Assembly: GCA_002773855.1 (NCBI GenBank) | Contig: PEZY01000012.1 | Location: forward strand, 367,847 to 431,846 | Reading direction: 5' to 3' | Source: Candidatus Buchananbacteria bacterium CG10_big_fil_rev_8_21_14_0_10_33_19 | GTDB lineage: Bacteria; Patescibacteriota; Patescibacteriia; 2-01-FULL-39-33 | DNA: 64,000 nucleotides | Shown here: in pieces, positions 1-64,000 of the stretch | Layout of the letters: every line of letters begins with the position of its first letter | Position numbering within the stretch: position 1 is the stretch's first letter | The notes under the pieces: model-generated | The model's database searches: none | Told to the model about the DNA's origin: nothing | What the model saw: only the letters and a program-made list of their open reading frames with translations | Made by a program: the position numbers and the translations under genes

Positions 1-72
1 ATAGCACACTCAATGAATTTTGTCAATAGCTAAGCCCTAAAAATCAAATAAAATACCTAAATTTAGATAAAA

Positions 73-672
73 ATGAAGTACCCGCTCATCATCCAAAACC
101 TCATAGATCAATTTTCTAGACTGCCAAGCATTGGTCCTAAAAGTGCTGAACGCTTAGTTTTCCACATGCTGTATCGACCCCAAAATGAACTTCATGCGTT
201 TAGCCAAGCCATAGATAATCTCAAAAGTAATGTTAAGCAATGCCAAATTTGCTTTAATTTCTCTGAAAGCAACCCTTGCTATATCTGTAATAATCCCAAA
301 AGAAACAAAACTATAGTTTGTGTCGTCACCAAACCTCAAGATATGGCTATTATCGAAAAAACTGCCTCTTTTGATGGCCTCTATCATATCTTAGGCGGCA
401 ATATCAACCCACTAGAAAACATTTCTCCAAAGCAGATCAAAATTCAAGAATTACTTAATAGAATTAAAACAGATAATGTAACAGAAGTTATATTAGCTCT
501 TAATCCGGATATGAGCGGTGAAACTACTTCTATCTATTTAACCAAGCTCATCAAGCAATTTCCCAACATTAAAGTCACTAGATTAGCCAGAGGCTTACCC
601 ATGGGTGCTGACCTAGAATATGCTGATGAAATCACTTTAGAGAACGCTCTCAAAGATCGCCGAGAATTATAA
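73..672 (+). CDS. recR: Recombination protein RecR (C4 zinc finger + Toprim)
   Basis: N-terminal HhH (IGPKSAERL), CQIC...CYIC zinc finger and a Toprim-like C-terminal half; about 200 aa is typical for RecR; hairpin+T terminator follows. Confidence 0.85.
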   Translation: MKYPLIIQNLIDQFSRLPSIGPKSAERLVFHMLYRPQNELHAFSQAIDNLKSNVKQCQICFNFSESNPCYICNNPKRNKTIVCVVTKPQDMAIIEKTASFDGLYHILGGNINPLENISPKQIKIQELLNRIKTDNVTEVILALNPDMSGETTSIYLTKLIKQFPNIKVTRLARGLPMGADLEYADEITLENALKDRREL

Positions 673-684
673 AAAATCCAAAAC

Positions 685-712
685 AAAAATCCCGCCAGAA
701 GCGGGATTTTAT
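685..712 (+). terminator. Rho-independent terminator after recR
   Basis: aaatcccgc-cagaa-gcgggattt hairpin followed by T-rich run. Confidence 0.7.
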
Positions 713-723
713 AATTATCTAAA

Positions 724-2904
724 TTATAAAGTTAAAGGTTCTCCCCTACTATAATCATTTTCAAAACCATTTTGAATTTTAATAACCTCTGATTCCCAAT
801 TATTACCATACAATTCTAGTAATACATCACTGGTGGCATAATTAATAACTGCTCCATCAGACACAATATAAATTCTAGGACTGTTATAAAATCTAATTAA
901 TTTACTATCTGGCTTCACGGTTATATGCTCTCCTTCTTCTAAAGCATCAAAATCCTCTTGAGATATAGTTTCTAAATTTTGATCAGCCCAAGTACCTGTA
1001 TGCCAAGTCCAATAAGTTACACTATTAGGATATAAATGTCTTTTGCCATCATCGGTAATATGATAAACGGCATCACTATCAGCGGTTTTAATTACTCGAC
1101 CACTAGCATAGGAATAAATCTTTACACCTAAAACCTGTGGGGCTGGAGCGGATCCTCCACCACCACCTCCGCCACCAGCACTAGCAACAATAATATTCCA
1201 AGTAGCCGTAGTTGGATTGGTACCTATATCTTGCCAATTACCAGCTAAATCCTGACCAATAACTTCTAAGGTGTGTGAACTAATAGATAAAGTAGTTAAA
1301 GTTATTGGTGTCGCAATAGCCGTCGCTCCACTCACGGCTCCACCGTCTAAGCGATATTTATAATTAAGAACATCAGTGCCAGCTACTGTAATACTAAAAC
1401 TATTATCAGTGGTTTCGGCGGCTGGTGTATTGGATAAAGTAGATGTTGGAGCAACAGTATCAATTACTATGTAGCGACTACCAAAATAAACATCATCTGC
1501 GCTCAAAGTAGTTTGATGATTTCCAGCCTGATCATAAATATCGCCAGTGATACCCGATATATACAATCTGTCTGAATTATAACCATTAATAATAGAATAC
1601 TCGCAGCTAGCCGTGGTAGCTGGTGCTGAGGTAATAGCCAAATTACAAGAACCAATGTCAAAACTAATAGTTGAAGTGGCAACTAATGAAACAGCTTCAG
1701 AAAATGTTACCGTAAAAATTGCCGAACCCACCCCATAACTACTATCCGCTGCCGGATCAGTTAATCTTACTGTTGAAATTAGCGGCAGAACACCATCAAT
1801 AATAATATCAGAATTATCATCAATGTTTTCGTCTCTAATCTTGTAATTTAATAATATATTAGTTGAAGCCACACTATAAATACTACCAGTAATACTACTC
1901 ACACTTAAATCGGCTGTAGAATCATTTGCTCCCACTACATAATTACAAGAACCAGTGGTTAATGGTGATGAAGTAGCTATTTGAAAAGCACAACTACCCG
2001 TAGCACTAGCATTGAGATTAATAGTAATATCACTACTAGAATAAACTGACTCGGAAAATGTTAAATGAATAGGTACAATATCACCAATTTTATAGCGACC
2101 ATCACTAGCTGTACTAGTAGCCACAATAAGTCTGGGACTATCAGTATTAATGTGAATGCCATTGGCTAAATTACTATTAATATAACCAAAGGTGTTGCCA
2201 GCTAAATCATATATATTACCAGTAATACTACTGACACTTAAATTACTAGCATCATCGTTTGCCCCCACTATATAATTACAAGAACCAGTAGTTGATGGTG
2301 ATGATGTAGCTATCTGAAAAGCACAACTAGCTGTGGAACTAGCATTAAGATTAATAGTAATTTCACCGCCAGCATAGACTGATTCTGAAAATTTAACATT
2401 AATAGGAATAATATCACCAGCATCATAATAATCATTTATAACTGTGGTAGTTATAGTGGCATTAGGATTGCTAGTATCTACAATAATATTTTTTAACGAC
2501 GACATATAAACAGCCGGGACAAACGATGTCATAGCATTGCCAGTCTCATCATATATATCACCAGTAAGATAACGCAAATCCAAATCATTAGAACTATCAC
2601 CATTACTAACCGTATAAATACACGATGCGGTGGAACTAGCCGATGATTGATCAATGGAAAAATAACAACGAGTCAGCAAGCCTGATGTTAAAACTATAGT
2701 AGAAGTTCCTACCGTATAAACTGGCTCAGAAAAATTAACTCTAATTGTTATCTCATCTCCAGCTATGTAATAACCATCCGGACTATCACTAGTAATTTGA
2801 GTGATAGTGGGAGCTACTGTATCAACAGCTTCAACCGATTGACCTAGACCAAAAATTGCTAAAATAGCAACCACCATTATAAGTGGGTTTCTTACCGCTT
2901 TCAT
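724..2904 (-). CDS. Secreted surface protein with tandem ~100-aa Ig-like repeats, poly-Gly linker and a conserved C-terminal module
   Basis: Signal peptide (MKAVRNPLIMVVAILAIFGLGQSVEA); two near-identical internal repeats (…INLNAS.TASCAFQIATSSP.TTGSCNY.VGAND…); GGGGGGGGS linker; C-terminal ~130 aa homologous to the C-terminus of the 1352-aa protein at 9691-13749. Confidence 0.6.
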   Translation of the reverse strand: MKAVRNPLIMVVAILAIFGLGQSVEAVDTVAPTITQITSDSPDGYYIAGDEITIRVNFSEPVYTVGTSTIVLTSGLLTRCYFSIDQSSASSTASCIYTVSNGDSSNDLDLRYLTGDIYDETGNAMTSFVPAVYMSSLKNIIVDTSNPNATITTTVINDYYDAGDIIPINVKFSESVYAGGEITINLNASSTASCAFQIATSSPSTTGSCNYIVGANDDASNLSVSSITGNIYDLAGNTFGYINSNLANGIHINTDSPRLIVATSTASDGRYKIGDIVPIHLTFSESVYSSSDITINLNASATGSCAFQIATSSPLTTGSCNYVVGANDSTADLSVSSITGSIYSVASTNILLNYKIRDENIDDNSDIIIDGVLPLISTVRLTDPAADSSYGVGSAIFTVTFSEAVSLVATSTISFDIGSCNLAITSAPATTASCEYSIINGYNSDRLYISGITGDIYDQAGNHQTTLSADDVYFGSRYIVIDTVAPTSTLSNTPAAETTDNSFSITVAGTDVLNYKYRLDGGAVSGATAIATPITLTTLSISSHTLEVIGQDLAGNWQDIGTNPTTATWNIIVASAGGGGGGGGSAPAPQVLGVKIYSYASGRVIKTADSDAVYHITDDGKRHLYPNSVTYWTWHTGTWADQNLETISQEDFDALEEGEHITVKPDSKLIRFYNSPRIYIVSDGAVINYATSDVLLELYGNNWESEVIKIQNGFENDYSRGEPLTL

Positions 2905-2913
2905 ACTTTAAGA

Positions 2914-4698
2914 CTAAATAATTATTAAAATAATCAAAAGACTAATAAACACCAAACTAGATATTATCATCTTAAGATTTTGTTTTTTAAATTGAATAAA
3001 TATATTAATCAAGAGCGTTGCAACAATCAAACCTAACATTATTTTATAAATAGTCGCTGAAATCGAGAATAACCAATTAACATTGCCAGATTTACTATCT
3101 TTAGCAAAAAAATACTGTTGGGTTAAAGAAGCTTTAACTGGTTTAATGCCATCCCATGATACGTCGGTTGTTACTGAATTGCCAGCGTAGTCGGTCGCTG
3201 TAACACTAGGCAAAACCACTGGATTAAATAACTGTTCATTTTCTTGATTAAATATAATAGTGCTGCCAGTCCATTTGGTTGGCAAGCTAATATCTGGCTG
3301 AAGATCTATTTTATAATTACCAAATGAAACACTAGCGTTTTTAGTATCACTATCTAAGAAAACTTCAGCTCTAACTATTTTTTGCTCTTTGTCGTTAGCC
3401 TCTAGGACAAATAGTTTACTGGCTTCAATATTAATAGCTGGTGGAATTTGATCCAATGACACCCTATAAACATCTGAAGACAACGTTTTTGAACCATTAC
3501 TAGCTTCAAATCTTAAATTATTTTCACCTTCACTCAAAGACAAGCTAAATTCAAAATTACCGTCTTTAGAATTAGTTAACTCTAAATATTTTACATCATT
3601 TAAATAGACATTTAGTGTCTTAGCCGATACAGCTAGAACACTAAAATAAGTGGGATTTTCATTAACCACTGAATCATTTTTAGGATAAGACAAGATCGGC
3701 ACAGACAAAGAAGATGCAATAATCTTTTCACCAAAAACTTTTTGACTGGAATCACTAACAACAGTATTTTCATTTGGTTCTCGTGTTACTATATTAGCTA
3801 CCGGAATATCATTAACAGACCCAAAAAACTGAGCTACTAGCGTCGTATCATAACCATTAAACTTACCACTTACCACTCCCACACCAATTTCAGTAAAATC
3901 TGGATCAATTATATTAGCATAATGAGTCTTACTCTGAACCCAAGCATTAACCACGTCAGCCGCATCAACAAAACCCATGGCTAAATTTTCACCAGCCGTG
4001 CTATAAGTATAATTATTTTTCCGTAACCAATAACCTAACCCCTTCTTTTTTGGACTAACATGAGCAAAATACTGTTCAGTTAACATATCCTGAGCTTTTT
4101 CATAAGCGCCTTTATTTAGAACATCATTTTTGATCAATAAGTTTAAACCCAAACTACTTCTAATTTCATTGGTTAAATTTATAATTTTCTCCGCTTGCTT
4201 TTTAGAAACATCTGGCGTCACCCAAGCACTTAACGGTAAACTAACTACAAATATTACAATTAATAGTTTAATAGCAATAGCCGATACTCCATAAGCAAAT
4301 AAACTATTGGTTTTTAAAATTTTTGGTGAAAACTGATTACCTGAATAAGAAAAAAATAAATCCTTCAAATAACCACCACCTCTAGGATTTTTACCTTGTT
4401 TAATAGCCTCACCATCTGGCACACCATCACCATCAGAGTCAGGATTATTAGGATCGGTTTGATAAATTTTTATTTCTTCGTAATCAGAAATACCATCACC
4501 ATCCGAGTCGGGGTTATTGGATTTAGTGCCATAAAGCTTTTCTTGATAATCACTTAGACCATCACCGTCGGTATCAGCCATTATTCGAATTCTGTCTGAT
4601 AATTCTTTTACTTTTAGTTCTAATTTTTTAGACTTTAAATCAATATCACTTTTAGGTGTGACAATTATTTTTTTTCTACTTTTAATAGTCTTTTTCAT
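2914..4698 (-). CDS. Membrane-anchored protein with thrombospondin type-3-like Ca-binding repeats and a CAP/SCP (PR-1, YkwD-like) domain
   Basis: Three D.DGDG..D repeats (DTDGDGLSDYQE, DSDGDGISDYEE, DSDGDGVPDGEA); CAP motifs (HYANIIDPDFTEIGVGVV, GENLAMGF); internal and C-terminal TM helices. Confidence 0.6.
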   Translation of the reverse strand: MKKTIKSRKKIIVTPKSDIDLKSKKLELKVKELSDRIRIMADTDGDGLSDYQEKLYGTKSNNPDSDGDGISDYEEIKIYQTDPNNPDSDGDGVPDGEAIKQGKNPRGGGYLKDLFFSYSGNQFSPKILKTNSLFAYGVSAIAIKLLIVIFVVSLPLSAWVTPDVSKKQAEKIINLTNEIRSSLGLNLLIKNDVLNKGAYEKAQDMLTEQYFAHVSPKKKGLGYWLRKNNYTYSTAGENLAMGFVDAADVVNAWVQSKTHYANIIDPDFTEIGVGVVSGKFNGYDTTLVAQFFGSVNDIPVANIVTREPNENTVVSDSSQKVFGEKIIASSLSVPILSYPKNDSVVNENPTYFSVLAVSAKTLNVYLNDVKYLELTNSKDGNFEFSLSLSEGENNLRFEASNGSKTLSSDVYRVSLDQIPPAINIEASKLFVLEANDKEQKIVRAEVFLDSDTKNASVSFGNYKIDLQPDISLPTKWTGSTIIFNQENEQLFNPVVLPSVTATDYAGNSVTTDVSWDGIKPVKASLTQQYFFAKDSKSGNVNWLFSISATIYKIMLGLIVATLLINIFIQFKKQNLKMIISSLVFISLLIILIII

Positions 4699-4847
4699 GA
4701 TTAGGCCTGTTGAGTAATCATTTTCGTAGCGAAATTTTCATATTTTGAGATAAATTTTTGGAAATTTAACCGAAATATGAAAATTATAGTAGCAAATTAT
4801 TGTTTAATAGACCCCTGTATTATCTCATAAATATTACTCCAAATCAA

Positions 4848-4890
4848 GAAAAAAATAAAAGCAATACTGTAGTTTAGTATTGCTTTTGAA
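4848..4890 (-). terminator. Hairpin terminator downstream of purF (A-tract/T-tract flanked, possibly bidirectional)
   Basis: aagcaatact-gtagttt-agtattgctt hairpin with flanking A and T runs. Confidence 0.55.
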
Positions 4891-6243
4891 TTAAATTGGA
4901 TAATCACCGGTCATACAAGCAAAACAATAATCATCTGGATTATCGACTAAGCTTTTCAAATCTTCAACTGATAAAAATTCCAAAGAATCAGCACCGCATT
5001 CTTGTCTAATTTCTTCTTTAGAATGATTGGCTGCTATTAATTCACTTTTATTAGGTGTGTCTATACCATAATAACATGGTGAAATTATCATTGGAGAAAC
5101 AATGCGTAAATTAATACTTTTAGCGCCAGCAAATCTAATTAAACCCACTAAACCACGCATAGTTGTTAATCTAACGATCGAATCATCCACTACCACCACA
5201 TCCTTACCTTCAACTAATCGACGAATAATGATAAATTTTTTGCGGACTGCCAAGTCTCTAAGATATTGAAATGGTAAAATAAATGTCCTACCAATATAAT
5301 GATGCCGAGCAATGGCCCTGACAGAGCTAATCCCCATTTCATTAGCATAGCCCTCTGCGTGATAAACTGCCGAATCAGGCACACCAACAACACAATTAGT
5401 ATTAGTTGGGCAAACTTGGCAAAGTTTTTTACCAGCTCGCAAATGAAAATCTACTACCGCTTCATCAAAAACCACACTACCAGGATGAGAATAATATATT
5501 TTTTCAAAAATACATTGTGCTTTTTTATGGTTAGTTGGACTAATATAAATAGAATTTTCGTCAAAAAAATATGACTTAGATTCATTTTTACTGACAATTA
5601 ATATCTCGCCTGGCTGAACACTTCTTTTAGTGTTAACGCCCAAGCTTTCAAATGAAACTGTTTCTGACGAAAAGTAAAGACTATCGCCAAATTCACCTAT
5701 CGATAAAGGGCGATTTCCCCATGGATCACGTATAGCAATAACTGTATCATCAAACAAAATTAACAGCGAATAACTGCCTCGTAAAAATTTAACCGAGTCA
5801 TAAATCCTATCAACCAAACTCTCAGCCAATGACTCACAAAATAATCGTAAAATTATTTCAGTATCTATTTTTGTTTTTAGTCTTTCAGGGTGTTTTAATT
5901 TAGTTATTAATTCTGAGTAATTAACCAAATTACCATTATGAGCAATGGCTACTTCCCGATTATTAAAAACTCCTAAAATCGGTTGGGCATTATCTGCCTT
6001 AGGATTGTCTTCAACTGTTGAATAGCGAATATGACCAATGGCACATTTACCATGAAGCTTATCCAAGGTATCTTGATCAAAAACTTCTTGAACAATACCC
6101 TTGGCCTTATGACAAAAAATATTTGAACCGTCACTAGAGGCTATGCCAGCATACTCTTTGGCTCGATGCTGGATAGCATGACCCATAACATAGCAGATTT
6201 CTGCTGCTTTACGACAATTAAAGGCACCGAAGACTCCACACAC
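4891..6243 (-). CDS. purF: Amidophosphoribosyltransferase (glutamine-PRPP amidotransferase)
   Basis: N-terminal MCGVFG (Ntn Cys), class-II GATase fold, PRTase motif VVVVDDSIVRLTT, C-terminal Cys cluster. Confidence 0.8.
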   Translation of the reverse strand: MCGVFGAFNCRKAAEICYVMGHAIQHRAKEYAGIASSDGSNIFCHKAKGIVQEVFDQDTLDKLHGKCAIGHIRYSTVEDNPKADNAQPILGVFNNREVAIAHNGNLVNYSELITKLKHPERLKTKIDTEIILRLFCESLAESLVDRIYDSVKFLRGSYSLLILFDDTVIAIRDPWGNRPLSIGEFGDSLYFSSETVSFESLGVNTKRSVQPGEILIVSKNESKSYFFDENSIYISPTNHKKAQCIFEKIYYSHPGSVVFDEAVVDFHLRAGKKLCQVCPTNTNCVVGVPDSAVYHAEGYANEMGISSVRAIARHHYIGRTFILPFQYLRDLAVRKKFIIIRRLVEGKDVVVVDDSIVRLTTMRGLVGLIRFAGAKSINLRIVSPMIISPCYYGIDTPNKSELIAANHSKEEIRQECGADSLEFLSVEDLKSLVDNPDDYCFACMTGDYPI

Positions 6244-6311
6244 ATCCTTCTCCTTTGTTGTTAAGGTACAAAAATAAAATTCGCTCCAACTAGTGGAACG
6301 AATTTATTATT

Positions 6312-6614
6312 TTAAATTTTGTTTATTTCTACTTCTACAAACTCTTGACGATGTCCGAATTTCTTAGCTTGTCTGGTTTTTGGCTTATACTTAACACCAG
6401 TTACTTTTCTAGCCTTGCCAAAAGCCAAAACTTTACCTTCAACCTTAGACTTAAGTAGAGGTGCTCCAAGATCCATTTTATCACCATCAACCAGTAATAA
6501 AGTATCAAATTCTACCTTATCACCAGTTTCTACCTTAAGCTTTTCAATTTTTATTTTATCTTTTTCTTTGACAACGTATTGTTTGCCACCAGTTTTAATA
6601 ACTGCAATTTTCAT
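6312..6614 (-). CDS. rplU: 50S ribosomal protein L21
   Basis: MKIAVIKTGGKQYVV… is a typical L21 N-terminus; about 100 aa; basic. Confidence 0.85.
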   Translation of the reverse strand: MKIAVIKTGGKQYVVKEKDKIKIEKLKVETGDKVEFDTLLLVDGDKMDLGAPLLKSKVEGKVLAFGKARKVTGVKYKPKTRQAKKFGHRQEFVEVEINKI

Positions 6615-6687
6615 AATGTTTATTACAAAAGTGATTTATACAACGATTACATATTACACTTTTTAGATTTATTTGTCAAATAATATC

Positions 6688-7173
6688 CTAAAGACTAATT
6701 TTAACAATATCCCCTATTCTGAGGCTATATTTATCCACAAAGCCTGAATTTACCTCTAAAACATAGTTAACAAAAGACTTTGGTCTATAAATTGGTAAAT
6801 TAAGATTATCCCGCTGAGGCTCTAAATTCCTCTCATAACCAATCACCATATCGTCTTTTATCCAAATAATATCAATGGGGATAATCATATTTTTCATCCA
6901 AAAATTTGGCAATATATAGTCATCATAAACAAATAACATACCATTATTTGATGGCATTTTTTTAACATAACCCAAGCCTAATTGCTGTTCTGATGGAGTT
7001 TTAGCTAATCTTAATTTTATTTGTTGACCGGCAATATCGATAGTTTGCAAATTTGCTAGTGCCTGTTTGTTTTTAACAATTATTGCCAACGATACAAACA
7101 AAAGAATAGTAACAACAAAAACTATACTTAGTAGTCTAAAATTAACTTTTATTTTTTTGGGTTGACTTTCCAT
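6688..7173 (-). CDS. DUF192 (COG1430) family protein
   Basis: N-terminal TM; GMLFVYDD…PIDIIWI…VLEVNSGF pattern of the DUF192 family. Confidence 0.55.
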   Translation of the reverse strand: MESQPKKIKVNFRLLSIVFVVTILLFVSLAIIVKNKQALANLQTIDIAGQQIKLRLAKTPSEQQLGLGYVKKMPSNNGMLFVYDDYILPNFWMKNMIIPIDIIWIKDDMVIGYERNLEPQRDNLNLPIYRPKSFVNYVLEVNSGFVDKYSLRIGDIVKISL

Positions 7174-8206
7174 AGATTACTAAAATAATTAAACACATAA
7201 AAACAACTAAAACCCCTAAGCTAAATAATTTTCCCAGACTATTGCTTAATATGCCAAGTAGACCAAAAGTAATTGCTATTAAATATAGTAGTAATACTGC
7301 CTCTCTTTGACCAAAACCCACATCTAATAATTGAAAATGTAAATGTTTTCTATCAGCATGAGAAAATGGCGATTCGCCTCTTAAGAATCTTCTAATAATG
7401 ACAATTAAAACGTCTAAAGCCGGAATACCAATCACCAATAGAGTGGTAGCAATTTTAGAACCAGAGATTATAGATAATACACCCAACATAAAACCCATAA
7501 AAATGCTGCCACCCTCACCTAAAAATATCTTAGCTGGATAAAAATTAAAAACCAAAAACCCAATTGAAGCCCCAAATAAAACTAGAGCCCAAACACTAGT
7601 AGCTGACATATAAACATCCCAACTTAAACTAAGGATAAAAATCATAAAAGCCGCCACACTAGTAATGCCAGTAACTAGTCCATCCAAACCATCCAATAGT
7701 TTAGTAGTATACATTAAGCCCATTAGCCAAATAAAGGAAACCAAAGTACCTAATATTGGTGTTAAATAAACAATAGCATTGGTAGGGCCGCCAATAGGAT
7801 TAGTGATATAAGTAATTTTAATACCAACTAATAAAACCACTGTCGCCGCTAAGAGTGGCCAAATTATTTGTTGCCATGGTTTTAAATTATATTTATCATC
7901 TAATGTTCCACCAATCATAATTAACAAACCACCAATAAAAACCGCTAATATAAAATTAGCGCCAACACCAGAAAAATCAGCTAAGTTAAATAATTTAAAA
8001 ATAAAAACCGAAATAAAAATGGCTAAAAAAATAGCCCAGCCACCTAGCAACGGTACGGGGTTTTTGTGGATTTTTCTATCAGCTGAGTTTGGTTTGTCTA
8101 ATATATTAAAATAATGAGAAATTTTAATAACTAGTGGGGTAACCAAAAATGATATTAATAAGCCAATAGATACAGCTAAAAAATAAGCATAATTTATATT
8201 TATCAT
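7142..8206 (-). CDS. MraY/WecA-family polyprenyl-phosphate N-acetylhexosamine-1-phosphate transferase (GT4)
   Basis: About 10 TM helices; DDKYNL, LDGLDGL and NxxNxxDGxDGL-like motifs of the MraY/WecA family; I cannot distinguish MraY from WecA from sequence alone. Confidence 0.6.
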   Translation of the reverse strand: MININYAYFLAVSIGLLISFLVTPLVIKISHYFNILDKPNSADRKIHKNPVPLLGGWAIFLAIFISVFIFKLFNLADFSGVGANFILAVFIGGLLIMIGGTLDDKYNLKPWQQIIWPLLAATVVLLVGIKITYITNPIGGPTNAIVYLTPILGTLVSFIWLMGLMYTTKLLDGLDGLVTGITSVAAFMIFILSLSWDVYMSATSVWALVLFGASIGFLVFNFYPAKIFLGEGGSIFMGFMLGVLSIISGSKIATTLLVIGIPALDVLIVIIRRFLRGESPFSHADRKHLHFQLLDVGFGQREAVLLLYLIAITFGLLGILSNSLGKLFSLGVLVVFMCLIILVIYGKSTQKNKS

Positions 8207-8234
8207 GAAATAATTATAGCAAAATAATTGATAT

Positions 8235-8262
8235 TAAAAAATCCCAGAAATTAAACTGGGAT
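8235..8262 (-). terminator. Terminator of small gene 8266-8520
   Basis: tcccag-aaattaaa-ctggga hairpin with U-tract on the minus strand. Confidence 0.6.
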
Positions 8263-8265
8263 AAA

Positions 8266-8520
8266 TTACCTAGTAACATCTAATAAGCCGCGGGAATTAT
8301 AGATACCTATAACCGGTTGAACTATTTCCCATTCTTGACGGCTCTTAGCTTTTTCTGAAGCAACCAGAGCTGCTTTAGATATGGTTACATTTACTCCCAG
8401 GTAATTTGATACTAATCCATTAGACTCTGCCTGTAACATCAAAGCTAGCCCCTGATGCGATCCTGAATGTGATAAACGGTAACTTTCACCAATAGTCGTT
8501 GGCAAAGCATGTCCAAGCAT
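8266..8520 (-). CDS. Small hypothetical protein (84 aa) forming its own transcription unit
   Basis: Consensus promoter TTGACA-17-TATGGT at 8556-8584 and GGAG RBS 8 nt before the internal ATG (MLGHALPTT…). The ORF-track start at 8565 lies inside the -10 box, so it is probably not used. A terminator follows. Sequence is GC-richer than its surroundings. Confidence 0.45.
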   Translation of the reverse strand: MLGHALPTTIGESYRLSHSGSHQGLALMLQAESNGLVSNYLGVNVTISKAALVASEKAKSRQEWEIVQPVIGIYNSRGLLDVTR

Positions 8521-8555
8521 TTTACTATCTCCAAGGTTAAAAGACCTAACACTAA

Positions 8556-8584
8556 ACCATAGCAAAAAATTTAGACCTTGTCAA
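8556..8584 (-). promoter_or_regulatory. Sigma70-like promoter (TTGACA-17-TATGGT) for small gene
   Basis: Exact -35 hexamer, 17-nt spacer, TATGGT -10. Confidence 0.55.
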
Positions 8585-8597
8585 TAATAATTTAAAA

Positions 8598-9680
8598 TTA
8601 AAATTTACCTTTTTTAATTTCTATTCGCAAATCACTCATCATCGAAAGATAAAACTCTAAATTATTTAAAGTCGCTAGTCGCATACCCAGTGGTTCATTG
8701 GTTTTAAATAATTGATATAAATAAGCTCGACTGTATTGTTTTAAATTAGTTTTATTAATTGAAGATTTATCATTTTTAAACTTAGCGTTAGCAATATTAA
8801 TAGTTTCATAAAAACCAGCACCAAAGCCTGATTTTTTTCTAATATACAACCTGCCGTGTCTCGCTTCTCGAGTCGGAATAACACAATCAAACATATCTAC
8901 TCCCCGCTTAACCGCTGCGACAATATTGTCTGGCGTGCCTACGCCCATTAAGTATCTGGGTTTATCTTCTGGCATTTGATTTACTAAATAATCTAACACC
9001 GAATACATTTCTTGATTACTTTCACCCACGGCCAAACCACCAATAGCATAACCATCAAAGTCCAACTTCACTAAGTCCTTTAAACTTCTTTCTCTTAAAT
9101 CTTGATGTAATCCGCCCTGAACAATACCAAACATTAATTGTTTAGAGTTGAGCGTTTTTTTATACTTCTTCGCTTCTTTGGCCCAAGCGGTAGTTAAATC
9201 AACCGCTTCTCTAATTTTTGCCTTAGAGTCTTTGGAACTAGGACATACATCTAAAATCATCGCAATGTCCGAACCAATAATTTTTTGGATTTCTAAAACT
9301 TTTTTCGGTGTTAAGGTGTGCCGACTACCATCAATATGTGAATTAAATTCTACACCATGTGGCATTATTTTTCTAATCTTAGACAGAGAGAAAACTTGAA
9401 AACCACCACTGTCAGTTAGAATTGGCCCAGACCAATTCATCATTTTATGTAGTCCACCTTGTTTTTTTAGAACATCTAAACCAGGCTGAAGATATAAATG
9501 ATAAGTATTCGAAAGTATAATCTGAGCACCTAGTGATTTAACCTCACCCGTAGTCAGATGTTTGACCGCTGCTTTGGTAGCGATTGGCATAAAAAATGGT
9601 GTCCCAATAAAACCATGAGCGGTTTTTAATTTACCAAGTCTAGCTTTAGTCTTTTTAGATTCTTTTAAGATTTCATACAT
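8598..9680 (-). CDS. tgt: Queuine tRNA-ribosyltransferase
   Basis: Conserved Tgt N-terminus (…GTPFFMPIATKAAVKHL…ILSNTYHL…TDSGGFQ) and zinc-site Cys/His at the C-terminus. Confidence 0.85.
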   Translation of the reverse strand: MYEILKESKKTKARLGKLKTAHGFIGTPFFMPIATKAAVKHLTTGEVKSLGAQIILSNTYHLYLQPGLDVLKKQGGLHKMMNWSGPILTDSGGFQVFSLSKIRKIMPHGVEFNSHIDGSRHTLTPKKVLEIQKIIGSDIAMILDVCPSSKDSKAKIREAVDLTTAWAKEAKKYKKTLNSKQLMFGIVQGGLHQDLRERSLKDLVKLDFDGYAIGGLAVGESNQEMYSVLDYLVNQMPEDKPRYLMGVGTPDNIVAAVKRGVDMFDCVIPTREARHGRLYIRKKSGFGAGFYETINIANAKFKNDKSSINKTNLKQYSRAYLYQLFKTNEPLGMRLATLNNLEFYLSMMSDLRIEIKKGKF

Positions 9681-9690
9681 AATTTAACAA

Positions 9691-12600
9691 CTATTCCCAA
9701 GCTTCTAGCGGTTCACTGGTACTATACTCGACTGATTCAGGCACATCCTTAACGATATCAATATCTTTGAAGCCATTACTACTAAAGACATTGGAAGTTA
9801 CTAATCTTTTCGCATTATTTTCAATATACCAGATATCAGAAGAGTTAACATACTGAATAAGTGAACCATCGGGATACATTAAGGTATCGGCACTAATAGC
9901 ACAACTATCATCTCGAGTATAATCCGATTCAAACGAATTTTGAATTATAACTAATCTTTCCATCCATTTATCACCAAAGCCAAAAGTCGCTGGACAAAGC
10001 ACATCACCAGCTTTCACTACATAAATAATATTACTACCCTTGAACTGAATAAGCTTACTGCCAGGCCTAACTGTAACATTCTTAGCCACTGGGATAGCAT
10101 CAAATTCCGATTGTGTTACCACCTCGACTAAATGATCAGCCCAAGTGCCAGTTCGCCATGACCAAAAAGTTGGTGAGTTAACAAACAACCGTCTTTTACC
10201 ATCTATAGCTACATGATAAACTGCTGGATCATTAGCCACTTTAATTAACCTACCAGTATAAAATTTCTGTCTAATTAATTCTGTTTTAATAATAACGTTA
10301 TTAACAGTATCATCAGTATCAGTAGATGGAGCTCCAGCGCCTGCTGCTCCGCCACCAGCAGTAGCAGTACAACTAGTAGTTTCATTGGGCTTACCTTCTG
10401 GGATATTACAATTGTTAGTATCACTACATGACCTAGATTTAGAACTAGTAACACAGGCTGACCAAGAAGTGCACGTCCAATTAGGCGTACAAGTCACGCT
10501 ACAACCCTGAACCAAAGTTGGTTTGTCTAAAATAGTACCACAAGCGTTTGCATCAGTACAAGTTCTAGATTGAGAGCTACTGGTACAAGTTGACCAAGCA
10601 CTACAAGACCAATTTTCGATACAGGCTGGAGCAATGTCATACACTCTTTCCTTAACCACTTCAGCATTACCAGAAACATCACTAGCATAGAATCTTAAAG
10701 TTTTAGAAGTTGAAATAGCTAAAGCTGAATTATAAACAGCATTTGGTGTACAACCAACACCTAGACAATAATAAATAGTAGCTGGTTCGCTAGCCGACAA
10801 AGTTACTGATATAGCTGAGCTATAAGTACCACTAGCTTTAGAAGCAGTGGTCACTGGCTTAATCGTATCGGCAGCAGCGGAAGCGGTAGAAAAATAGCCA
10901 AAAACGGCCGCTGTTCTAGTTAAATCATCAATCACAAATTCACTGTATTTAGTAATATTAAAATTATCTAAGTATTTTCGGGCTGTTGGATAACCAGGGC
11001 TACCATAGTAAGCTGGATAAGCATTATCTAAAACCGCAATGTAATAACTCTTATATGGCAATGCATTAGCCGGACCATAAACACTAAACCCGGGTATTGG
11101 CTGAGCAATACCATCAAATTCAGACACTTTATTTAATGGATCAACTACCGGATTATCCCCAATGCCAGTAATAAACACTTTAGACAGTGGATTAGCTCCA
11201 AGTTGAAAATCTATATTCTGCTTAGCCCTATCTAAATAATAACTATTACCAGTTAGTTCATGGGCTAAAATGTAAATAAATGAATACCGAGTACTCATTG
11301 ACAATGTACCAAAGCCAACATTAATAAAATCTTTTTCGGCCACCTTATAATTCCACTGGTCTTCATCTTTCTTAAATTTATCCATTAGCTGACTAAAAGC
11401 TGTCATATAGACCGCTTTTCTCTCAGAATTAGCTCCAGCAATATTATAATAATCCCAACCTCGTCTTAGATTAGAAGCACTATAATAATAATCCGTTTTA
11501 GTCCAACTATTTAATTCATTGGTTGGAACCAAGTTAGTAAAAACATCCTCGTATTTTTGTTCGCCAGTTAAAGCATAAAGTTCTATAGCCGCCCAAGCTC
11601 TAGAATCTCTATTATCATTACTCCAATAACAACCAGAACTAACATCGGTTATACCTAAAGCCGGATTACCCTTAGGATTACAATAGGCCTCTTGTTCTGT
11701 TTTTGTAGTATATGGTGGCGGGTTTTGTTCTGGATGGGCTTCTAAGCATTGCCACGCCAGTAGCGCCTTGTCCCTATACCGCTGAGCATCCGTTGGGAAA
11801 AATGGTTGCATAATCCTAGCGGCTTTAGCTAATATGGCGGCGGCAAAACCAGTATCTTCTGTAGATTTAGTAATCACCCAGTGTTTTCTGGTGTCCAAAT
11901 CAGGCATTTTATCAGACCAAGTTTCAAAAGCCACTTTATTAAAAGTACAACCATTACTACTTACCATTTTAGCTATCCAATCTAACTCCCATTTAGACTC
12001 ATCCAATATATCTGGGACTCCATTATGACTCTCTGGAATATTTAATTGATTATCGGAAAAATGGGTTGGTACTATTTCATACATAGTGAAGTAATTATCC
12101 ACTGCTTCAGCCGCTGTTCTAATATATTTATTATAATCAGCCGCATCAAACCAACCACCAGTAAAGTCAGCTTGAGCACCAATTGGCTCGTTGGCATATA
12201 AATCCGGAGATTTATCTTTAATAGAATTATGATAATAACCAGCCGTTGGTTGAGCCGCTCCTCTGCTCCAAATACCGGCATATTGCGAGGTTAAGGCCAT
12301 GCCACTGCGCTGATAATACAGCGCTCTGGCTGTAGTGTAAAAAACATCATTATATATATTATCTCTAATATCAAAATCATAACTTCTACCAATACCATCT
12401 ATCTGTATATAATACGAACCGGGGGTTTCAAAATTTGTAAAATCCAAATACCACACATCCTCCCCAGTGAAAGGCCGAACGCTGTCATTAATATAAAAAT
12501 TATCTGATTCTGATGATTTTATTAAGGCTCCAGTCAAAACTACTTGACCAGTCGTTTTATTTTTAATCTTTGCTATTAGACCAGCGCTTAAAGTCATTTG

Positions 12601-13749
12601 TCCAGCGTCACCTAAGTAGTTACCCACATAAACCCGTTTTGGTGATTTTGGCAGATAACCAACTTGATTTACTTTAATACTAGAACTAATGTCATTATTA
12701 AAATCAAAAGAAAAATTAACACCTCCAACTTTAGGTAGATTACCTATTATATCCTTGACTTGTATAGAAAGGCTATAATTAGCATTGGAAGAAATTGGTG
12801 ATGCTAAATCTAAATAAATATAATCTTTTACCACAGGAGAAAATGAACTTCCGCTAAAATCAGTCACAAACCTCCTTATGCCCACTGAAGAAACATTTAT
12901 TTTACTATTGTCACTGGAATTCACCAGAGTATAATTGGCGACATTTCTAGCTGATGCGAAATTTAATTTTTCATCAATAGTTAACATTAGATTTTTACTG
13001 TCTAAAACCTCTATAGCCTCTACAACCAAACCTTGGGTGTCCTCTAGAGTAATATCATCAATATAAAAACTTTTTGGAGTTTGACTAGCAGGAACAGAAA
13101 AATAAATATTTCTAAAAGCTCCACCAAAATTACCAACAAAAGCACTGCCAGGTATTACCACTTGTCGATAAGTCCCATCTATGACGCCACCACTCACGTA
13201 GGGTAATATATTTAAATTTTGAGAGGCATCATTACCACCAGAATACTGAATCACTATATCTAATGTATTTGCATAAGTACCGGATGTTGTTCTAATCCAA
13301 AATTTAATAGAATCAACCTCACTAAAATTTAAAACGCCCTGGTTGCCATAACCCACGTCTAACCTTGATTTTGTATGATTACCATCAGGCATATCCATTT
13401 TTAAAGCCTTATTGCCTGTCTTAGATAATAATGGATCACTGATAACTGTCAAAGCGTAACCAGTTGTCAACGCTTCAAAATCCTTATCTTCTTCAAAAAT
13501 TACTTTTTTAACCTCATTTACACAAGAAGCCGAACAACCGTCATAGCTATCCACATTACCATCATCACATTGCTCTGCTAAATCAACTACACCATCACCA
13601 CAAGTAGTAGCCGCAATTGTGAAATCACCTAAAACCATCGATTTTGACTTTATTTTAAATAAAACAAAAATCAAACCCATTATACAAATAATTAATATAA
13701 ACAAAGTCAAGAAATATTTTTTTGATGGTCCTAATTTGAATGTTAGCAT
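9691..13749 (-). CDS. Giant membrane-anchored surface protein with a glycoside hydrolase family 9-like catalytic domain, Cys-rich repeats and a shared C-terminal module
   Basis: N-terminal signal anchor; CGDGVVD…CDDGN Cys-rich repeat; GGWFDAADYNKY resembles the GH9 GGWYDAGD signature, with Gly to Ala in the DAGD box; Fn3/CHB_HEX_C-like segment; two C-rich repeats; G/A linker; C-terminal ~130 aa homologous to the C-terminus of ORF 724-2904. Confidence 0.55.
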   Translation of the reverse strand: MLTFKLGPSKKYFLTLFILIICIMGLIFVLFKIKSKSMVLGDFTIAATTCGDGVVDLAEQCDDGNVDSYDGCSASCVNEVKKVIFEEDKDFEALTTGYALTVISDPLLSKTGNKALKMDMPDGNHTKSRLDVGYGNQGVLNFSEVDSIKFWIRTTSGTYANTLDIVIQYSGGNDASQNLNILPYVSGGVIDGTYRQVVIPGSAFVGNFGGAFRNIYFSVPASQTPKSFYIDDITLEDTQGLVVEAIEVLDSKNLMLTIDEKLNFASARNVANYTLVNSSDNSKINVSSVGIRRFVTDFSGSSFSPVVKDYIYLDLASPISSNANYSLSIQVKDIIGNLPKVGGVNFSFDFNNDISSSIKVNQVGYLPKSPKRVYVGNYLGDAGQMTLSAGLIAKIKNKTTGQVVLTGALIKSSESDNFYINDSVRPFTGEDVWYLDFTNFETPGSYYIQIDGIGRSYDFDIRDNIYNDVFYTTARALYYQRSGMALTSQYAGIWSRGAAQPTAGYYHNSIKDKSPDLYANEPIGAQADFTGGWFDAADYNKYIRTAAEAVDNYFTMYEIVPTHFSDNQLNIPESHNGVPDILDESKWELDWIAKMVSSNGCTFNKVAFETWSDKMPDLDTRKHWVITKSTEDTGFAAAILAKAARIMQPFFPTDAQRYRDKALLAWQCLEAHPEQNPPPYTTKTEQEAYCNPKGNPALGITDVSSGCYWSNDNRDSRAWAAIELYALTGEQKYEDVFTNLVPTNELNSWTKTDYYYSASNLRRGWDYYNIAGANSERKAVYMTAFSQLMDKFKKDEDQWNYKVAEKDFINVGFGTLSMSTRYSFIYILAHELTGNSYYLDRAKQNIDFQLGANPLSKVFITGIGDNPVVDPLNKVSEFDGIAQPIPGFSVYGPANALPYKSYYIAVLDNAYPAYYGSPGYPTARKYLDNFNITKYSEFVIDDLTRTAAVFGYFSTASAAADTIKPVTTASKASGTYSSAISVTLSASEPATIYYCLGVGCTPNAVYNSALAISTSKTLRFYASDVSGNAEVVKERVYDIAPACIENWSCSAWSTCTSSSQSRTCTDANACGTILDKPTLVQGCSVTCTPNWTCTSWSACVTSSKSRSCSDTNNCNIPEGKPNETTSCTATAGGGAAGAGAPSTDTDDTVNNVIIKTELIRQKFYTGRLIKVANDPAVYHVAIDGKRRLFVNSPTFWSWRTGTWADHLVEVVTQSEFDAIPVAKNVTVRPGSKLIQFKGSNIIYVVKAGDVLCPATFGFGDKWMERLVIIQNSFESDYTRDDSCAISADTLMYPDGSLIQYVNSSDIWYIENNAKRLVTSNVFSSNGFKDIDIVKDVPESVEYSTSEPLEAWE

Positions 13750-13767
13750 ATGATAAAACTATTTTAA

Positions 13768-15792
13768 TTACTGAACTATACCCTTGATTTTACCAAGAAT
13801 TGGATCATCAAAGCTAGTGGTAATAGCTTTAACATCCTTGGTAATTAATGTCCCTGTATTAGAATCTTTAGCCGATAAACTAATACCGGATAACAGTATT
13901 AATACTCGACCACGATCATTATTTGTTGGTTTAATATTAATATTAAATGATGCGATTACATCTTTAGCTGATCTTTTAAGGTTAGAAATATTCCAAATCA
14001 CTTCATTAGTAGCCGCATTATACGATAGATCGCCAATATCATGATTTTCCCGATTAGACCATGATACATTATTTGGCAATTTAGATCTAACCTGAACATT
14101 TTCTACGTCATGAAGGCTATTAGATAACTGTAAATAAATATTATAAGTTGACTCTTCACCAACTCTGGGCTCAGTTGGCCCAAGCCCTAGTGGGACGTTT
14201 TCTTCATCATAATACCTAGCCACTGCTTCAATGGCCAAATCAGAGTTAACTGAGTTAATAATTGATTTGGTAATAACAGAGGACTCTCCGGTTAACTGAC
14301 CTTTTTGATTAGCCTTAGCTTCAATATAACTTTCAACACTAAATTTACCAATTTTAGAATCACCCACAACCGAAGCATCACTAACTCTAATTTGCCACGA
14401 AATATCACCCTCTTCGTTAGCACCTAATTTTAGAAGTTTAGGCACATTTCGACCAATCCAAATAATAGAATTTTTATCAACAGTGCCATTGTTTTCATCT
14501 TTTAAGGTTGACCAATCAAGTATTTCTGAATTCAAAGTGGCTTTAATTTGAATATTTTCTAAACTTTCCTCACCTGTATTTTTGTAATGCAATGTGTACA
14601 CCAATAGATCACCCAAACCAATCGACTGATCTTCTGCTGAGCCGTTAGTAATTAATTGCAAACTTAGCTGATCTTTTATAACATTAGTTATCAAAGTCTC
14701 TTCATTTTGTGGGTAATAGTCATTATTGTAGTTCAATTGCATTCTAGCCACAAAATCCCTGTTACCACCAAATTCAGCTGTCGAATAGTTACCCTTAATT
14801 TTAATCTCCCCTTTTTCTCCAGCTTTTAACTCTTTTATATCCCAAATATCATTTGTTTCTTTGCTAGCTGCTGGTTCCGATGAACTAAACACAAAAGATT
14901 CTGAATAGTCCACTACTATTTGAATATCAGAAAAAACTTCTTCCGATAAATTTTCATACTTTAAAATATATTCCAAATCTTGATTGGCTAGTGCCTTATC
15001 TGGACCTTCAATATCTAAACTTAAAACTGATGAGGAAACAATTACATCAACAATAGTCTCTTGTTTAAAATTAGCATTTAAATTGGCTGGCTTAAAATTC
15101 AAAACTCCTCTAAAAGTTTGAGTGGAATTTAAAGCAGCAATTGTCTTACCTTTTAGTTCTATGGTTTTACTTTCACCAATGTTTAAAACGCTAAAATTCC
15201 ATTTATTGTTTTTATCACCACTAGCTTTTGGCAATGAATCAACATATTCAAAATTATCCGGATAAAAAAGCTCTAAATCTAAATTATAGAGGTTAACCTT
15301 TTCTTTATTAGTAATAGTAATTGTGTATAGTCCCTCTTGTCCAGACACAATAGTAATTGGCGTGTCTATTTTTAAACTTATTTTTTCATTGGTAAAATTA
15401 TTAGTTTCCAGTTTAGAAAAAACAAAAAATCCAGCCAAAGCCACTATTAAAAATACAGAAAAAACCCCAATCAATGAATACAAAATAGTTTTCCAAAGTG
15501 GTCGCTCGTTCTTTTCTAATTTAGTTAAATCTGGTATTGCTCCATCTTTATCAGTATAAACTTCAGTTAACTTTCTCTGTATTTCCACGTCACTAGCCGA
15601 ACTACTGCTAAATGTTTCCACAATCTTTCTTTTAGGCTTATTTTTTTTAGTAATCAAACCCGCTAAGTCATCTTGCATAGTATTTACAGATTTCTTTTTT
15701 TTGACATTAGATTTACTGATCTGTGCTTTTGTTTTTGATAATGACTTTACTTCTTCATCAAAATTTTCAGCTGGATAGTTTTGAACAGGCAT
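13768..15792 (-). CDS. Membrane-anchored extracellular repeat protein (hypothetical)
   Basis: Basic cytoplasmic N-terminus, single TM (LWKTILYSLIGVFSVFLIVALAGFFVF), long beta-rich ectodomain. Confidence 0.4.
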   Translation of the reverse strand: MPVQNYPAENFDEEVKSLSKTKAQISKSNVKKKKSVNTMQDDLAGLITKKNKPKRKIVETFSSSSASDVEIQRKLTEVYTDKDGAIPDLTKLEKNERPLWKTILYSLIGVFSVFLIVALAGFFVFSKLETNNFTNEKISLKIDTPITIVSGQEGLYTITITNKEKVNLYNLDLELFYPDNFEYVDSLPKASGDKNNKWNFSVLNIGESKTIELKGKTIAALNSTQTFRGVLNFKPANLNANFKQETIVDVIVSSSVLSLDIEGPDKALANQDLEYILKYENLSEEVFSDIQIVVDYSESFVFSSSEPAASKETNDIWDIKELKAGEKGEIKIKGNYSTAEFGGNRDFVARMQLNYNNDYYPQNEETLITNVIKDQLSLQLITNGSAEDQSIGLGDLLVYTLHYKNTGEESLENIQIKATLNSEILDWSTLKDENNGTVDKNSIIWIGRNVPKLLKLGANEEGDISWQIRVSDASVVGDSKIGKFSVESYIEAKANQKGQLTGESSVITKSIINSVNSDLAIEAVARYYDEENVPLGLGPTEPRVGEESTYNIYLQLSNSLHDVENVQVRSKLPNNVSWSNRENHDIGDLSYNAATNEVIWNISNLKRSAKDVIASFNINIKPTNNDRGRVLILLSGISLSAKDSNTGTLITKDVKAITTSFDDPILGKIKGIVQ

Positions 15793-15817
15793 GATAATTA
15801 TATATTAATATTGTAAT

Positions 15818-18616
15818 TTAATTTTTAAGACCCACAAAATAAAATAAATCTTTAGATATTTTTGAACTATAAACACTCTCATGGTCATTGTTTTGTACCT
15901 CACTAGGATAAGTGACGCCTACAGACACACTATTTGGATAATCTACTTTACTAACAAATTTATCATCACCACTACCAGATTGTTTTTGTATCAACAAACT
16001 ATAAGAATCACTAGAAATTTGTGATGCAAAGAGACTCTTAATTTTATTAACCAATCCAGGATCTGCTACCTCTTGTTTAGTAATATTAACTTTAAATGGT
16101 AATTTATAAACTAGTAACATCTCCTTAGACTCGCCTGGCTTAACAGTCACCCAATTAGCAAAAACCGTTTTATTACCCTCATTGTATATTTTAGTCAAAC
16201 TATCTTTATCAGTAATAGCTAATTTTTCATTTTCTAGTCTTTTATCTGGTTCTAAATACTCGTCTGGCTGTCTAAATTCTTCATAGTTAGGATAATTAAA
16301 TCCCTCAGCTTTAATTAATTGACTACCTAACGGCACATAAACTCTCATAAAACTGCGATTAGACACATTAGTAAAAACATCATCAACTGGTCCAAAATCG
16401 CTTCTATTTATCACTACACTATCAATGATCGAGCCGTCCTCAGCGATAGAAGCTTTATGATAAATTTCCTGATTAATAACATTATCAGTTTTACCACCAG
16501 CAATATTAGTAGCAACAACACTTAAATAATCCTTATTGGTATTTTTCACTCTACCGTCCCAATTATTTTCCGCCACAAACTTTTGTTCAGTTTCATTAAA
16601 CAAATATATCTGAATATCTTTATCTTTTAAGCCTTTACCAAAAGTATTAACTAAACTCAATACACTATCAGGTTCAATGTTAAAAATACCATCAATTAAT
16701 TTTGGTGCTAGATCGCCTAATATTTTTTTAGGCTCCTTCTTATTGGTGTATTCAATTTCTACACTTTTTTGTAGTTCAATTTCAAAATTAGATGACGAAA
16801 TTGTCTTATGATAATCAGGCATTTCAATTGGCCCGACAACATCCAATAAACTACCAAGCCAATCTGAATTAATAGCAATAACACCATCAATGGTAGCGCC
16901 ATCACTTTTATTATAAAAATAAGCAATATTATTGGCTGTAGTGGGAAAATCAGACCACCAATTAGAATCTTGAAATTCCCATTTGGGGTTTACCAATCTC
17001 AAAGGTTCTGGTGACTGTAATAATTCTGTTAGCCCAGCTCGTAAATCATAGGTGCCACCAGCTGGCATATTAATACCATCCAGATTACCATTTTTAAAAT
17101 CAGCCAAAGCTAAACTACCCATAAAGCCGCCGCTAGCCCTAAGCTCATTATCATTTTGAAAAATTATTAAATATTTTCTTAAGTCTCTTTCACCCAAAAA
17201 ATTAATAGCAAATTCCATAGTTTCATCTGACTTCTTTAGACTGGCAATAAATAGTGGCAAATTATCTTTGAGTTTAGAAAATTTTTCTCGATTATCCTCT
17301 GGTAAATGCTTAATATTAATTTTATTTAAATTATCCTCCGCTGCTTCCAATTGAGCCAATGCTTCCAAATTACTAGCTTTAAAATTTTTAATTCTAGATG
17401 ATAGGGAAAAATCAGATTGAGCAGAAAAATCATTCAAACCAGTAATTAAATACTCACCAGCCTTGGTTAATTTTTCGCCTAACTCCAATAAATTCTTGCC
17501 ACTTTTAAAAGTATTATTCACTGGGATAGTTGCAGCCAAGACAGTTAAAAAAGATTTAATTTCATTTAATTGATCCTGGGCTGAAATAAAATCAGCATTA
17601 GCGTCAACTATATGAGCCCGAGCATCTTCTAAATTAAGGTTAGCCAAATCATTTTGAACTGACTCTAAATTAAATAAAGCTTCTTCGGCTTGACCTAATA
17701 CCCGGCCCCTTGCATTTTGAGCGCTCTGTAAATAAAAGTACGACCTAAGTGGTACTGCGATTACTATAGCGATAGCAAAAAAAGCTAGCAGCGGTTTCAA
17801 AGAAACTCGACTAAGATTTAAACTATTTATCAAACTATAAAAATTAAAGCTATTTTTAGACTTATATTGTGAATAATCAATCTTCTCTTCCATCGCTTCA
17901 GTATTTGATATTGACTTTAAAGCTATAGATTTTTGCGGCTCAAAACCAAAAACTTCATCTTGTTTTAAATACTGTCTGATGGTTTTAGAATAAGCTCCAG
18001 CAAAAACACTAAAAACCAAATCAAATACACTACGTGCTTTAACTACTATAAAAACTATCAGGTTAACAACTGAGATCTCTTGCCAAACATCAGACCTATT
18101 TAAAGCCATGACTCTTCTAGATACCGGCAATTTAGGAGAAGTATCTATACGATAAAATATATTTTTAAATAACAAATTTAATCTACGCCAATTTTTCTTG
18201 AAAAAACTTATGATTTCGCTATTTTCAATAGACAATAAATCAAAAATTCCAATTTTTGCCAAAAAGTTACCGCCTGGCAAATCATTATAACTCAGACTTG
18301 CGGTGTTATCCAGAGACGGTCTAACTTTCTCTATGTATTTTTGAACTGATAAATTAAGTAAGTAAGGAGAGGAATATTGATCCAACGGATGATTAATAAC
18401 ATTAATACTAATATTATCACTAGGCATTGCTTTAATTGGAACATAAGAAAAATCATTTGATTTATCATAATCAAACATAACTACACCAAACGATTTATCA
18501 TCAGAGCCAACAAGTTTTTTGACTTTGTTAGATAGAATCGCCTTTTTTTTCGCAAGCCTTTTTTTAACCTTAGTTTTTAAAGTTTTTTTGGTTGCATTTT
18601 GTTTTTCTTGAGGCAT
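15818..18616 (-). CDS. Large membrane protein, possibly DUF4012-like (envelope polysaccharide locus)
   Basis: Lys-rich N-terminus, central TM, extracellular domain with RASGGFMGS…GVIAINSDWLGSLL segment; first gene of a GT/PGT cluster. The DUF4012 assignment is from memory and uncertain. Confidence 0.35.
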   Translation of the reverse strand: MPQEKQNATKKTLKTKVKKRLAKKKAILSNKVKKLVGSDDKSFGVVMFDYDKSNDFSYVPIKAMPSDNISINVINHPLDQYSSPYLLNLSVQKYIEKVRPSLDNTASLSYNDLPGGNFLAKIGIFDLLSIENSEIISFFKKNWRRLNLLFKNIFYRIDTSPKLPVSRRVMALNRSDVWQEISVVNLIVFIVVKARSVFDLVFSVFAGAYSKTIRQYLKQDEVFGFEPQKSIALKSISNTEAMEEKIDYSQYKSKNSFNFYSLINSLNLSRVSLKPLLAFFAIAIVIAVPLRSYFYLQSAQNARGRVLGQAEEALFNLESVQNDLANLNLEDARAHIVDANADFISAQDQLNEIKSFLTVLAATIPVNNTFKSGKNLLELGEKLTKAGEYLITGLNDFSAQSDFSLSSRIKNFKASNLEALAQLEAAEDNLNKINIKHLPEDNREKFSKLKDNLPLFIASLKKSDETMEFAINFLGERDLRKYLIIFQNDNELRASGGFMGSLALADFKNGNLDGINMPAGGTYDLRAGLTELLQSPEPLRLVNPKWEFQDSNWWSDFPTTANNIAYFYNKSDGATIDGVIAINSDWLGSLLDVVGPIEMPDYHKTISSSNFEIELQKSVEIEYTNKKEPKKILGDLAPKLIDGIFNIEPDSVLSLVNTFGKGLKDKDIQIYLFNETEQKFVAENNWDGRVKNTNKDYLSVVATNIAGGKTDNVINQEIYHKASIAEDGSIIDSVVINRSDFGPVDDVFTNVSNRSFMRVYVPLGSQLIKAEGFNYPNYEEFRQPDEYLEPDKRLENEKLAITDKDSLTKIYNEGNKTVFANWVTVKPGESKEMLLVYKLPFKVNITKQEVADPGLVNKIKSLFASQISSDSYSLLIQKQSGSGDDKFVSKVDYPNSVSVGVTYPSEVQNNDHESVYSSKISKDLFYFVGLKN

Positions 18617-18727
18617 TTAAAATTTATCTTTCAAAATGAATAAATTTTTATCTGTTTATGAGTATTATTATAACATAAAATAACTAAGTAAACCAAACTA
18701 AATTATCATAACTGGGGATAAAAAAAT

Positions 18728-18750
18728 AGACAGATCAGTGTGATCTGTCT
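18728..18750 (-). terminator. Terminator after glycosyltransferase cluster
   Basis: agacagatca-gtg-tgatctgtct perfect hairpin, A-tract upstream on the plus strand. Confidence 0.6.
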
Positions 18751-18768
18751 AAAGGTTAGTTTAAACGC

Positions 18769-19884
18769 CTACATTTGATATTGTTCTATGGTTTTTAAAG
18801 CACACTGATGCCAAGAATATTGTTTCAAATTATTATACCCTCTATTTCTCAAATCATCCATAGTTTGCTGATTACCTAAAACCTCAATAATCAACCTGGC
18901 TAATTCACTAGCATTATTAGGATTAAAATACAAAACACTATCACCTAAAATTTCTGGTAAACAGGAATTAAAGGAGCTGAGCACTGGCAAACCATAACTT
19001 TGAGCTTCCAAAGGCGGCAAGCCAAAGCCTTCTATTAGACTAGGAAAAATGTACAGTCTAGCTTCTCTATACAAGCAAGCTAGATCACTATCACTTAAAT
19101 AATCAGTCAAAATAACAGATTCATCCAAATCTGCTTTTTTAACCTCATTAGCTAGCTGACTGTAAAAATAATTTTTACTGCCAACTAATACTAATTGCAA
19201 AGTATTATTTACCAATAAAACTTGACCAAAGGCTTCAATTAATTTTTCTAAATTTTTATGAGGATAAGCCGAACCAACATATAATAAAAAATCTCTATTT
19301 ATACCCAAATCTTTCTTAATTTGATCACATTTAATCTGTCCAAGACTCGGCAAATCAACTCCTTCATAAGTAACTATTACTTTTGACTCTTTTATTTTCA
19401 ATAATTGAACAATGTCTTTCTTACTATACTCTGATACTGTAATTATTTTTTGAGCTTTATTGGCAATTATATTTATAATTAATTTATAAAAAAATAATTT
19501 TATTTTATAAATAACAATATTCTTAGTAGTAGCTCGGCTATTAGGATAATGAGAAATAATTAAATCGTGAATTGTCACTATGAACTGACTACGGTACAAT
19601 ATTGGCGCATTAAAATGAGTGAAATGTACCAAATCAAGTTGATATTTTTTTAATAAAAATGGAAATATAAATTGTTCACTAAAACCATAAACCTGAAAAT
19701 CAGCTAATACCTTAACGAAATGCTTACTATTTGGTTTATAACTATCAAAATTACTTTTTTGCAAAAAAACATAATACTGATTACTGCTATCAATAATTTC
19801 TAATTGCTTAATTAAATTTTCTATATAGCGTCCAATACCGCCATGTTTTGAGCCATATAGTCTAGCATCAATACCTATTTTCAT
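18769..19884 (-). CDS. Glycosyltransferase family 1 (GT4)
   Basis: EGFGLPPLEAQSYGLPVLSS motif of GT-B retaining glycosyltransferases. Confidence 0.75.
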   Translation of the reverse strand: MKIGIDARLYGSKHGGIGRYIENLIKQLEIIDSSNQYYVFLQKSNFDSYKPNSKHFVKVLADFQVYGFSEQFIFPFLLKKYQLDLVHFTHFNAPILYRSQFIVTIHDLIISHYPNSRATTKNIVIYKIKLFFYKLIINIIANKAQKIITVSEYSKKDIVQLLKIKESKVIVTYEGVDLPSLGQIKCDQIKKDLGINRDFLLYVGSAYPHKNLEKLIEAFGQVLLVNNTLQLVLVGSKNYFYSQLANEVKKADLDESVILTDYLSDSDLACLYREARLYIFPSLIEGFGLPPLEAQSYGLPVLSSFNSCLPEILGDSVLYFNPNNASELARLIIEVLGNQQTMDDLRNRGYNNLKQYSWHQCALKTIEQYQM

Positions 19885-19885
19885 G

Positions 19886-21001
19886 TTAATAGTTTAATGT
19901 TTTAAATACGTTAACCACTTCATAAGCGGTTTTGTCCCAACTATACTCGTTAGCTACCGAAAATCCATTGCTAATTAAATCTTTTTTGAGTTCATCATTA
20001 TTTAAAATTGCCGTCATAGATTCATGAAGTTCATTAACATTATAAGGATCAACTAATATAGCACCATTTTTTACAATCTCTACCTGAGAAGAGTTGGAAC
20101 CAGAAATAACAGGTGTCCCACAAGCCATGGCTTCAATTGGTGGCAAACCAAAGCCTTCATAATATGATGGGTAAACAAATAAACCAGCTAAGTTATACAA
20201 ACCTCGCTTATCAGACTCATTAATGTATCCAATTATTTTAATTTTATCATTTTTCTTAGCTAATTGCATTATTTTCTTCGATTTCCACCCGCCACCACCA
20301 CTAATTACCAAATAATAATCAGTATTTAATTTACTATAAGCTTCGACAATGCTTTCAATATTTTTTCTCGGCTCCAAAGTTCCCAAATATAAAATAAATT
20401 TAGCTGGTAATTTATACTTTTTAACCACTCTATTTAATTCTATTTGGTTAGTTACTACTCTAAATTTTGAATCAACACCTTCATAAACTACTCTCACGCC
20501 ATATGGGTCTACTTTAAGTAGATCAATTAAATCATTTTTAGTACTTTCTGAAACCGCAATTACTACTTCCGATTTTTCGATAATTCTTTTGACCATCAAT
20601 ATTTTATGCCAAAACCTAGATTTTAAAGTTAAAAACTGAGGATATCTTAGATAAGACAAGTCATGAACTGTAATAACTTTTTTACAATTATTTGATAAGG
20701 CAGAAAAATTAATATTTGGCATAAAAAATATATCCACCTCCCCTATTAATTTATCAATACTTGGTTTATTAAATAACAGAAATGACAAGTTTAAGATTTT
20801 ATTGGAATATTTAAAGCCAGAAAATGTCACATTTTTAGATGAAAATTTTGGCAATTTAAATGGTTTAGAATTATTATAAAAAAGAATATATTCATTATTT
20901 TTATCTAATTCAAAAATAGCTTGAAGCAAATTAAAGGTATACCAAGCAATACCAGAATAATTATCAGACATTAAACACCTTATATCAATACCTATTTTCA
21001 T
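19886..21001 (-). CDS. Glycosyltransferase family 1 (GT4)
   Basis: EGFGLPPIEAMACGTPVISG motif; adjacent paralog. Confidence 0.75.
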   Translation of the reverse strand: MKIGIDIRCLMSDNYSGIAWYTFNLLQAIFELDKNNEYILFYNNSKPFKLPKFSSKNVTFSGFKYSNKILNLSFLLFNKPSIDKLIGEVDIFFMPNINFSALSNNCKKVITVHDLSYLRYPQFLTLKSRFWHKILMVKRIIEKSEVVIAVSESTKNDLIDLLKVDPYGVRVVYEGVDSKFRVVTNQIELNRVVKKYKLPAKFILYLGTLEPRKNIESIVEAYSKLNTDYYLVISGGGGWKSKKIMQLAKKNDKIKIIGYINESDKRGLYNLAGLFVYPSYYEGFGLPPIEAMACGTPVISGSNSSQVEIVKNGAILVDPYNVNELHESMTAILNNDELKKDLISNGFSVANEYSWDKTAYEVVNVFKTLNY

Positions 21002-22079
21002 AGTTTTCTTTTAAAACTTCATTTATTTGTACCTTAAAATTATCAATACTAAATTTTTTAGCATGAGTCCTGATAAAATTGGGGTCGTATTTATTTTCAT
21101 CGAATCTAATAACTTTATCGGCTAATTCTTCCCACCATTGTTCCTCAAAAAATTCACCAGTTTGCCCTTCAATAATTGTTTCGGTGGCCCCACCGGACCT
21201 ATAGGCAATAACTGGTCGACCAGAAGCCATCGCTTCAATAGCCGTAATACCAAAATCCTCCTCTTGAGGATTAAGATAGGCTAAACAACCAGCATATAAA
21301 TCTTTCTTTTGATTGTCAGACACTTTGCCTAAAAATTCAATGTTAGATTTAGCTAAACTTTTTAAATATTTCATTTCTGGTCCAACTCCAAAAATTTTAA
21401 GTGGCACACCTAACCTAGAAAAAGCCTTAACCGCTAAATCCAATTTTTTATAAGGCACCAATCTACCACCGGCCAAATAGTACTTCTTAGGCTTATTAGA
21501 AATATAAAAGTTATCAATATCAACTGGTGGATAAATTACTCGACTATCACGACTATAATATTTTTTAATTCTACTTTTAACCGTGCTAGAATTAGCCACA
21601 AACAAATCTACCCTATCAGCTGCTAACCTATCCCATTGCCTTAATTTTCTCAGAGTAAATGGTAAAACAATTTTAACCAATGGATTAACCTTAAGGCCCT
21701 CAACATAAGAATAGGTATCGGTCCATAAAAATCTAGTTGGCGTATGACAATAACAAATATGTAAACTATTAGGATTGGTAATAACCCCCTTAGAAAAAGC
21801 TGAGGAGCTAGATATTACCAAATCATAGTCCATTAAATTATGACCCTCGGTGGCCATTGGCATTAGGGCCAACCACCACTGATATTTATTAACACCTAAG
21901 GATATTCTTTGTAAAAAAGAAGTTACGATTTTTTTATCGTGAAAAAATGTATGAGTGTGTTTTTTATCAATTAACAAAGTAAAAATAGGAGCTTCAGGAA
22001 ACATTTCCTTAAGCACCATTAAAACCCTCTCTGCGCCGCCATCCTGAGCCAGATGGTCATGAACTAAAGCAACTTTCAT
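20985..22079 (-). CDS. Glycosyltransferase family 1 (GT4)
   Basis: EDFGITAIEAMASGRPVIAYRSGGATETI motif. Confidence 0.7.
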   Translation of the reverse strand: MKVALVHDHLAQDGGAERVLMVLKEMFPEAPIFTLLIDKKHTHTFFHDKKIVTSFLQRISLGVNKYQWWLALMPMATEGHNLMDYDLVISSSSAFSKGVITNPNSLHICYCHTPTRFLWTDTYSYVEGLKVNPLVKIVLPFTLRKLRQWDRLAADRVDLFVANSSTVKSRIKKYYSRDSRVIYPPVDIDNFYISNKPKKYYLAGGRLVPYKKLDLAVKAFSRLGVPLKIFGVGPEMKYLKSLAKSNIEFLGKVSDNQKKDLYAGCLAYLNPQEEDFGITAIEAMASGRPVIAYRSGGATETIIEGQTGEFFEEQWWEELADKVIRFDENKYDPNFIRTHAKKFSIDNFKVQINEVLKENYENRY

Positions 22080-22156
22080 AGTAATTATCTTAACAAAAAT
22101 AGTCCTTTTTTAGCAAATAAAAAAGTAGGCAATCTACCTACTAATTATTCGATATC

Positions 22157-23560
22157 TTACTCCGTTTTTCTTTTCTTTAAGACAGCTAATGGCGTCCTAA
22201 ATAAAATCATTAGATCTAATTTGGGACTCCAATTTTCCATATACCAAATATCTAGCCGAATTTCATCATCAAAGTTTAAATCAGATCGTCCAGAAACTTG
22301 AGCCATACCAGTCATACCTGGCTTGATAGTCAAAACTCGCTTTTGATGACTATTATATTTAGCCACTTCCTCAACTTCATGAGGCCTAGGACCGACTAAA
22401 CTCATGCGACCTATTAAAACATTAAATAATTCCGGCAATTCATCAATAGAAAATCTTCTGATTATTTTTCCTACTCTGGTAATCCTCGGATCATCTTTTA
22501 ATTTAATCATCGGAGTACCAGCTCGTAAATTCTCATGAGTGGCCATAAATTCTTCATCAAATCTTTTTTGATGAGCATTTTTTACCATCGAACGAAATTT
22601 AAAATATTTAAATGGCCGGCCAAATTGCCCAATCCGTTGATAAGAAAAAAATATCTGCCCTCTGGAATCTATTAATATTAAAAATGAAATCAGCAGTAGA
22701 AATGGAATAATAAGGGTAATTAAAAAAGTAGAAATAACTACATCAAAAACTCTTTTATAAATTTTGCCCCATCCATCGAGTCTAGTTTTTTTGACCTCAA
22801 TAATCGGTAGACCAGCAATAGTATTGAATTCAAAATTAGTAATAGGCGTGTCAAATATGCCAGCTACAAATTTTAAGGTGATATGATTTAAATAAGAAAA
22901 ATCATTTAACCTGGTCACTTGTTCATTAGGAATACTAGCATCAGCGATTAATATCTCATCAAATTTATCACTCATCAGTAGCTGATAAATTTCTTTTTCA
23001 GACTCTAAACTAAAATCTGAAAATTTGCCAACTACTTTAAAACCAGCCTTCACATCTTTTTTAAAATTTTCTTCTACCTCTTGAGCTAATTTACCACGAC
23101 CAATAATTATCACTCGATGGACTCCTAAGCCATATTTATATAATGAATGTTGAATCAATCTGATCAAGCCACGACTAGTGATAACAAAAATTGTCGAAAA
23201 AATCCAACCAGCAATAATAATAAAACGAGAATCAAACAAATTACGAGAAAAGAAAAATATAAACATCAAAATAGCCACCGCCGTCGATGAACCCAAAATA
23301 ATTTTATAAATTTCATCAATCGGCCGTCTAGTGCCGCGCATTGAATAAAGTCCAGCTATTGCAAAACCAAATATCCAAATTGCCGATATCCCCCAAAGAA
23401 ACCCCAGATATGAATTAAATGACAATTCAAAAATAGCCGGTCTAATCTCTTGAACTGGCTGCCAAAAACGAATGGAATATGAAGCGATGCCAGCTAGAAC
23501 CACTGTTAAATAATCAATGGGCACTAGGCTAGCAGAAATCGCTATTTCTGATCTTTTCAT
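22157..23560 (-). CDS. Polyprenyl-phosphate glycosyl-1-phosphate transferase (WbaP-like bacterial sugar transferase, initiating PGT)
   Basis: N-terminal multi-TM domain; C-terminal PF02397-like motifs (FKFRSM…DELPELFNVLIGRMSLVGPRP). Confidence 0.8.
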   Translation of the reverse strand: MKRSEIAISASLVPIDYLTVVLAGIASYSIRFWQPVQEIRPAIFELSFNSYLGFLWGISAIWIFGFAIAGLYSMRGTRRPIDEIYKIILGSSTAVAILMFIFFFSRNLFDSRFIIIAGWIFSTIFVITSRGLIRLIQHSLYKYGLGVHRVIIIGRGKLAQEVEENFKKDVKAGFKVVGKFSDFSLESEKEIYQLLMSDKFDEILIADASIPNEQVTRLNDFSYLNHITLKFVAGIFDTPITNFEFNTIAGLPIIEVKKTRLDGWGKIYKRVFDVVISTFLITLIIPFLLLISFLILIDSRGQIFFSYQRIGQFGRPFKYFKFRSMVKNAHQKRFDEEFMATHENLRAGTPMIKLKDDPRITRVGKIIRRFSIDELPELFNVLIGRMSLVGPRPHEVEEVAKYNSHQKRVLTIKPGMTGMAQVSGRSDLNFDDEIRLDIWYMENWSPKLDLMILFRTPLAVLKKRKTE

Positions 23561-23565
23561 ACATA

Positions 23566-23641
23566 TATTTTAACACATAATACTACCATATAAAAGCTAA
23601 ATTGTCAATAAAAAAACCCAGTATATAACTGGGTATAATAA
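23566..23641 (-). promoter_or_regulatory. Compact terminator/promoter module (hairpin + T7 + ATTGACAA-17-TAGTAT) between the 189-aa gene and the PGT gene
   Basis: acccagttatatactgggt hairpin + ttttttt + TTGACA then 17 nt then TAGTAT, read on the minus strand. Confidence 0.5.
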
Positions 23642-24211
23642 TTATCCGAAAACAATCAATGAACAAATAAGAGAAATAACTAAAAAAATAACTACATGAC
23701 ATACAGCTGAAACCGTTTCCCAACTAACTTCGCCATGACTAGCTTCCGCAAATTTATACCTTCGCACATAAGAATAACTGCCATCCTCATTTTTTATACG
23801 ATCGGCCTTATGATAATAACTATATGATCTTAAAATAAAAGTACCAATAACTACCCAAACTAAACTACCACCGATTATCGACCAAACATCTTCGCCAACC
23901 ATTTTCCAGATAATAATACCCACCACCATAATACCAACTGGAGTTTTAACAAACTCGTTGACCTGTGTACCTAACTGATCACAGGCTCCAGAAATCGCTG
24001 TACCAATATTGACGCCAATATTTGTCCACTTTTCAGCCTGATCAGCCATCTCCAGTGGTGTAATCTCACCACTAGCGATTTTTTGCGCCTGTAACACTTG
24101 AGCCGCAGTTTCCGGATCAAGCTTATTCAAATCAATACTAATTTTATTACCCTGAGCAAAAATAGTACCACAAATAAGCACAAAAGCCAGAAAAATAGAT
24201 AATCTTTTCAT
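23642..24211 (-). CDS. Secreted/membrane hypothetical protein
   Basis: Signal peptide (MKRLSIFLAFVLICGTIFAQG), two C-terminal TM segments; promoter TTGACA-17-TATGTT at 24250-24311. Confidence 0.45.
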   Translation of the reverse strand: MKRLSIFLAFVLICGTIFAQGNKISIDLNKLDPETAAQVLQAQKIASGEITPLEMADQAEKWTNIGVNIGTAISGACDQLGTQVNEFVKTPVGIMVVGIIIWKMVGEDVWSIIGGSLVWVVIGTFILRSYSYYHKADRIKNEDGSYSYVRRYKFAEASHGEVSWETVSAVCHVVIFLVISLICSLIVFG

Positions 24212-24319
24212 GTTTCTGATTCCTTCTAGTTGAAAGGTGCTACTAGTGCTAAGATTGGCTTAGCACTTTCTGATCTATAACATAAAACAATATTAGAAAA
24301 TTGTCAATAAAAAAAGAGC

Positions 24320-24519
24320 CACCAGCAGCTCTTTGACTTTGTGTCTTGCATTCGGTCGTCCCTACTAACAAGCAAGCTAGCGAATCAATATTAGCTGGAG
24401 GCGAACCTCATAAGCCTATGGTACAACCAGTGTCTACTAGACATGGCGGAGATATTGATTCTACTGGTGACTAGGCCAAGACCTTAGAGAAACGCTTTTG
24501 GCCCAATTACGCTTCAGGT
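24320..24519 (-). ncRNA. Unclassified structured small RNA (~200 nt) with its own promoter and terminator
   Basis: Minus-strand promoter TTGACA(24549-24554)-17-AGTAAT(24526-24531). GC-rich (~50%) transcript with several stable hairpins (GGCCAA…UUGGCC; GAGG-UUCG-CCUC tetraloop; AGCUA…UAGCU). Ends in GAGCUGCUGGUGGCUC + U7. No ORF with an RBS. Confidence 0.4.
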
Positions 24520-24587
24520 AATTTCATTACTGTAAATATAAATTAATTTGTCAATAAAAAAACAGCTTGTCTAAAGCCGTTCTTTTT

Positions 24588-25140
24588 TGTCTAGATAAAT
24601 CTATAAGCCGAATTCTGTTCCTGATGGGTCTGTCTCCAAATAGTCTTTTGTTTATAAGTTTTCACAATTTTGAAATAAATTTTTTAAACAATTTTTAAAG
24701 TTTAGTGGAGCTAAGCTGAAAAAATTTTTATAAAATTTAGACAAAATTTGGAAATTTTAACAAATATGCTATTTGGTGACAGACCCATACAAAGAGATGA
24801 CAATCTATCTGGATTAACTATTACTAGTTAATTCTAGCCCCCTACTATATTTGGGGTTGCACTAAGTAGAGTTTACCACGAACTGCCGGTCACCGACAGC
24901 TGAGTCACGTAGCTTTAGACTAAGGGGATATCCCGTTCTTATTCTAAAACATCATGACACTTTTCACCTTTCATTTGCCGAAGCAAACTAGTATTGTCTC
25001 TGTGGCACTGGTCCTAACTATACCTCGCGATATAGCTGGTGGGCGTTACCCACTACCATGACTTTAATCATAGTGATTAAAGAGTGTTCGGACTTTCCTC
25101 TCCGATTAAAACCGGAGTAGTCATCCAACTTATCTAGACA
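24588..25140 (-). ncRNA. rnpB: RNase P RNA (bacterial type A) with a long AT-rich insertion
   Basis: Ordered conserved elements on the minus strand: P1 (5' gucuagauaag / 3' cuuaucuagac), P3 hairpin, P4 5' strand GAGGAAAGUCCGAAC, GGUAACGCC, AGUGCCACAGAGA, GGUGAAA, GGUAAACUC, and P4 3' strand ACAGAAUUCGGCUUAU with compensatory GG/CC to AA/UU change versus E. coli. A consensus promoter puts the TSS at P1. Confidence 0.8.
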
Positions 25141-25145
25141 GTCAT

Positions 25146-25174
25146 ATTGTATCATAAATATAGTAAAATGTCAA
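25146..25174 (-). promoter_or_regulatory. Promoter of rnpB (TTGACA-17-TACAAT)
   Basis: -35 TTGACA (complement of 25169-25174), 17-nt spacer, -10 TACAAT (complement of 25146-25151); predicted TSS coincides with the 5' end of RNase P P1. Confidence 0.65.
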
Positions 25175-25236
25175 TACTTATTTTAAAATAAATAACAAAA
25201 AAATCCACCTCAAAAATGTTAACTTTTAATATCTTT

Positions 25237-25641
25237 TTATTTTTTTAACGCTTTATCAATAGCTTCGTTAACTAGTTTATCCGCTTCAACATTAGACTCT
25301 CGAAAAACATGAATAAATTTGATTTTTTTAAATTGCTGAGATAAATTATGCACCTTAACGAATAAGGACGCTAAACCGGCATTTTTTACCTTATACTCAT
25401 GATTCAATTGCTTGACTACCAATTCAGAATCCAAATAACAATCCACTTCCTCAGCTTTAGCTTTTATCGCTTCTTCTAAACCCAAAATTAAAGCCTGGTA
25501 CTCAGCCTGATTATTTGTTGATTCACCAATATATTTTTTAAATAATTTCTTTTTGTCGCCAATTTCTAACACCACACCAATCCCCGCTGGACCAGGATTA
25601 CCTCTAGCGCCACCGTCTGAATGCAAAATTACCTTAGTCAT
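25237..25641 (-). CDS. rnhA: Ribonuclease HI
   Basis: MTKVILHSDGGARGNPGPAGIGVVLE… with RNase H type-1 catalytic Asp/Glu pattern; about 134 aa. Confidence 0.85.
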   Translation of the reverse strand: MTKVILHSDGGARGNPGPAGIGVVLEIGDKKKLFKKYIGESTNNQAEYQALILGLEEAIKAKAEEVDCYLDSELVVKQLNHEYKVKNAGLASLFVKVHNLSQQFKKIKFIHVFRESNVEADKLVNEAIDKALKK

Positions 25642-25645
25642 AAAT

Positions 25646-25681
25646 TTAAATACGTATTTAAATACGTATTTAAATACGTAT
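25646..25681. repeat. Three tandem copies of a perfect 12-bp palindrome (TAAATACGTATT/AAATACGTATTT) immediately upstream of the rnhA start
   Basis: taaatacgtatt x3 read directly at 25646-25681; each unit is self-complementary (AAATAC|GTATTT). Confidence 0.8.
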
Positions 25682-25723
25682 TTTTTTATTATAACAAAAA
25701 AGTTTCAAAATAAAAATCAAAAA

Positions 25724-27451
25724 CTACTTAGCACTTTCCATTAAATCTACTATTTTTAGCTGTAATTCTTTATTACCGTTCCATTCATTAACTCCTATTT
25801 CAAAAACGACATCAATATTATCACCGACATTTAATTTGGCACACCAATCACCAAAAGAAAAACCAATCATTTTATGAATGACTGGATGATTAGTTTGACT
25901 AACCATCGCCCGTAAATGCTTGCCATCACTACCCACTGTTTGAACTTGTTCAATTTTTAAATTCCTAATCAAAAACAATGGCATATCATTAGCCTCGCCA
26001 AATGGTTCAAATTTTTCTAACTTATAATAAAAATTCCAATCAATATCTGCTAGTTCAATTTCGGCTTCAATTTTTAATATTTCTCGAAGATCAGCATCTT
26101 TTAAAGCCTCCGTAGCAATAGCTACCATTTTTTTATGAAAATTATCTAAATTTTCTTTACCAATAATCGTAAAACCACAAGCCTGTGGATGGCCACCAAA
26201 TTTTTCTAAATACTCACTACATTCACTTAAAGCACTAGTAATATCAAAACCATTTACACTTCGGCCAGAACCCACATATTTATCACCATCCTGAGATATA
26301 ATAATAGCTGGTAAATTATATTTATCACTAATTCTACCAGCCACCAAACCTACCACCCCCGGATGCCAACTTTCACCGGATGCCAACAATAATTTATCAT
26401 CTTTTATCTGACTAACGATTTTGTCAGCTTCTTTCATCATTGTCACTGTTATAGATTGTCGTCTAGTGTTTTCTTCTTCTAATTTTTGTACTAATTTATC
26501 AGATTCATCATCATTATCAGAAATAAGTAATTCAAAGGCTAGTGAAGCGTGATTTATTCGTCCAGCCGCATTTAGTCGTGGCACTATGCGCCAGCCAATA
26601 TATTGAGTATCCAGCTTACCGCTAAAATGATTAAGCTTTTCAACTATTTTCATAATACCCTTGCGTCTAGTTTTATCTAGAACAATCAAGCCATATTTTA
26701 CAAAAATTCGGTTTTCACCCAAAAGCGGCATAATATCTCCCACTGTGGCAATCGCTACTAAATCAAGCAGCCATTTATCAAAGCCAAGCGGTAATTTATT
26801 AGCCCATACAAACTCATCTTGAGTTTTGAGTAGTCCTTGAACGACCTTAAAAGCTACACCAGCACCACATAATTTTCGAAAAGGATACTGACAATCATTG
26901 AGTGATGGATTAATAATAGCATAAGCGTCTAACGGCAATTCCTGTGGCTCCTTATGGTGGTCGGTGACAATTATATCAACCTTATTTTTTTTAAACTCAG
27001 ATACTTCTTCTTTATTAGAAATACCACAATCGACAGTGACTACTAATTTATAACCACTATCACTTATTTCTTGAACCGCTGTCATATTCAAACCATAGCC
27101 CTCACCTTCTCGAAAAGGAATTCTAATGTCAACATCAGCGCCTAACTTTTTAAGCGCACTATAAATGACCGCCGTTGAACAAACACCATCAGCATCATAA
27201 TCACCATAAATCATGATTTTTTCTTTATCCTTAATAGCCTGAAGTATTCTAGTAGTCGCCTTTTTCATATCTGCAAACAAAAAAGGATCAGCAACTTGCT
27301 CATCATAATTAGGACTTAAAAAATCATTAATTGATTTTTTATCATCAAAACCTCGATTATGTAATAACTGTAAAATTATTTTGTTTTCAGATGGTAAAAT
27401 TTTCACTAAATCTCCACCCATAACCTCAGATACCTGCCATTTTTTATGCAT
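25724..27451 (-). CDS. recJ: Single-stranded-DNA-specific exonuclease RecJ
   Basis: DHH motifs (IMIYGDYDADGV; VTDHH), DHHA1 region, C-terminal OB-like domain. Confidence 0.8.
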   Translation of the reverse strand: MHKKWQVSEVMGGDLVKILPSENKIILQLLHNRGFDDKKSINDFLSPNYDEQVADPFLFADMKKATTRILQAIKDKEKIMIYGDYDADGVCSTAVIYSALKKLGADVDIRIPFREGEGYGLNMTAVQEISDSGYKLVVTVDCGISNKEEVSEFKKNKVDIIVTDHHKEPQELPLDAYAIINPSLNDCQYPFRKLCGAGVAFKVVQGLLKTQDEFVWANKLPLGFDKWLLDLVAIATVGDIMPLLGENRIFVKYGLIVLDKTRRKGIMKIVEKLNHFSGKLDTQYIGWRIVPRLNAAGRINHASLAFELLISDNDDESDKLVQKLEEENTRRQSITVTMMKEADKIVSQIKDDKLLLASGESWHPGVVGLVAGRISDKYNLPAIIISQDGDKYVGSGRSVNGFDITSALSECSEYLEKFGGHPQACGFTIIGKENLDNFHKKMVAIATEALKDADLREILKIEAEIELADIDWNFYYKLEKFEPFGEANDMPLFLIRNLKIEQVQTVGSDGKHLRAMVSQTNHPVIHKMIGFSFGDWCAKLNVGDNIDVVFEIGVNEWNGNKELQLKIVDLMESAK

Positions 27452-27669
27452 TGATATAAACTAAGTAATTATAAGAATAGATTGATTTTATCAAAGATAG
27501 TACTAATTGACAATTAATAACATTTTTAATATCATTGATAGTGTTATGAAAAAGAAAAAATTACAAAAATTTGCTTGGACAATTATTGTCATAATTATGA
27601 TATTATCTATGGTTATTTTTAGCTTATCTCCTATCTTATAAAGTCAAAATTCCAAGAAAGGACACTTAA

Positions 27670-28008
27670 GTGAACAGTGACAGGAAACATAAACTCGAAA
27701 TAACTGATTTAAAAAGACAGTTAGCTCGAGCTAAACGACGCATTAACGAATTAGAAAATGTCGCTCATATTCGTCGAGAAGCCTATGTTAATATCCGCGA
27801 TGACGCCTTTCATTTTTGTCAACAATGGTTGGAATGTTTAAAACTTTTTGATAATACTTGGCGATCAAGATTTGTAGCCAAAGAAGCTTGGTTTGAACAT
27901 TGTATGGAAGTTTTTCCAAAATCTGAAGCAGACTTAATGTCAAAAATGCATCAAAGTCGATTATTTGAAAATGGTGAAGTCCCACCAATCAAAAAACCCC
28001 TTAAATAA
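27670..28008 (+). CDS. Hypothetical protein (GTG start), Cys/His/Trp-rich
   Basis: AAAGGA RBS 8 nt before GTG; terminator aaaaaacccctt-aaata-aaggggtttt at 27990-28020; isolated plus-strand gene next to the lepA 3'-end duplication. Confidence 0.45.
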   Translation: MNSDRKHKLEITDLKRQLARAKRRINELENVAHIRREAYVNIRDDAFHFCQQWLECLKLFDNTWRSRFVAKEAWFEHCMEVFPKSEADLMSKMHQSRLFENGEVPPIKKPLK

Positions 28009-28032
28009 AGGGGTTTTATATTTCCTAAAATT

Positions 28033-28100
28033 ATTTTTTCAGCACTGCCAAAAAAGCATCTGATGGAATATCTACTTTTCCAATACTCATCATTTTCTTT
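28033..28100 (-). pseudogene. Displaced duplicate of the lepA 3' end (last ~20 codons + stop)
   Basis: About 80% nucleotide identity to 28961-29030; minus-strand translation reads KKMMSIGKVDIPSDAFLAVLKK* versus genuine LepA C-terminus KKMMSIGRVDIPSDAFLAVLRK*. Confidence 0.7.
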
Positions 28101-28448
28101 ATTAAAATTATTAAATAGTAAAATTTGGACGCAATACATAAAAAAATAATTTATTCGTTCCTTTAACTAATGTTTTTTAATGAGTAAAAACAATTTTTTT
28201 AATACCTTGTATATACCAATCCAAAAATCAAACCAACACCCTTTATTCCTTCTCCTAATATTCCACCTATATAAAATGCTATTGTATAAGCGATAAGTGA
28301 TATTAAAAAACATTTTAAAACTTACATGTCGCCAATCATTTTTGCTAGTTTCATAGTTTGATAAATTTATTTTTTATTCATATAGTTAGATATACTTTTT
28401 TATGTGATGTAGTCTGAAATTTCACTTCCTTATTATCTTTTTGGAAAT

Positions 28449-28814
28449 TTATTTTGTCTTTGTTGCTTTTGGATCAGGACCATATTTATTATCACCTTTT
28501 GTTCCGTCGGTAATTGCTATAATCAAACTATAAATCGGGATTAAAAGAAACCAACCACTTTTATTTACATCGTGCATTCTACGGACGCTTACTGCAATAA
28601 ACGGAATCAATGTAGCTAACTGATAAATGTAAATTAATATAATTTCCCAATATATTTCAGCATCAATTCCCATTATCCCTTCAATGAAACCAATAACAAA
28701 ACTAAAACCATAAACAATAATAATATTAAACAGAAAAAAATACCAATATTCTGCCCTGCGTGCACGACCACTGAATATTGCGTACTTTTTCAAAACTGAT
28801 AAATAGTAATTCAT
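28449..28814 (-). CDS. DUF805 family inner-membrane protein
   Basis: GRARRAEYW…, three TM helices, C-terminal GDNKYGPDP motif typical of DUF805/YhaH-like proteins; lies between the two lepA 3'-end copies. Confidence 0.65.
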   Translation of the reverse strand: MNYYLSVLKKYAIFSGRARRAEYWYFFLFNIIIVYGFSFVIGFIEGIMGIDAEIYWEIILIYIYQLATLIPFIAVSVRRMHDVNKSGWFLLIPIYSLIIAITDGTKGDNKYGPDPKATKTK

Positions 28815-28958
28815 AGTTATTTTTTAAAATTTAAAACTGATTAAATTATATCACAAACATAAATAATCTAAAATTATACACATATTATACAAAAAAACAT
28901 TAGAGTTATAGATACAGGGGATATTAAAGAAAATACAACTCCATAAAACTATTTTACT

Positions 28959-30746
28959 TTATTTTCTCAACACGGCTAAAAAGGCGTCTGAAGGAATATC
29001 CACTCGACCGATACTCATCATTTTCTTCTTACCCTTCTTCTGTTTTTCTAATAATTTTTGACGACGACTCCAATCACCACCATATAACTTTGCCGTTACG
29101 TCTTTTTTAAGAGCTGATATTCGCTCAGAGGCTATCACTTTACCCCCAATTGCCGCCTGAATTTTAACCACAAACTGCTGACGACTTAATTCATTTTTTA
29201 AAATATTAACTATTTTTTTACCAACTTCATTAGCCGTGTCCTTATAAGTAATCAAAGATAAAGCTTCAATTTTGTCCTCAGCTACTAGTATATCCATTTT
29301 TACCACATCAGCTCTTTGATGCTCATAATAATCATAATTTAAACTAGCATAGCCAGAAGACACGGATTTTAAACGATCATAAAAATCAACTATTAATTGA
29401 GTAAGTGGGACATAATAATGCAGGATTGCTACATCCTTATCCAAATATTCAGTATTAATATAAACTCCTCTTTTTTCAGTCGCCATTTGCATAATACCAC
29501 CCAAATATTCTTTAGGGGTAAATATATCTACTCTCATAATTGGCTCTTCAACACGATCAATAAAAGTTGGATCTGGAAATTCCATGGGATTATAAATCAT
29601 TTTTTCACTACCATCCTTATAAAAAACTTTATAAGCCACGCTCGGTGTAGTAACGATTAAATCCAAATCAAATTCACGACTCAATCTTTCCTGAAAAATT
29701 TCTAAATGCAATAAACCAAGAAAACCACACCGAAAACCAAAACCTAAAGCTTGAGAATTTTCTGGTTCATACATCAAACCAGAATCATTTAATTTTAATT
29801 TTTCTATCGCTTCTCTTAATTTAGAATAATCGCTCCCGTCCTTACAAAAAACACCAGCAAACACCATCGGTTTCACCTCTTGAAAACCTGGCAACAATTC
29901 TGCATTGGCGTTTTGCAAAGTAATTGTATCACCTACTTTTACCTGAGACACATCTCGTAAACCAGTTACTATATAACCAATTTCACCAGTTTCTAGTTTA
30001 CCGGTTTTAACATATTTAGGTGAAAAATAACCAACTTCAATAGCATGAGCTAATTTTTTATTCGAAACAAATTTTATTTGCTCATTACTTTTAATTTCAC
30101 CTTCAAAAACTCTAATATAAGCAATCACTCCCTTGTACTCATCATAAATAGAATCAAATATCAAAGCTCTTAAATCTTTTTTATCAGTAAAAACTTTGGG
30201 CGGTGGGACTAATTTAATAACTGCCTGCAACACTTCTGGCACACCTTCGCCGGTCTTAGCTGACACCTTATAAATTTCCTCCGGCTGACAACCCAATATA
30301 CCTACAATTTCCGCTAATACCTTTTCCACATTAGAATTGGGTAAATCAATCTTATTAATCACCGGAATTATTTCTAAATTTTGATCTAAAGCTAAATATA
30401 AATTAGCTAGGGTTTGAGCCTGAATACCTTGAGTCGCATCCACCAATAAAACTGCCCCCTCCACAGACATCAAGCTACGAGAAACTTCATAGGTAAAATC
30501 AACATGCCCTGGAGTATCAATTAAATTAAGCTCATAACCATCATAACTCATCCGCACTGGCTGTAATTTAATAGTAATACCTCTTTCCTGCTCAATATCC
30601 ATTTGATCCAAGAGCTGGGCTTTCATGTTTCTTTTATCAATTGTACCGGTTACTTCCAACATTCTATCAGCCAAGGTAGATTTACCATGATCAATATGAG
30701 CGATGATACAAAAATTTCTAATTTTTTCTTTATTTAAAACTGACAT
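28959..30746 (-). CDS. lepA: Elongation factor 4 (LepA)
   Basis: G-domain motifs (AHIDHGKST, DTPGHVDF, NKID), EF-G-like domains, unique LepA C-terminal domain. Confidence 0.9.
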   Translation of the reverse strand: MSVLNKEKIRNFCIIAHIDHGKSTLADRMLEVTGTIDKRNMKAQLLDQMDIEQERGITIKLQPVRMSYDGYELNLIDTPGHVDFTYEVSRSLMSVEGAVLLVDATQGIQAQTLANLYLALDQNLEIIPVINKIDLPNSNVEKVLAEIVGILGCQPEEIYKVSAKTGEGVPEVLQAVIKLVPPPKVFTDKKDLRALIFDSIYDEYKGVIAYIRVFEGEIKSNEQIKFVSNKKLAHAIEVGYFSPKYVKTGKLETGEIGYIVTGLRDVSQVKVGDTITLQNANAELLPGFQEVKPMVFAGVFCKDGSDYSKLREAIEKLKLNDSGLMYEPENSQALGFGFRCGFLGLLHLEIFQERLSREFDLDLIVTTPSVAYKVFYKDGSEKMIYNPMEFPDPTFIDRVEEPIMRVDIFTPKEYLGGIMQMATEKRGVYINTEYLDKDVAILHYYVPLTQLIVDFYDRLKSVSSGYASLNYDYYEHQRADVVKMDILVAEDKIEALSLITYKDTANEVGKKIVNILKNELSRQQFVVKIQAAIGGKVIASERISALKKDVTAKLYGGDWSRRQKLLEKQKKGKKKMMSIGRVDIPSDAFLAVLRK

Positions 30747-30848
30747 AATAGTTAAGTGAATTAAAGCATATTATAACAGTAATAACTTTAAAAATCAAGT
30801 AAAATAAAACTCGCTAAAGTTAAGTATTAACGAGTAAAATAAGCTTAA

Positions 30849-32552
30849 TTAAACTCCAGTACCCTCTTGACTGGTGTCTTCTATGACTGTTACCTTTCTA
30901 AATAATTTACGGTGCATCGAAGAAACAAAAATACTCATCTCCTCCATATTAAGCAGATAACCCAGTAATCCATAACCCAATAGACCCACACTACCAGCTA
31001 CAAAACCTTGAAATAAAATGCCCAAAAAGGTTTCGGTGACCACATACATATTAATCAAGTACAGCGATGAGTATGTGAACAAGCCGGCACCCAATGAGGC
31101 AAAGACGATTCTAAAAGATGAGTCCATTATTTTACGACCATCTAACCTGCCAATACTATGTCTTAAGGCCAACATTAAAATAAGCAAATTAAACAACGCT
31201 GCGACCGATATAGCCATTGGCATGGATAAGATTCGTAAATCAGTAGTGTGCCATAAATCTGGCACTTTTAAAATAGCTACTACAAAAAATGAAAACCAAT
31301 TATCAAAACTAAACACCCAGGCAAAGAAAAATAAACTACCTAAGTTAATAAATAAATCTACTATCCCAATAAAAAATGGCGTCTTGGTGTTATGCAAAGC
31401 GTAAAATCCCCTGACTATCAGAGGTAGTGCTCCTTGAGCAAACAAACTAATAGAAAATATAGCCAAAGCTGCTGCCGTTAATCTAGTATCTGTCCAACTA
31501 AACTGCCCGCTACCCAAAATCACCCGAACAATTTGAGCTCGCAAGACATATAACAAAACCGACACTGGCACAATAAAAAATAATATTTGTCGAAAAGTGG
31601 TCGAAATTGTAGCCACAAAATCATCCATTTTTTTACTAGTCGCCAAGCTCGACAAAACTGGCAAAGCGGCTACCGCAAAAGACACACCAAAAATTCCCAA
31701 AGGAAAACTTTGCAAATTATTGGCCAAATTATATATCGCCAAAGAACCAACCATTAATGTTGAAGCAAAAATAGTAGTGATTAAAAAATTAAGTTGATTA
31801 ATAATTAAGGTCAAAGTTCTTGGGATCATTAATTTACCAACTTTTCTAACATTGCGATTATTCAGACCAAAAACTAATTCATAGCGGTAACCAGTAAAAA
31901 ATGTGGCTGGCAACTGAACCAACATATGCATCAAAGAACCTAGGACTACTCCCCAGGCTAAGCCATAAACGCCAAAATATTCTACCAAATACAGAGCTCC
32001 AATAATAATACCGACATTATAAAAAACTGGAGCCAAGGAATAAATAAAAAATCGTTTGTGAGATTGTAAGATAGAACTAAATATAGCCGAGATACCTAAA
32101 AATATAGGACTCAAAAACATTATCCTAGACAAACCAACAACCATGTTTAATTTTTCACCAGAAAATCCTGGTGTTATCAGTGACATAAGTTGTGGTGCCA
32201 GAATAAATAAAGTAGCACAAACTAAAACTACTGCCAAAAAAGCAATATTTAAAATACTATTTATTAAATACCAAGCTTCTTTTTTATTGCCAAATTTTTT
32301 ATTTAGTAATGCTATAAAAACCGGAATTACGCCGGCTGAAATAGCCCCTAAAATTAATAGATTATAAACCAAATCTGGTAATCTAAAAGCCGCATAATAA
32401 GCATCCAACACATCCCCCGCCCCAAACTGAGCGGCCAATACTCGATCACGAAATATACCTAAAAATCGACTCACTAAAGACAAGGCGCCGATGATAATCG
32501 CCGCTGAAGTAATATTTTTAGCTTGGGAATTGATTATTTTTTTAATCATCAA
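30849..32552 (-). CDS. murJ: Lipid II flippase MurJ (MviN)
   Basis: 14-TM MOP-superfamily protein with MurJ N-terminus (LGIFRDRVLAAQFGAGDVLDAYYAAFRLPD). Confidence 0.75.
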   Translation of the reverse strand: MMIKKIINSQAKNITSAAIIIGALSLVSRFLGIFRDRVLAAQFGAGDVLDAYYAAFRLPDLVYNLLILGAISAGVIPVFIALLNKKFGNKKEAWYLINSILNIAFLAVVLVCATLFILAPQLMSLITPGFSGEKLNMVVGLSRIMFLSPIFLGISAIFSSILQSHKRFFIYSLAPVFYNVGIIIGALYLVEYFGVYGLAWGVVLGSLMHMLVQLPATFFTGYRYELVFGLNNRNVRKVGKLMIPRTLTLIINQLNFLITTIFASTLMVGSLAIYNLANNLQSFPLGIFGVSFAVAALPVLSSLATSKKMDDFVATISTTFRQILFFIVPVSVLLYVLRAQIVRVILGSGQFSWTDTRLTAAALAIFSISLFAQGALPLIVRGFYALHNTKTPFFIGIVDLFINLGSLFFFAWVFSFDNWFSFFVVAILKVPDLWHTTDLRILSMPMAISVAALFNLLILMLALRHSIGRLDGRKIMDSSFRIVFASLGAGLFTYSSLYLINMYVVTETFLGILFQGFVAGSVGLLGYGLLGYLLNMEEMSIFVSSMHRKLFRKVTVIEDTSQEGTGV

Positions 32553-33697
32553 CTTGTCTTAACAATTTCTCGTGCGATCATTAATTCTTCATTAGCCTCA
32601 ATTACTATATTTTTAAATTTGGATAAATGTCTAATTTTATCCAAAACAATTTTTCGCACCGCCGGACTTCTTTCGCCAATCCCGCCAGTAAAAACTATTA
32701 AATCTACACCATCCATAGAAATGGCCAGTTGACCAATATATCTAACCACATCATAAACAAACATATCCAAAGCTAATTGAGCTTTGGCTTTTTGATTATC
32801 AGTAAATATTTTGTTACTAGAATAATCCAAAACTTTATGTCCACTAGCTAGCAGTATCTCTCGCATATCCATGGTGCCAGCAATAGCTAACAGCCCAGAT
32901 TCTTGATTAAAAACTTTAGTGATCTCACTGGTAGACATTTTTAATTCATTAATCATATATAACGGAATAGAAGCGTCTAAATCCCCGGCTCTAGTTGACA
33001 TGGTTAAGCCCTCAAGTGGTGTAAAGCCCATGGTAGTATCAATAGCTAATCCATTTTTAGTAGCCGTAATACTACACCCACTACCTAAATGACAAGTAAT
33101 AATTTTAGCTTTACTAATTTTTAGTTTAGCTTTTTTAGCACCTTCAATTGCTGAATACTGATGAGACAAGCCATGAAAACCATAACGCCTAATACCTAAT
33201 TTATAAAACTTGCTTGGCAAGGCATAGCGATGTATGTATTCGGGAATATCTGCGTAATAGGCCGTATCAAAAACTGCTACATGCTTGGCCTGAGGTAATA
33301 ACTTTAAAGCCGACTCCGCACAAGCTAAATTAATCGGATTGTGTAGCGGGGCTAATTTATTATACTTAGCCAATTTATTAATTATCCCTTGATTTAATTT
33401 TAAAGGTTGATTGTATGTGCCGCCACCATGAACTACCCGATGACCAACCAATTTTATATCCGGCAAAATAGTTTTAAGTTGCAACAGCACTTCGGCTAGT
33501 GCTTGTTCATAATCTAAAATCCCTGGAGGATATTTTTTGAGCAATCTATCTTTACCTAGACCATCGACAGACATAAAAGAATTTTTAAGACCAATTCTCT
33601 CCACAATGCCGCTTAGTTCTTCTGATAAATTTGAAGCCGAAAAAACCTTGAATTTCAAGGTGGCGCTGCCAGAATTAATGACTAATATTTTTTTCAT
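32549..33697 (-). CDS. ackA: Acetate kinase
   Basis: MKKILVINSGS.TLKFKVF N-terminus, HGGG and ASKHD-like fold motifs; 4-bp overlap with murJ. Confidence 0.8.
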   Translation of the reverse strand: MKKILVINSGSATLKFKVFSASNLSEELSGIVERIGLKNSFMSVDGLGKDRLLKKYPPGILDYEQALAEVLLQLKTILPDIKLVGHRVVHGGGTYNQPLKLNQGIINKLAKYNKLAPLHNPINLACAESALKLLPQAKHVAVFDTAYYADIPEYIHRYALPSKFYKLGIRRYGFHGLSHQYSAIEGAKKAKLKISKAKIITCHLGSGCSITATKNGLAIDTTMGFTPLEGLTMSTRAGDLDASIPLYMINELKMSTSEITKVFNQESGLLAIAGTMDMREILLASGHKVLDYSSNKIFTDNQKAKAQLALDMFVYDVVRYIGQLAISMDGVDLIVFTGGIGERSPAVRKIVLDKIRHLSKFKNIVIEANEELMIAREIVKTS

Positions 33698-33832
33698 TTA
33701 TAGATTAACTTAACTTTGATTGAACCAATAAAACCACAATAACTCCCACCGCGATTACACCGATAAAAACGTAAATCATATTTTATATATTTATTAATTT
33801 TTTACTCTTGTTGCAATAATAAAAAATCTAAC

Positions 33833-34411
33833 TTATTTCTTGGTTATTAATTCTCCAAAACCACACACGCCATCCGGCATAGCCGCATTGCCCTCATCGG
33901 TATCTAGATGAACCGACAAATCAAAATCATCCCTGATCCTAACTACCACATTATGAAAAGTGACACTTCTCTCACCGGCTGTTTTAACTGATACTAGTTG
34001 ATTGTTTTTTAAGCCTAATTTTTTAGCTTGGGCTGGATTACAATGCAAATGGCGATGAGTAACAATAATACCGGATTTTATTTTTACTTGTCCCTTGGGA
34101 CCAATTAACATTGCCCCGATAGATCCTTCTAGATCACCAGAAATTTTAAGTGGCGGTTTTATTTTTAGCTTTCTAGCAACAGTTAAAGTTAACTCAATTT
34201 GAGTTTGATCTCGCACTGGTCCAACTATTCGCACATTATCTAATTGACCACCCTTAGTTTTAATCGCAATAGTCTCTTGAGCAGCAAATTGTCCTTTTTG
34301 TGATATGGATTTAAGCGGTTTTAACTTATAACCAACGCCAAAAAGTTTATCCAAATCACTTTGAGATAAGTGACAATGTCGAGCTGAAACTTCTATTCTA
34401 ATTTTTGACAT
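33833..34411 (-). CDS. PduL-type phosphate acyltransferase (phosphotransacetylase analogue)
   Basis: Two PduL half-repeats with RHCHLS / THRHLHC metal-binding His motifs; about 190 aa; adjacent to ackA. Confidence 0.6.
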   Translation of the reverse strand: MSKIRIEVSARHCHLSQSDLDKLFGVGYKLKPLKSISQKGQFAAQETIAIKTKGGQLDNVRIVGPVRDQTQIELTLTVARKLKIKPPLKISGDLEGSIGAMLIGPKGQVKIKSGIIVTHRHLHCNPAQAKKLGLKNNQLVSVKTAGERSVTFHNVVVRIRDDFDLSVHLDTDEGNAAMPDGVCGFGELITKK

Positions 34412-34461
34412 AAATTGATAAATTGATAATTTATATTGGTAATTTTATCATTTTTTGGCAA

Positions 34462-34492
34462 ATAAAAAAAGCCCCGCAATTGCAGGGCTAGG
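34462..34492 (-). terminator. Terminator downstream of lipoprotein gene 34505-35287
   Basis: agccccgcaa/ttgcagggct hairpin with A-tract upstream on the plus strand. Confidence 0.55.
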
Positions 34493-34504
34493 ATTTTGAC
34501 TCAA

Positions 34505-35287
34505 TTAATAATTGAAGCCGATGTTGACATTAACGATGCCACCAGAGTATGGGATTAGAACTAACCCCGCAATGGCGTCGAAGATATCGAAATTCAGATA
34601 GGTGGAATATGGAGTGCCGATCAAATCAACCAGTTGAATAGTGGCATGATGACCATCAAAGCCAATAGGCAACCAACCAGCAAAATGCAGGGCGGTACCA
34701 ACTTTGGTATAAGCCATGAAATACTGATCACCAGTGTCGGTGACAATAGTCGCGTCACCACTTGCACTCCAATCACCTGGCATGTTATCAATTTGGAATT
34801 CAAAGAAATAGGAATCCACCAATTCGAACATGATGTTCAAGTTAGTAGTACTGCCAGCTGTCACGACCACGATCACAGAATCAAAAAACAATCTTTTATC
34901 GTGAACGTCATAAGCTTCGATCCAAACACTATAATTTGCTGGTACAATGGACAATTCGCCAAAGTAATTACCAGCGGCATCGACATCGATGACAAACGGA
35001 TCAGCATAAGCATTTGTTTGTGCTGGTGGGACACTAGAGTCTTCACCAAACCAAATGCTAATATAATCGATATTGTCTCGAAACATGTCGCCAATCTGGG
35101 TTTGAGTGTGGCTGAGTTTGGCACTTTGGTAATCATAAATATTACCAGAAACTACAACCTTCCCGGTTGTCGACGGAATTGGTGGTTCGTCTGCCGACGG
35201 ACCACTATATTGATCCGTCGGAGGACAACCCATATTAATTGAAGCCATGATTATAGCCAAAATTAAATAGGATGTTCTCGGTTTCAT
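34505..35287 (-). CDS. Lipoprotein, GC-rich, paralog of 35490-36323
   Basis: Lipobox (INMGC); C-terminal ~130 aa aligns with the neighbouring paralog (DNMPGDW…FDG…FDIFD…VNV.F); local GC is well above genome background. Confidence 0.55.
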   Translation of the reverse strand: MKPRTSYLILAIIMASINMGCPPTDQYSGPSADEPPIPSTTGKVVVSGNIYDYQSAKLSHTQTQIGDMFRDNIDYISIWFGEDSSVPPAQTNAYADPFVIDVDAAGNYFGELSIVPANYSVWIEAYDVHDKRLFFDSVIVVVTAGSTTNLNIMFELVDSYFFEFQIDNMPGDWSASGDATIVTDTGDQYFMAYTKVGTALHFAGWLPIGFDGHHATIQLVDLIGTPYSTYLNFDIFDAIAGLVLIPYSGGIVNVNIGFNY

Positions 35288-35447
35288 GTTGTTTTCCTTC
35301 TTGGCCTGGCCCTAATTGGACTCAGGTGTTGGTGGTGGTGGGGAGAATTCCCCTTTTCCAATCTAACTGAAGTTGGTTGGAAGGTACAATGAACTGTTAA
35401 TATTAGCATAGAGAGTCATTATTGTCAATAGCTGACCAAAAATAAAA

Positions 35448-35473
35448 CCCGCGATCACATTGTGACCGCGGGG
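35448..35473 (-). terminator. Terminator after lipoprotein gene 35490-36323
   Basis: cccgcgatcaca-t-tgtgaccgcggg long hairpin, A-tract on plus / U-tract on minus. Confidence 0.6.
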
Positions 35474-35489
35474 TACTCTTAACAGTAGG

Positions 35490-36323
35490 CTAATACTCTT
35501 GGAAATAAACGTTGACGTCCAAGCGTCCCAGCCATTCGGGGAAGATGTACGGTACGTTCATAAACCAGTAATCATTCTCCCGCAGCACATCAATGTCGAA
35601 GATGTTGAACTGCAACTCGGTAGCATAGTCCTTGCCATCCAGATCAGTGACAATCAAAGCCGATTCATCGACTCGACCATCAAAATCAATCGGCAAACTG
35701 GCCCGAAAAAGAACCACATATTCATTACTGCCCGAGTAAGGATAAACGCGCGAATACTGGCAGTAGTAGCCTTCCCCATTGACCACGAGATTGGCATAGC
35801 CATACTCACTATAGTCACCGGGCAGATCATCGACCACAAACTGAAACAGATAATGCTCGGACAAACCCAGTAATACTCCAAGTCGTCCGGATCTACCAGC
35901 GACTACGACCAAACTGGTGTTATAGACAAAAGTCTCCATGCCTAATTCATCGTAGGCCGTCACATACAAATTGTATTCACCGGCCGGTACCAATATACTG
36001 CCACTGTACGACCCATTAATTACATCAATGGAGTGGTAGTAAGATCCAATTTCCATCCCACCACCGCCTTTACCAATACCGCTGTCGGCCGGGAAAAAAA
36101 CGAAGGCCAACTGCCGAATCCGCGGCTTATGAAACTCCACAATGTCGTTCCAGTCCATCAGGGCCTTGCTCTCGTTGAAGTCGCCTTCAATGATGACATT
36201 GCCCATGCCGGCGGGGATTAAGAGTTCTTCCTCTACCGGTTCGCTGATCGGTGTGGTCGCTGGACAACCAGTTAACCCCACTACCAACATCAAGGTGGCC
36301 AGGATCACAAGAATTTTCTGCAT
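35490..36323 (-). CDS. Lipoprotein, GC-rich, paralog of 34505-35287
   Basis: Probable start MQKILVILATLMLVVGLTGC (lipobox) with AAGGAAGAG RBS; the ORF-track start at 36398 is an upstream extension; consensus promoter TTGACA-17-TATAAT at 36442-36470. Confidence 0.55.
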   Translation of the reverse strand: MQKILVILATLMLVVGLTGCPATTPISEPVEEELLIPAGMGNVIIEGDFNESKALMDWNDIVEFHKPRIRQLAFVFFPADSGIGKGGGGMEIGSYYHSIDVINGSYSGSILVPAGEYNLYVTAYDELGMETFVYNTSLVVVAGRSGRLGVLLGLSEHYLFQFVVDDLPGDYSEYGYANLVVNGEGYYCQYSRVYPYSGSNEYVVLFRASLPIDFDGRVDESALIVTDLDGKDYATELQFNIFDIDVLRENDYWFMNVPYIFPEWLGRLDVNVYFQEY

Positions 36324-36441
36324 GTTCTCTTCCTTTCGAATTAAGGTTATTAGCACCATACTAACAACCGATTGATGGAAATAAACCCGACTAGACAAAT
36401 CGAATTTACCATTTAACTATGTCAATGTTCTAATGTTTTGT

Positions 36442-36470
36442 TATTATATCATATATATTACACTTTGTCA
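36442..36470 (-). promoter_or_regulatory. Consensus sigma70-like promoter (TTGACA-17-TATAAT) for lipoprotein gene
   Basis: Exact -35 and -10 hexamers with a 17-nt spacer, read on the minus strand. Confidence 0.6.
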
Positions 36471-36580
36471 ATCAAATCCATAAATAATCACTCTTAAACG
36501 GCTATATTAGGCTATTTTTACTCAAAAACCTAAAAACCCAGCAACCACTGGGTTTTTAAATAATCCAATTCTTTGTATCT

Positions 36581-39232
36581 CTATTTTCTCTCACGAATAA
36601 CAGCTTGAGCCGCGGCTAATTTGGCAATTGGCACCCTAAATGGCGAACAGGACACGTAATCAAAACCTTCTCGATGACAAAACTCCACACTACTTGGCTC
36701 ACCACCGTGTTCACCACAAATCCCAACCTTTAAATTACTGCGAACACTTCTTCCTTTGGCGACCGCAATTTTCATCAATTCCCCCACTCCCTCTTGATCC
36801 AACACCTCAAACGGATCAGACTCATAAATACCTTTGGCAACATATTCTTTCAAAAATTTACCAGCATCATCTCGACTAAAGCCGCAACCCATCTGAGTTA
36901 AATCATTTGTACCAAAAGAGAAAAACTCCGCTTCCTCGGCAATCTTGTCGGCAGTGACCGCCGCTCTTGGAACTTCAATCATCGTGCCAATTTTATAATC
37001 CATTTGTATGCCAGCATTTTTTATAATCGTGTCTGCAATTACTACGGCTCTCTGTTTCAAAATAGAAAATTCTCGACTACTACCAATAAGTGGAATCATA
37101 ATTTCGGGCACGATTGGATTGCAACGACCACAAGTCGGACACTCACTAGAAACTTCAACTGCCGCTTCCATAATTGCTTGGACTTGCATATCATAAATTT
37201 CCGGATAAGTAATGGCCAGACGACAACCGCGATGACCCAACATCGGATTAAATTCGTGTAAATCAGAAATTTTGGCTTTTAATGTTCCTGCATCCACTTC
37301 CATTTCTCTAGCTAGTTCATAAATATCTTTTTCACTAGTCGGCAAAAATTCATGTAACGGTGGATCTAAAAGTCTAATAGTCACAGCATAACCTTCCATA
37401 GCATGAAATAAACCAATAAAATCTTTCTTTTGGTATGGTAATAGTTTGGCCAAAGCTTTTTTACGACCTTCCAGATCAGCTGACAAAATCATTTCCCGAA
37501 CCGCTTTAATTCTATCACCTTCAAAAAACATATGTTCAGTTCGGCATAGACCAACGCCTTCAGCTCCAAACCTTCTGGCCACCTTAGCATCATGAGGTGT
37601 ATCCGCATTAGTTCTAATCTTCAATCTTTTGATTTCGCTGGACCAATTCATAATTGTTCCAAAATCACCACTTAATTCCGGATCTTGAGTATTTAATTTC
37701 CCCAAATAGACTGTGCCATCTCCCCCATCTAAAGTGATAAAATCACCTTCTTTAACTACTTCACCAGTAGTCTTCAAAGTAAACTTGCGACCTTTTTCAT
37801 CAATAGAAATATCAGCACAACCAGCTACACAACAAGTACCCATGCCTCTAGCCACCACGGCGGCATGTGAAGTCATACCACCTCGAGCGGTCAAAATACC
37901 TTTAGCACTAAGCATACCATCAATATCTTCTGGTGATGTTTCTATCCGCACCAAAATCACATCTAGTCCAGCCTGAGTCTTAGCAAAGGCATCAGCAGCT
38001 GTAAAAGTAACTTGACCAACTGCGGCCCCCGGAGAAGCTGGCAAACCAGTCGCTACCACTTCTGCCTCACCCTTTGATATTGGATCTAATTGTTTGTGTA
38101 ATAATTGATCTAATTGATTGGGATCGACTTTCATCAACGCCTCTTCTCGATTCAAAACTCCCTCTTTGACCAATTCCACAGCAATTCGCACCGCCGCTGC
38201 CGCTGTTCTTTTGCCATTTCTAGCTTGTAATATATATAATTTACCCTCTTGAATAGTAAATTCCATGTCCTGCATATCACGGTAGTGTTTTTCTACTCGA
38301 TCACAAACAGTCACCAGTTCATCATAAATAACTTTATTTTGAGTTTCAAGATCTGATACCGGTTTAGGCGTTCTAATGCCAGCTACCACATCTTCACCTT
38401 GGGCGTTCATTAAATACTCACCATAAAATTTATTTTCACCAGTACTAGGATTACGAGTAAAGCAAACACCAGTGCCAGAATTATCATTCAAATTTCCAAA
38501 AACCATCGCCTGAATATTTACAGCGGTACCAATTAAATGCTTAAGATTGTTTAATTCTCTGTATCTTTTAGCTCGATAATTATGCCAAGAATTAAACACC
38601 GCATCAATAGCCAACTGTAATTGCTCTCTCGGATCTTGGGGGAAATCCACACCCTTTAATTCGACAATCTTAGCACGATATCTTTTGACAATTTCCTCTA
38701 AATGGCCGGCTGTTAAATCGGTATCGTATTCTGCGCCCACTGTATCCTTAACATTTTCTAAAATCTCTTCAAACTCACTACCGTCAACTTCCATTACTAC
38801 ATCACCAAACATCTGAATAAACCGACGATAAGAATCCCAAGCAAATCTAGGATTATTAGATTTTTCGGCCAAAGCTTCAACTGACTTATCATTTAAACCT
38901 AAATTTAAAATTGTATCCATCATACCTGGCATAGAAGCAGCCGCACCAGACCGAACAGAAACTAAGAGTGGATCATGAGTATCACCCAATTTCTTGCCCA
39001 TTTTTTCTTCTAATTCATTAAGTTTTTTTTCTATCTGATCACGCACCGCTTGTGGATAATTTTTGTCATTTTTATGATAAGTCTCACATACTTCAGTAGT
39101 CACTGTAAACCCAGGCGGCACCTTAATACCAAGACTACTCATTTCAGCTAGATTTGCACCCTTACCACCTAAAACTTCTTTTAAATCCTTATTTCCCTCT
39201 TCAAAGGAATAAACATATTTTTTTTCAGACAT
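36581..39232 (-). CDS. ppdK: Pyruvate, phosphate dikinase
   Basis: About 880 aa; ATP-grasp N-domain, central phospho-His domain (GGMTSHAAVVARGMG), C-terminal PEP-utilising TIM barrel. Confidence 0.9.
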   Translation of the reverse strand: MSEKKYVYSFEEGNKDLKEVLGGKGANLAEMSSLGIKVPPGFTVTTEVCETYHKNDKNYPQAVRDQIEKKLNELEEKMGKKLGDTHDPLLVSVRSGAAASMPGMMDTILNLGLNDKSVEALAEKSNNPRFAWDSYRRFIQMFGDVVMEVDGSEFEEILENVKDTVGAEYDTDLTAGHLEEIVKRYRAKIVELKGVDFPQDPREQLQLAIDAVFNSWHNYRAKRYRELNNLKHLIGTAVNIQAMVFGNLNDNSGTGVCFTRNPSTGENKFYGEYLMNAQGEDVVAGIRTPKPVSDLETQNKVIYDELVTVCDRVEKHYRDMQDMEFTIQEGKLYILQARNGKRTAAAAVRIAVELVKEGVLNREEALMKVDPNQLDQLLHKQLDPISKGEAEVVATGLPASPGAAVGQVTFTAADAFAKTQAGLDVILVRIETSPEDIDGMLSAKGILTARGGMTSHAAVVARGMGTCCVAGCADISIDEKGRKFTLKTTGEVVKEGDFITLDGGDGTVYLGKLNTQDPELSGDFGTIMNWSSEIKRLKIRTNADTPHDAKVARRFGAEGVGLCRTEHMFFEGDRIKAVREMILSADLEGRKKALAKLLPYQKKDFIGLFHAMEGYAVTIRLLDPPLHEFLPTSEKDIYELAREMEVDAGTLKAKISDLHEFNPMLGHRGCRLAITYPEIYDMQVQAIMEAAVEVSSECPTCGRCNPIVPEIMIPLIGSSREFSILKQRAVVIADTIIKNAGIQMDYKIGTMIEVPRAAVTADKIAEEAEFFSFGTNDLTQMGCGFSRDDAGKFLKEYVAKGIYESDPFEVLDQEGVGELMKIAVAKGRSVRSNLKVGICGEHGGEPSSVEFCHREGFDYVSCSPFRVPIAKLAAAQAVIRERK

Positions 39233-39330
39233 AATAGATGTTGTTAATTAAATTATTTAAAATAGTTGTTTAAAACAAAAAGATAGGCCACTTTGGTCCT
39301 ATCACTTTCCAATCTAGCTAGTCAAAACTA

Positions 39331-40323
39331 TCAGCCAATTTGCCGCTTGGAAAGCAATCCATTCTGAGCTCCAATTTTTTTAATGACTGAAGCTGAATTA
39401 TTTACCCCCCACTTTAGGGCTGTCTTAATAGTCTTATCATACAGTAAAGCTGCTGTAAAGGCAGACGAAAAAGCATCACCAATACCTACTGTATCGGCAC
39501 TTTTTACCTTGCTAGCTTTCATAAAATAATATTTTTTTCCATCATAGGCGTAAGCCCCAGTCGCTCCATCAGTAATCACTACCACTTCTGGTCCCAAGCC
39601 TTGGATATACTTTATCAAACCTTTGGTATTTTTTAATTTTTTAAATTCTAAAGCCTCATCTTTATTTAAAAATAATAACTTAACTTTTGGTAAATATTTT
39701 TTTAGTCTCGACGTACGCTTGAGCTGGGCACTACCAGGATTCCAAGCAATCTGACTGCCAGTTTTAACAATGGCATCGATAATCCCCTCCCAACCAATTT
39801 TAGGTAGTGAAGAAATATAAAACCAATCAGTTTTAAATTTATTTAAAGATAGATCCTTAGCGGCCAAGCCATCACTCGCCCCCCGATGCGCAAAAATTAT
39901 ATGTTCATTATCAGCACCCTTAACAGTTAAAATCATGGAAAAAGCTGTGGCCTTATTTTTATCAATTTTAATTAAATCAGAATTAACACCCTGACTTTTT
40001 AAATTAGCTAAAACTTTCTGACCATTATCATCCAAACCAACTTTTGCTATCACCCCAACTTTTAAACCTAATTTAGCTAATGACACCGAACTATTAGCTG
40101 CACCACCACCATAGGTTTGATAAATTTTATCAGCCAATATTTTAGCGCCGTACTCAAAAGCTAGTAATTTCTGTTTGGTCAAATTACTAGTAGAGATTAA
40201 TTCGCCCTCGCCAGAATAAAACATTAAATCACTAGTGGCCCCGCCAATAGAAACAATATCAAATTTTGAGGTTTTTAATTTAGTCATAATCAAATTATAG
40301 CAAAAAAATATTAAATTTGACAA
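39331..40323 (-). CDS. PfkB-family carbohydrate kinase (ribokinase-like)
   Basis: GG motif (GGATSDLMF), C-terminal DTVGIGDAFSSAF anion-hole motif; true start is probably the MTKLKTSKFDIV Met, 12 codons in. Confidence 0.65.
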   Translation of the reverse strand: MSNLIFFCYNLIMTKLKTSKFDIVSIGGATSDLMFYSGEGELISTSNLTKQKLLAFEYGAKILADKIYQTYGGGAANSSVSLAKLGLKVGVIAKVGLDDNGQKVLANLKSQGVNSDLIKIDKNKATAFSMILTVKGADNEHIIFAHRGASDGLAAKDLSLNKFKTDWFYISSLPKIGWEGIIDAIVKTGSQIAWNPGSAQLKRTSRLKKYLPKVKLLFLNKDEALEFKKLKNTKGLIKYIQGLGPEVVVITDGATGAYAYDGKKYYFMKASKVKSADTVGIGDAFSSAFTAALLYDKTIKTALKWGVNNSASVIKKIGAQNGLLSKRQIG

Positions 40324-40414
40324 TTAACTTTTTAAAACTCAGAAAATAGAGAACTAAAAAACCACTCATAAATATTGACGACTTAAAATAAATAATCAAC
40401 TATCTATTTATATA

Positions 40415-40867
40415 TTACCTAGTTATACTAATAGTGGCACTATTTTCGGCATTCGGAGCTGAAACAGTCACCCTGCCAGTCGTAGAATTTTTAAAAATAG
40501 TATACCCAACACCTTCACCAACTGAAGCTATGATACTTGGATCAACTGGCATAGACAAGATGTAATTTGGCACTAAATCTGTACTTAATATAATTAAAGA
40601 TGGACATGTTTCATCGTCTAAACAAATTTCTGTAGCTGTATTATTAATAGTTAATGGCAACGTTCCATTATTGTCCAAGGAAAATTGATAAACGGCATTT
40701 AAAATGATACTCACATCTATTCGTCTTTGAGCATTTCTAGTATCACCTAATTGTTTATTAGGGTTAATAGCAATAATAACAATACCGGCCAAAATACCAA
40801 TCGCCACTACCACTAATAAGATTTCTAAAAGAGTAAAACCTTTGAGTTGTGGTGGTATTTTTATCAT
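40415..40867 (-). CDS. Type IV pilin-like / pseudopilin (prepilin N-terminal methylation domain)
   Basis: KGFTLLEILLVVVAIGILAGIV: a G|FTLLE prepilin peptidase cleavage/methylation site followed by a hydrophobic helix. Confidence 0.7.
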   Translation of the reverse strand: MIKIPPQLKGFTLLEILLVVVAIGILAGIVIIAINPNKQLGDTRNAQRRIDVSIILNAVYQFSLDNNGTLPLTINNTATEICLDDETCPSLIILSTDLVPNYILSMPVDPSIIASVGEGVGYTIFKNSTTGRVTVSAPNAENSATISITR

Positions 40868-40928
40868 ACTTAAATTAATTATTTAATAATTAAATATATT
40901 ATCACACTTTATAAACCAATAAAAACAA

Positions 40929-42128
40929 TTATTTTTTTATAACCACTACTCCCTCTCTTAAAACTATGATATTACCAGCTTCTATTTTTACTAAAGTCGA
41001 TGGCGAAGATTCTAATTTACCACGATCAATATAAAAATCTACCATATTGCTAAAATATTTTTTAGCTTGACGAATAGTTAAGGCTGGATCTAAGCCTTCT
41101 GGATTAGCACTCGGTGCTACTAATGGTCCAGTTTTCCTCAGTAAAAATCTCAACCACTTATTATCTGGCAATCGAAAAGCCAAGGAATTAGTACCGCGAT
41201 GTAAATAATCTAATTTTTTATGACAACCCAAGATAACACTCACCTGGCCTGGCCAGTATTTTTGCAATATTTTTTTAGTTTTATTATCTATTTTTACGCC
41301 AAATTTATTTAAATCAGAAATTTGGCTAATTAAAATTATAAGTGGCTTATCAGGACTTCTTTTTCTAACTTTATAAATTCTTTCCACTGTATTTTTATTC
41401 AAAGCTTTACCAACTAAGCCATAAATAGTATCGGTTGGTACTACGCCAATACCGCCTTTTTTTAATATATCAATCTGTTGTTTAAAATACTTTTTAGACA
41501 ATTCATCAACACTTAATGTTTTTTTTAAATTAAAATCTCCTACTTTAGTTCTTTTTAACCCAGACATATAAGCACCCGTGTTTAAACTGGTACCAATATC
41601 TCGGGCCAAAGATCTAATATAAACTCCAGAACCACAAACCACCTTTATTTGAAGATCGGGAAATTTATACTTTAAAATTTTTATACTTTTAATTTCAACC
41701 GGTCTAGCTTGAAGTTCTATTGATTCACCATTTCTAGCTAGCTTATAAGATCTTCTCCCATGGACTTTGATGGCACTATACACAGGTGGAATTTGATTTA
41801 TCACACCAATAAATTTACTTATTGAGCTACTAACCTCATTACGCGTTATGTGTTTTATGTTTTGCATTATGTGTTTTATACCCTCTTCATCATCGGTCGT
41901 ACTAGAAATACCTAATTTAATATCAGCTACATATTCTTTTTCACCTCGAACAATATTGTCTAGTTGTCTAGTAGCTTCTCGTCCCAAGCCTACCACTAAA
42001 ATACCCTCAGCGAGCGGATCTAAAGTACCAGCATGACCAACCCTTTGTTCGCCGGTCGCTTTTTTAATTTGAGCAATTAAACTATAAGAGCTAGGCCCTT
42101 TTGGTTTATAAACTGCAAAGATATTCAT
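40929..42128 (-). CDS. Fusion protein: tRNA pseudouridine-55 synthase TruB (N-terminal) + L-threonylcarbamoyladenylate synthase TsaC/YrdC domain (C-terminal)
   Basis: N-terminus: GHAGTLDPLAEGILVVGLG catalytic Asp motif of TruB. C-terminus: VVPTDTIYGLVG, KPLIILIS and PSANPEG motifs of YrdC/Sua5. Confidence 0.65.
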   Translation of the reverse strand: MNIFAVYKPKGPSSYSLIAQIKKATGEQRVGHAGTLDPLAEGILVVGLGREATRQLDNIVRGEKEYVADIKLGISSTTDDEEGIKHIMQNIKHITRNEVSSSISKFIGVINQIPPVYSAIKVHGRRSYKLARNGESIELQARPVEIKSIKILKYKFPDLQIKVVCGSGVYIRSLARDIGTSLNTGAYMSGLKRTKVGDFNLKKTLSVDELSKKYFKQQIDILKKGGIGVVPTDTIYGLVGKALNKNTVERIYKVRKRSPDKPLIILISQISDLNKFGVKIDNKTKKILQKYWPGQVSVILGCHKKLDYLHRGTNSLAFRLPDNKWLRFLLRKTGPLVAPSANPEGLDPALTIRQAKKYFSNMVDFYIDRGKLESSPSTLVKIEAGNIIVLREGVVVIKK

Positions 42129-42224
42129 AACTTTGACATTACTAATTTAATCAGATATAATATATTTCTGTCGCACATTTAAAGAACAATATCTAAAAAC
42201 AAAAACCAGAAGGATATTTACCAA

Positions 42225-42386
42225 TATGTTTTTAGTAGCCCAAGAAAAATGTGGCTGCCTCTGCCATACCCTGGCCGGAGGCATGACGCATAAAATTAAT
42301 TGTTGTAAAACCTGTCCCTATTGTCAGAAAAATATTAAACCAGAATTCTACAGAAAACATACCAAAAGATGTAAAAAAGAACACAC
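42225..42386 (+). CDS. Small Cys/His-rich zinc-finger protein, family member 1 (53 aa; below the ORF-track size cutoff)
   Basis: MFLVAQEKCGCLCHTLAGGMTHKINCCKTCPYCQKNIKPEFYRKHTKRCKKEHTNN; shares the C.C.CH…CC..CP.C…(I/F)…(K/E)H…C pattern with three downstream genes; own terminator at 42404-42436. Confidence 0.5.
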
Positions 42387-42403
42387 TAATAACTAGATTG
42401 TTA

Positions 42404-42436
42404 TTGCCCCTTAACTCACTAAGGGGCTTTTTTTAT
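42404..42436 (+). terminator. Terminator after zinc-finger gene 1
   Basis: gcccctt-aactcact-aaggggc + T7. Confidence 0.7.
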
Positions 42437-42542
42437 TTAAAAAAAATACACTTTTAATTATTGACTTTATACCTATAATATGGTAATTTTTAATTAGTGG
42501 TTTATATGATTTAATTAGCAATTCTCTTTGGAGGATCTCAAG

Positions 42543-42737
42543 ATGTTTAAGCCAAAGAATGTTTTTAGAATTGAAATTTGTCATTGTGATGACAGTGGTC
42601 AAGATAATAAAAACAAAGACACTAAAACACCTTGTCATGCCATCTGTCCATTTTGTAATGAGAAAATTAGAATCAATTTTTTAGTCAAACATCTAACTGT
42701 TTGTGAAAAAAGACGTCCAGCTAAACATAAACTTTAA
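42543..42737 (+). CDS. Small Cys/His-rich zinc-finger protein, family member 2 (64 aa)
   Basis: GGAGG RBS 8 nt before ATG (the ORF-track TTG start at 42528 is unlikely); ICHCDD…CHAICPFCNEKIRINFLVKHLTVCEKRR. Confidence 0.55.
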   Translation: MFKPKNVFRIEICHCDDSGQDNKNKDTKTPCHAICPFCNEKIRINFLVKHLTVCEKRRPAKHKL

Positions 42738-42785
42738 ATCAATAATAGCACATTATCACAACTCAAAACAAGAAAGGGTGGCATC

Positions 42786-43016
42786 ATGGACCACTTTGGT
42801 GAATGTGATTGTGATTGTCATAATCCAAACATTATAGGTCAAATTAATCATGTTGGGCCATGTTGTTATGAATGCCCATATTGTCAAATGCGAATCACTC
42901 CGGGGTTTATTGATTTTCATAAGGCGGAGTGTCAAAAGAAAATTGAAGAGTATCTTAAGACGCAAGACACTTTTAATCCTATTGACTCCAACAAAACAGA
43001 AAACAAGAAAGGGTAA
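42786..43016 (+). CDS. Small Cys/His-rich zinc-finger protein, family member 3 (76 aa)
   Basis: GECDCDCHNPN…CCYECPYCQMRITPGFIDFHKAECQKK; aaGGGTGG RBS. Confidence 0.55.
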   Translation: MDHFGECDCDCHNPNIIGQINHVGPCCYECPYCQMRITPGFIDFHKAECQKKIEEYLKTQDTFNPIDSNKTENKKG

Positions 43017-43020
43017 TACC

Positions 43021-43347
43021 ATGGTCGTGAATGATTTTGAAATTTGTCATTGTAGATGTCATAATAATCCAAACATAATGCACTGCATGCCTTGTTGTCT
43101 ACCTTGTCATTATTGTGGAGCTAATATTAAACATTTTTATTTTGAAAAACATGTAACTGATTGTCAAGCGGCCATCAAAAATCAATGTACTAGTGACAGC
43201 GAATTATGTGATTGCGCCTTTCATCAATTACCAAGCCGTTGTTCGCCAGCTTGCTGTAAAGAATGCCCTAAATGTAAGTTGCACATTAAAGAAAAATTCT
43301 TTGCTGAGCATCTAGAAAAATGCTCGGGTAAAAAACCCAAAAAATAA
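43021..43347 (+). CDS. Small Cys/His-rich zinc-finger protein, family member 4 (two tandem finger modules, 108 aa)
   Basis: The ATG at 43021 follows the same aacaagaaagggt RBS context as member 3; ICHCRCHNNPN…CCLPCHYCGANIKHFYFEKHVTDC plus a second CDCAFH…CCKECPKCKLHIKEKFFAEHLEKC module; the ORF-track frame 42850-43347 is an upstream extension overlapping gene 3. Confidence 0.5.
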   Translation: MVVNDFEICHCRCHNNPNIMHCMPCCLPCHYCGANIKHFYFEKHVTDCQAAIKNQCTSDSELCDCAFHQLPSRCSPACCKECPKCKLHIKEKFFAEHLEKCSGKKPKK

Positions 43348-43348
43348 A

Positions 43349-43376
43349 AGTCTCAGACAATGAGACTTTTTTTATT
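43349..43376 (+). terminator. Terminator after zinc-finger array
   Basis: agtctca-gacaa-tgagact + T7. Confidence 0.7.
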
Positions 43377-44547
43377 TACCAACACTATAAAATCTATTGC
43401 GTCTTTTGCGTCGCCCCGCCGAATTACCAAATCGATGAGCTTCATCTCTAGCTTTAGTAATTAATTCCCGTTGGGACTTAGCCAACTCTTTAACGGCCAT
43501 ACTAGTTTTAATTGGAAAAACCATTCTATCTCCGGCCAATTTAGACAAGCCAATAATTGGAATACTAATACCAATTCTTTTTAAAACTTGATTGACATAA
43601 TCAATCTGTGGCTTACCGCCATCAATTAAAATTAAATTAGGAAATGGCCACTCAATGTGTTTAAATCTTCTCGTCAACATTTCTTCTAGACTTCTCAAAT
43701 CATCACTAGCTGGCGCCGTTTTAATATTAAACAAGCGATACTGATCTTTAGCTAATTGACCATTAATAACCACTGACATCGCGCCAACCGTTTCTTGACC
43801 AGTAAAGTGTGAAATATCATAACCCTCTATTCGATTTTTACCATGATTATTACTAAGTTCATCTTTGGTAATTAGTGTCACATCTTGAATATTTTTTAAA
43901 GCCGATAACACTTCGGGATTTTCTTTTTTTAATTTTGCCAGCAACCTTTTCTTTTCACCTTTAAACAATAAAACAATATTTAAAATATTTTTCTTATAAT
44001 CTTTTTTATTAATTTCCCCAATACAAGTACCGGGACATAATCCCACTTGATAATCAAAACAGGGTTTACCAGAATTTGGCGTGCAAGTACTATAAGGGAA
44101 AATCCGTCTGATAATTCGTAAAGTATTTTTTAACAACGTGGCATTTTGATAAGGTCCAAAAATATAAGCATCGGTAGTTGGAAACTTATTTAATTCTCGT
44201 TCCCGAATAATAATGGGGTAAGCATAATCTTTTTTAGAAATTACAATAAAAATAAACGACCGATGATCCTTATCCTTCACATTATACTTAGGCCAATGTT
44301 TTTTAATCAAATTAGCTTCCAAAATAATCGCTTCTAACACTGTGTCGGTTTGCTGGTGTTTAATATTTTGCGCTAAAGACACCATTTCACTAATTCGCGA
44401 ATCAATATCGAGTCGAAAATATTGCAAAACTCGACGCCGCAGACTAGTGGCGCGACCAATATAAAGAATCTCGCCCTTTTGGCCGATGAACATATACACC
44501 CCCGGTGTTAATGGTAAATTTTTCGCTAAATCTTTAATGTTTTTCAT
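43372..44547 (-). CDS. uvrC: UvrC-like excinuclease, short form (GIY-YIG + RNase H-like endonuclease domain; no UVR or (HhH)2 domains)
   Basis: N-terminal GIY-YIG (GVYMFIGQKGEILYIGRATSLRRR), Cys-rich box CFDYQVGLCPGTC, C-terminal IEGYDISHF…LILIDGGKPQI endonuclease domain; only 391 aa. Confidence 0.65.
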   Translation of the reverse strand: MKNIKDLAKNLPLTPGVYMFIGQKGEILYIGRATSLRRRVLQYFRLDIDSRISEMVSLAQNIKHQQTDTVLEAIILEANLIKKHWPKYNVKDKDHRSFIFIVISKKDYAYPIIIRERELNKFPTTDAYIFGPYQNATLLKNTLRIIRRIFPYSTCTPNSGKPCFDYQVGLCPGTCIGEINKKDYKKNILNIVLLFKGEKKRLLAKLKKENPEVLSALKNIQDVTLITKDELSNNHGKNRIEGYDISHFTGQETVGAMSVVINGQLAKDQYRLFNIKTAPASDDLRSLEEMLTRRFKHIEWPFPNLILIDGGKPQIDYVNQVLKRIGISIPIIGLSKLAGDRMVFPIKTSMAVKELAKSQRELITKARDEAHRFGNSAGRRKRRNRFYSVGK

Positions 44548-44560
44548 AAATTAACTGCTA

Positions 44561-44589
44561 TTGACAAAATACCATAAATATGATATAAT
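44561..44589 (+). promoter_or_regulatory. Perfect consensus promoter TTGACA-17-TATAAT
   Basis: TTGACA at 44561-44566, 17-nt spacer, TATAAT at 44584-44589; drives small gene 44638-44832. Confidence 0.65.
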
Positions 44590-44637
44590 TACAACAGTGT
44601 TGTACATTACTTTTGGCAAAAATTGGAGGAACTTGTT

Positions 44638-44832
44638 ATGCTCTGGATTATCCTGCGTGATTTCCACGCATCACTTGCAGACATGAAGGCCGCTGTCGAA
44701 CTTTTCAAGGAAGTTCATAGCGCTGAATCTCGGGGCCTTGGTCCAGCGATGATTGGCGGTCTCGTTTTCGAGACCAAGGGTGATATTCCATCTGAAGACC
44801 AGCTGGTCTTGGGCATCATCCCCTTCAGCTAG
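44638..44832 (+). CDS. Small hypothetical protein (64 aa) with atypical GC-rich codon usage
   Basis: GGAGG 8 nt before ATG; strong hairpin terminator at 44858-44898; codons mostly G/C-ending (ctg cgt gat ttc cac gca…), unlike the surrounding genome. Confidence 0.5.
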   Translation: MLWIILRDFHASLADMKAAVELFKEVHSAESRGLGPAMIGGLVFETKGDIPSEDQLVLGIIPFS

Positions 44833-44857
44833 CCTTTGACTAGTGGACATCAATTTT

Positions 44858-44898
44858 GGACTCTTAACTGCTAATCACAGTTAACGAGTCCTTTTTTA
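44858..44898 (+). terminator. Terminator after small gene
   Basis: ggactcttaactg…cagttaacgagtcc long hairpin + T6. Confidence 0.7.
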
Positions 44899-44944
44899 TT
44901 TTACCATAAATTGTTATACTAGCCTTATCGTGGAGGAAAAAATC

Positions 44945-45223
44945 ATGTTCATTCACAAAGAAATATATAACAAAATTTTCCACCAACCATTATTTCAACT
45001 AGATTTAAGTGGCGGTAAAGGTATACTTCTGATTCACAATTTACTTTGGGTTGTCGGTTTTACTATGATTATTACCGCTGTCGGCTATGCCTTGGGTCTT
45101 TATGATGAAACTGAAAATAAAAAAGATTTCAAAATTCCCAAAGATGTTATTTATATTTTCTTTATCGGACTAGCAATATTTTTAGCTAGTTTTTATGTTC
45201 CTATCCCTATTGTGCGTCAATAG
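44945..45223 (+). CDS. Small membrane protein (2 TM), hypothetical
   Basis: GGAGG RBS before MFIHKEIY…; two hydrophobic helices; the ORF-track start at 44930 is less likely. Confidence 0.4.
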   Translation: MFIHKEIYNKIFHQPLFQLDLSGGKGILLIHNLLWVVGFTMIITAVGYALGLYDETENKKDFKIPKDVIYIFFIGLAIFLASFYVPIPIVRQ

Positions 45224-45257
45224 GGATTTTTTATCATATAAATATCTTCATAAACCT

Positions 45258-45481
45258 GCGACAATTAAAAAATTTAAGGAGAAGATGAAACGAGAGCCCT
45301 GGCGATTGGGCGTCGTCTACATCCAAAATTTTCAACTGTTTGAACCATTTTCGACATATCTAGAATAATGAAAATGGTGAGTTTTGAAAATTAGCCAGGC
45401 GAAGTTTTAGATTCGACTATAAATTTTTTACTGTCGCGATTTTTGCGGTACTTTTTCTAAAAAAGTACCAAGGTGATTTAG
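45258..45481. repeat. Copy A of a ~225-bp hairpin-rich direct repeat (downstream of uvrA)
   Basis: About 85% identical to 48125-48356; conserved blocks gcgacaatt…aaggagaagatgaaacgagagccct.gcgattgggcgt.gtctac…gttttgaaaattagc…cgaagttttag.ttcgactataaattttttactgtcgcgatttttgcggtactttttctaaaaaagtacca. Confidence 0.75.
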
Positions 45482-45520
45482 AATAAAATTAGAAATTGAA
45501 AATTGAAAATTAATCCAAGT

Positions 45521-48115
45521 CTATTTCAAATACTCCTTAATATACTTGCCGGTCACACTCTTGGGGTCTTTCATCACCTGCTCTGGTGTCCCCTTAGCTA
45601 CAATATAGCCACCACGGTCGCCACCCTCGGGACCTAAATCAATTACATAATCAGCGGCATGAATAATATGTAAATTATGTTCAATGACGGCAATGCTATT
45701 TTGTCGATCGATTAATTTGTTTAATACTCCTAACAACAGTTCAATATCATGATAATGTAAACCAACAGTTGGCTCGTCCAGTAAATACAAAGTTTTTCGA
45801 CCCAAAGTATGCGTTAACTCTCTAGCCAATTTTATCCGCTGAGCTTCACCACCAGACAAAGTGGTCGCACTTTGACCTAATTGTAAATAACACAAGCCAA
45901 CTTCCTGTAAGACCTTTAATTTATCAGTGATCTGATAATGAGTATCAAAATAATCTATGGCCTCATCAATGGTTAAAGCTAGTACTTCGGAAATATTTTT
46001 ACCCTTATATTTCACCTGCAAAGTCTCCCGATTAAAACGCTTGCCATGACAGACTTCACACTCCACTGTTACCGCTGGCAAAAAATGCATTTCAATTAAA
46101 TTAACACCAGCCCCATCACAAGCTTCACACCGACCGCCCGGACGATTAAAAGAAAACCGCGACAAAGTATAACTTCGCTCTCGTGATTCTGGCAACATAG
46201 CAAAGAATTCTCTAATTGGTGTAAAAATACCGGTGTAAGTGGCTGGATTAGACCGAGGCGTTCGACCAATTGGCGATTGATCCACAATCACCACCCGATT
46301 AATATATTCAGTGCCAATAATTTTTGACACATCTTCTAAGTCCTCTTTTTTAACATTGGTCGCCAGTCGTGGATTGGCTTTTATTTTTTGAACATTTTTA
46401 TATAAGACATCATATAACAAAGATGATTTACCGCTACCAGACACCCCAGTAATACAGACCATTTTTCTAAGTGGAATATCCACTTGAACATTTTTTAAAT
46501 TATTAGCTCGCGCCCCAATAATTTTAATGGCTTCGCTAGTTGTCGTTCTTCTATTTGAGGCAGTTTCAATAAATCTCTCGCCTCGTAAATATTCTAAAGT
46601 CAAAGATTTTTGGGGATTAGTCTTTTTTAATAATTCTTTAGTCTCACCAATCGCTACTACTTCACCACCATGACGTCCAGCCAGTGGCCCTAAATCCACT
46701 AGATAATCCGAAGCCATAATTGTCCGCTCATCATGCTCGACAATAATCACGCTATTACCCTGATCTTTTAAAGCTTTTAGAGTTTTAATTAATCTTTCGG
46801 TATCTCTTTCGTGTAAGCCAATAGTTGGCTCGTCAAGTACATAAAGGGTTTTAGACAAATGCGAACCGATTTGTGAACCCAGTCTAATTCGTTGCGCCTC
46901 GCCACCAGATAATGTTTCCGCTTCGCGACTAAGCGACAAATAATTTAAACCTACCTGCAACAAGAAATCCAAACGATCACCAATCTCAATCACGACATTT
47001 TCGGCAATTTCTTTTTGACGGCTGGTCATTTTATTATGATAATCCACAAAAAAAGCATAAGCCTGTTCTATCGACAACGCACTGACTTCGGCTATATTTT
47101 TTTTATTAATTTTAACTGCCAATGGTTCGGCTCGCAATCTTTGGCCATGACACGACAAACAAGGTTCAATATTTTTCTCATATTTATTTTTATACTCACC
47201 TATTTCTTCGCCTTGATCATCAAATTTCTTTTTGGCTCCCCATTCTACTACTCGGCCTAAACCATTACACTTCTCACAAGCTCCGTGTGGACTATTAAAA
47301 GAAAATAATCTTGGCTCCACTTCAGGAAAGGCAAAGCCATCATTAGGGCAAGTCCAATTAGAGGACAACAAAAATTCTGGACTATCTTGTTTCTTTTCTC
47401 TAAACAAAGCAATAGCCAGTCCAGTGGCATAATTAATTGAATTTTCTACCGCTTCCGACAAACGACCTTCATCACTAATCATCACGCGATCAATCACAAT
47501 ATCAATACTGTGCTTGCTATGTCTAGCTAGTTTTACTTTTTCATGTAGCGAATAAAATTGACCATCAATTCTAGCTTCGGAAAAACCCAAAGCTAAATAA
47601 TCATAAAGCAACTGATAATATTCCCCTTTTCTATCGACGACAACAGGTGAAAGAATAGTAACATATTCTTCGTCCAACTCTTTGGCCCGGGATTTGATGA
47701 TATCAATCATCTCATCGAGTGCTAATTTATCAATTTTATGATTACATTTTGGACAATAAACTTCTCCTAACCGAGCATATAAAACGCGCAAATAATCATA
47801 AATTTCAGTCAGGGTGCCGACGGTAGACCGTGGATTATGCGACAAAGCCTTTTGGTCAATAGAAATAGATGGCGCTAGGCCAATGATTTCATCAACATCA
47901 GCCGGTTTCATTTGGCCCAAAAATTGCCGGGCATAAGGTGACAAAGATTCGATATAGCGTCGTTGGCCTTCAGCAAAAATGGTATCAAAAGCGAGTGATG
48001 ATTTACCACTGCCGGAGACACCAGTAAAAGCCACCAACTTGTTATGGGGTATTTCTAAACTAACATTTTTTAAATTGTGTACCCGCGCTCCACGGATGAT
48101 TATACTATCTTTCAT
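45521..48115 (-). CDS. uvrA: Excinuclease ABC subunit A
   Basis: Two ABC ATPase modules ([10 protein letters not shown] twice; LSGGEAQRI signature twice); zinc-finger Cys pairs. Confidence 0.9.
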
Positions 48116-48124
48116 ATTATATAA

Positions 48125-48356
48125 ATAAATTAATGCGACAATTTTAAAATTTAAGGAGAAGATGAAACGAGAGCCCTAGCGATTGGGCGTTGTCTACGCC
48201 CAAAATTTTCAATGTTTGAGAAACTTGTTCACTTATTTAAATAAAAAAGTTTCGAGTTTTGAAAATTAGCGGGACGAAGTTTTAGCTTCGACTATAAATT
48301 TTTTACTGTCGCGATTTTTGCGGTACTTTTTCTAAAAAAGTACCAATGTGATTTAG
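48125..48356. repeat. Copy B of the ~225-bp direct repeat (between uvrB and uvrA)
   Basis: See copy A; contains hairpins gggcgttgtctacgccc, cgaagc…cttcg and ggtactttttctaaaaaagtacc. Confidence 0.75.
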
Positions 48357-48382
48357 TGATATAAAAAACTATCCCAAAAAAC

Positions 48383-50224
48383 TTATTTCTCCACCACATC
48401 CAACATACTCTCAATATCTTTTTTAATCGTCTGAGGCGTAATCTTATATTTTTTATTGTAAGCCAATTGTAATTTCCTTCTTCTTTCTACTTCTTCAATC
48501 GCCCGCTTCATTGAACCGGTTTTTTTATCAGCATATAAAATCACTTTACCATCCACATTTCTCGCCGCTCGACCCATGGTCTGAATAAGCGCTTCCTCGC
48601 TTCGCAAGAAACCTTCTCGGTCAGCATCCATAATCGCCACCAGTGTTACCTCTGGTAAATCTAAGCCCTCGCGCAGTAGATTAACCCCCACCAAAATATC
48701 AAACTGACCCTCTCTAAACTCTTGCAAAATCTCGGTGCGTCTAAAAGTTTTGACATCACTATGCATATAGGCCGCTTTAAAGCCATTTTTCTGTAAATAA
48801 GCATCCAAATCTTCAGCCATTTTCTTGGTCAAGGTGTTAACAATCGCTCGTTCGCCTTTTTTAATTACTAATTTTAATTCTTCAATCAAATCGTCTACTT
48901 GGCTAATATTTTTCTTTTTATCAAACACTTGTCTAATTTCTATCGGTGGATCCACTAAGCCAGTTGGTCTAATCACTTGCTCGGCAATCGTCTTTGAATG
49001 TTTTATCTCCCAATCCCCTGGTGTCGCTGAAGTAAAAACCGTTTGACCAATACGTTCTAAAAATTCATCAAATTTTAATGGTCGATTGTCGAGGGCACTT
49101 GGTAATCGCCAGCCGTACTTAATTAAATTTTCTTTTCTGGCTTTATCGCCAGCATACATACCTCTGACCTGTGGTAAACCAATATGCGACTCATCCATCA
49201 CTAATAAAAAGTCTGGTTGGCCATTTTTATCCTTCGGGAAATAAGATAACAACGAATCTGGCGCCTCGCCAGATAATTTACCGGTCAAATGCCGAGAATA
49301 ATTTTCAATCCCATGACAATACCCCAAACTCCTTAACATTTCCATATCGTATTTAGTTCGACGTTCTAATCTTTCGGCTTCCAAATATAAATTATTTTTG
49401 TTATAAAATTTTAAACGATCTTTTAACTCCACTTTAATATCAGTAATAGCTCTCTCTATTTCTGGTTTAGTGGAAATAAAATGCTTGGGTGGAAAAATAA
49501 TGATATCTTTTAAACCCTCTATAATATGCCGAGTGGTTTTATCAACAATACCAATATCACTAATTTTTTGATCAGCTAATTCTAACCGATAGATTACATC
49601 CTCACCGGCTGGCCGAATTTCAAAGACATCGCCTCTTACCCGAAATGATCCCCTTACCAATTCACCAGTAGTTCTAGTAAATTGAATTTTAACTAACTGA
49701 GAAATTAAATCATGGCGAACAATATTTTGATCAATTTCTAAATGAAGTGATGACTGAGTATAGCTAACTGGTAAACCCAAATTATAAATACAGGACACGC
49801 TGGCTACAATGATGACATCACGCCTAGTCGCTAGAGCACTAGTCGCTTGATGACGCAATCTGTCTATTTCTTCGTTGATCATCGCTTCCTTTTCAATATA
49901 AGTATCACTAGTTGGCATATAAGCCTCTGGCTGATAATAATCATAATAAGATACAAAAAAATTAACACTGTTATCCGGAAAGAAATTTTTATACTCACGA
50001 TAAAGCTGAGCGGCCAAAGATTTATTTGGTGCCATTACCAAAACTGGCCGATTAAAATCAGTTATCAAATTAGCGGCCGTAAAGGTTTTACCAGAGCCCG
50101 TCACTCCTAGTAAGGTTTGAAAATCATTACCTATCTTAAGACTCTTAATTAGAGACCTAATCGCTTGGGGCTGATCACCAGTTGGCTGAAATTTTGATTT
50201 TAACTTAAATATTTTATCTGTCAT
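48383..50224 (-). CDS. uvrB: Excinuclease ABC subunit B, short form (no C-terminal UVR domain)
   Basis: Helicase motifs (GVTGSGKTF, DESH, QTMGRAARN), beta-hairpin region; 613 aa, ends before the UvrC-interacting coiled-coil (no …LEFEEAA..RD… motif). Confidence 0.85.
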   Translation of the reverse strand: MTDKIFKLKSKFQPTGDQPQAIRSLIKSLKIGNDFQTLLGVTGSGKTFTAANLITDFNRPVLVMAPNKSLAAQLYREYKNFFPDNSVNFFVSYYDYYQPEAYMPTSDTYIEKEAMINEEIDRLRHQATSALATRRDVIIVASVSCIYNLGLPVSYTQSSLHLEIDQNIVRHDLISQLVKIQFTRTTGELVRGSFRVRGDVFEIRPAGEDVIYRLELADQKISDIGIVDKTTRHIIEGLKDIIIFPPKHFISTKPEIERAITDIKVELKDRLKFYNKNNLYLEAERLERRTKYDMEMLRSLGYCHGIENYSRHLTGKLSGEAPDSLLSYFPKDKNGQPDFLLVMDESHIGLPQVRGMYAGDKARKENLIKYGWRLPSALDNRPLKFDEFLERIGQTVFTSATPGDWEIKHSKTIAEQVIRPTGLVDPPIEIRQVFDKKKNISQVDDLIEELKLVIKKGERAIVNTLTKKMAEDLDAYLQKNGFKAAYMHSDVKTFRRTEILQEFREGQFDILVGVNLLREGLDLPEVTLVAIMDADREGFLRSEEALIQTMGRAARNVDGKVILYADKKTGSMKRAIEEVERRRKLQLAYNKKYKITPQTIKKDIESMLDVVEK

Positions 50225-50350
50225 AATTATTATTTTTCATATACGCAAAAATGGCCGTGATTCACGACGTATAGGGGTATATTATAACAAAATTAGACTT
50301 TTAGCAAATAAAAACAGCCCTTTTGAGGGCTGTTTTAAAAATCAACTTAA

Positions 50351-50872
50351 CTATTCTACAATCAACTGACCAAACATACCATTAGCTCGATGTTGACCAA
50401 CACTACAGTAATACTCAAAAGTACCAGTTTTATCCGCTATAAACTCTACTGTTTTTGACTCCCCAGCTCTAATTTGACCAGTATTAACTCCAAATTCATC
50501 AATAATTAAATCATGAAAGCCTTCGATATTATTGAAAGTAATTTTTACTTTATCACCCTGTTTAACTTTTATTTCTTTCACAGAAAAAGCAAAGTTATCA
50601 CCTTCAACAGTAAACTCCTTAACATCACTCATCATTTCATCACCACTAACCTGACCATCCCCACCTACCATCATTTCGTCAACACCTTCACCAGATTCAT
50701 CTGATGCTGGCATGGTTAAATTAATATCATCACCATCTTGATCATTAATCTGATCACCCATCATATAATCATCACCCAAACTTTCTTTAGTCATTTTAGT
50801 ATAACCATAATAACCACCAGCTAAAACGATAATTACCAAAGCTACAATTAATAATATTTTATTAGTACCCAT
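50351..50872 (-). CDS. Membrane-anchored cupredoxin (type-1 copper protein, plastocyanin/azurin-like)
   Basis: N-terminal TM, acidic linker, C-terminal cupredoxin with H…C…H…M ligand set (FHDL; YYCSVGQHRANGM). Confidence 0.6.
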   Translation of the reverse strand: MGTNKILLIVALVIIVLAGGYYGYTKMTKESLGDDYMMGDQINDQDGDDINLTMPASDESGEGVDEMMVGGDGQVSGDEMMSDVKEFTVEGDNFAFSVKEIKVKQGDKVKITFNNIEGFHDLIIDEFGVNTGQIRAGESKTVEFIADKTGTFEYYCSVGQHRANGMFGQLIVE

Positions 50873-50886
50873 ATTTTTTTATTTAA

Positions 50887-51540
50887 TTATTTAGAATTAT
50901 TATAATATTCATTAACCTGTTCCCAGTTAATTACATTAAAAAATGCTTCAATGTATTCTGGTCGACGATTTTGATATTTTAGGTAATAAGCATGTTCCCA
51001 AACATCTAGTCCCAAAATTGGCATTTGACCACTACTAATTGGGGTGTCTTGATTGGCAGTAGTTACAATTTCTAATTGACCATTAGCTACCACTAGCCAA
51101 GCCCAACCACTACCAAAAACTTTTAAAGTGGCATCCGTAAATTGAGCTTTAAACTCAGATAAACTGCCAAATCTTTCATCGATAGCTGTAGCTATGTCGC
51201 CGGAAATCGCTACATCTTTTTTAAGTAACTGCCAAAACATCGCGTGATTTAGAGCACCACCACCATTATTTCTAACGGCTGATCTAATGCTATCTGGAAT
51301 ATCATTTAGATTTTTAAGCAAATCTTCTAATGATTTGTCTTGTAAATCTGGATGTGGCTCTAAGGCCGCATTTAACTTATCCACATAACCCACATAATGC
51401 TTATCATGGTGAATTTCCATGGTTTGTTGGTCAATAAATGGTTCCAAAGCATTGTAGTCATATGACAAGTCTTCAGCTGTATATTTCATATTTTCAATGT
51501 TATTAATTAAGCTTCTATTGTCTAGTAAATAGCTAGGCAT
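50887..51540 (-). CDS. sodA: Fe/Mn superoxide dismutase
   Basis: HHDKHY, DVWEHAYYL metal-ligand motifs; true start is probably MKYTAEDLSYDYNALEP, 17 codons in. Confidence 0.85.
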   Translation of the reverse strand: MPSYLLDNRSLINNIENMKYTAEDLSYDYNALEPFIDQQTMEIHHDKHYVGYVDKLNAALEPHPDLQDKSLEDLLKNLNDIPDSIRSAVRNNGGGALNHAMFWQLLKKDVAISGDIATAIDERFGSLSEFKAQFTDATLKVFGSGWAWLVVANGQLEIVTTANQDTPISSGQMPILGLDVWEHAYYLKYQNRRPEYIEAFFNVINWEQVNEYYNNSK

Positions 51541-51585
51541 TTATTTTTATAAATTATAATCTAACCGTTCAAGTTAATCAATACC

Positions 51586-51939
51586 TTAAGTAGCTTTAAT
51601 AAATCGCACACTAAAGGCTGGTTGATACTTGTTTTCATATTCATCAGTGATTTCCACTGTCTCCCCTTTCATTAATTGAGTTAAAGCTAGATCACCTAAA
51701 AGTTCATTATCAGTTTTAATGTCCAATTTTAAACCCTCTAGTTGCTCTAATTCATTTTTAAATTGAACTTTAACATCTTGTTCAATTTTTTTCTTTTTAT
51801 CTTTTATGGCCTCAAATTCTACCAAAATATCCTGATAATCTTTAGAAGTGGCCAAAGCATCTTTATATATCAATCTAATCTCTCGTTGTTCTTTCTTAGA
51901 ATCTTTAATACGATTAAAAACCTCTTCTAAACTAGCCAT
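51586..51939 (-). CDS. Hypothetical coiled-coil protein
   Basis: ORF with charged heptad-like N-terminal half; no recognisable motif. Confidence 0.35.
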   Translation of the reverse strand: MASLEEVFNRIKDSKKEQREIRLIYKDALATSKDYQDILVEFEAIKDKKKKIEQDVKVQFKNELEQLEGLKLDIKTDNELLGDLALTQLMKGETVEITDEYENKYQPAFSVRFIKAT

Positions 51940-52083
51940 AAAAAATTAATTTAATTTATTAAAACTATGACACTCAAGAAGTGACATAGTAGAATCAATT
52001 TTAACATAAATTTGCTAAATAAAAAATAAAAATAAAAAACCTCGAAATTACTTCGAGGAATTAACTAATTATGAATCTATATT

Positions 52084-52341
52084 TTAAGATTCAATTTCAA
52101 TTTTGACAAAAAACCATTGCCGAATACCAACGGCAAAAATTACCGTATAAACCAGACTCATTAGAAATAAGCCCCACTGCTGGTGATATAAAGTGGTAAA
52201 ATACCAGAAAGGCTGATGGAGTAGGCCAATTACGTTGCCCCATTTATTTTTAAAACAAGAAAGCAATAAAATAGTGCTTAAACCAATAATAAAAATAAGT
52301 ACCTGTGACAATATATCAAGCAGTTGCCAAGTATCCACCAC
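52084..52341 (-). CDS. Small membrane protein, hypothetical
   Basis: Two hydrophobic helices; W-rich. Confidence 0.3.
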   Translation of the reverse strand: MVDTWQLLDILSQVLIFIIGLSTILLLSCFKNKWGNVIGLLHQPFWYFTTLYHQQWGLFLMSLVYTVIFAVGIRQWFFVKIEIES

Positions 52342-52365
52342 AACCTCCTTTTGAGTAAATTATAA

Positions 52366-53079
52366 CTAGTCATTATTAATCAAAACAATCTTGGCCATAA
52401 ACTTTTGTGGTTTTACGTATTCTTCAAAATATGGATCCACTCGTTCTACTATAAATGCCAAAGCTTCTTCTGGTGTTTTATGAAGACTACCAACATCTCG
52501 TTTTAATCTTCTTTTCACCATAATATCATGGTCAGTATCGATAAAAATTGTAATAATATCACACATAACTTTTTGTAAAGCTACAATAGCAAATAAACCT
52601 TCAACAATAATTACTGAACTAGGTCCCACTAATCGCTTTTTACCCTTGAGGCGTTTACTAATTTTCTTATCGTAAGTCGGAACCTTCACCGATTTACCAG
52701 CTAATAAAAATTTCAAATCACGACGCAACTCAGCTAACAAATAAGATTGAGGCAAGTCATATATAGCTCGATATTCGGCATCAAAGGGAAAATCAGGATG
52801 ATCATAATCTTTATAATAATCATCTAAATTAAGCACTGTTGTGCTATGACTAGCATTAGTAATAGATTGAGCTAGTTTAATAGCCAATGAACTCTTGCCA
52901 GAACAGGTCCCACCAGCGATAGCTATTACCAAGCCCTCGGAATCAGTGGATTTTAGAAATATATCCACTGTTATAGTCAAATCTTTCACGCAATTATCAA
53001 CACCAATAGTCGATATTTGAACCATGCAATCATACTCCTGTTTGGTTATTATTAAGGTACAGACACTGAATAATAGCAC
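52366..53079 (-). CDS. Uridine kinase / PRK-family P-loop nucleoside kinase
   Basis: Walker A IAIAGGTCSGKSSLA, NLDDYY and lid motifs of the uridine kinase family; real start is probably MVQISTIG. Confidence 0.6.
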   Translation of the reverse strand: MLLFSVCTLIITKQEYDCMVQISTIGVDNCVKDLTITVDIFLKSTDSEGLVIAIAGGTCSGKSSLAIKLAQSITNASHSTTVLNLDDYYKDYDHPDFPFDAEYRAIYDLPQSYLLAELRRDLKFLLAGKSVKVPTYDKKISKRLKGKKRLVGPSSVIIVEGLFAIVALQKVMCDIITIFIDTDHDIMVKRRLKRDVGSLHKTPEEALAFIVERVDPYFEEYVKPQKFMAKIVLINND

Positions 53080-53161
53080 CTTTATTAAAAAATGTCAAAG
53101 CCAAGTTTTTTATTTGTTAAATTAAGATGTTATAATTAAATATTAAACAACTAATTATCCT

Positions 53162-55702
53162 ATGGATATATTTAAGTATACTCTTAAATCAGAAGCAGAA
53201 ACTATCAAAGAATTTAACTCCAGCTCAACTACTGGCTTGTCATCTAAAACCGCCAAAGAACTCCAAAAACAACACGGTAAAAATGTTTTAATAAACGGTG
53301 AACTCAGTTGGTGGAAAATATTGCTCCGTCAGTTTAAATCGGCTTTTATCTACCTATTAATTTTTGCGGCTATTATCGCTCTGGGCTTGGGCGAAATCAT
53401 TGAGGGCTTAATGATTATGTTATTTTTGCTGATTAATGCTGGTTTGGGCTTTTTTCAGGAATATCGCTCTGAAAAAACTGCCCAACTTTTAAAAAAATAT
53501 ATCATATCTTATGTTAAAATTTTACGTGATGGTAAAAAAATAATTTTAAAATCCGAAGAATTAATCCCAGGCGATATTATCTTTTTAGAAACCGGCGACA
53601 AAATACCAGCTGATGTGCGTTTTCTAAGTTTAGAAAGTTTAAGTGTTGATGAATCTATCTTAACCGGTGAAACCATACCAGTTAACAAAACCACCGCCTC
53701 ACTCAAAAAATTAGCTATCGATTATTATCAAGCCAGCAATTTGGGCTTCTCTGGCACCTCTATTATAAATGGCAAGGCTAAAGCTATTGTTATATCTTCT
53801 GGTGCCAAAACCGCTGTTGGTAAAATTGCCAAACTTTCTACCGAAACCAAAAGAATCAGTAACTTTGAAAAAGGTATTGCTAAATTTTCTAATTTTATTT
53901 TAAAATTAGTTATTTTTACTTTATTAATTGTTTTTTTAGTCAATGTTTTAATTAAAGGTGATTCGCTAAACATTGTTGAAATGATCATCTTTTCTATCGC
54001 TTTAACGGTTAGTGTTATTCCTGAAGCCCTGCCACTAGTAACAACTTTTTCCCTGTCTCGTGGGGCCATGAATTTAGCTAAGAAAAAAATTATCGTCAAA
54101 AGATTATCGGCGATAGAAGATTTGGGTAGTATCGAAGTGTTATGTACCGACAAAACTGGCACTCTCACTCAAAATAAATTATCCGTGGCCGATGTTTATA
54201 GCTCGAGCCAAAACCACGAAGCAATATTATTTTGTGCCAATTTAGCTTCGGCCTTTGATCAAGAAAAAAAACTCGAGCCATTTGACATTGCTCTTTGGGA
54301 TAAATTAACCAAAACCCAGCAAAAAGACATCTTAACCTACACCAAAATTAATGAAAATACTTTTGACCCAAAAATAAAACGTAACATTGTCTTAGTTGGT
54401 CAAAACAAAAAACATACCATCATCACTCGTGGAGCTTACGAATCAATTATGCCATTATGCCAAAACCTATCAACCAAAAATAAAAAGGATATCGAAGCCT
54501 GGATTGAAACCGAAGGCAAACTAGGCCACCGTACCATGGCTATTGCCCAAAAAGCCGACGGTAAAGCTACCACCAAATTAGACCAACAAACTAATTTTAC
54601 TTTTTTAGGTTTAATTTCTTTTGTGGATAGTATTAAGCAAAGTGCTTACCAAATTGCCAAGCAGGCCAAAATCCTAGGAGTAGATATTAAAATTATTACC
54701 GGCGACAGCAAAGATGTCGCTGGAGCCGTGGCCTACAAAATTGGCTTAACCGCTTCACCAGATGAAGTAATAACAGCCGAAGAATTAGATAAGTTAAGCC
54801 CATTAAAAAGAGTTGAAGCTCTAGAAAAATATGCTGTTTTTGCTAGAGTCTCACCCGAGCAAAAATACGCTATTATTGAAACTTTACAATTAAATCATGA
54901 GGTGGGCTTTCTTGGTGAAGGTATTAACGATGCCCCAGTCCTTAAAATTGCCGGCGTGTCCATAGTAGTTGACAGTGCTTCTGATATTGCCAAAGAAGCC
55001 GCTGATATTCTACTCCTCCAAAAAGATTTAAAAGTCATCTTAGATGGTATTTCCGAAGGTCGAAAAATATTTGCCAACACCACTAAATACATCAAAACCA
55101 CTTTAGTATCTAATTTTGGTAACTTTTTTGCGGTGGCGGCCGCCTCTTTGATGATCGATTTTTTACCGATGCTGCCTTTACAAATATTACTAGTTAACCT
55201 ACTGTCTGATTTTCCAATGATTGCTATTGCCACTGATTCAGTGGATGACAGTGAACTAAAATCTCCCAAAAAATATGAAATTAATAATATTATAATTTTC
55301 TCAATTGTCTTAGGCTTGCTAAGTATGATTTTTGATTTTATCTTCTTTGGCTTATTCTATAAAATATCACCGAGTGTTTTACAAACTAATTGGTTTATTG
55401 GTAGTATTTTAACTGAGCTGGTTCTAATATTTTCTATCCGTACTAAATCATTCTTCCCTACTAGCAAAAAACCTTCCGGCATACTATCTAGCTTAGCTGT
55501 ACTAGCAGCTGTTGTCACTCTAGCTGTTCCATTTACTTCTTGGGGCCAAGAAGTATTTAAATTTACCGCCCCATCACTTAATCATCTAGCTATAATTTTA
55601 GTCATTGTCATTGTCTATTTTATTGGTACCGAAGCCTTAAAATTATTTTTTACTTATAAATTTAAAGAGATCAATCATAAAAATAAATTAGCTACTACTT
55701 AA
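53162..55702 (+). CDS. P-type cation-transporting ATPase (type II/III; Ca2+/Mg2+-like)
   Basis: TGES-like actuator, phosphorylation motif CTDKTGTLT, hinge GEGINDAPVLK, 10 TM segments. Confidence 0.85.
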   Translation: MDIFKYTLKSEAETIKEFNSSSTTGLSSKTAKELQKQHGKNVLINGELSWWKILLRQFKSAFIYLLIFAAIIALGLGEIIEGLMIMLFLLINAGLGFFQEYRSEKTAQLLKKYIISYVKILRDGKKIILKSEELIPGDIIFLETGDKIPADVRFLSLESLSVDESILTGETIPVNKTTASLKKLAIDYYQASNLGFSGTSIINGKAKAIVISSGAKTAVGKIAKLSTETKRISNFEKGIAKFSNFILKLVIFTLLIVFLVNVLIKGDSLNIVEMIIFSIALTVSVIPEALPLVTTFSLSRGAMNLAKKKIIVKRLSAIEDLGSIEVLCTDKTGTLTQNKLSVADVYSSSQNHEAILFCANLASAFDQEKKLEPFDIALWDKLTKTQQKDILTYTKINENTFDPKIKRNIVLVGQNKKHTIITRGAYESIMPLCQNLSTKNKKDIEAWIETEGKLGHRTMAIAQKADGKATTKLDQQTNFTFLGLISFVDSIKQSAYQIAKQAKILGVDIKIITGDSKDVAGAVAYKIGLTASPDEVITAEELDKLSPLKRVEALEKYAVFARVSPEQKYAIIETLQLNHEVGFLGEGINDAPVLKIAGVSIVVDSASDIAKEAADILLLQKDLKVILDGISEGRKIFANTTKYIKTTLVSNFGNFFAVAAASLMIDFLPMLPLQILLVNLLSDFPMIAIATDSVDDSELKSPKKYEINNIIIFSIVLGLLSMIFDFIFFGLFYKISPSVLQTNWFIGSILTELVLIFSIRTKSFFPTSKKPSGILSSLAVLAAVVTLAVPFTSWGQEVFKFTAPSLNHLAIILVIVIVYFIGTEALKLFFTYKFKEINHKNKLATT

Positions 55703-55707
55703 TAAAT

Positions 55708-56217
55708 ATGCAACCAAATTTAATCGTCAAAAAATCAGGTATCGCTGGACAAGGTGTTTTTACTACCGTTAACTTTAAAGCTGGACAATTAATCACTGCG
55801 CTAATCGGCCGACGAATGTCAATGGAAGAAATGATCAAGACTGTTGATGCTGGCCTCGAAGCTGGCTCTGACCCCTTGCAAATCGGCGATGAAACTTATT
55901 TAGATTTAGAAGAATTATACAGAAGCATCAATCATTCCTGTGATCCCAACAGCTATATTAGTGGTGAAAATAAGTTAAAAGCGCTTAAAGCGATCAAACC
56001 TGGCGAAGAAATAACCTTTGACTACTCCACCACTATGAACGACAATGAGGCCAAGTTACTAGAGAGTGATAGCATCCTCTGGACGTGTAAATGTAAGTGC
56101 GGAGCCAAAAATTGTCGAAAAATCATTGATCAATTCAAAACTCTACCCCAGTGTCGTCAAAAATTTTATTTAGACAATAAACTAGCACCGGATTTTATTT
56201 TGAAAAAGTTTGGTTAA
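55708..56217 (+). CDS. SET-domain protein lysine methyltransferase (with post-SET Cys cluster)
   Basis: GQGVFT, NHSCDPN and EITFDYS SET signature motifs; C-terminal WTCKCKCGAKNC post-SET; 5 nt downstream of the ATPase. Confidence 0.7.
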   Translation: MQPNLIVKKSGIAGQGVFTTVNFKAGQLITALIGRRMSMEEMIKTVDAGLEAGSDPLQIGDETYLDLEELYRSINHSCDPNSYISGENKLKALKAIKPGEEITFDYSTTMNDNEAKLLESDSILWTCKCKCGAKNCRKIIDQFKTLPQCRQKFYLDNKLAPDFILKKFG

Positions 56218-56228
56218 AATTATCAACC

Positions 56229-56256
56229 AAAAAACCACCAAACGGTGGTTTTTTAA
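56229..56256 (+). terminator. Terminator after SET-domain gene
   Basis: aaaaccacc-aaac-ggtggtttttt. Confidence 0.7.
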
Positions 56257-56271
56257 ATTTAAATTAAGCTA

Positions 56272-57012
56272 TTATCTCAAAGTCCAGCCACCATCTACCA
56301 CAATCACCTGACCAGTTATATAACTAGCCATATCAGAGGCCAAAAATACTGTAGCACCAGCTATATCTTCTGGCTTACCCATGCGTGACAACGGAATCAT
56401 GGCAATGGTCTGTTTTACGCTATCAGGAGTGCTGGCTTTACTAGCCCCAGGAGTTTCAATCGCTCCAGGCGCCACGGCATTAACAGTAATTTTCTTAGGC
56501 GCTAATTCCAAGGCTAAAGCTCTAATTAAGCCATTAACACCACCTTTAGAAGCGCAGTAGTGTACTAATCCCTCAAAGCCCACAAAAGAAGCAATGGAGG
56601 AGATATTAATAATTTTACCACCTATTGGCATGACTTTAACTGCCGCCTGAGAGCATAGAAAAATACTTTTTAAATTAACATCTATCACTTTGTCCCAATC
56701 CGCTTCTGTCATTTTTTCAAAAGGCACAAAAGGAAAAATACCAGCATTGTTGACTAAAATATCAATCTTACCGAAAGTTTTAGCCGCTTTTTTAAACAAA
56801 TCAGCTACCGATGATTTTTTAGATACGTCGCATTTAACTGCTAATGCCTCGACTCCCAACTTCTTTAATTCTGCCACTACACTTTGGCAATTTTTTAAAT
56901 CTAAATCAGACACCACTACATTGCACTTTTCTTTAGCTAAAGCCAAAGCAATCCCCCGACCGATACCGCGTCCGGCGCCAGTAACGACAGCAGTTTTATT
57001 GTCTAATAACAT
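56272..57012 (-). CDS. Short-chain dehydrogenase/reductase (FabG-like 3-oxoacyl-ACP reductase)
   Basis: TGAGRGIGRGIA Rossmann motif, NNAG, catalytic YCASK. Confidence 0.75.
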   Translation of the reverse strand: MLLDNKTAVVTGAGRGIGRGIALALAKEKCNVVVSDLDLKNCQSVVAELKKLGVEALAVKCDVSKKSSVADLFKKAAKTFGKIDILVNNAGIFPFVPFEKMTEADWDKVIDVNLKSIFLCSQAAVKVMPIGGKIINISSIASFVGFEGLVHYCASKGGVNGLIRALALELAPKKITVNAVAPGAIETPGASKASTPDSVKQTIAMIPLSRMGKPEDIAGATVFLASDMASYITGQVIVVDGGWTLR

Positions 57013-57043
57013 ACTTTAATATATTAACTTATTTAATAAGTAA

Positions 57044-57316
57044 TTATTTCTTGCCTTTGATTTTTTGAGCACCAATAATCCCAGCAATAATGGCCGCGGC
57101 ACTGGCGACGCCAGCTACGATTTGTTTTTTAGTTTTATCGTCGGTGCTATCGTACTTCTTTTTGGCCTCCTGAGTTAGAGAGATAATCTTCTTTTTTAGC
57201 ATTTTGATATCATCAGTAATCTCTTTCTGGATTTTTTCAGATTTAGAAGCTGGTTTTTTAGTAACAGTTTTTTTAACCGCTTTTTTTACGGTTTTTTTAA
57301 TTGGAGTTTTTGGCAT
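57044..57316 (-). CDS. Small Lys-rich protein with C-terminal TM helix (hypothetical)
   Basis: KKTVKKAVKKTVTKKPASK N-terminus, IVAGVASAAAIIAGIIGA hydrophobic C-terminus. Confidence 0.35.
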   Translation of the reverse strand: MPKTPIKKTVKKAVKKTVTKKPASKSEKIQKEITDDIKMLKKKIISLTQEAKKKYDSTDDKTKKQIVAGVASAAAIIAGIIGAQKIKGKK

Positions 57317-57433
57317 GGGTTTAAGTTAAATTAATATTATAATTAGTATAACACTTTTACTGAGTTATATAAAATAGATTAATTCAACAATTAAAAAATC
57401 GCCCTCCATATTATGGAGCGCGATTGTAAATGA

Positions 57434-58030
57434 TTAGGGGTATATCCACATACCCAGACGCCGAATGGCTAATATCTCTACCCCAATGACATCCCTGTCA
57501 TTATTATTATCAATTTTTGTAAGTCTCACCTTAAAGCCACTTTTAAGAGCTATTACCTCATCAAAAACTAATTTATTTGGATAGGCCTGCCGTATTTCTT
57601 TACCAGATTTATTTATTTTCACCAATACATCAGAAAAAATCTTATACGATTTATCTTCCAAAAAAACGTCATCAAAACCATAAGCTAAGCAAATTCTTTT
57701 CTTAATTAAAAAATCATGAATAATATTAATATAGGAATTAAAAGGAATTTTATACACGTAGTCACTCAAACCTTTAATTGTATGCTTATATAAAAAATAT
57801 CTCTCTAATATAATCCACGAAATAAAAAATAATTCAGAGATAACCATCACACCAATCACCATCCAAAGACTCGGCACATGATGTCCAAGAACTGGTTCGA
57901 GAATATAAGCTTCAATTAAAATAATTATTGGCGCCAAAACAATCATAATCAGAGCCAAAACCTCTAGTATTCCTTGAGAAACATAACAATAACGATAATT
58001 AGGCAATTGATCCATAACTGGTAAATACAT
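57434..58030 (-). CDS. Membrane protein, hypothetical
   Basis: Two N-terminal TM helices; soluble C-terminal domain. Confidence 0.35.
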   Translation of the reverse strand: MYLPVMDQLPNYRYCYVSQGILEVLALIMIVLAPIIILIEAYILEPVLGHHVPSLWMVIGVMVISELFFISWIILERYFLYKHTIKGLSDYVYKIPFNSYINIIHDFLIKKRICLAYGFDDVFLEDKSYKIFSDVLVKINKSGKEIRQAYPNKLVFDEVIALKSGFKVRLTKIDNNNDRDVIGVEILAIRRLGMWIYP

Positions 58031-58120
58031 GACTAAGTTCTCCCGTTGGTTGAATTAAAAGGTACAGATACTAAAAGACTACTATAAAGACAGTGTTTTG
58101 TCAATATTAAGGTTTGAGAT

Positions 58121-58279
58121 TTATCTTGTCCAATCTCTAATTGTGATACCCTTGCCTCTTTTGGTAATAACTAGTTTTTGGCGTTCTTTGATTTTTAGTT
58201 CTTTAATGATTTCGGCTGGAATGACTATTGATAAGCTACCCTGGCCAACACGGGTAACTTTTCTGATGTATTTTTTCAT
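58121..58279 (-). CDS. AbrB/MazE (SpoVT_AbrB)-family small DNA-binding protein (52 aa; not in ORF track)
   Basis: MKKYIRKVTRVGQGSLSIVIPAEIIKELKIKERQKLVITKRGKGITIRDWTR matches the swapped-hairpin AbrB/MazE pattern (…VG.kG.vtIP.eiR..L.i..Gd.l.i…); a perfect 14-bp inverted repeat lies immediately upstream. Confidence 0.5.
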   Translation of the reverse strand: MKKYIRKVTRVGQGSLSIVIPAEIIKELKIKERQKLVITKRGKGITIRDWTR

Positions 58280-58296
58280 AAATTTGCCTGTTACCT

Positions 58297-58328
58297 AACT
58301 AGTTACGTAATGAGTTACGTAACTAGTT
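58297..58328. promoter_or_regulatory. Perfect 14-bp inverted repeat AACTAGTTACGTAA-N4-TTACGTAACTAGTT (candidate operator/terminator)
   Basis: Read directly; it sits between the DUF1697 stop and the AbrB-like start; a T-rich run follows on the plus strand. Confidence 0.6.
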
Positions 58329-58343
58329 ATTTTATTTTTTTAA

Positions 58344-58886
58344 TTAATTTTTTAACATCAATAAAGCAAGTTTTCGCACAGTATTAATATTTCGCGCGGT
58401 CATATTTTTGTATACCTCACTGCCAATAAAATTATTCATTTTACTTTTAGAATAATCTGTCTTTTTTAGGTGCCAGATTATAGCGCCATCAACATACATC
58501 AAAGAATCGACTTTTGGATTAATTTCAATTAATTTTAGAGTCTTGCTATTAGCAAATTTTTCCCACAAAAACAACACGTCAGTTTTATGGTCCTGATCAT
58601 TAACCCAAGTTTTAGGAACTTTACTACAAATTTTTTCAATATTATTTTGATCACGCAATACAACTCTAATATTCAGGCCAAACGTTTTTTTTATTATTTT
58701 TTCAATCTCACTGGTAATTTCAGCAATATCTTGCTTTTTGGTATCAAAAATAACATTACCTGAATTTATATAAGTAATGACATTAGTACAATAAAGGGAC
58801 TCAAAACACTTTTTGAGTTTTGGCATTTCAATTTTATTGTTACCACCGACATTAATGCCGCGCAGTAGGGCTACGTATGTTTTCAT
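58344..58886 (-). CDS. DUF1697 family protein
   Basis: ALLRGINVGGNNKIEM…VITYINSGNVIF N-terminal pattern characteristic of DUF1697. Confidence 0.55.
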   Translation of the reverse strand: MKTYVALLRGINVGGNNKIEMPKLKKCFESLYCTNVITYINSGNVIFDTKKQDIAEITSEIEKIIKKTFGLNIRVVLRDQNNIEKICSKVPKTWVNDQDHKTDVLFLWEKFANSKTLKLIEINPKVDSLMYVDGAIIWHLKKTDYSKSKMNNFIGSEVYKNMTARNINTVRKLALLMLKN

Positions 58887-58945
58887 AATTAAAGTATATC
58901 AATAATTTAAAAAGAAGAATACTTTAATTTGTTTTATGCTCGGGG

Positions 58946-59108
58946 GCAGGGATTTACGACGTAAACCGCCTGCCAAAAGCAGGACGGTTTACTCTGTCCT
59001 GGGTTGGCGTCTAATCTGCCACCGGCAGATTATTCGACGTTCGCTGTGTCGTTTCGGCTTCCGCCTCCACTCCTGGCTCACTTCCAACCCGTTCGAATCC
59101 CTGCCCCC
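58946..59108 (+). other. GC-rich structured element (~165 nt) of unknown function beside tRNA-Gln; tRNA-derived ends
   Basis: Closed by a 13-bp helix (5' gggggcagggatt / 3' aatccctgccccc). The 5' end belongs to a 27-nt direct repeat of the tRNA-Gln 3' end. The 3' end is an inverted 18-nt copy of the tRNA T-loop/acceptor. Internal hairpins (caggac…gtcctg; atctgcc-acc-ggcagat). A bidirectional terminator follows at 59121-59152. Confidence 0.4.
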
Positions 59109-59120
59109 TCCGAAAAATAA

Positions 59121-59152
59121 AACAAAAACACCGCTTCCAGCGGTGTTTTTGT
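59121..59152. terminator. Bidirectional hairpin terminator (A-tract/T-tract flanked)
   Basis: acaccgc-ttccag-cggtgt hairpin between aaaaataaaacaaaa and tttttgtttt. Confidence 0.65.
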
Positions 59153-59158
59153 TTTATG

Positions 59159-59229
59159 CTCGGGGGCAGGGATTCGAACCCCGATACCTTGGACCAGAAC
59201 CAAGAGTCCTACCGTTAGACGACCCCCGA
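59159..59229 (-). tRNA. tRNA-Gln (anticodon CUG)
   Basis: Minus-strand cloverleaf folded by hand: acceptor UCGGGGG/CCCCCGA (U1:A72), D-arm GUCU-AACGGUA-GGAC, anticodon arm CUUGG-UUCUGGU-CCAAG, T-arm CGGGG-UUCGAAU-CCCUG, discriminator G; CCA not encoded. Confidence 0.8.
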
Positions 59230-59370
59230 ATAATATACTTTTTATATATAATAGCTACAATATCCCCCTATAATACCACAAAAAGACTTAAATATCAATA
59301 TTAACTCTACTCAAAATCATTAAATCAAGTTATAATAGCCTTAGAACCTTTATAACCAAGGAGTGAACCA

Positions 59371-59667
59371 ATGGACACCAATATAACTGGCAGCCTAGAA
59401 ATTGCTAAAGCTATTTTAGCTATGAAAGAGACTGAACTGCAAATGTTAGTTACTGTTCTTCAAGAAGCTCATTATTTAAGTGATGAATTAGTTTGTTTAT
59501 TAGCTGAATTTTGGGGTGTAGCCAAACAAGAAGCACAAGCTTTAGCAGAGGCTATTACCTCATTAGAACAACAAAAAGAAATATTTGGTAATATCGGATT
59601 GCCCAAAGAAATCGAAATTGCCTCCAAAGAAGACTATCCCGATGACCAGCAACCGACTGGTAATTAA
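59371..59667 (+). CDS. Hypothetical acidic protein
   Basis: GGAG RBS before ATG; 98-aa ORF; no motif recognised. Confidence 0.35.
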   Translation: MDTNITGSLEIAKAILAMKETELQMLVTVLQEAHYLSDELVCLLAEFWGVAKQEAQALAEAITSLEQQKEIFGNIGLPKEIEIASKEDYPDDQQPTGN

Positions 59668-59730
59668 AATCGTAAGCCACTGGCCTACGATTTTTTAAAT
59701 TATAGTTTATTTATATACCTCCTTAAAACC

Positions 59731-61494
59731 TCAAAACATACTAATCACATCCTGACTGACATCGGCTGGCTTATCCAAAGATATTTTCTCAACACTGGCG
59801 GACAAGTTTAGGCTTGGCGTCGCCGAGCTAATAGCTTGGCTACTGGGCGCTCCACTAGCAATTCCCACTCCTTCTATCTCCATCGGCATAGGAGTAGCGT
59901 TTTCTTTAATTACCGGTTTTATTTGCACTTCGATTTTTAAAACTTCTGACATTATCCTTTCTACCAACAACTTATTACTATGATCGGTAATTCTGTCGTA
60001 ATAAAACTTATTTTTTACACCCAATTCCACTACATTATTATCACACTTAAGTGGTTCGCCAATTCTAAGCAGTGATGACAAGGTATAGTTTTCTTCTAAC
60101 AATTTAACTACAATATCTTTCCAGCTCTCTTTGACTTTGCTAAATTTAATAGATTTAACATCACCTAATTTGCCATCAGTTGAGTTTAAATCAATTTTAA
60201 TTTCACTGGCCACTACCTCCTCTTTTTTCAAATCAATATTCTCTAGGGCTACTACCTCTTCCTTGTGCTTGATTGGATTTAAATATGATAATTTATCTTT
60301 AATTTTTTCTTTCACCTTTTGAGTCCTAGAAACATCATCACCAACTAGTTTACTACCACCATCTAAATCATCATCACTCTCATCATCTTTTCTAACAAAT
60401 ACTGGTTTTTCCTGAGTTAATTGAATCACGGCGATTTCCAGTGGAAACTGTTGAATTAAGGCAGATTTAATTTCTTGTCTTTTTATTACAAACAAATCTA
60501 TAGTCAAAACTAGTTTGACATAATCAAACCGTCTAGCCAAATCCTCAGCTGATTTTTGTGAACCCTCATCAAGCTCAATACCAAAATCACTTAAATCACC
60601 ATTGACCTTTAACAACATTATTTTACGTAAAAATTCTAATAAATTTTCTACAAATATCTGCAAGTCAAAACCATCTTCCACTAAATTATTAATTAGTTCG
60701 ATGCCAGCTGTAGTATTATTTTCAACAATGAAGCTCAAAAACTGAGCCACTTTATTAAAATCTGATCGAGGTAAAATAATTTCGGCCTGTTCGGCAGTAA
60801 TATCATTGCCTAAAGTAAATACTTTACCCAATAAACTCTCGGCATCACGGACACACCCCTCAGAATGAATAACAATATTATCCAAAACCGAACTTTCAAT
60901 TTTAATGTTTTCAGTTTTAGCAATTTTTTCTAAGCGATTTTTTAAATCCTTCGAAGACACTTTCTTTAAATCAAAACGCTGACACCTAGATATAATTGTT
61001 TGTGGTAATTTATGAGTTTCGGTGGTACACAAAATAAAAATAGCATGAGCTGGTGGCTCTTCGAGAGTTTTTAGTAGAGCATTAAAAGCCGAAATCGAAA
61101 GCATATGGACTTCATCGATAATGAAAACTTTATACTGACTAGAATTTGGAGTAAACCGAGCATTTTCGATAATATTTTCTCGAACATTATCCACCCCAGT
61201 ATGAGAAGCAGCGTCAATTTCTATAATATCCATAGAACTGTTAGTAGTAATGCTAGTGCAGGATCGACATTCATTGCATGGTTCACTACTACCCTCTTTT
61301 CTATTCTCACAATTTATCGCTTTAGCAAAAAGTCTGGCTAAAGTGGTTTTACCCAAACCCCTGGGGCCACAAAAAAGATAAGCATGACCAATTTGGCCCT
61401 GCTCAATCTCGTGTTGCAAAGTTATTTTAACGTGATTTTGACCGATAACATCAGCAAACTTCTGCGGTCGATATTTACGATAAATAGTAGACAT
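59731..61494 (-). CDS. dnaX: DNA polymerase III subunit gamma/tau
   Basis: AAA+ clamp-loader motifs (GPRGLGKTT, DEVHML, SRC), zinc module CNECRSC. Confidence 0.85.
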   Translation of the reverse strand: MSTIYRKYRPQKFADVIGQNHVKITLQHEIEQGQIGHAYLFCGPRGLGKTTLARLFAKAINCENRKEGSSEPCNECRSCTSITTNSSMDIIEIDAASHTGVDNVRENIIENARFTPNSSQYKVFIIDEVHMLSISAFNALLKTLEEPPAHAIFILCTTETHKLPQTIISRCQRFDLKKVSSKDLKNRLEKIAKTENIKIESSVLDNIVIHSEGCVRDAESLLGKVFTLGNDITAEQAEIILPRSDFNKVAQFLSFIVENNTTAGIELINNLVEDGFDLQIFVENLLEFLRKIMLLKVNGDLSDFGIELDEGSQKSAEDLARRFDYVKLVLTIDLFVIKRQEIKSALIQQFPLEIAVIQLTQEKPVFVRKDDESDDDLDGGSKLVGDDVSRTQKVKEKIKDKLSYLNPIKHKEEVVALENIDLKKEEVVASEIKIDLNSTDGKLGDVKSIKFSKVKESWKDIVVKLLEENYTLSSLLRIGEPLKCDNNVVELGVKNKFYYDRITDHSNKLLVERIMSEVLKIEVQIKPVIKENATPMPMEIEGVGIASGAPSSQAISSATPSLNLSASVEKISLDKPADVSQDVISMF

Positions 61495-61582
61495 AAAAAC
61501 TTAAAAAAACGGCCAATCAAATATAAAAATCAGCCCTCTTAATATGTATTATAAACCAATAAACTACTACCTGCAAGCCAAC

Positions 61583-61620
61583 AAAAAAACCGCCTGTTAT
61601 CACCTAACAAGCGGCCTTTT
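61583..61620 (-). terminator. Terminator between 84-aa gene and dnaX
   Basis: ccgcctgtta…taacaagcgg hairpin with A7 upstream and T4 downstream. Confidence 0.55.
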
Positions 61621-61636
61621 ATCAACAATAAAACGA

Positions 61637-61891
61637 CTAGTCCTCAGTTTTACTTAAATGATCAATGATTTGGCCATCTATATCGGCTAGTGCCTGAGAT
61701 TCTACTTTTTCTAAATCATTATTTATTTTATCCATAGCCTTAAAGCCAGCATTAACATCACTAATTATTTTATTAGTCTTGTTGGCGAATTGAGCATTAG
61801 TTAAATTAATATCATCTAGTAGTATATCAGCTTGATTAATTACATCTTTAGGATCAATTTGAGTCATATATTTAAAATTAATGAATGCCAA
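61637..61891 (-). CDS. Hypothetical small protein
   Basis: 84-aa ORF overlapping the end of the upstream gene by 14 nt; no motif. Confidence 0.3.
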   Translation of the reverse strand: MAFINFKYMTQIDPKDVINQADILLDDINLTNAQFANKTNKIISDVNAGFKAMDKINNDLEKVESQALADIDGQIIDHLSKTED

Positions 61892-63719
61892 AATAGGCTC
61901 TTAATAAATTGATTTTCTCTGTAGTTTTATTTTTTAATTGTCGTTCATTTAAACCTTTAAACCTAGTGGTTTTAACAATACTCTCTAATCTTTTAATATT
62001 TAAATCACCATGTTTGGCTAAAATTTGCTCTGGCATCAAAAGCATACCATCATTTTTAGAAAACGAATTCCATTTATCCACATAAGCCTTGGCCGAGAAA
62101 ACTGGCGTCTCTCTGGCCGAGCCTTCGGACTCTCTAGATCGGATTTGTGGTATATAGCCAGGACTAATTACTTCTCGCTCTTTTTCTTCTCGCTTTTTAG
62201 CCGCTTCTTGCAAATCACCTCTGATATTTTGCCATTTTTCTATTCTAGATTCTTCTTTGTTGATACGACCATTAATTTTAATGATATTATCTTCTAATTT
62301 ATCTATATTTTTCTGCGATACCTTAAGGGCCGCCTCAATATCATCTACCTTTCTTTTTAACACAGCTTTAAAAGATTTTTTAGCTTGAGTTGGCATAGTC
62401 ACTTCATCTAATTCTAATATCCGATTTTTTAAATTCAATAAACGACCTGAAAATTCATCGGCGACTACTTCAAAATTATCTTTCTCGGCTACTAAATCCA
62501 ACCGGCTACTCTCTAATTTAGACATTTCCGTCTGATACGGTTCTAATTTAGAATCTATCGCTTGTTCCAATTTAACCATATTTGCCACCAAACCAACTTC
62601 TAGTTCTGCTCTACCAGTATCTTCAATTTTTAATTTTTCAGCTAATTTTATCTTGGCTTTTTCGGCGGTCTGTATTTTAGTTTCTAAATCTTTCCGGCTT
62701 TTTTCAATAGCTTTTAATTCACGAGGCTTTAACTCGCCAGTCATTTTGCCAGACATCTCCTCTATATTTAGAAGCTTGTCTTTAAGCTCTTCGATATTGT
62801 CTTCTGATTTTAATAAATCCTTATTTAAATTGTGAATTTTATCACTTGATCGTTCAATCAATTTTTGACCCTTATTAATTTCTTGTTGGCCGCGATACTT
62901 AAAAGTTAAATCCGCAAATACTTGTCTGGCTTCTTGACTCATTTTAGTAAAAACACCAACATTCTTTTTGGTTCTAAGTGGCACGTCAACTTTTTCATCA
63001 TTTTCCCGAGGATTTTCCAAAACTACAGACGTATCTGCCTCTTCAAACAAACCAAAATCTATTGACCCAGATTCAATTGAATCTATTTCCGGATTAACAA
63101 AAGTTGTGGCTTCTGTTGGCACCTCATCTAATATATCAGCCCAATCATCTGGCTGTTTTTCAACAGATAATTTAGAATCTAAATCTAAATTATTATCTGA
63201 TTTTTGGTTTAAAGTTATTTCTCTTGCAGATCTTAAGCCCTGTTCTACGTCTGATAATCCAGTAATCCATTCCAGTGGCTGAGTTTTTTGGTAGTTCCAT
63301 TTTTTTCTTAAAGCTACTAAACGATCACTGTCAGACAAAATTTCTTCAACTCGTTCTTTAAATTCATCGGCGGCATCGCTGGTTCTGCCCAATAAATCAT
63401 TTTCTGCTTCAGCTAATTCTGACTTAATCGGCTCAGTCTCCATTCCCAAATCAGCTTCAGTCAACTGCTCATCCACCAATTGCTCTGAAGATTCAACCAA
63501 ACTAGTTACCGAATCAGCTTCTTGACTATATTCTTTATCTACTTCACCTAATAACTCTTGCATTTTTTCCAAAGCACTCATTGGCTTTTCAGCTAACTCT
63601 TCTATTAAATCTACTGCTTTTTCCAACCCTAAATCAGAGCCGCTGGTTTTTTCAGAGGTCTTAGTATTAATTGATTTTCTTAAAATATCACCAGGTCTTG
63701 TTGGGTTTTCTTCTACCAT
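61878..63719 (-). CDS. Large acidic coiled-coil protein, hypothetical
   Basis: 613-aa ORF, strongly charged, long heptad-like segments; no catalytic motif recognised. Confidence 0.4.
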   Translation of the reverse strand: MVEENPTRPGDILRKSINTKTSEKTSGSDLGLEKAVDLIEELAEKPMSALEKMQELLGEVDKEYSQEADSVTSLVESSEQLVDEQLTEADLGMETEPIKSELAEAENDLLGRTSDAADEFKERVEEILSDSDRLVALRKKWNYQKTQPLEWITGLSDVEQGLRSAREITLNQKSDNNLDLDSKLSVEKQPDDWADILDEVPTEATTFVNPEIDSIESGSIDFGLFEEADTSVVLENPRENDEKVDVPLRTKKNVGVFTKMSQEARQVFADLTFKYRGQQEINKGQKLIERSSDKIHNLNKDLLKSEDNIEELKDKLLNIEEMSGKMTGELKPRELKAIEKSRKDLETKIQTAEKAKIKLAEKLKIEDTGRAELEVGLVANMVKLEQAIDSKLEPYQTEMSKLESSRLDLVAEKDNFEVVADEFSGRLLNLKNRILELDEVTMPTQAKKSFKAVLKRKVDDIEAALKVSQKNIDKLEDNIIKINGRINKEESRIEKWQNIRGDLQEAAKKREEKEREVISPGYIPQIRSRESEGSARETPVFSAKAYVDKWNSFSKNDGMLLMPEQILAKHGDLNIKRLESIVKTTRFKGLNERQLKNKTTEKINLLRAYFGIH

Positions 63720-64000
63720 ATTTTAAATATTTAACTTTCTTTTTAAACTCGAAATTTTTTTATCGTCAATTTTTTGTAAAATTTTATCAATTTTATTATG
63801 ATAATCACCTTTAGCCGATTCAACCTTAGCTGTAAAATCAGCTAAAGCCTTAGTTAATTCAGTTTTATATTTATCTTCACTCATATTTTTATTGCTTAGA
63901 AATTATATTTTTTTAATATTTTTTATCATCATTAAATTGCGGAGCCACTTTCTTCCTCGTCATTGCGAAGAAGCGGAGCGTATGAAGCAATCTAATTTCA

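Follow-up and report, generated by a model that had tools for sequence, protein, structure and literature searches.

Two structured repeats flanking uvrA as members of a putative small-RNA gene family in a Patescibacteria lineage

The uvrC, uvrA, and uvrB genes lie on the minus strand of the window, by which we mean the whole 64-kb stretch of DNA that was analyzed, and two hairpin-rich direct repeats, copy A and copy B, lie on the plus strand on either side of uvrA (Table 1). A preliminary description had placed one copy 3' of uvrA and the other between uvrB and uvrA, and our analysis bears out both the repeats and their placement: the two copies are antisense to both genes, and the 267-nt spacer between uvrB and uvrA is filled by copy B. 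By blastn the copies share 85% identity over 252 nt (E 3e-75), or 88% over 227 nt, and a fainter similarity extends upstream as far as positions 45232 and 48115. Their identity is a mosaic, at 92% in the 5' arm, 93% in the 3' arm, 98% in the tail, and 52% in about 48 central columns; this combination of nearly identical arms with a different head indicates that sequence probably passed from one site to the other, by gene conversion or as a mosaic duplication. No third copy was found within the window by blastn or by a covariance model run with its filters off, and three weak model matches proved to be noise (an ordinary terminator at 56177-56263, a tRNA region at 59073-59212, and a 15-bit match at 43292-43380). 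The 7-bp tandem repeat that had been reported after copy A is real, if weak, and lies outside the family unit. Similar GAAATT-rich text adjoins the uvrB stop codon at locus L018.

Table 1. Genes, repeats, and predicted structural parts at the locus (positions in the window)
Feature	Position	Strand	Remarks
uvrC	43372..44547	-	Pfam UvrC_RNaseH_dom
Small membrane-protein ORF (92-97 aa), conserved, with canonical terminator (45203-45227)	44930..45227	+	Directly upstream of copy A
-10-like boxes upstream of copy A	TATAAAT 45237-45243; CATAAA 45249-45254	+	
Copy A, whole unit (rod, U-tract, 3' hairpin, 12-nt tail)	45257..45481	+	Covariance model R1 274 bits, R2 245 bits
P1 5' strand, UGCGACA	45257..45263	+	Pairs with 45432-45438 (UGUCGCG); copy B 48134-48140 with 48307-48313
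Rod 5' arm (P2-P4)	45266..45303	+	Pairs with 45394-45430; holds non-conserved AAGGAG-ATG at 45276-45287
P5 side hairpin (first hairpin of the preliminary description)	45306..45326	+	Copy B 48183-48203
Conserved head	45327..45392	+	Copy B 48204-48267
Head P6	45327-45335 paired with 45384-45392	+	
Head internal loop, CUGUUUGA	45336-45343	+	Opposite GAGUU, 45379-45383
Head P7	45344-45353 paired with 45369-45378	+	
Head apical loop	45354-45368	+	
Rod 3' arm	45394..45438	+	Contains second hairpin of the preliminary description (CGAAG..UUCG)
AUUUUUGC tract directly after rod	45439..45446	+	Copy B 48314-48321
3' hairpin, GGUACUUUUU-CUA-AAAAAGUACC (third hairpin of the preliminary description)	45447..45469	+	Copy B 48322-48344
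AAAATTG x3.9 low-complexity tandem	45485..45511	.	Between copy A and uvrA stop codon; TRF score 40
uvrA, 864 aa	45521..48115	-	Between the two direct repeats; Pfam UvrA_inter
TATAAAT upstream of copy B	48120-48126	+	5 nt from uvrA start codon on opposite strand
Copy B, whole unit	48134..48356	+	Arms and tail 92-98% identical to A; head diverged
uvrB, 613 aa	48383..50224	-	Pfam UvrB

The predicted fold of each copy is a rod of about 185 nt that bears a side hairpin and a conserved head; downstream of the rod come a U5 tract and a second hairpin. The GCGACA stretch at the 5' end pairs with TGTCGC 170 nt downstream, and therefore the whole unit forms one long rod, the dominant feature of the repeat and one absent from the preliminary description. 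That description had listed three conserved hairpins, of which the first (P5) and the third (the 3' hairpin) are real and belong to the conserved fold; the second (CGAAG..CTTCG) is missing in relatives, and the consensus fold pairs its bases with the 5' arm. Folding z-scores for copies A and B on both strands run from -5.2 to -7.5, and arms P1-P4 of the rod make up about 36 pairs. Across the family, the head has an asymmetric internal loop, 5' YUGUYUGA opposite GAGUU 3', in which tandem G.A pairs are possible against the apical stem, and an apical loop of 15-20 nt. The tract after the rod is kept among members as GAUUUUUGC, GAUUCUUGU, UAGUUUUUAU, or GAGCUUUUGG.

Searches with the covariance model recovered full-length relatives at both uvr positions in related genomes, and further ones at other places in DNA apparently of the same species. 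One lies in the uvrB-uvrA spacer of a genome with 90% identical UvrA (L015, 881-1104; 96 bits with R1 and 171 with R2), and another, on the 3' side of uvrA, comes from a genome whose UvrA is 87% identical (L016, 2614-2839; 92 and 186 bits). Locus L010 holds a member at 3117-3338 (82 and 191 bits) and two representatives of a short subtype at 3367-3542 and 4806-4981 (68-72 bits); a 41-bit match lies at L021 2254-2431, and the orthologue of the L010 element in L020 (8539-8601) is cut by a contig end. Three full units and at least two fragments are found inside 2 kb at L010/L019, and the window and L019, about 85 kb of this species, contain five full units. Away from the uvr genes, homologous elements sit between YchF, a hypothetical gene, and FolD, and between RNase T and FolD. 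Fragments from the 3' part of the unit pile up at L010 4986-5097 and L017 2731-2828, and a 5' remnant is found 3' of uvrA in L015. Four relatives with 82-88% UvrA identity carry no element near uvr, and in several close relatives the uvr positions are empty or hold an unrelated small ORF. The element-bearing lineage is a narrow one of ultra-small bacteria from groundwater, whose proteins the source databases label Ca. Falkowbacteria or Ca. Buchananbacteria. An exact scan of the metagenome_contigs collection with the 20-mer TGTCGCGATTTTTGCGGTAC yielded two informative loci, L010 and L007, along with chance matches inside coding regions (L008 and L009); the sole match in genome_contigs (L011) was also due to chance and falls in a Saccharibacteria signal peptide. 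Both collections are incomplete for this organism, the scans having missed contigs that are known to carry the window. In viral contigs the exact-pattern scan gave no true match (L022 is a chance match within a coding region), and blastn against phages gave no match.

The members of this family maintain their pairing through compensatory changes, the general hallmark of a conserved structured RNA. In an alignment of five full-length members, two of which are nearly identical, standard pairs occupy 94.0% of the base-pair cells; sliding the 3' partners by 1-3 columns lowers this to 39-49%. In 46 of the 72 pairs both bases have changed. These covariation counts are somewhat inflated because the alignment was fitted by a plus-orientation RNA model. 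None of 500 shuffles reached the observed pairing values. P1 covaries (GCGACA/UGUCGC, GCAGCU/AGCUGC, GCCAGU/ACUGGC, CGAGC/GCUCG), helices 2-4 show double changes in 23 of 29 pairs, all seven pairs of P5 are compensatory, and the outer pairs of helix 8, the 3' hairpin, covary as well (GGUAC/GUACC, CCCCAC/GUGGGG, CCUAC/GUAGG, GUUAC/GUAAC). Across the five members the arms are 34-60% identical and the head, the part with the most conserved sequence, is 68-80% identical; the internal loop, the bulges, and one G.U pair are conserved features that are not palindromic. The final alignments are those of the covariance model; in MAFFT versions the stems were out of register and the resulting RNAalifold consensus was poor. 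A pseudoknot between the P5 loop and the apical loop (UCUA/UAGA in copy A) was rejected, being unconserved in L015 and L016.

The AAGGAG-ATG start noted earlier in both copies is present, and its reading frame is indeed not conserved: copy A reads MKREPWRLGVVYIQNFQLFEPFSTYLE before the stop (27 aa), and copy B stops after five codons (MKREP). With the ORF broken in copy B and absent from the relatives, where L015 and L016 lack a Shine-Dalgarno-ATG at the matching place, we agree that the repeats are non-coding. We rejected a small-protein or type I toxin gene since neither the reading frame nor the start signals are conserved between the copies, and small MKMVSFEN-like ORFs in the head, which have no Shine-Dalgarno sequence and an unconserved frame or start, were likewise set aside. 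It is very improbable that the unit is such a gene or else a functionless local duplication left by a uvrA/uvrB rearrangement, even though the copies are 88% identical and 2.9 kb apart, copy A has a start signal with a 27-codon frame, and long-range 5'-3' pairing in copy A covers the Shine-Dalgarno sequence, as it does in type I toxin mRNAs. The peptide of copy A is not hydrophobic. A simple local duplication would fit a repeat unique to this locus, as the preliminary description had pointed out, but relatives that have evolved with compensatory changes occupy both positions in other genomes and other loci besides, which refutes a duplication confined to this site.

The distribution of the relatives also bears on the suggestion that the repeats form a regulatory cassette tied to the NER genes, whether as an attenuator, a riboswitch-like leader, or an SOS operator. 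There is a copy on each side of uvrA, and in two relatives the same uvr positions hold orthologous copies; however, members reside at loci unrelated to uvr, by YchF/FolD and RNase T/FolD, and the four relatives mentioned above lack the element near uvr. Moreover, what lies downstream of copies A and B on the plus strand is antisense to uvrA and uvrB, and there is no co-oriented downstream gene that a leader could serve. A DNA-damage operator inside the repeat is not supported: the CGAAG-N6-CTTCG palindrome is perfect in copy B, is absent from L015, L016, and L010, and differs in sequence and spacing from the Cheo box, a palindrome of the CGAAC-N4-GTTCG type. Copies A and B alone have a second possible hairpin, UGUCGCGA/UUGCGGUA followed by CUUUUUCU, that competes with P1, and we rejected riboswitch-like switching, and with it a riboswitch or attenuator leader, because this hairpin is not conserved in L015, L016, and L010. 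A role as a uvr-linked cassette, largely refuted by the copies away from uvr, is thus extremely improbable, and the element gives no evidence of a new mechanism of DNA-repair control.

Wobble pairs, folding energies, and base skew favor the plus strand as the RNA strand. In the five-member alignment, fitted in the plus orientation and so somewhat inflated in its G.U count, the plus-strand reading gives 19 G.U cells and 3 A.C cells, and one G.U pair is retained in four of the five members. The plus-sense fold has the lower energy in 6 of 7 members, with differences of 2.4-12.7 kcal/mol, and all 8 members have more G than C on the plus strand. In each of the 8, P1 is preceded at 2-9 nt by an ATAAAT-like box. 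This box is ambiguous evidence because on the other strand it is a U-rich tail after the rod. In a consensus promoter scan no -35 box passed, and neither copy had a -35/-10 pair directly upstream; clear TTGACA-N17-TATAAT promoters precede protein genes in these genomes. On the plus strand of every member, the G+C-rich P1 of the rod is followed by AUUUUUGC, an arrangement that looks like an intrinsic terminator. The terminator scan flagged sub-hairpins only, with a tool that is unable to score a 185-nt hairpin, and the 3' hairpin has no U-run after it.

The functional molecule might instead be the minus-strand RNA, in which the hairpins of the uvrB-uvrA mRNA would stabilize its 3' end or intercistronic region, offer a site for RNase III, or partly terminate transcription and so set the ratio of uvrB to uvrA. 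We regard this as quite unlikely. In 6 of 8 contexts the unit comes directly after a gene on the opposite strand that reads into it (uvrA, uvrB, YchF, or FolD), the minus strand, too, folds very stably (-61 to -64 kcal/mol, z -6.6 and -7.5), AAUUUAUUUAUAU follows the rod on that strand, and uvrA lacks a canonical terminator of its own. On the minus strand, though, the 19 G.U cells turn into C.A mismatches, as against 3 the other way, and the fold is the weaker one in 6 of 7 members; no gene reads into the unit at L010 3367-3530, and a terminator or stabilizer needs no conserved internal or apical loop. An efficient terminator between uvrB and uvrA would, besides, cut off uvrA, for which the promoter scan found no promoter-like site on the minus strand between the two genes. 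It follows that uvrA is probably cotranscribed through copy B, and if so a plus-strand RNA would be its true antisense partner.

Copies A and B appear, by comparison of sequence and predicted structure, to belong to a previously uncatalogued family of structured elements of about 165-225 nt. At gathering thresholds, Rfam 15 cmscan of the window returned only RNase P and one tRNA, both elsewhere, so that the cmscan suggested earlier assigns the repeats to no Rfam family; a permissive scan of 45150-48450 gave chance-level matches only (fstAT at 20 bits against a threshold of 72, rncO at 20 against 43), and L010, L015, and L016 gave nothing at E<=1. A full-text literature search turned up no description of such an element and no such small-RNA (sRNA) family in these reduced, episymbiotic bacteria. 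The unit resembles 6S RNA in its length of about 190 nt and in the pairing of its 5' and 3' ends into a long, irregular helix interrupted by internal loops and closed by a terminal loop, and both can occur as paralogues. Unlike 6S RNA, it shows no central bubble of the open-promoter type in its predicted folds, has many copies per genome, and carries an extra side hairpin and a 3' hairpin; the Rfam models of the 6S type gave no match even at E<=10. As with cis-antisense RNAs and multi-copy sRNAs such as LhrC and Qrr, a small unit lies opposite a gene and sibling copies lie close together, but the unit has no seed-like C-rich loop. The internal loop, AUGUYUGA...GAGUU, in which tandem G.A pairs are possible, faintly recalls the box C/D motif (RUGAUGA...CUGA). 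TIGR arrays, which occur in the same host group, Patescibacteria, and in phages, consist of 36-nt tandem repeats with two 9-nt spacers beside a Nop-domain Tas gene (PMC12045711). In contrast to these guides, our units are solitary, 165-225 nt long, and free of spacers, with no Tas gene nearby; a TIGR array was rejected, as there is no tandem array and the neighbors are uvrB, uvrA, uvrC, SOD, YchF, and FolD. We also do not accept a k-turn or box C/D identity for the internal loop, which has 5-6 nt before GA on one strand and GUU after GA on the other, because this does not fit the standard k-turn geometry.

The unit also resembles families of dispersed palindromic repeats in bacteria. REP/REPIN, ERIC, Neisseria Correia, and Rickettsia palindromic elements (RPE) are multi-copy intergenic sequences that form long imperfect hairpins, often between convergent genes, with arms that change in a compensatory manner; they may sit inside operons, be transcribed, and leave fragments and subfamilies. 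Our family shares the multi-copy intergenic occurrence, the long imperfect hairpin, the compensatory arms, and the fragments and subfamilies. It could be a non-autonomous, mobile palindromic DNA element of this kind, whose hairpin is selected as single-stranded DNA or kept by hairpin-templated repair and whose RNA is incidental, a reading that we think unlikely. Several copies and subtypes occur in one genome, clustered in intergenic hot spots (L010/L019, and the two in the window) and mostly between convergent genes; presence varies among close relatives, there are incomplete units, 3' modules and a 5' remnant (L010, L017, L015), and an inverted repeat of about 20 bp lies near the ends. That inverted repeat (45258-45280 with 45415-45437) is, however, internal, since conservation runs 44 nt further to the right and 10-25 nt to the left. 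Comparison of the flanks revealed a target-site duplication at none of 8 members, and the unit, longer than the elements of those families, is asymmetric: next to the rod it has a -10-like box on the left (plus 12 conserved bases in one subfamily) and the U-tract, a second hairpin, and a tail on the right. These two properties, and conservation beyond the inverted repeat on both sides, do not suit a classical MITE, the mobile element that had been suggested. Losses look like ragged deletions, not precise excisions, the copy density is low (five full units in about 85 kb), and no GTAG-type REP signature is present. Neither a RAYT nor any other transposase was seen near the elements or in the window and L019. 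The apical head is conserved above the ends, the reverse of what a transposon would show, and non-palindromic features are kept. With its multiple copies, local clustering, and accumulated 3' fragments, the family does resemble a repetitive or mobile element more closely than a typical sRNA gene, and G.T wobbles are tolerated in single-stranded DNA hairpins, too.

Among the options raised in the preliminary description, a duplicated sRNA gene is the one that the evidence favors, and we would give an even chance to the reading that each unit is a small noncoding RNA gene of a new multi-copy family in a Patescibacteria lineage, the RNA itself being predicted. We infer that in the window such an RNA would be read from the plus strand, antisense to uvrB and uvrA, with transcription starting at the ATAAAT-type -10 box just before P1 and ending at the U-tract or the 3' hairpin. 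The conserved head may be the binding site for a protein or another RNA, and the long arms, for which pairing is the only requirement, would serve as its stable handle. As the sequences of copies A and B show perfect complementarity both to RNA from the region of the uvrA 3' end and to RNA from between the uvrB and uvrA cistrons, cis-antisense action, with a possible effect on uvr expression, could come in addition; an antisense target cannot be the common function, since the fold is conserved at loci with unrelated neighbors. Tentatively, then, we envisage an undescribed class of rod-shaped, multi-copy sRNAs, specific to this Patescibacteria lineage, whose long, freely covarying arms would present the head, with its tandem-G.A internal loop and its apical loop of about 17 nt, to a partner and whose copies in the uvrBA operon would double as antisense regulators. 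The genomes of Patescibacteria (CPR) are tiny, few of their regulators are known, and hardly any noncoding RNAs are known from them apart from the universal ones. The group is also considered poor in mobile DNA. A covarying, multi-copy, site-conserved element of about 200 nt is a sizeable investment when the genome measures about 1 Mb, which suggests either an unrecognized RNA-based function or a self-propagating palindromic element, and each of these would provide a useful handle on CPR biology. At the locus itself, the repeats place 59-bp identical blocks in direct orientation on either side of uvrA, and recombination between them could delete the gene.

The two direct repeats beside uvrA, copies A and B, were recovered as the preliminary description had reported them, and both run antisense to the uvr genes. 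They are 85% identical over 252 nt (blastn, E about 3e-75) and 88% identical over 227 nt in a second comparison, and neither blastn nor a covariance model with filters off found a third copy in the 64-kb window. The AAGGAG-ATG start noted in both does lead into an unconserved frame, of 27 aa in A and only five codons before a stop in B. The 7-bp tandem repeat that follows A is present but weak. The dominant feature goes beyond the three small hairpins described before: UGCGACA at the 5' end finds its pairing partner, UGUCGCG, some 170 nt further downstream, and everything in between is predicted to fold as a single long irregular rod. Hairpins 1 and 3 are parts of this anatomy, while hairpin 2 (CGAAG..CUUCG) lies outside the fold shared by the family. 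For A and B the minimum free energies are -67 and -64.7 kcal/mol when the + strand is folded and -61.8 and -61.0 kcal/mol for the minus strand, with shuffle z-scores of folding energies from -5.2 to -7.5. In A and B, and not conserved in other family members, UGUCGCGA can pair with UUGCGGUA, followed by CUUUUUCU, forming a terminator-like alternative to P1 and the 3' hairpin.

Features of the uvr locus, parts of the unit (copy A numbering) and family members; positions are in the window unless a contig stretch (L-number) is named
Feature	Position	Strand	Remark
copy A	45257-45481	+	direct repeat, 3' of uvrA
copy B	48134-48356	+	direct repeat, fills uvrB-uvrA spacer
uvrB	48383-50224	-	
uvrA	45521-48115	-	
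uvrC	43372-44547	-	
small ORF	44930-45223	+	own terminator 3'
P1	45257-63 with 45432-38		
P2-P4 arms	45266-45303 with 45394-45430		
P5 side hairpin	45306-45326		hairpin 1
P6	45327-35 with 45384-92		
internal loop	45336-43 opposite 45379-83		CUGUUUGA opposite GAGUU
P7	45344-53 with 45369-78		
apical loop	45354-68		
U-tract	45439-46		AUUUUUGC
3' hairpin	45447-69		hairpin 3
tail	45470-81		
alternative hairpin	45432-45450, 48307-48325	+	A and B only
identical 59-bp block	45409-45467 = 48284-48342		direct orientation
full-length unit	L015 881-1104		R1, 96 bits
full-length unit	L016 2614-2839		R1, 92 bits
full-length unit	L010 3117-3338		R1, 82 bits
164-nt subtype	L010 3367-3542, 4806-4981		R2, 68-72 bits
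3' fragments	L010 4986-5097		R2
diverged unit	L021 2254-2431		R2, 41 bits
RNase P RNA, class A	24757-25136	-	126 bits
tRNA	59159-59229	-	

The repeats are identical in contigs whose UvrA is identical. UvrA homologues gave access to the uvr loci of relatives, which were compared by blastn and by eye. A unit in the place and orientation of A lies 3' of uvrA in L016 (UvrA 87% identical); L015 (90%) has one in the uvrB-uvrA spacer, like B, and about 25 nt of the 5' arm as the sole remnant 3' of uvrA; L017 (88%) keeps a 3' fragment only. At the uvr places of L012, L013, L014 and L018 (82-88%) there is no unit, and unrelated small opposite-strand ORFs or nothing stand there. A 20-mer scan of the metagenome collection led to L010 and L007, where 54-62 nt matching the end of the unit in copy B at 100% identity are joined to a different long hairpin. 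Built only from A and B, the covariance model R1 matched full-length units in L015, L016 and L010. R2, built from all five, added a subtype that lacks P5 and has a short P7, a diverged unit flanked by RNase T and FolD in the MAG that also contains L015, and an orthologue of the L010 unit in L020 (YchF 91% identical), truncated by the end of its contig. The window's species is apparently also the source of L010 and L019, given an ENA sample in common with L001, a YchF filed at NCBI under the same organism name and an identical 3' module. Between YchF, a hypothetical gene and FolD these contigs have three units and several fragments, and the remaining 15 kb of L019 holds no unit. Judged from these sequences, A and B are members of a family rather than a local duplication. 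Pure local duplication, or a small ORF, is refuted by the units in relatives and the broken frame and deserves very little credence. Least credible is a cassette specific to nucleotide excision repair, as suggested earlier, or an SOS operator; this reading is refuted by copies at non-uvr loci and by relatives that lack the element.

The structure signal of the family is strong. In the five-member alignment, which is model-fitted, holds few sequences and includes the non-independent A and B, standard pairs make up 94.0% of 351 pair cells, versus 39-49% after shifting the 3' partners by 1-3 columns, and 46 of 72 pairs change on both sides; none of 500 shuffles reaches any observed measure. Arm identity between lineages is only 34-60%; for A, L015, L016 and L010, identity in the head (P6 top, internal loop, P7, apical loop) reaches 68-80%. 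Invariant are (C/A)UGUYUGA before P7 and GAGUU after it, whose opposition allows tandem G.A pairs stacked on P7, as well as the apical loop YGACnnAUnUAAAUAAAUGA, a U-tract after P1 and the 3' hairpin core ACUUUUU-CUA-AAAAAGU, whose outer pairs covary. This conservation of the head above the termini speaks against a REPIN- or MITE-like palindromic repeat, a reading to which the clustered, multi-copy units, the fragments and the presence or absence among relatives would lend themselves. The unit is also asymmetric, its losses are ragged rather than precise, no target duplications were found and no transposase is in view in the window or L019, and we consider such a repeat, MITE-like elements having been proposed before, unlikely.

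Three features favor the window + strand as the RNA strand. Across 13 columns the shared pairs contain 19 G.U cells, one such pair being kept in four of five members; the reverse case, A.C cells that would wobble if the opposite strand were the RNA, occurs only 3 times. Folding in the + sense is energetically favored by 2.4-12.7 kcal/mol in 6 of 7 members (equal in L015), and G exceeds C on this strand in 8 of 8. The + strand reads as a G+C-rich P1 followed by a U5 tract. An ATAAAT/TATAAT-like box lies 2-9 nt before P1 in all members, with a better TATAAT-type box at 15-17 nt in the A/L021 subfamily. Against the + strand count the lack of any -35/-10 pair passing a consensus scan, in genomes whose protein genes have textbook TTGACA-N17-TATAAT promoters, and the A/T-rich box, which amounts to a U-rich tail on the opposite strand. 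A minus-strand mRNA hairpin would suit units that lie downstream of genes reading into them; the wobble and energy asymmetry, the conserved loops and one unit that no gene reads into make this even less probable than a mobile repeat.

We give roughly even chances to the units being small non-coding RNA genes of one family, transcribed from the + strand. In such RNAs the conserved head would be the functional site, with the arms as its structural handle. The spacer between uvrB and uvrA has no minus-strand promoter-like site and only 18 nt lie between the unit and the uvrA start, so uvrA is probably co-transcribed with uvrB through copy B; an antisense action in cis would be possible for copy-B RNA, given its full complementarity to this spacer. 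The A/B pair is a mosaic, with arms and tail 92-98% identical and heads only 52%; the head of A fits the family consensus and the apical loop of B has diverged. Since the arms of B are also closer to A than to the positional orthologue in L015, the pattern indicates gene conversion or patchwork duplication between the two sites.

We regard the element as a new family, of a general kind already known. The Rfam covariance scan proposed earlier gave no family for it, RNase P RNA and one tRNA being the sole matches at gathering threshold in the whole window; no phage match was obtained, and a full-text search found no literature description. In kind it comes nearest to dispersed palindromic repeats (REPIN, ERIC, Correia, RPE) and to rod-like sRNAs such as 6S; defining features of each were looked for and are lacking. 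In CPR bacteria, TIGR arrays consist of 36-nt tandem units adjoining Tas genes (PMC12045711), a layout that does not apply here. NCBI labels this UvrA 'Candidatus Falkowbacteria bacterium' and its nearest relatives 'Buchananbacteria'; the host is a Patescibacterium. This group of hosts is little explored so far.

Identical direct-orientation blocks of 59 and 32 bp lie on both sides of uvrA (45380-45481, 48255-48356), through which recombination could delete the gene; uvrA and the in-range parts of both copies are retained in 6 of 6 same-species contigs examined. No Shine-Dalgarno is recognisable before uvrA: the minus-strand sequence 5' of its ATG (48113-48115; spacing 48116-48133) is TTATTTATATAAT. 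The clade has a variable hot spot at the uvrB-uvrA junction, and all inserts are antisense to the operon. The genes abut in L014 (6000/6001), are 139 AT-rich nt apart in L018, and enclose unrelated opposite-strand ORFs with strong promoters in L012 (5419-5865, 148 aa) and L013 (3094-3321, 75 aa); the structured element occupies the junction in the window and L015.

A second, unrelated family of palindromic units, ATTGCTTCG...CTCGCAATGAC (and GTCATTGCGAG...CGAAGCAATC), has no copy in the window; at L010 5115-5200 and L017 about 2830-2960 (minus strand, 3' of uvrA) it is inserted beside the element's 5' part or replaces it. Other long-hairpin leaders of about 200 nt, with a canonical TTGACA-N17-TATAAT promoter 5' and a small ORF directly downstream, occur on the minus strand at L013 about 6230-6440 (72-aa membrane protein) and L016 5644-5851 (66 and 79 aa). 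The latter may be a distant family relative, because it scores 21.9 bits with R2 (E 0.001). The small ORF between uvrA and uvrC, convergent to uvrA and without a Pfam match, encodes a predicted membrane protein conserved clade-wide (92-97 aa at this locus; 63-72 aa in L012 and L013, where the C terminus reads ...MYIISF(F/Y)IP...).

Follow-up and report, generated by a model that had tools for sequence, protein, structure and literature searches.

A putative miniature cassette with a structured core at tRNA 3' ends of Patescibacteria

The tRNA-Gln locus

The locus belongs to an uncultured groundwater bacterium, and one copy of the cassette described here adjoins its tRNA-Gln gene. In the window, which is the whole 64-kb stretch of DNA that was analyzed, the 27-nt sequence TTTGTTTTATGCTCGGGGGCAGGGATT was found exactly twice, at 58928-58954 and 59148-59174, with no mismatches (none expected from shuffled sequences). 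The second copy consists of the last 17 nt of tRNA-Gln and 10 nt of its trailer, and no further copy of the tRNA end was present in the 64-kb window. Positions 59091-59108 (GTTCGAATCCCTGCCCCC, 18 nt) repeat 59162-59179 perfectly in inverted orientation. The original prediction had described this direct repeat, the inverted copy of T-loop and acceptor sequence at the far end of the element, the tRNA-Gln(CTG) and a terminator following the element on the plus strand. All of them were recovered in place with a chance expectation of none, the terminator being a hairpin with A and T runs at 59117-59157.

The segment between the repeats had been put at about 165 bp. This agrees with the structured element (approximately 167 nt, 58942-59108), but the spacing between the two 27-nt copies is 193 bp, and these 193 bp contain no real ORF. 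The element was also predicted to be GC-rich and dense in hairpins, and its GC content is indeed 0.53-0.57 compared to approximately 0.3 in the surroundings. It folds far more stably than shuffled sequences, with z = -8.4 for the plus strand and -7.0 for the minus strand. The predicted 13-bp pairing of the ends is present in the window (58942-58954 with 59096-59108) but is peculiar to this copy, and the family described below conserves only 6-7 bp (GGGATT/AATCCC). The features of the locus are the following.

58928..58954, no strand: direct repeat copy 1, termed the arm; 19/19 identity to the tRNA-proximal copy
58938-58954, part of the arm: duplicate of the final 17 nt of tRNA-Gln (from A58 in the middle of the T-loop to discriminator +1), antisense on the plus strand
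58928-58937, part of the arm: copy of 10 nt of the tRNA trailer
58942..58954, plus strand: 5' strand of P1, GGGGGCAGGGATT; partner 59096-59108; GGGATT(T) alone conserved family-wide
58961..58992, plus strand: H1 hairpin, variable in sequence, pairing retained in the window-type subfamily, loop CCAAAAG; other subfamilies have a C/U-rich stretch instead
58993..58999, plus strand: conserved junction motif TCTGTCC; family consensus YTTGTCC
59001..59007, plus strand: 5' strand of P2, GGGTTGG; partner 59084-59090; double-sided changes at 6/6 pairs and pairing in 90% of cells (helix 2)
59008..59039, plus strand: H2, a long hairpin with the strongest support of all helices; double-sided changes in 24-33 sequences per pair (helices 3-4)
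59038..59045, plus strand: conserved motif CGTTCGCT; columns nearly invariant
59043..59077, plus strand: H3 region, a variable hairpin closed by GCTG/CTGGC (fold and covariation, helices 5-7)
59077..59090, plus strand: conserved motif CTCACTTC, then the 3' strand of P2, CCAACCC (alignment and covariation)
59091..59108, plus strand: T-loop-like box GTTCGAATCC, family-invariant; in the window copy also the complete T-stem and acceptor 3' strand of the tRNA in inverted form, giving the 3' strand of P1
59117..59157, no strand: intrinsic terminator, perfectly symmetric, 19-nt inverted repeat with A/T runs on both sides, between the element and the converging tRNA
59148..59174, no strand: direct repeat copy 2, 10 nt of trailer and the functional 3' end of tRNA-Gln
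59158..59229, minus strand: intact tRNA-Gln(CTG), 72 nt (ARAGORN; Rfam tRNA 54.5 bits)
59270..59298, minus strand: promoter-like site for the tRNA, TTGATA, 17-nt spacer, TG, TATTAT (consensus match only)

Against Rfam 15, whose families include SRP RNA, 6S RNA, group I intron, HEARO and Y RNA-like models, the tRNA alone reached a gathering score in the window. Permissive searches with 700 nt of the window and 300 nt of a second member (L045) gave no further family at gathering score; matches below the threshold fell on the tRNA, the terminator hairpin and the surrounding inverted repeat, and none fell on the core. ARAGORN and Rfam had been proposed as a means of recognizing a tmRNA or an intron-containing or permuted tRNA, and neither read the span as one of these. 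Together they effectively refute the idea of a known RNA in disguise (tmRNA, permuted or intron-containing tRNA, SRP RNA or group I intron), which we regard as extremely improbable. The ends do look superficially like those of tmRNA (5' GGGGG..GGAUUUACGACG, 3' GUUCGAAUCCC...), and group I introns are common in the tRNA genes of Patescibacteria (PMC13011429). Against this, ARAGORN detected neither a tmRNA nor a second tRNA, the third pair of the would-be acceptor is G-C and not G.U, the T stem is missing, and several copies, partly in tandem, occur per genome.

The candidates were also rejected one by one. For tmRNA, an ARAGORN or Rfam match was lacking, the third terminal pair is G-C, and no T stem can be made by the CCAACCC that precedes the T-loop box. 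An intron-containing or permuted tRNA was discarded since the 72-nt tRNA-Gln is all that ARAGORN and Rfam call, and since this tRNA possesses its own 3' end, of which the arm is a second copy. The group I introns of Patescibacteria tRNAs are of the anticodon-loop type (PMC13011429), and no Rfam match to a group I intron was found. SRP RNA, considered since dnaX adjoins the locus, was rejected on a missing helix-8 motif, no Rfam match and multicopy occurrence. With tmRNA and the bacterial Y RNAs the element shares the T-loop sequence GUUCGAAUC and, in the window copy, a terminal helix formed from acceptor and T-stem sequence. It differs from them in having no T arm, G3.U70, tag reading frame or Ro gene, and its terminal helix is 6-7 bp in most members.

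A family of elements facing tRNA genes

CPR bacteria have very small genomes, and their mobile elements and non-coding RNAs are little known. The element of the window was found to belong to a family with approximately 60 distinct members, which occurs in Patescibacteria (CPR) DNA only. DNA pattern scans and then searches with nhmmer and a covariance model recovered the members. Seven true matches came from 185,579 species genomes, all of them in Patescibacteria, while none of the 31 chance matches in other phyla fitted the covariance model. Phage and plasmid records contained no family match. A pattern scan of viral contigs gave a single chance match within a coding region, and a second scan gave 66 matches, none of which fitted the covariance model. 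Other copies, which the original prediction had suggested looking for, thus exist elsewhere, but the 64-kb window holds one copy only, and this counts against a mobile cassette. A relevant description of a CPR tRNA-flanking RNA or miniature integrative element was not found in the literature. The family is a previously undescribed one of protein-less cassettes of about 220 bases. It is structured and well supported, with approximately 60 members and strong covariation, and Rfam does not contain it.

Each member consists of a copy of the neighboring tRNA 3' end (from the middle of the T-loop to the discriminator), a core of about 150 nt, and the T-loop-like GTTCGAATCC box. More than 50 diverse copies have the same length and the same boundaries. 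The core comprises P1, P2, H2 and H3, with or without H1, and the motifs GGGATTT-, YTTGTCC, CGTTCGCT and CTCACTTC; the single-stranded motifs are strongly conserved in sequence and strand-asymmetric. A symmetric terminator of its own is a usual part of the unit, and is missing from elements in tRNA-Ser/tRNA-Ser spacers, a point that speaks against the cassette interpretation. Multiple copies occur per genome, some as tandem arrays. The suggestion of a tRNA-derived structured RNA applies to the two ends of the element, but not to the core.

Members were always found to be convergent with the tRNA gene that they face, and lie 45-60 nt beyond it. At least 11 tRNA species are used, with Ser(GCT/GGA/TGA), Gln(CTG/TTG), Tyr, Asn, Lys, Arg, Val and Pro among them. 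The duplicated tRNA 3' end varies in length from 16 to 80 nt, and of the 31 cases that could be scored, about 20 had an arm with no difference from the adjacent tRNA end. Arms tolerate hairpin insertions. They are commonly followed by a terminator oriented like the tRNA, which is what displacement of a tRNA 3' end would produce; automatic U-run scoring of terminators failed because the stems run through the A and T runs. In two members (L168 and L076) arms were found to be swapped, i.e., the arm can move together with the core, and it is therefore not simply a displaced host fragment.

Each of the six relatives examined (DnaX identity 57-77%) has a homologue next to its orthologous tRNA-Gln. 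The arm follows each relative's own tRNA sequence, and closer relatives carry the same element subtype. A conserved local RNA had been expected to sit at the same position in all relatives and to have no extra copies; the first was observed in six out of six relatives, but extra copies do exist elsewhere. The occurrence of the element at the dnaX-linked tRNA-Gln in every relative, with the same subtype in the closer ones, fits the vertical inheritance of a resident gene too.

The family could represent resident, non-mobile small RNA genes that work with the neighboring tRNA and have functional tRNA-derived ends, a possibility that we find doubtful. On the plus strand, for instance, such an RNA could act on the tRNA precursor, its 5' end being the complement of the tRNA 3' end with the trailer and its 3' end overlapping the tRNA terminator; on the minus strand, it could end in a tRNA-like 3' half. 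In both cases selection or local gene conversion would keep the repeats identical. Besides the conserved locus and subtype, this is consistent with the perfect arms adjacent to tRNAs, with the perfect symmetry of the terminator common to the element and the converging tRNA, and with the minus strand necessarily being co-transcribed in the spacers of tRNA-Ser operons. However, a 17-nt arm that fits each of more than 11 tRNAs needs copying at the DNA level anyway, some arms carry hairpin insertions, and the ends pair over just 6-7 bp family-wide.

Pairing and strand of the core

The structure of the alignment was specified by hand and refined with a covariance model; RNAalifold on a plain MAFFT alignment recovered only P1 and H2. 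In the refined alignment 87% of the cells were paired compared to 66% in shuffles, and 360 cells were changed on both sides compared to 112 in shuffles. The covariation score was 0.423 (0.124 shuffled), a value reached by 0 of 500 shuffles, and slid registers gave a pairing of 51% at most. Changes on both sides were found for 29 of the 35 pairs. The pairing of the core is therefore strongly supported by compensatory changes, as looked for in structured RNA genes in general. The conservation of the core also exceeds the expectation for neutral DNA, in agreement with a resident RNA.

With respect to the strand, the indications from folding energy, tetraloops and mismatch spectra contradicted one another. 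Minus-strand folds were more stable than plus-strand folds, whereas the cUUCGg and A-rich loops are on the plus strand. On the plus strand, G.U outnumbered A.C by 101:43 overall, but outside two conserved helix-end pairs the spectrum was symmetric (37:43). The control of 60 tRNAs from the same loci had 118 G.U and 0 A.C, with the reservation that ARAGORN may bracket allowed pairs only. Promoter signals were limited to -10-like matches (TATAAT, TACAAT) just upstream of many arms, which would suit a resident RNA gene, but a -35 box has no room on either side of the element. The core may act as an RNA, with a slight lean to the plus strand and an end at the shared terminator, or it may act as a folded DNA strand.

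In the latter case the fold would be that of a single DNA strand serving as a recombination site, like integron attC or the attP of CTX phage, with a recombinase acting in trans to insert cassettes at the tRNA 3' end. This variant of the cassette interpretation favored below appears rather unlikely to us. The near-equal frequency of G.U and A.C off the helix ends (37 vs 43, compared to 118 vs 0 in tRNAs) would be explained, although the tRNA control is imperfect for the reason given. Stems also vary freely in sequence and remain paired, the arrays are extended from the side of the attachment site as in integrons, and promoter space is missing. On the other hand, conserved, strand-asymmetric single-stranded motifs are more typical of RNA or of protein-binding sites, the cUUCGg and A-rich loops lie on the plus strand, and a cognate recombinase was not found. 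The element resembles integron cassettes and CTX attP in being small and recombinase-less, in keeping its structure while the sequence varies, and in having the newest copy proximal to a fixed site. Its conserved single-stranded motifs and multi-branch fold are unlike attC, and it contains no ORF. We know of no IntI- or Xer-type partner for the element.

Probable insertion at tRNA 3' ends and comparison with known systems

In tandem arrays at two loci (L008 and L122) the tRNA-proximal arm was perfect and the distal arms were degenerate or interrupted. In a third, two-unit array (L055), both arms differed from the adjacent tRNA, the proximal one matching at 8/19 positions. One MAG carries cores at its tRNA-Gln(CTG) and tRNA-Gln(TTG) genes that are 95.6% identical. 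At L101 two cores with 92.6% identity are located 3.6 kb apart with no tRNA near, and a copy without any tRNA was also found at L025. L012 has a core-less "solo" copy that has kept the same 80-nt terminator-plus-arm repeat; a search for more core-less "solo" hairpins gave chance matches only. Array polarity, near-identical cores at two tRNA genes, tRNA-less copies and the solo copy together argue for repeated insertion at tRNA 3' ends, and it is from such observations that we infer mobility. The broken distal arms and the tRNA-less copies (L101 and L025) speak against a resident RNA.

Based on this analysis we consider it fairly probable that 58928-59157 is an integrated copy of a miniature, non-autonomous cassette, about 220 bp long and using tRNA genes as integration sites, with a novel structured RNA or folded-DNA module as its cargo. 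Insertion would occur by recombination within the homology of the tRNA 3' end. It would keep the tRNA intact and put a second copy of the 3' end, the arm, beyond the core, which would account for the 27-nt direct repeat. New copies would enter beside the tRNA and displace older ones outward, where these would decay. Recombination could be carried out by a recombinase supplied in trans or be facilitated by homology, anchored on the conserved tRNA gene. Of the three alternatives in the original prediction, the very small tRNA-targeting mobile element, here one carrying a structured RNA, fits best because homologues adjoin many different tRNAs, form tandem arrays and occupy two tRNA genes within a single genome. 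A circle of 220 bp is an awkward substrate for recombination, which speaks against a cassette.

More speculatively, the cassette might be selfish and have no enzyme of its own. The tRNA-derived arm and the highly conserved tRNA gene would provide the homology arms, or an RNA or DNA guide, and so direct the unit to matching tRNA ends, e.g., after DNA uptake, and the core would be active as a recruiter of host machinery or as a ribozyme-like or guide-like RNA. Alternatively, the elements would be a CPR-specific class of RNAs that act on tRNA maturation by pairing with tRNA 3' ends or by mimicking them. We offer these ideas only tentatively.

Gene order was found to break right past the element in every relative. 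The 24 contigs read for the identical DnaX all grouped with three places that have the same neighboring genes; in the two of these that extend past the tRNA, the element was identical to that of the window. A recurring integrase was not found near family members, and neither clustering of neighboring ORFs nor a Pfam scan of 143 neighbors identified a cis-encoded protein, the genes being housekeeping genes that differ by locus. Among the loci examined we found neither an empty/filled pair of one site nor a circular junction.

Islands integrated at tRNA genes are recognized by an intact tRNA and a displaced 3' fragment in direct orientation (Islander; PMC4383910). This geometry had been predicted for the locus and was confirmed, the exact 27-nt direct repeat including 17 nt of tRNA 3' end; the integrase and cargo of such islands were not found in the 193 bp between the repeats, which lack a real ORF. 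As in tRNA islands and prophages, element-borne sequence regenerates the intact tRNA and a direct 3' fragment is displaced to the far end, the block of identity extends from the T loop to the tRNA end, and serial insertions stack outward from the tRNA. Mycobacteriophage Ms6 is reportedly an example of the T-loop class of attB. The element differs in being about 220 bp rather than kilobases, in carrying no integrase or any other gene, in its extra inverted T-loop box, in having a covarying multi-helix core as its only content, and in an arm that can travel with the core.

A decayed integration remnant has also been suggested. It would derive here from a large island or prophage at tRNA-Gln, in which an internal deletion left only two att-flanking arms. 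We judge this very unlikely because more than 50 diverse copies share one size and the same boundaries. Furthermore, covarying hairpins are unexpected for protein-binding att arms, an integrase fragment is absent between the repeats, the 64-kb window has no extra copy of the tRNA end, and the family is absent from viral contigs and from phage and plasmid records. These observations outweigh for us the direct repeat of a tRNA 3' end as a classical island signature (PMC4383910), the differing gene content past the element in every relative, and the remnants of recombinase-bearing elements at tRNA-Ser.

Like MITEs and CIMEs, the elements are small, protein-less, multicopy, repeat-flanked and presumably moved in trans, and form arrays by accretion. 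CIMEs are cis-mobilizable elements flanked by att sites. MITEs have long terminal inverted repeats, short target duplications of fixed length and a wide range of insertion sites, whereas the elements described here are confined to tRNA 3' ends, have a variable duplication of 16 to 80 nt and a structured interior that is not a palindrome. A perfect 18-nt terminal inverted repeat was present in the window, but only the 6-7 bp of GGGATT/AATCCC family-wide, and neither a fixed short target duplication nor dispersed sites were observed.

The omega RNAs of IscB/TnpB, the bridge RNA of IS110 and retroviral primer-binding sites are comparable in that a structured RNA of approximately 150-200 nt bears at one end about 17 nt whose sequence is dictated by the target or is its complement; the target here is a tRNA 3' end. 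The elements differ in having no linked nuclease, recombinase or reverse transcriptase and no Rfam HEARO match, and the window arm matches the gene flank and not a CCA-ended tRNA. No adjacent IscB, TnpB or IS110 gene was found among the 143 Pfam-scanned neighbors. Retron, omega RNA and bridge RNA were rejected since a linked reverse transcriptase, nuclease or recombinase is lacking, and a primer-binding site for mature tRNA since the window arm runs on into the gene flank and is not a CCA complement.

If the cassette interpretation is correct, CPR bacteria harbor an unrecognized class of very small elements tied to tRNA genes, which would account for isolated tRNA 3' fragments and for the interruptions of gene order next to tRNA genes in CPR genomes. 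This raises the question of how a gene-less unit of 220 bp gets copied to many tRNA ends, and what role the conserved fold has.

Separate evidence marks tRNA ends in Patescibacteria as targets of recombination. Large serine recombinase genes were found to have a site resembling the tRNA-Ser 3' end inside their own 3' coding end, and these genes were found joined both to tRNA-Ser and to element arms. Remnants of recombinase-bearing elements also occur at tRNA-Ser. Under the cassette interpretation, tRNA ends in CPR are busy sites of recombination that are used by elements bearing serine recombinases as well.

The tRNA-Gln locus

The only tRNA in the window is tRNA-Gln(CTG), found by ARAGORN and by Rfam (tRNA model, 54.5 bits), and beside it lies an element that is GC-rich within an AT-rich genome.

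Features of the locus (window plus-strand coordinates)
58887-58929, AT-rich perfect inverted repeat of 11 nt (AATTAAAGTAT / ATACTTTAATT), on the stretch that separates the DUF1697 start codon from the arm
58928-58954, first copy of the 27-mer TTTGTTTTATGCTCGGGGGCAGGGATT; the arm, i.e., the element-side copy of the tRNA 3' end
58942-59108, element
59091-59108, 18-nt inverted copy of the tRNA-Gln T-loop and 3' strand
59117-59157, perfectly symmetric terminator between the element and the convergent tRNA-Gln
59148-59174, second copy of the 27-mer; 10 nt of trailer and the last 17 nt of tRNA-Gln
59158-59229, minus strand, tRNA-Gln(CTG)

The 27-mer was found in exactly two copies, with none expected in shuffles. 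The 18-nt inverted copy makes a 13-bp pairing between the element ends possible, the folding z of the element is -8.4 (plus strand) or -7.0 (minus strand), and the terminator follows in plus-strand orientation. Since the direct repeat, the inverted copy, the hairpin-dense folding and the terminator were all verified, the original prediction described the locus correctly, sizes aside: a small GC-rich unit does lie between the repeats, but in place of the 165 bp proposed the spacing is 193 bp and the structured part about 167 nt.

Neither a tmRNA nor a second or split tRNA was found in the window by ARAGORN, which answers for this span a possibility raised in the original prediction. With Rfam 15 the gathering score was reached in the whole window solely by the tRNA and by a bacterial class A RNase P RNA (24757-25136, minus strand, 126 bits). 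Permissive Rfam runs on a 700-nt region and on a distant family member gave no additional family at gathering score; sub-threshold matches were confined to the tRNA and to the terminator hairpin with its surrounding inverted repeat, and none touched the core, the folded part of about 150 nt. Known RNA classes are excluded as the identity of the element. Two partial likenesses were also rejected: a tmRNA-like acceptor helix, where the third pair is G-C and not G.U, and a tRNA-like T arm, where the sequence preceding the T-loop box makes a T stem impossible.

Other repeats in the window were a 252-nt tandem pair (1867-2451, 78% identical) and segments duplicated 2.9 kb apart with 92-95% identity (45257-45481 / 48134-48356 and 46422-46517 / 47997-48092), suggesting paralogous genes.

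Relatives and family members

dnaX lies 500 bp away in the window, and its product assigns the organism to Candidatus Falkowbacteria within the Patescibacteria (CPR). The dnaX loci of relatives with a 57-77% identical DnaX were compared. The order dnaX, 98-aa ORF, tRNA-Gln(CTG) was kept in all five relatives with DNA reaching past the tRNA, except that L010 and L012, the most distant of them, lack the 98-aa ORF. A clearly homologous element, convergent with tRNA-Gln, was present in four of the five, and L009 had only a weak, decayed relative of it (41.8 bits). Relative by relative, the left flank of the element was a copy of that genome's own tRNA 3' end (GGAGACAGGGATT in L005 and L010, GCGGGACTAGGATT in L012). 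L008 carried a tandem pair of divergent copies. Hairpin sequences varied between relatives with pairing retained. Gene content past the element was different in every relative (L005, L008, L009, L010, and L012); in the window it consists of DUF1697, a MazE-like 52-aa ORF, a 198-aa protein, an SDR and a SET-domain protein. The region conserved up to tRNA-Gln and the element (56000-58900 in the window) holds a VirD4/TrwB-like DUF8128 ATPase, small ORFs, dnaX and, in the closer relatives, the 98-aa ORF.

The main alternative to insertion is a resident small RNA gene with functional tRNA-derived ends. Finding the element at the dnaX-linked tRNA-Gln in all examined relatives, if decayed in L009, speaks for such a gene, which we nevertheless consider unlikely. 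The original prediction had reserved this reading for an element with no extra copies; the shared locus was found, but so were copies elsewhere.

A scan for the conserved 3' motif CTCACTTC-N6-GTTCGAATC covered 185,579 species, each represented by a single genome. Seven of the 38 matches were genuine, all in Patescibacteria MAGs, two of which had two loci each. The same motif was found in at least 118 stretches of JGI metagenomes, and about 60 distinct members were recognized among the fetched loci with nhmmer and then R1, the covariance model of the family. R1 and nhmmer recognized none of the 31 chance matches from other phyla. A single copy was found in the window by R1, and no member in phage records, plasmid records or IMG/VR viral contigs.

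Layout common to all members (window plus-strand orientation)
1, copy of the tRNA 3' end, terminating GGGATT
2, junction TTYCCGCC or TTACGACG
3, hairpin H1 (optional), or a C/U-rich stretch instead
4, YTTGTCC
5, helix P2, first strand
6, H2, a long hairpin
7, CGTTCGCT
8, hairpin H3
9, (T)AGCTCACTTC
10, P2 return strand
11, GTTCGAATCC, invariant

In the majority of members a symmetric terminator comes next, followed by a convergent tRNA 45-60 nt from the element. The associated tRNAs are Ser(GCT, GGA, TGA), Gln(CTG, TTG), Tyr, Asn, Lys, Arg, Val, and Pro. The arm was identical to the last 16-17 nt of the adjacent tRNA in about 20 of 31 scorable cases, and the repeat may reach into the trailer and terminator (27 nt in the window; 29, 51, and ~80 nt elsewhere). 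A GC-rich terminator on the outer side, present in most family members, is missing from the window copy.

The conserved fold and its strand

Structure statistics were obtained from a model-based alignment of 55 distinct sequences and 500 shuffles. Standard pairs were found in 87.1% of cells (66% in shuffles) and two-sided changes in 360 cells (112 in shuffles), with a covariation score of 0.423 (0.124 in shuffles); none of the 500 shuffles matched any observed measure. With the partners shifted by 1-3 columns, pairing fell to 28-51%. The covariation signal was carried by P2, H2, and H3. The closing helix P1 is conserved yet short, family-wide comprising GGGATT(T)/(G)AATCCC only; the window copy is exceptional in its 13-bp stem.

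Decay of a large island at tRNA-Gln would account for the direct repeat, but not for the covariation in the core, the uniform size across members or the absence of the family from viral and plasmid data, and such an origin is very improbable.

The strand evidence was conflicting, with a slight lean toward the plus strand. This strand is indicated by two conserved positions that switch between wobble and standard pairs (U.G or C-G at one; G.U, G-C or C-G at the other), an overall G.U:A.C of 101:43, cUUCGg and A-rich loops, the terminator downstream of the element and -10-like boxes immediately ahead of many arms. The minus strand is indicated by stabler folds in 45 of 53 elements and in every hairpin class (biased by the G-richness of this strand), one H2 position with A.C alternating with A-U in five sequences, purine-rich junctions, and the occurrence in tRNA-Ser/tRNA-Ser spacers of elements that lack a terminator altogether and must be co-transcribed with those tRNAs. 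When the two conserved pairs were excluded, G.U and A.C were equally common (37 vs 43); 60 control tRNAs from the same loci had 118 G.U and no A.C in ARAGORN stems, where ARAGORN may bracket allowed pairs only. This symmetry would also fit a DNA-level fold, and it counts in favor of reading the core as a folded-DNA recombination site, a variant of the insertion account to which we give little credence.

Probable insertion at tRNA ends

We interpret the element as probably, though by no means securely, a miniature non-autonomous cassette inserted at tRNA 3' ends, with the conserved folded module as its sole cargo. Insertion would occur via recombination inside the tRNA-end homology, by an enzyme in trans or facilitated by homology, anchored on the conserved tRNA gene; the cargo could be a non-coding RNA of a new type or else a site formed by folded DNA. 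The insertion-scar logic is classical and already known. In tRNA-integrating islands element-borne sequence restores the gene, leaving a displaced fragment as the mark of the far end (PMC4383910), and in phage Ms6 attB lies in the tRNA T-loop (PMC1762012). Like such islands, the element has an intact tRNA and a displaced 3' fragment at its far end. A terminator in tRNA orientation regularly follows the arm, and the two together resemble what would be expected of a displaced tRNA end that carries its own terminator. No counterpart to a gene-less 220-bp unit with a strongly covarying multi-helix core, confined to the ends of many kinds of tRNA in CPR, was found in Rfam or the searchable literature. 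A working mode new in kind, either enzyme-less homing or an RNA acting on tRNA ends, is conceivable but doubtful.

In the tandem arrays L008 and L122 the arm was perfect solely in the tRNA-nearest copy, the outer arms being degenerate or split by small GC-rich hairpin inserts; in the L055 array neither arm agreed with the adjacent tRNA. An outer solo copy in L012 consists of TAGGATT and AATCCTA separated by four bases with no core between, and then carries the same 80-nt terminator-plus-arm block as the flank of the full copy. One MAG had 95.6%-identical cores at tRNA-Gln(CTG) and tRNA-Gln(TTG) with arms that follow the local type in both places, and L101 had two copies, 92.6% identical and 3.6 kb apart, without a neighboring tRNA. 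In L168 and L076 the arm and the adjacent tRNA represent different tRNA-Gln types, and the arm is therefore able to travel with the core; here the crossover must be placed in the shared acceptor-end segment and not in the T loop.

All ORFs up to 4 kb away from the elements were clustered, and 143 neighbors within 2.5 kb were scanned with Pfam. The neighbors were housekeeping genes that varied by locus (DnaX, RecG, helicases, methyltransferases, transporters), and no recurring tyrosine integrase, transposase, nuclease or reverse transcriptase was found among them. The sole recurring mobile-element protein was a large serine recombinase at four tRNA-Ser loci.

Large serine recombinase genes
L070, 1626-3248, minus strand
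L086, 2532-4070
L025, 33-908
L019, 4894-5202

The 3' coding end of these genes holds a tRNA-Ser-3'-end-like site, GTGCGGAG..GGA|CG, which lies in the last codons and serves as the attachment site of the recombinases. In L019 a truncated recombinase copy is fused to tRNA-Ser, with the matching half-site after the element's terminator, and in L025 the gene end is fused to the element arm; these junctions show that recombination is active in this group at tRNA ends and at the arms copying them. The recombinase is not named as the mobilizer, because the sequences across the junction are dissimilar between the two kinds of element. A tRNA-Gln-flavored version of the recombinase-gene site, GCTCGGGGTCGTGGACG, was found in L101 (~4255-4275).

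Displaced arms were also found repeatedly split at one fixed point, just ahead of CAGGGATT, by small GC-rich palindromic inserts like CCTGCCTGCCGGCAGGCAGG, which may be a further miniature insertion element aimed at tRNA-like sequence. In L122 the arms are interrupted there by another type of structured insert, ~60 nt long. In relatives, and not in the window, the tRNA-Gln 5' end (leader, acceptor, D arm) is duplicated upstream of the real tRNA, with a GC-rich hairpin of ~39 nt inserted in the D loop; these tRNA-fragment repeats differ in kind from the arm repeats and lie across the gene from them.

Interrupted arms and 5'-fragment repeats
Arms with a CCTGCCTGCCGGCAGGCAGG-like insert: L008 (7800-7840), L046, L061, L115, L116 (3100-3150), L120, and L005 (7240-7320)
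tRNA-Gln 5'-fragment repeat: L005 (~7290-7400), L008 (~7240-7300), L004 (~7250-7330), and L046 (upstream of tRNA-Gln)

A tRNA-Asn in L122 (~5300-5480) was missed by ARAGORN; its 3' end and T arm are clearly recognizable in antisense and its anticodon region is interrupted, consistent with the group I introns reported at tRNA position 35/36 in Patescibacteria (PMC13011429).
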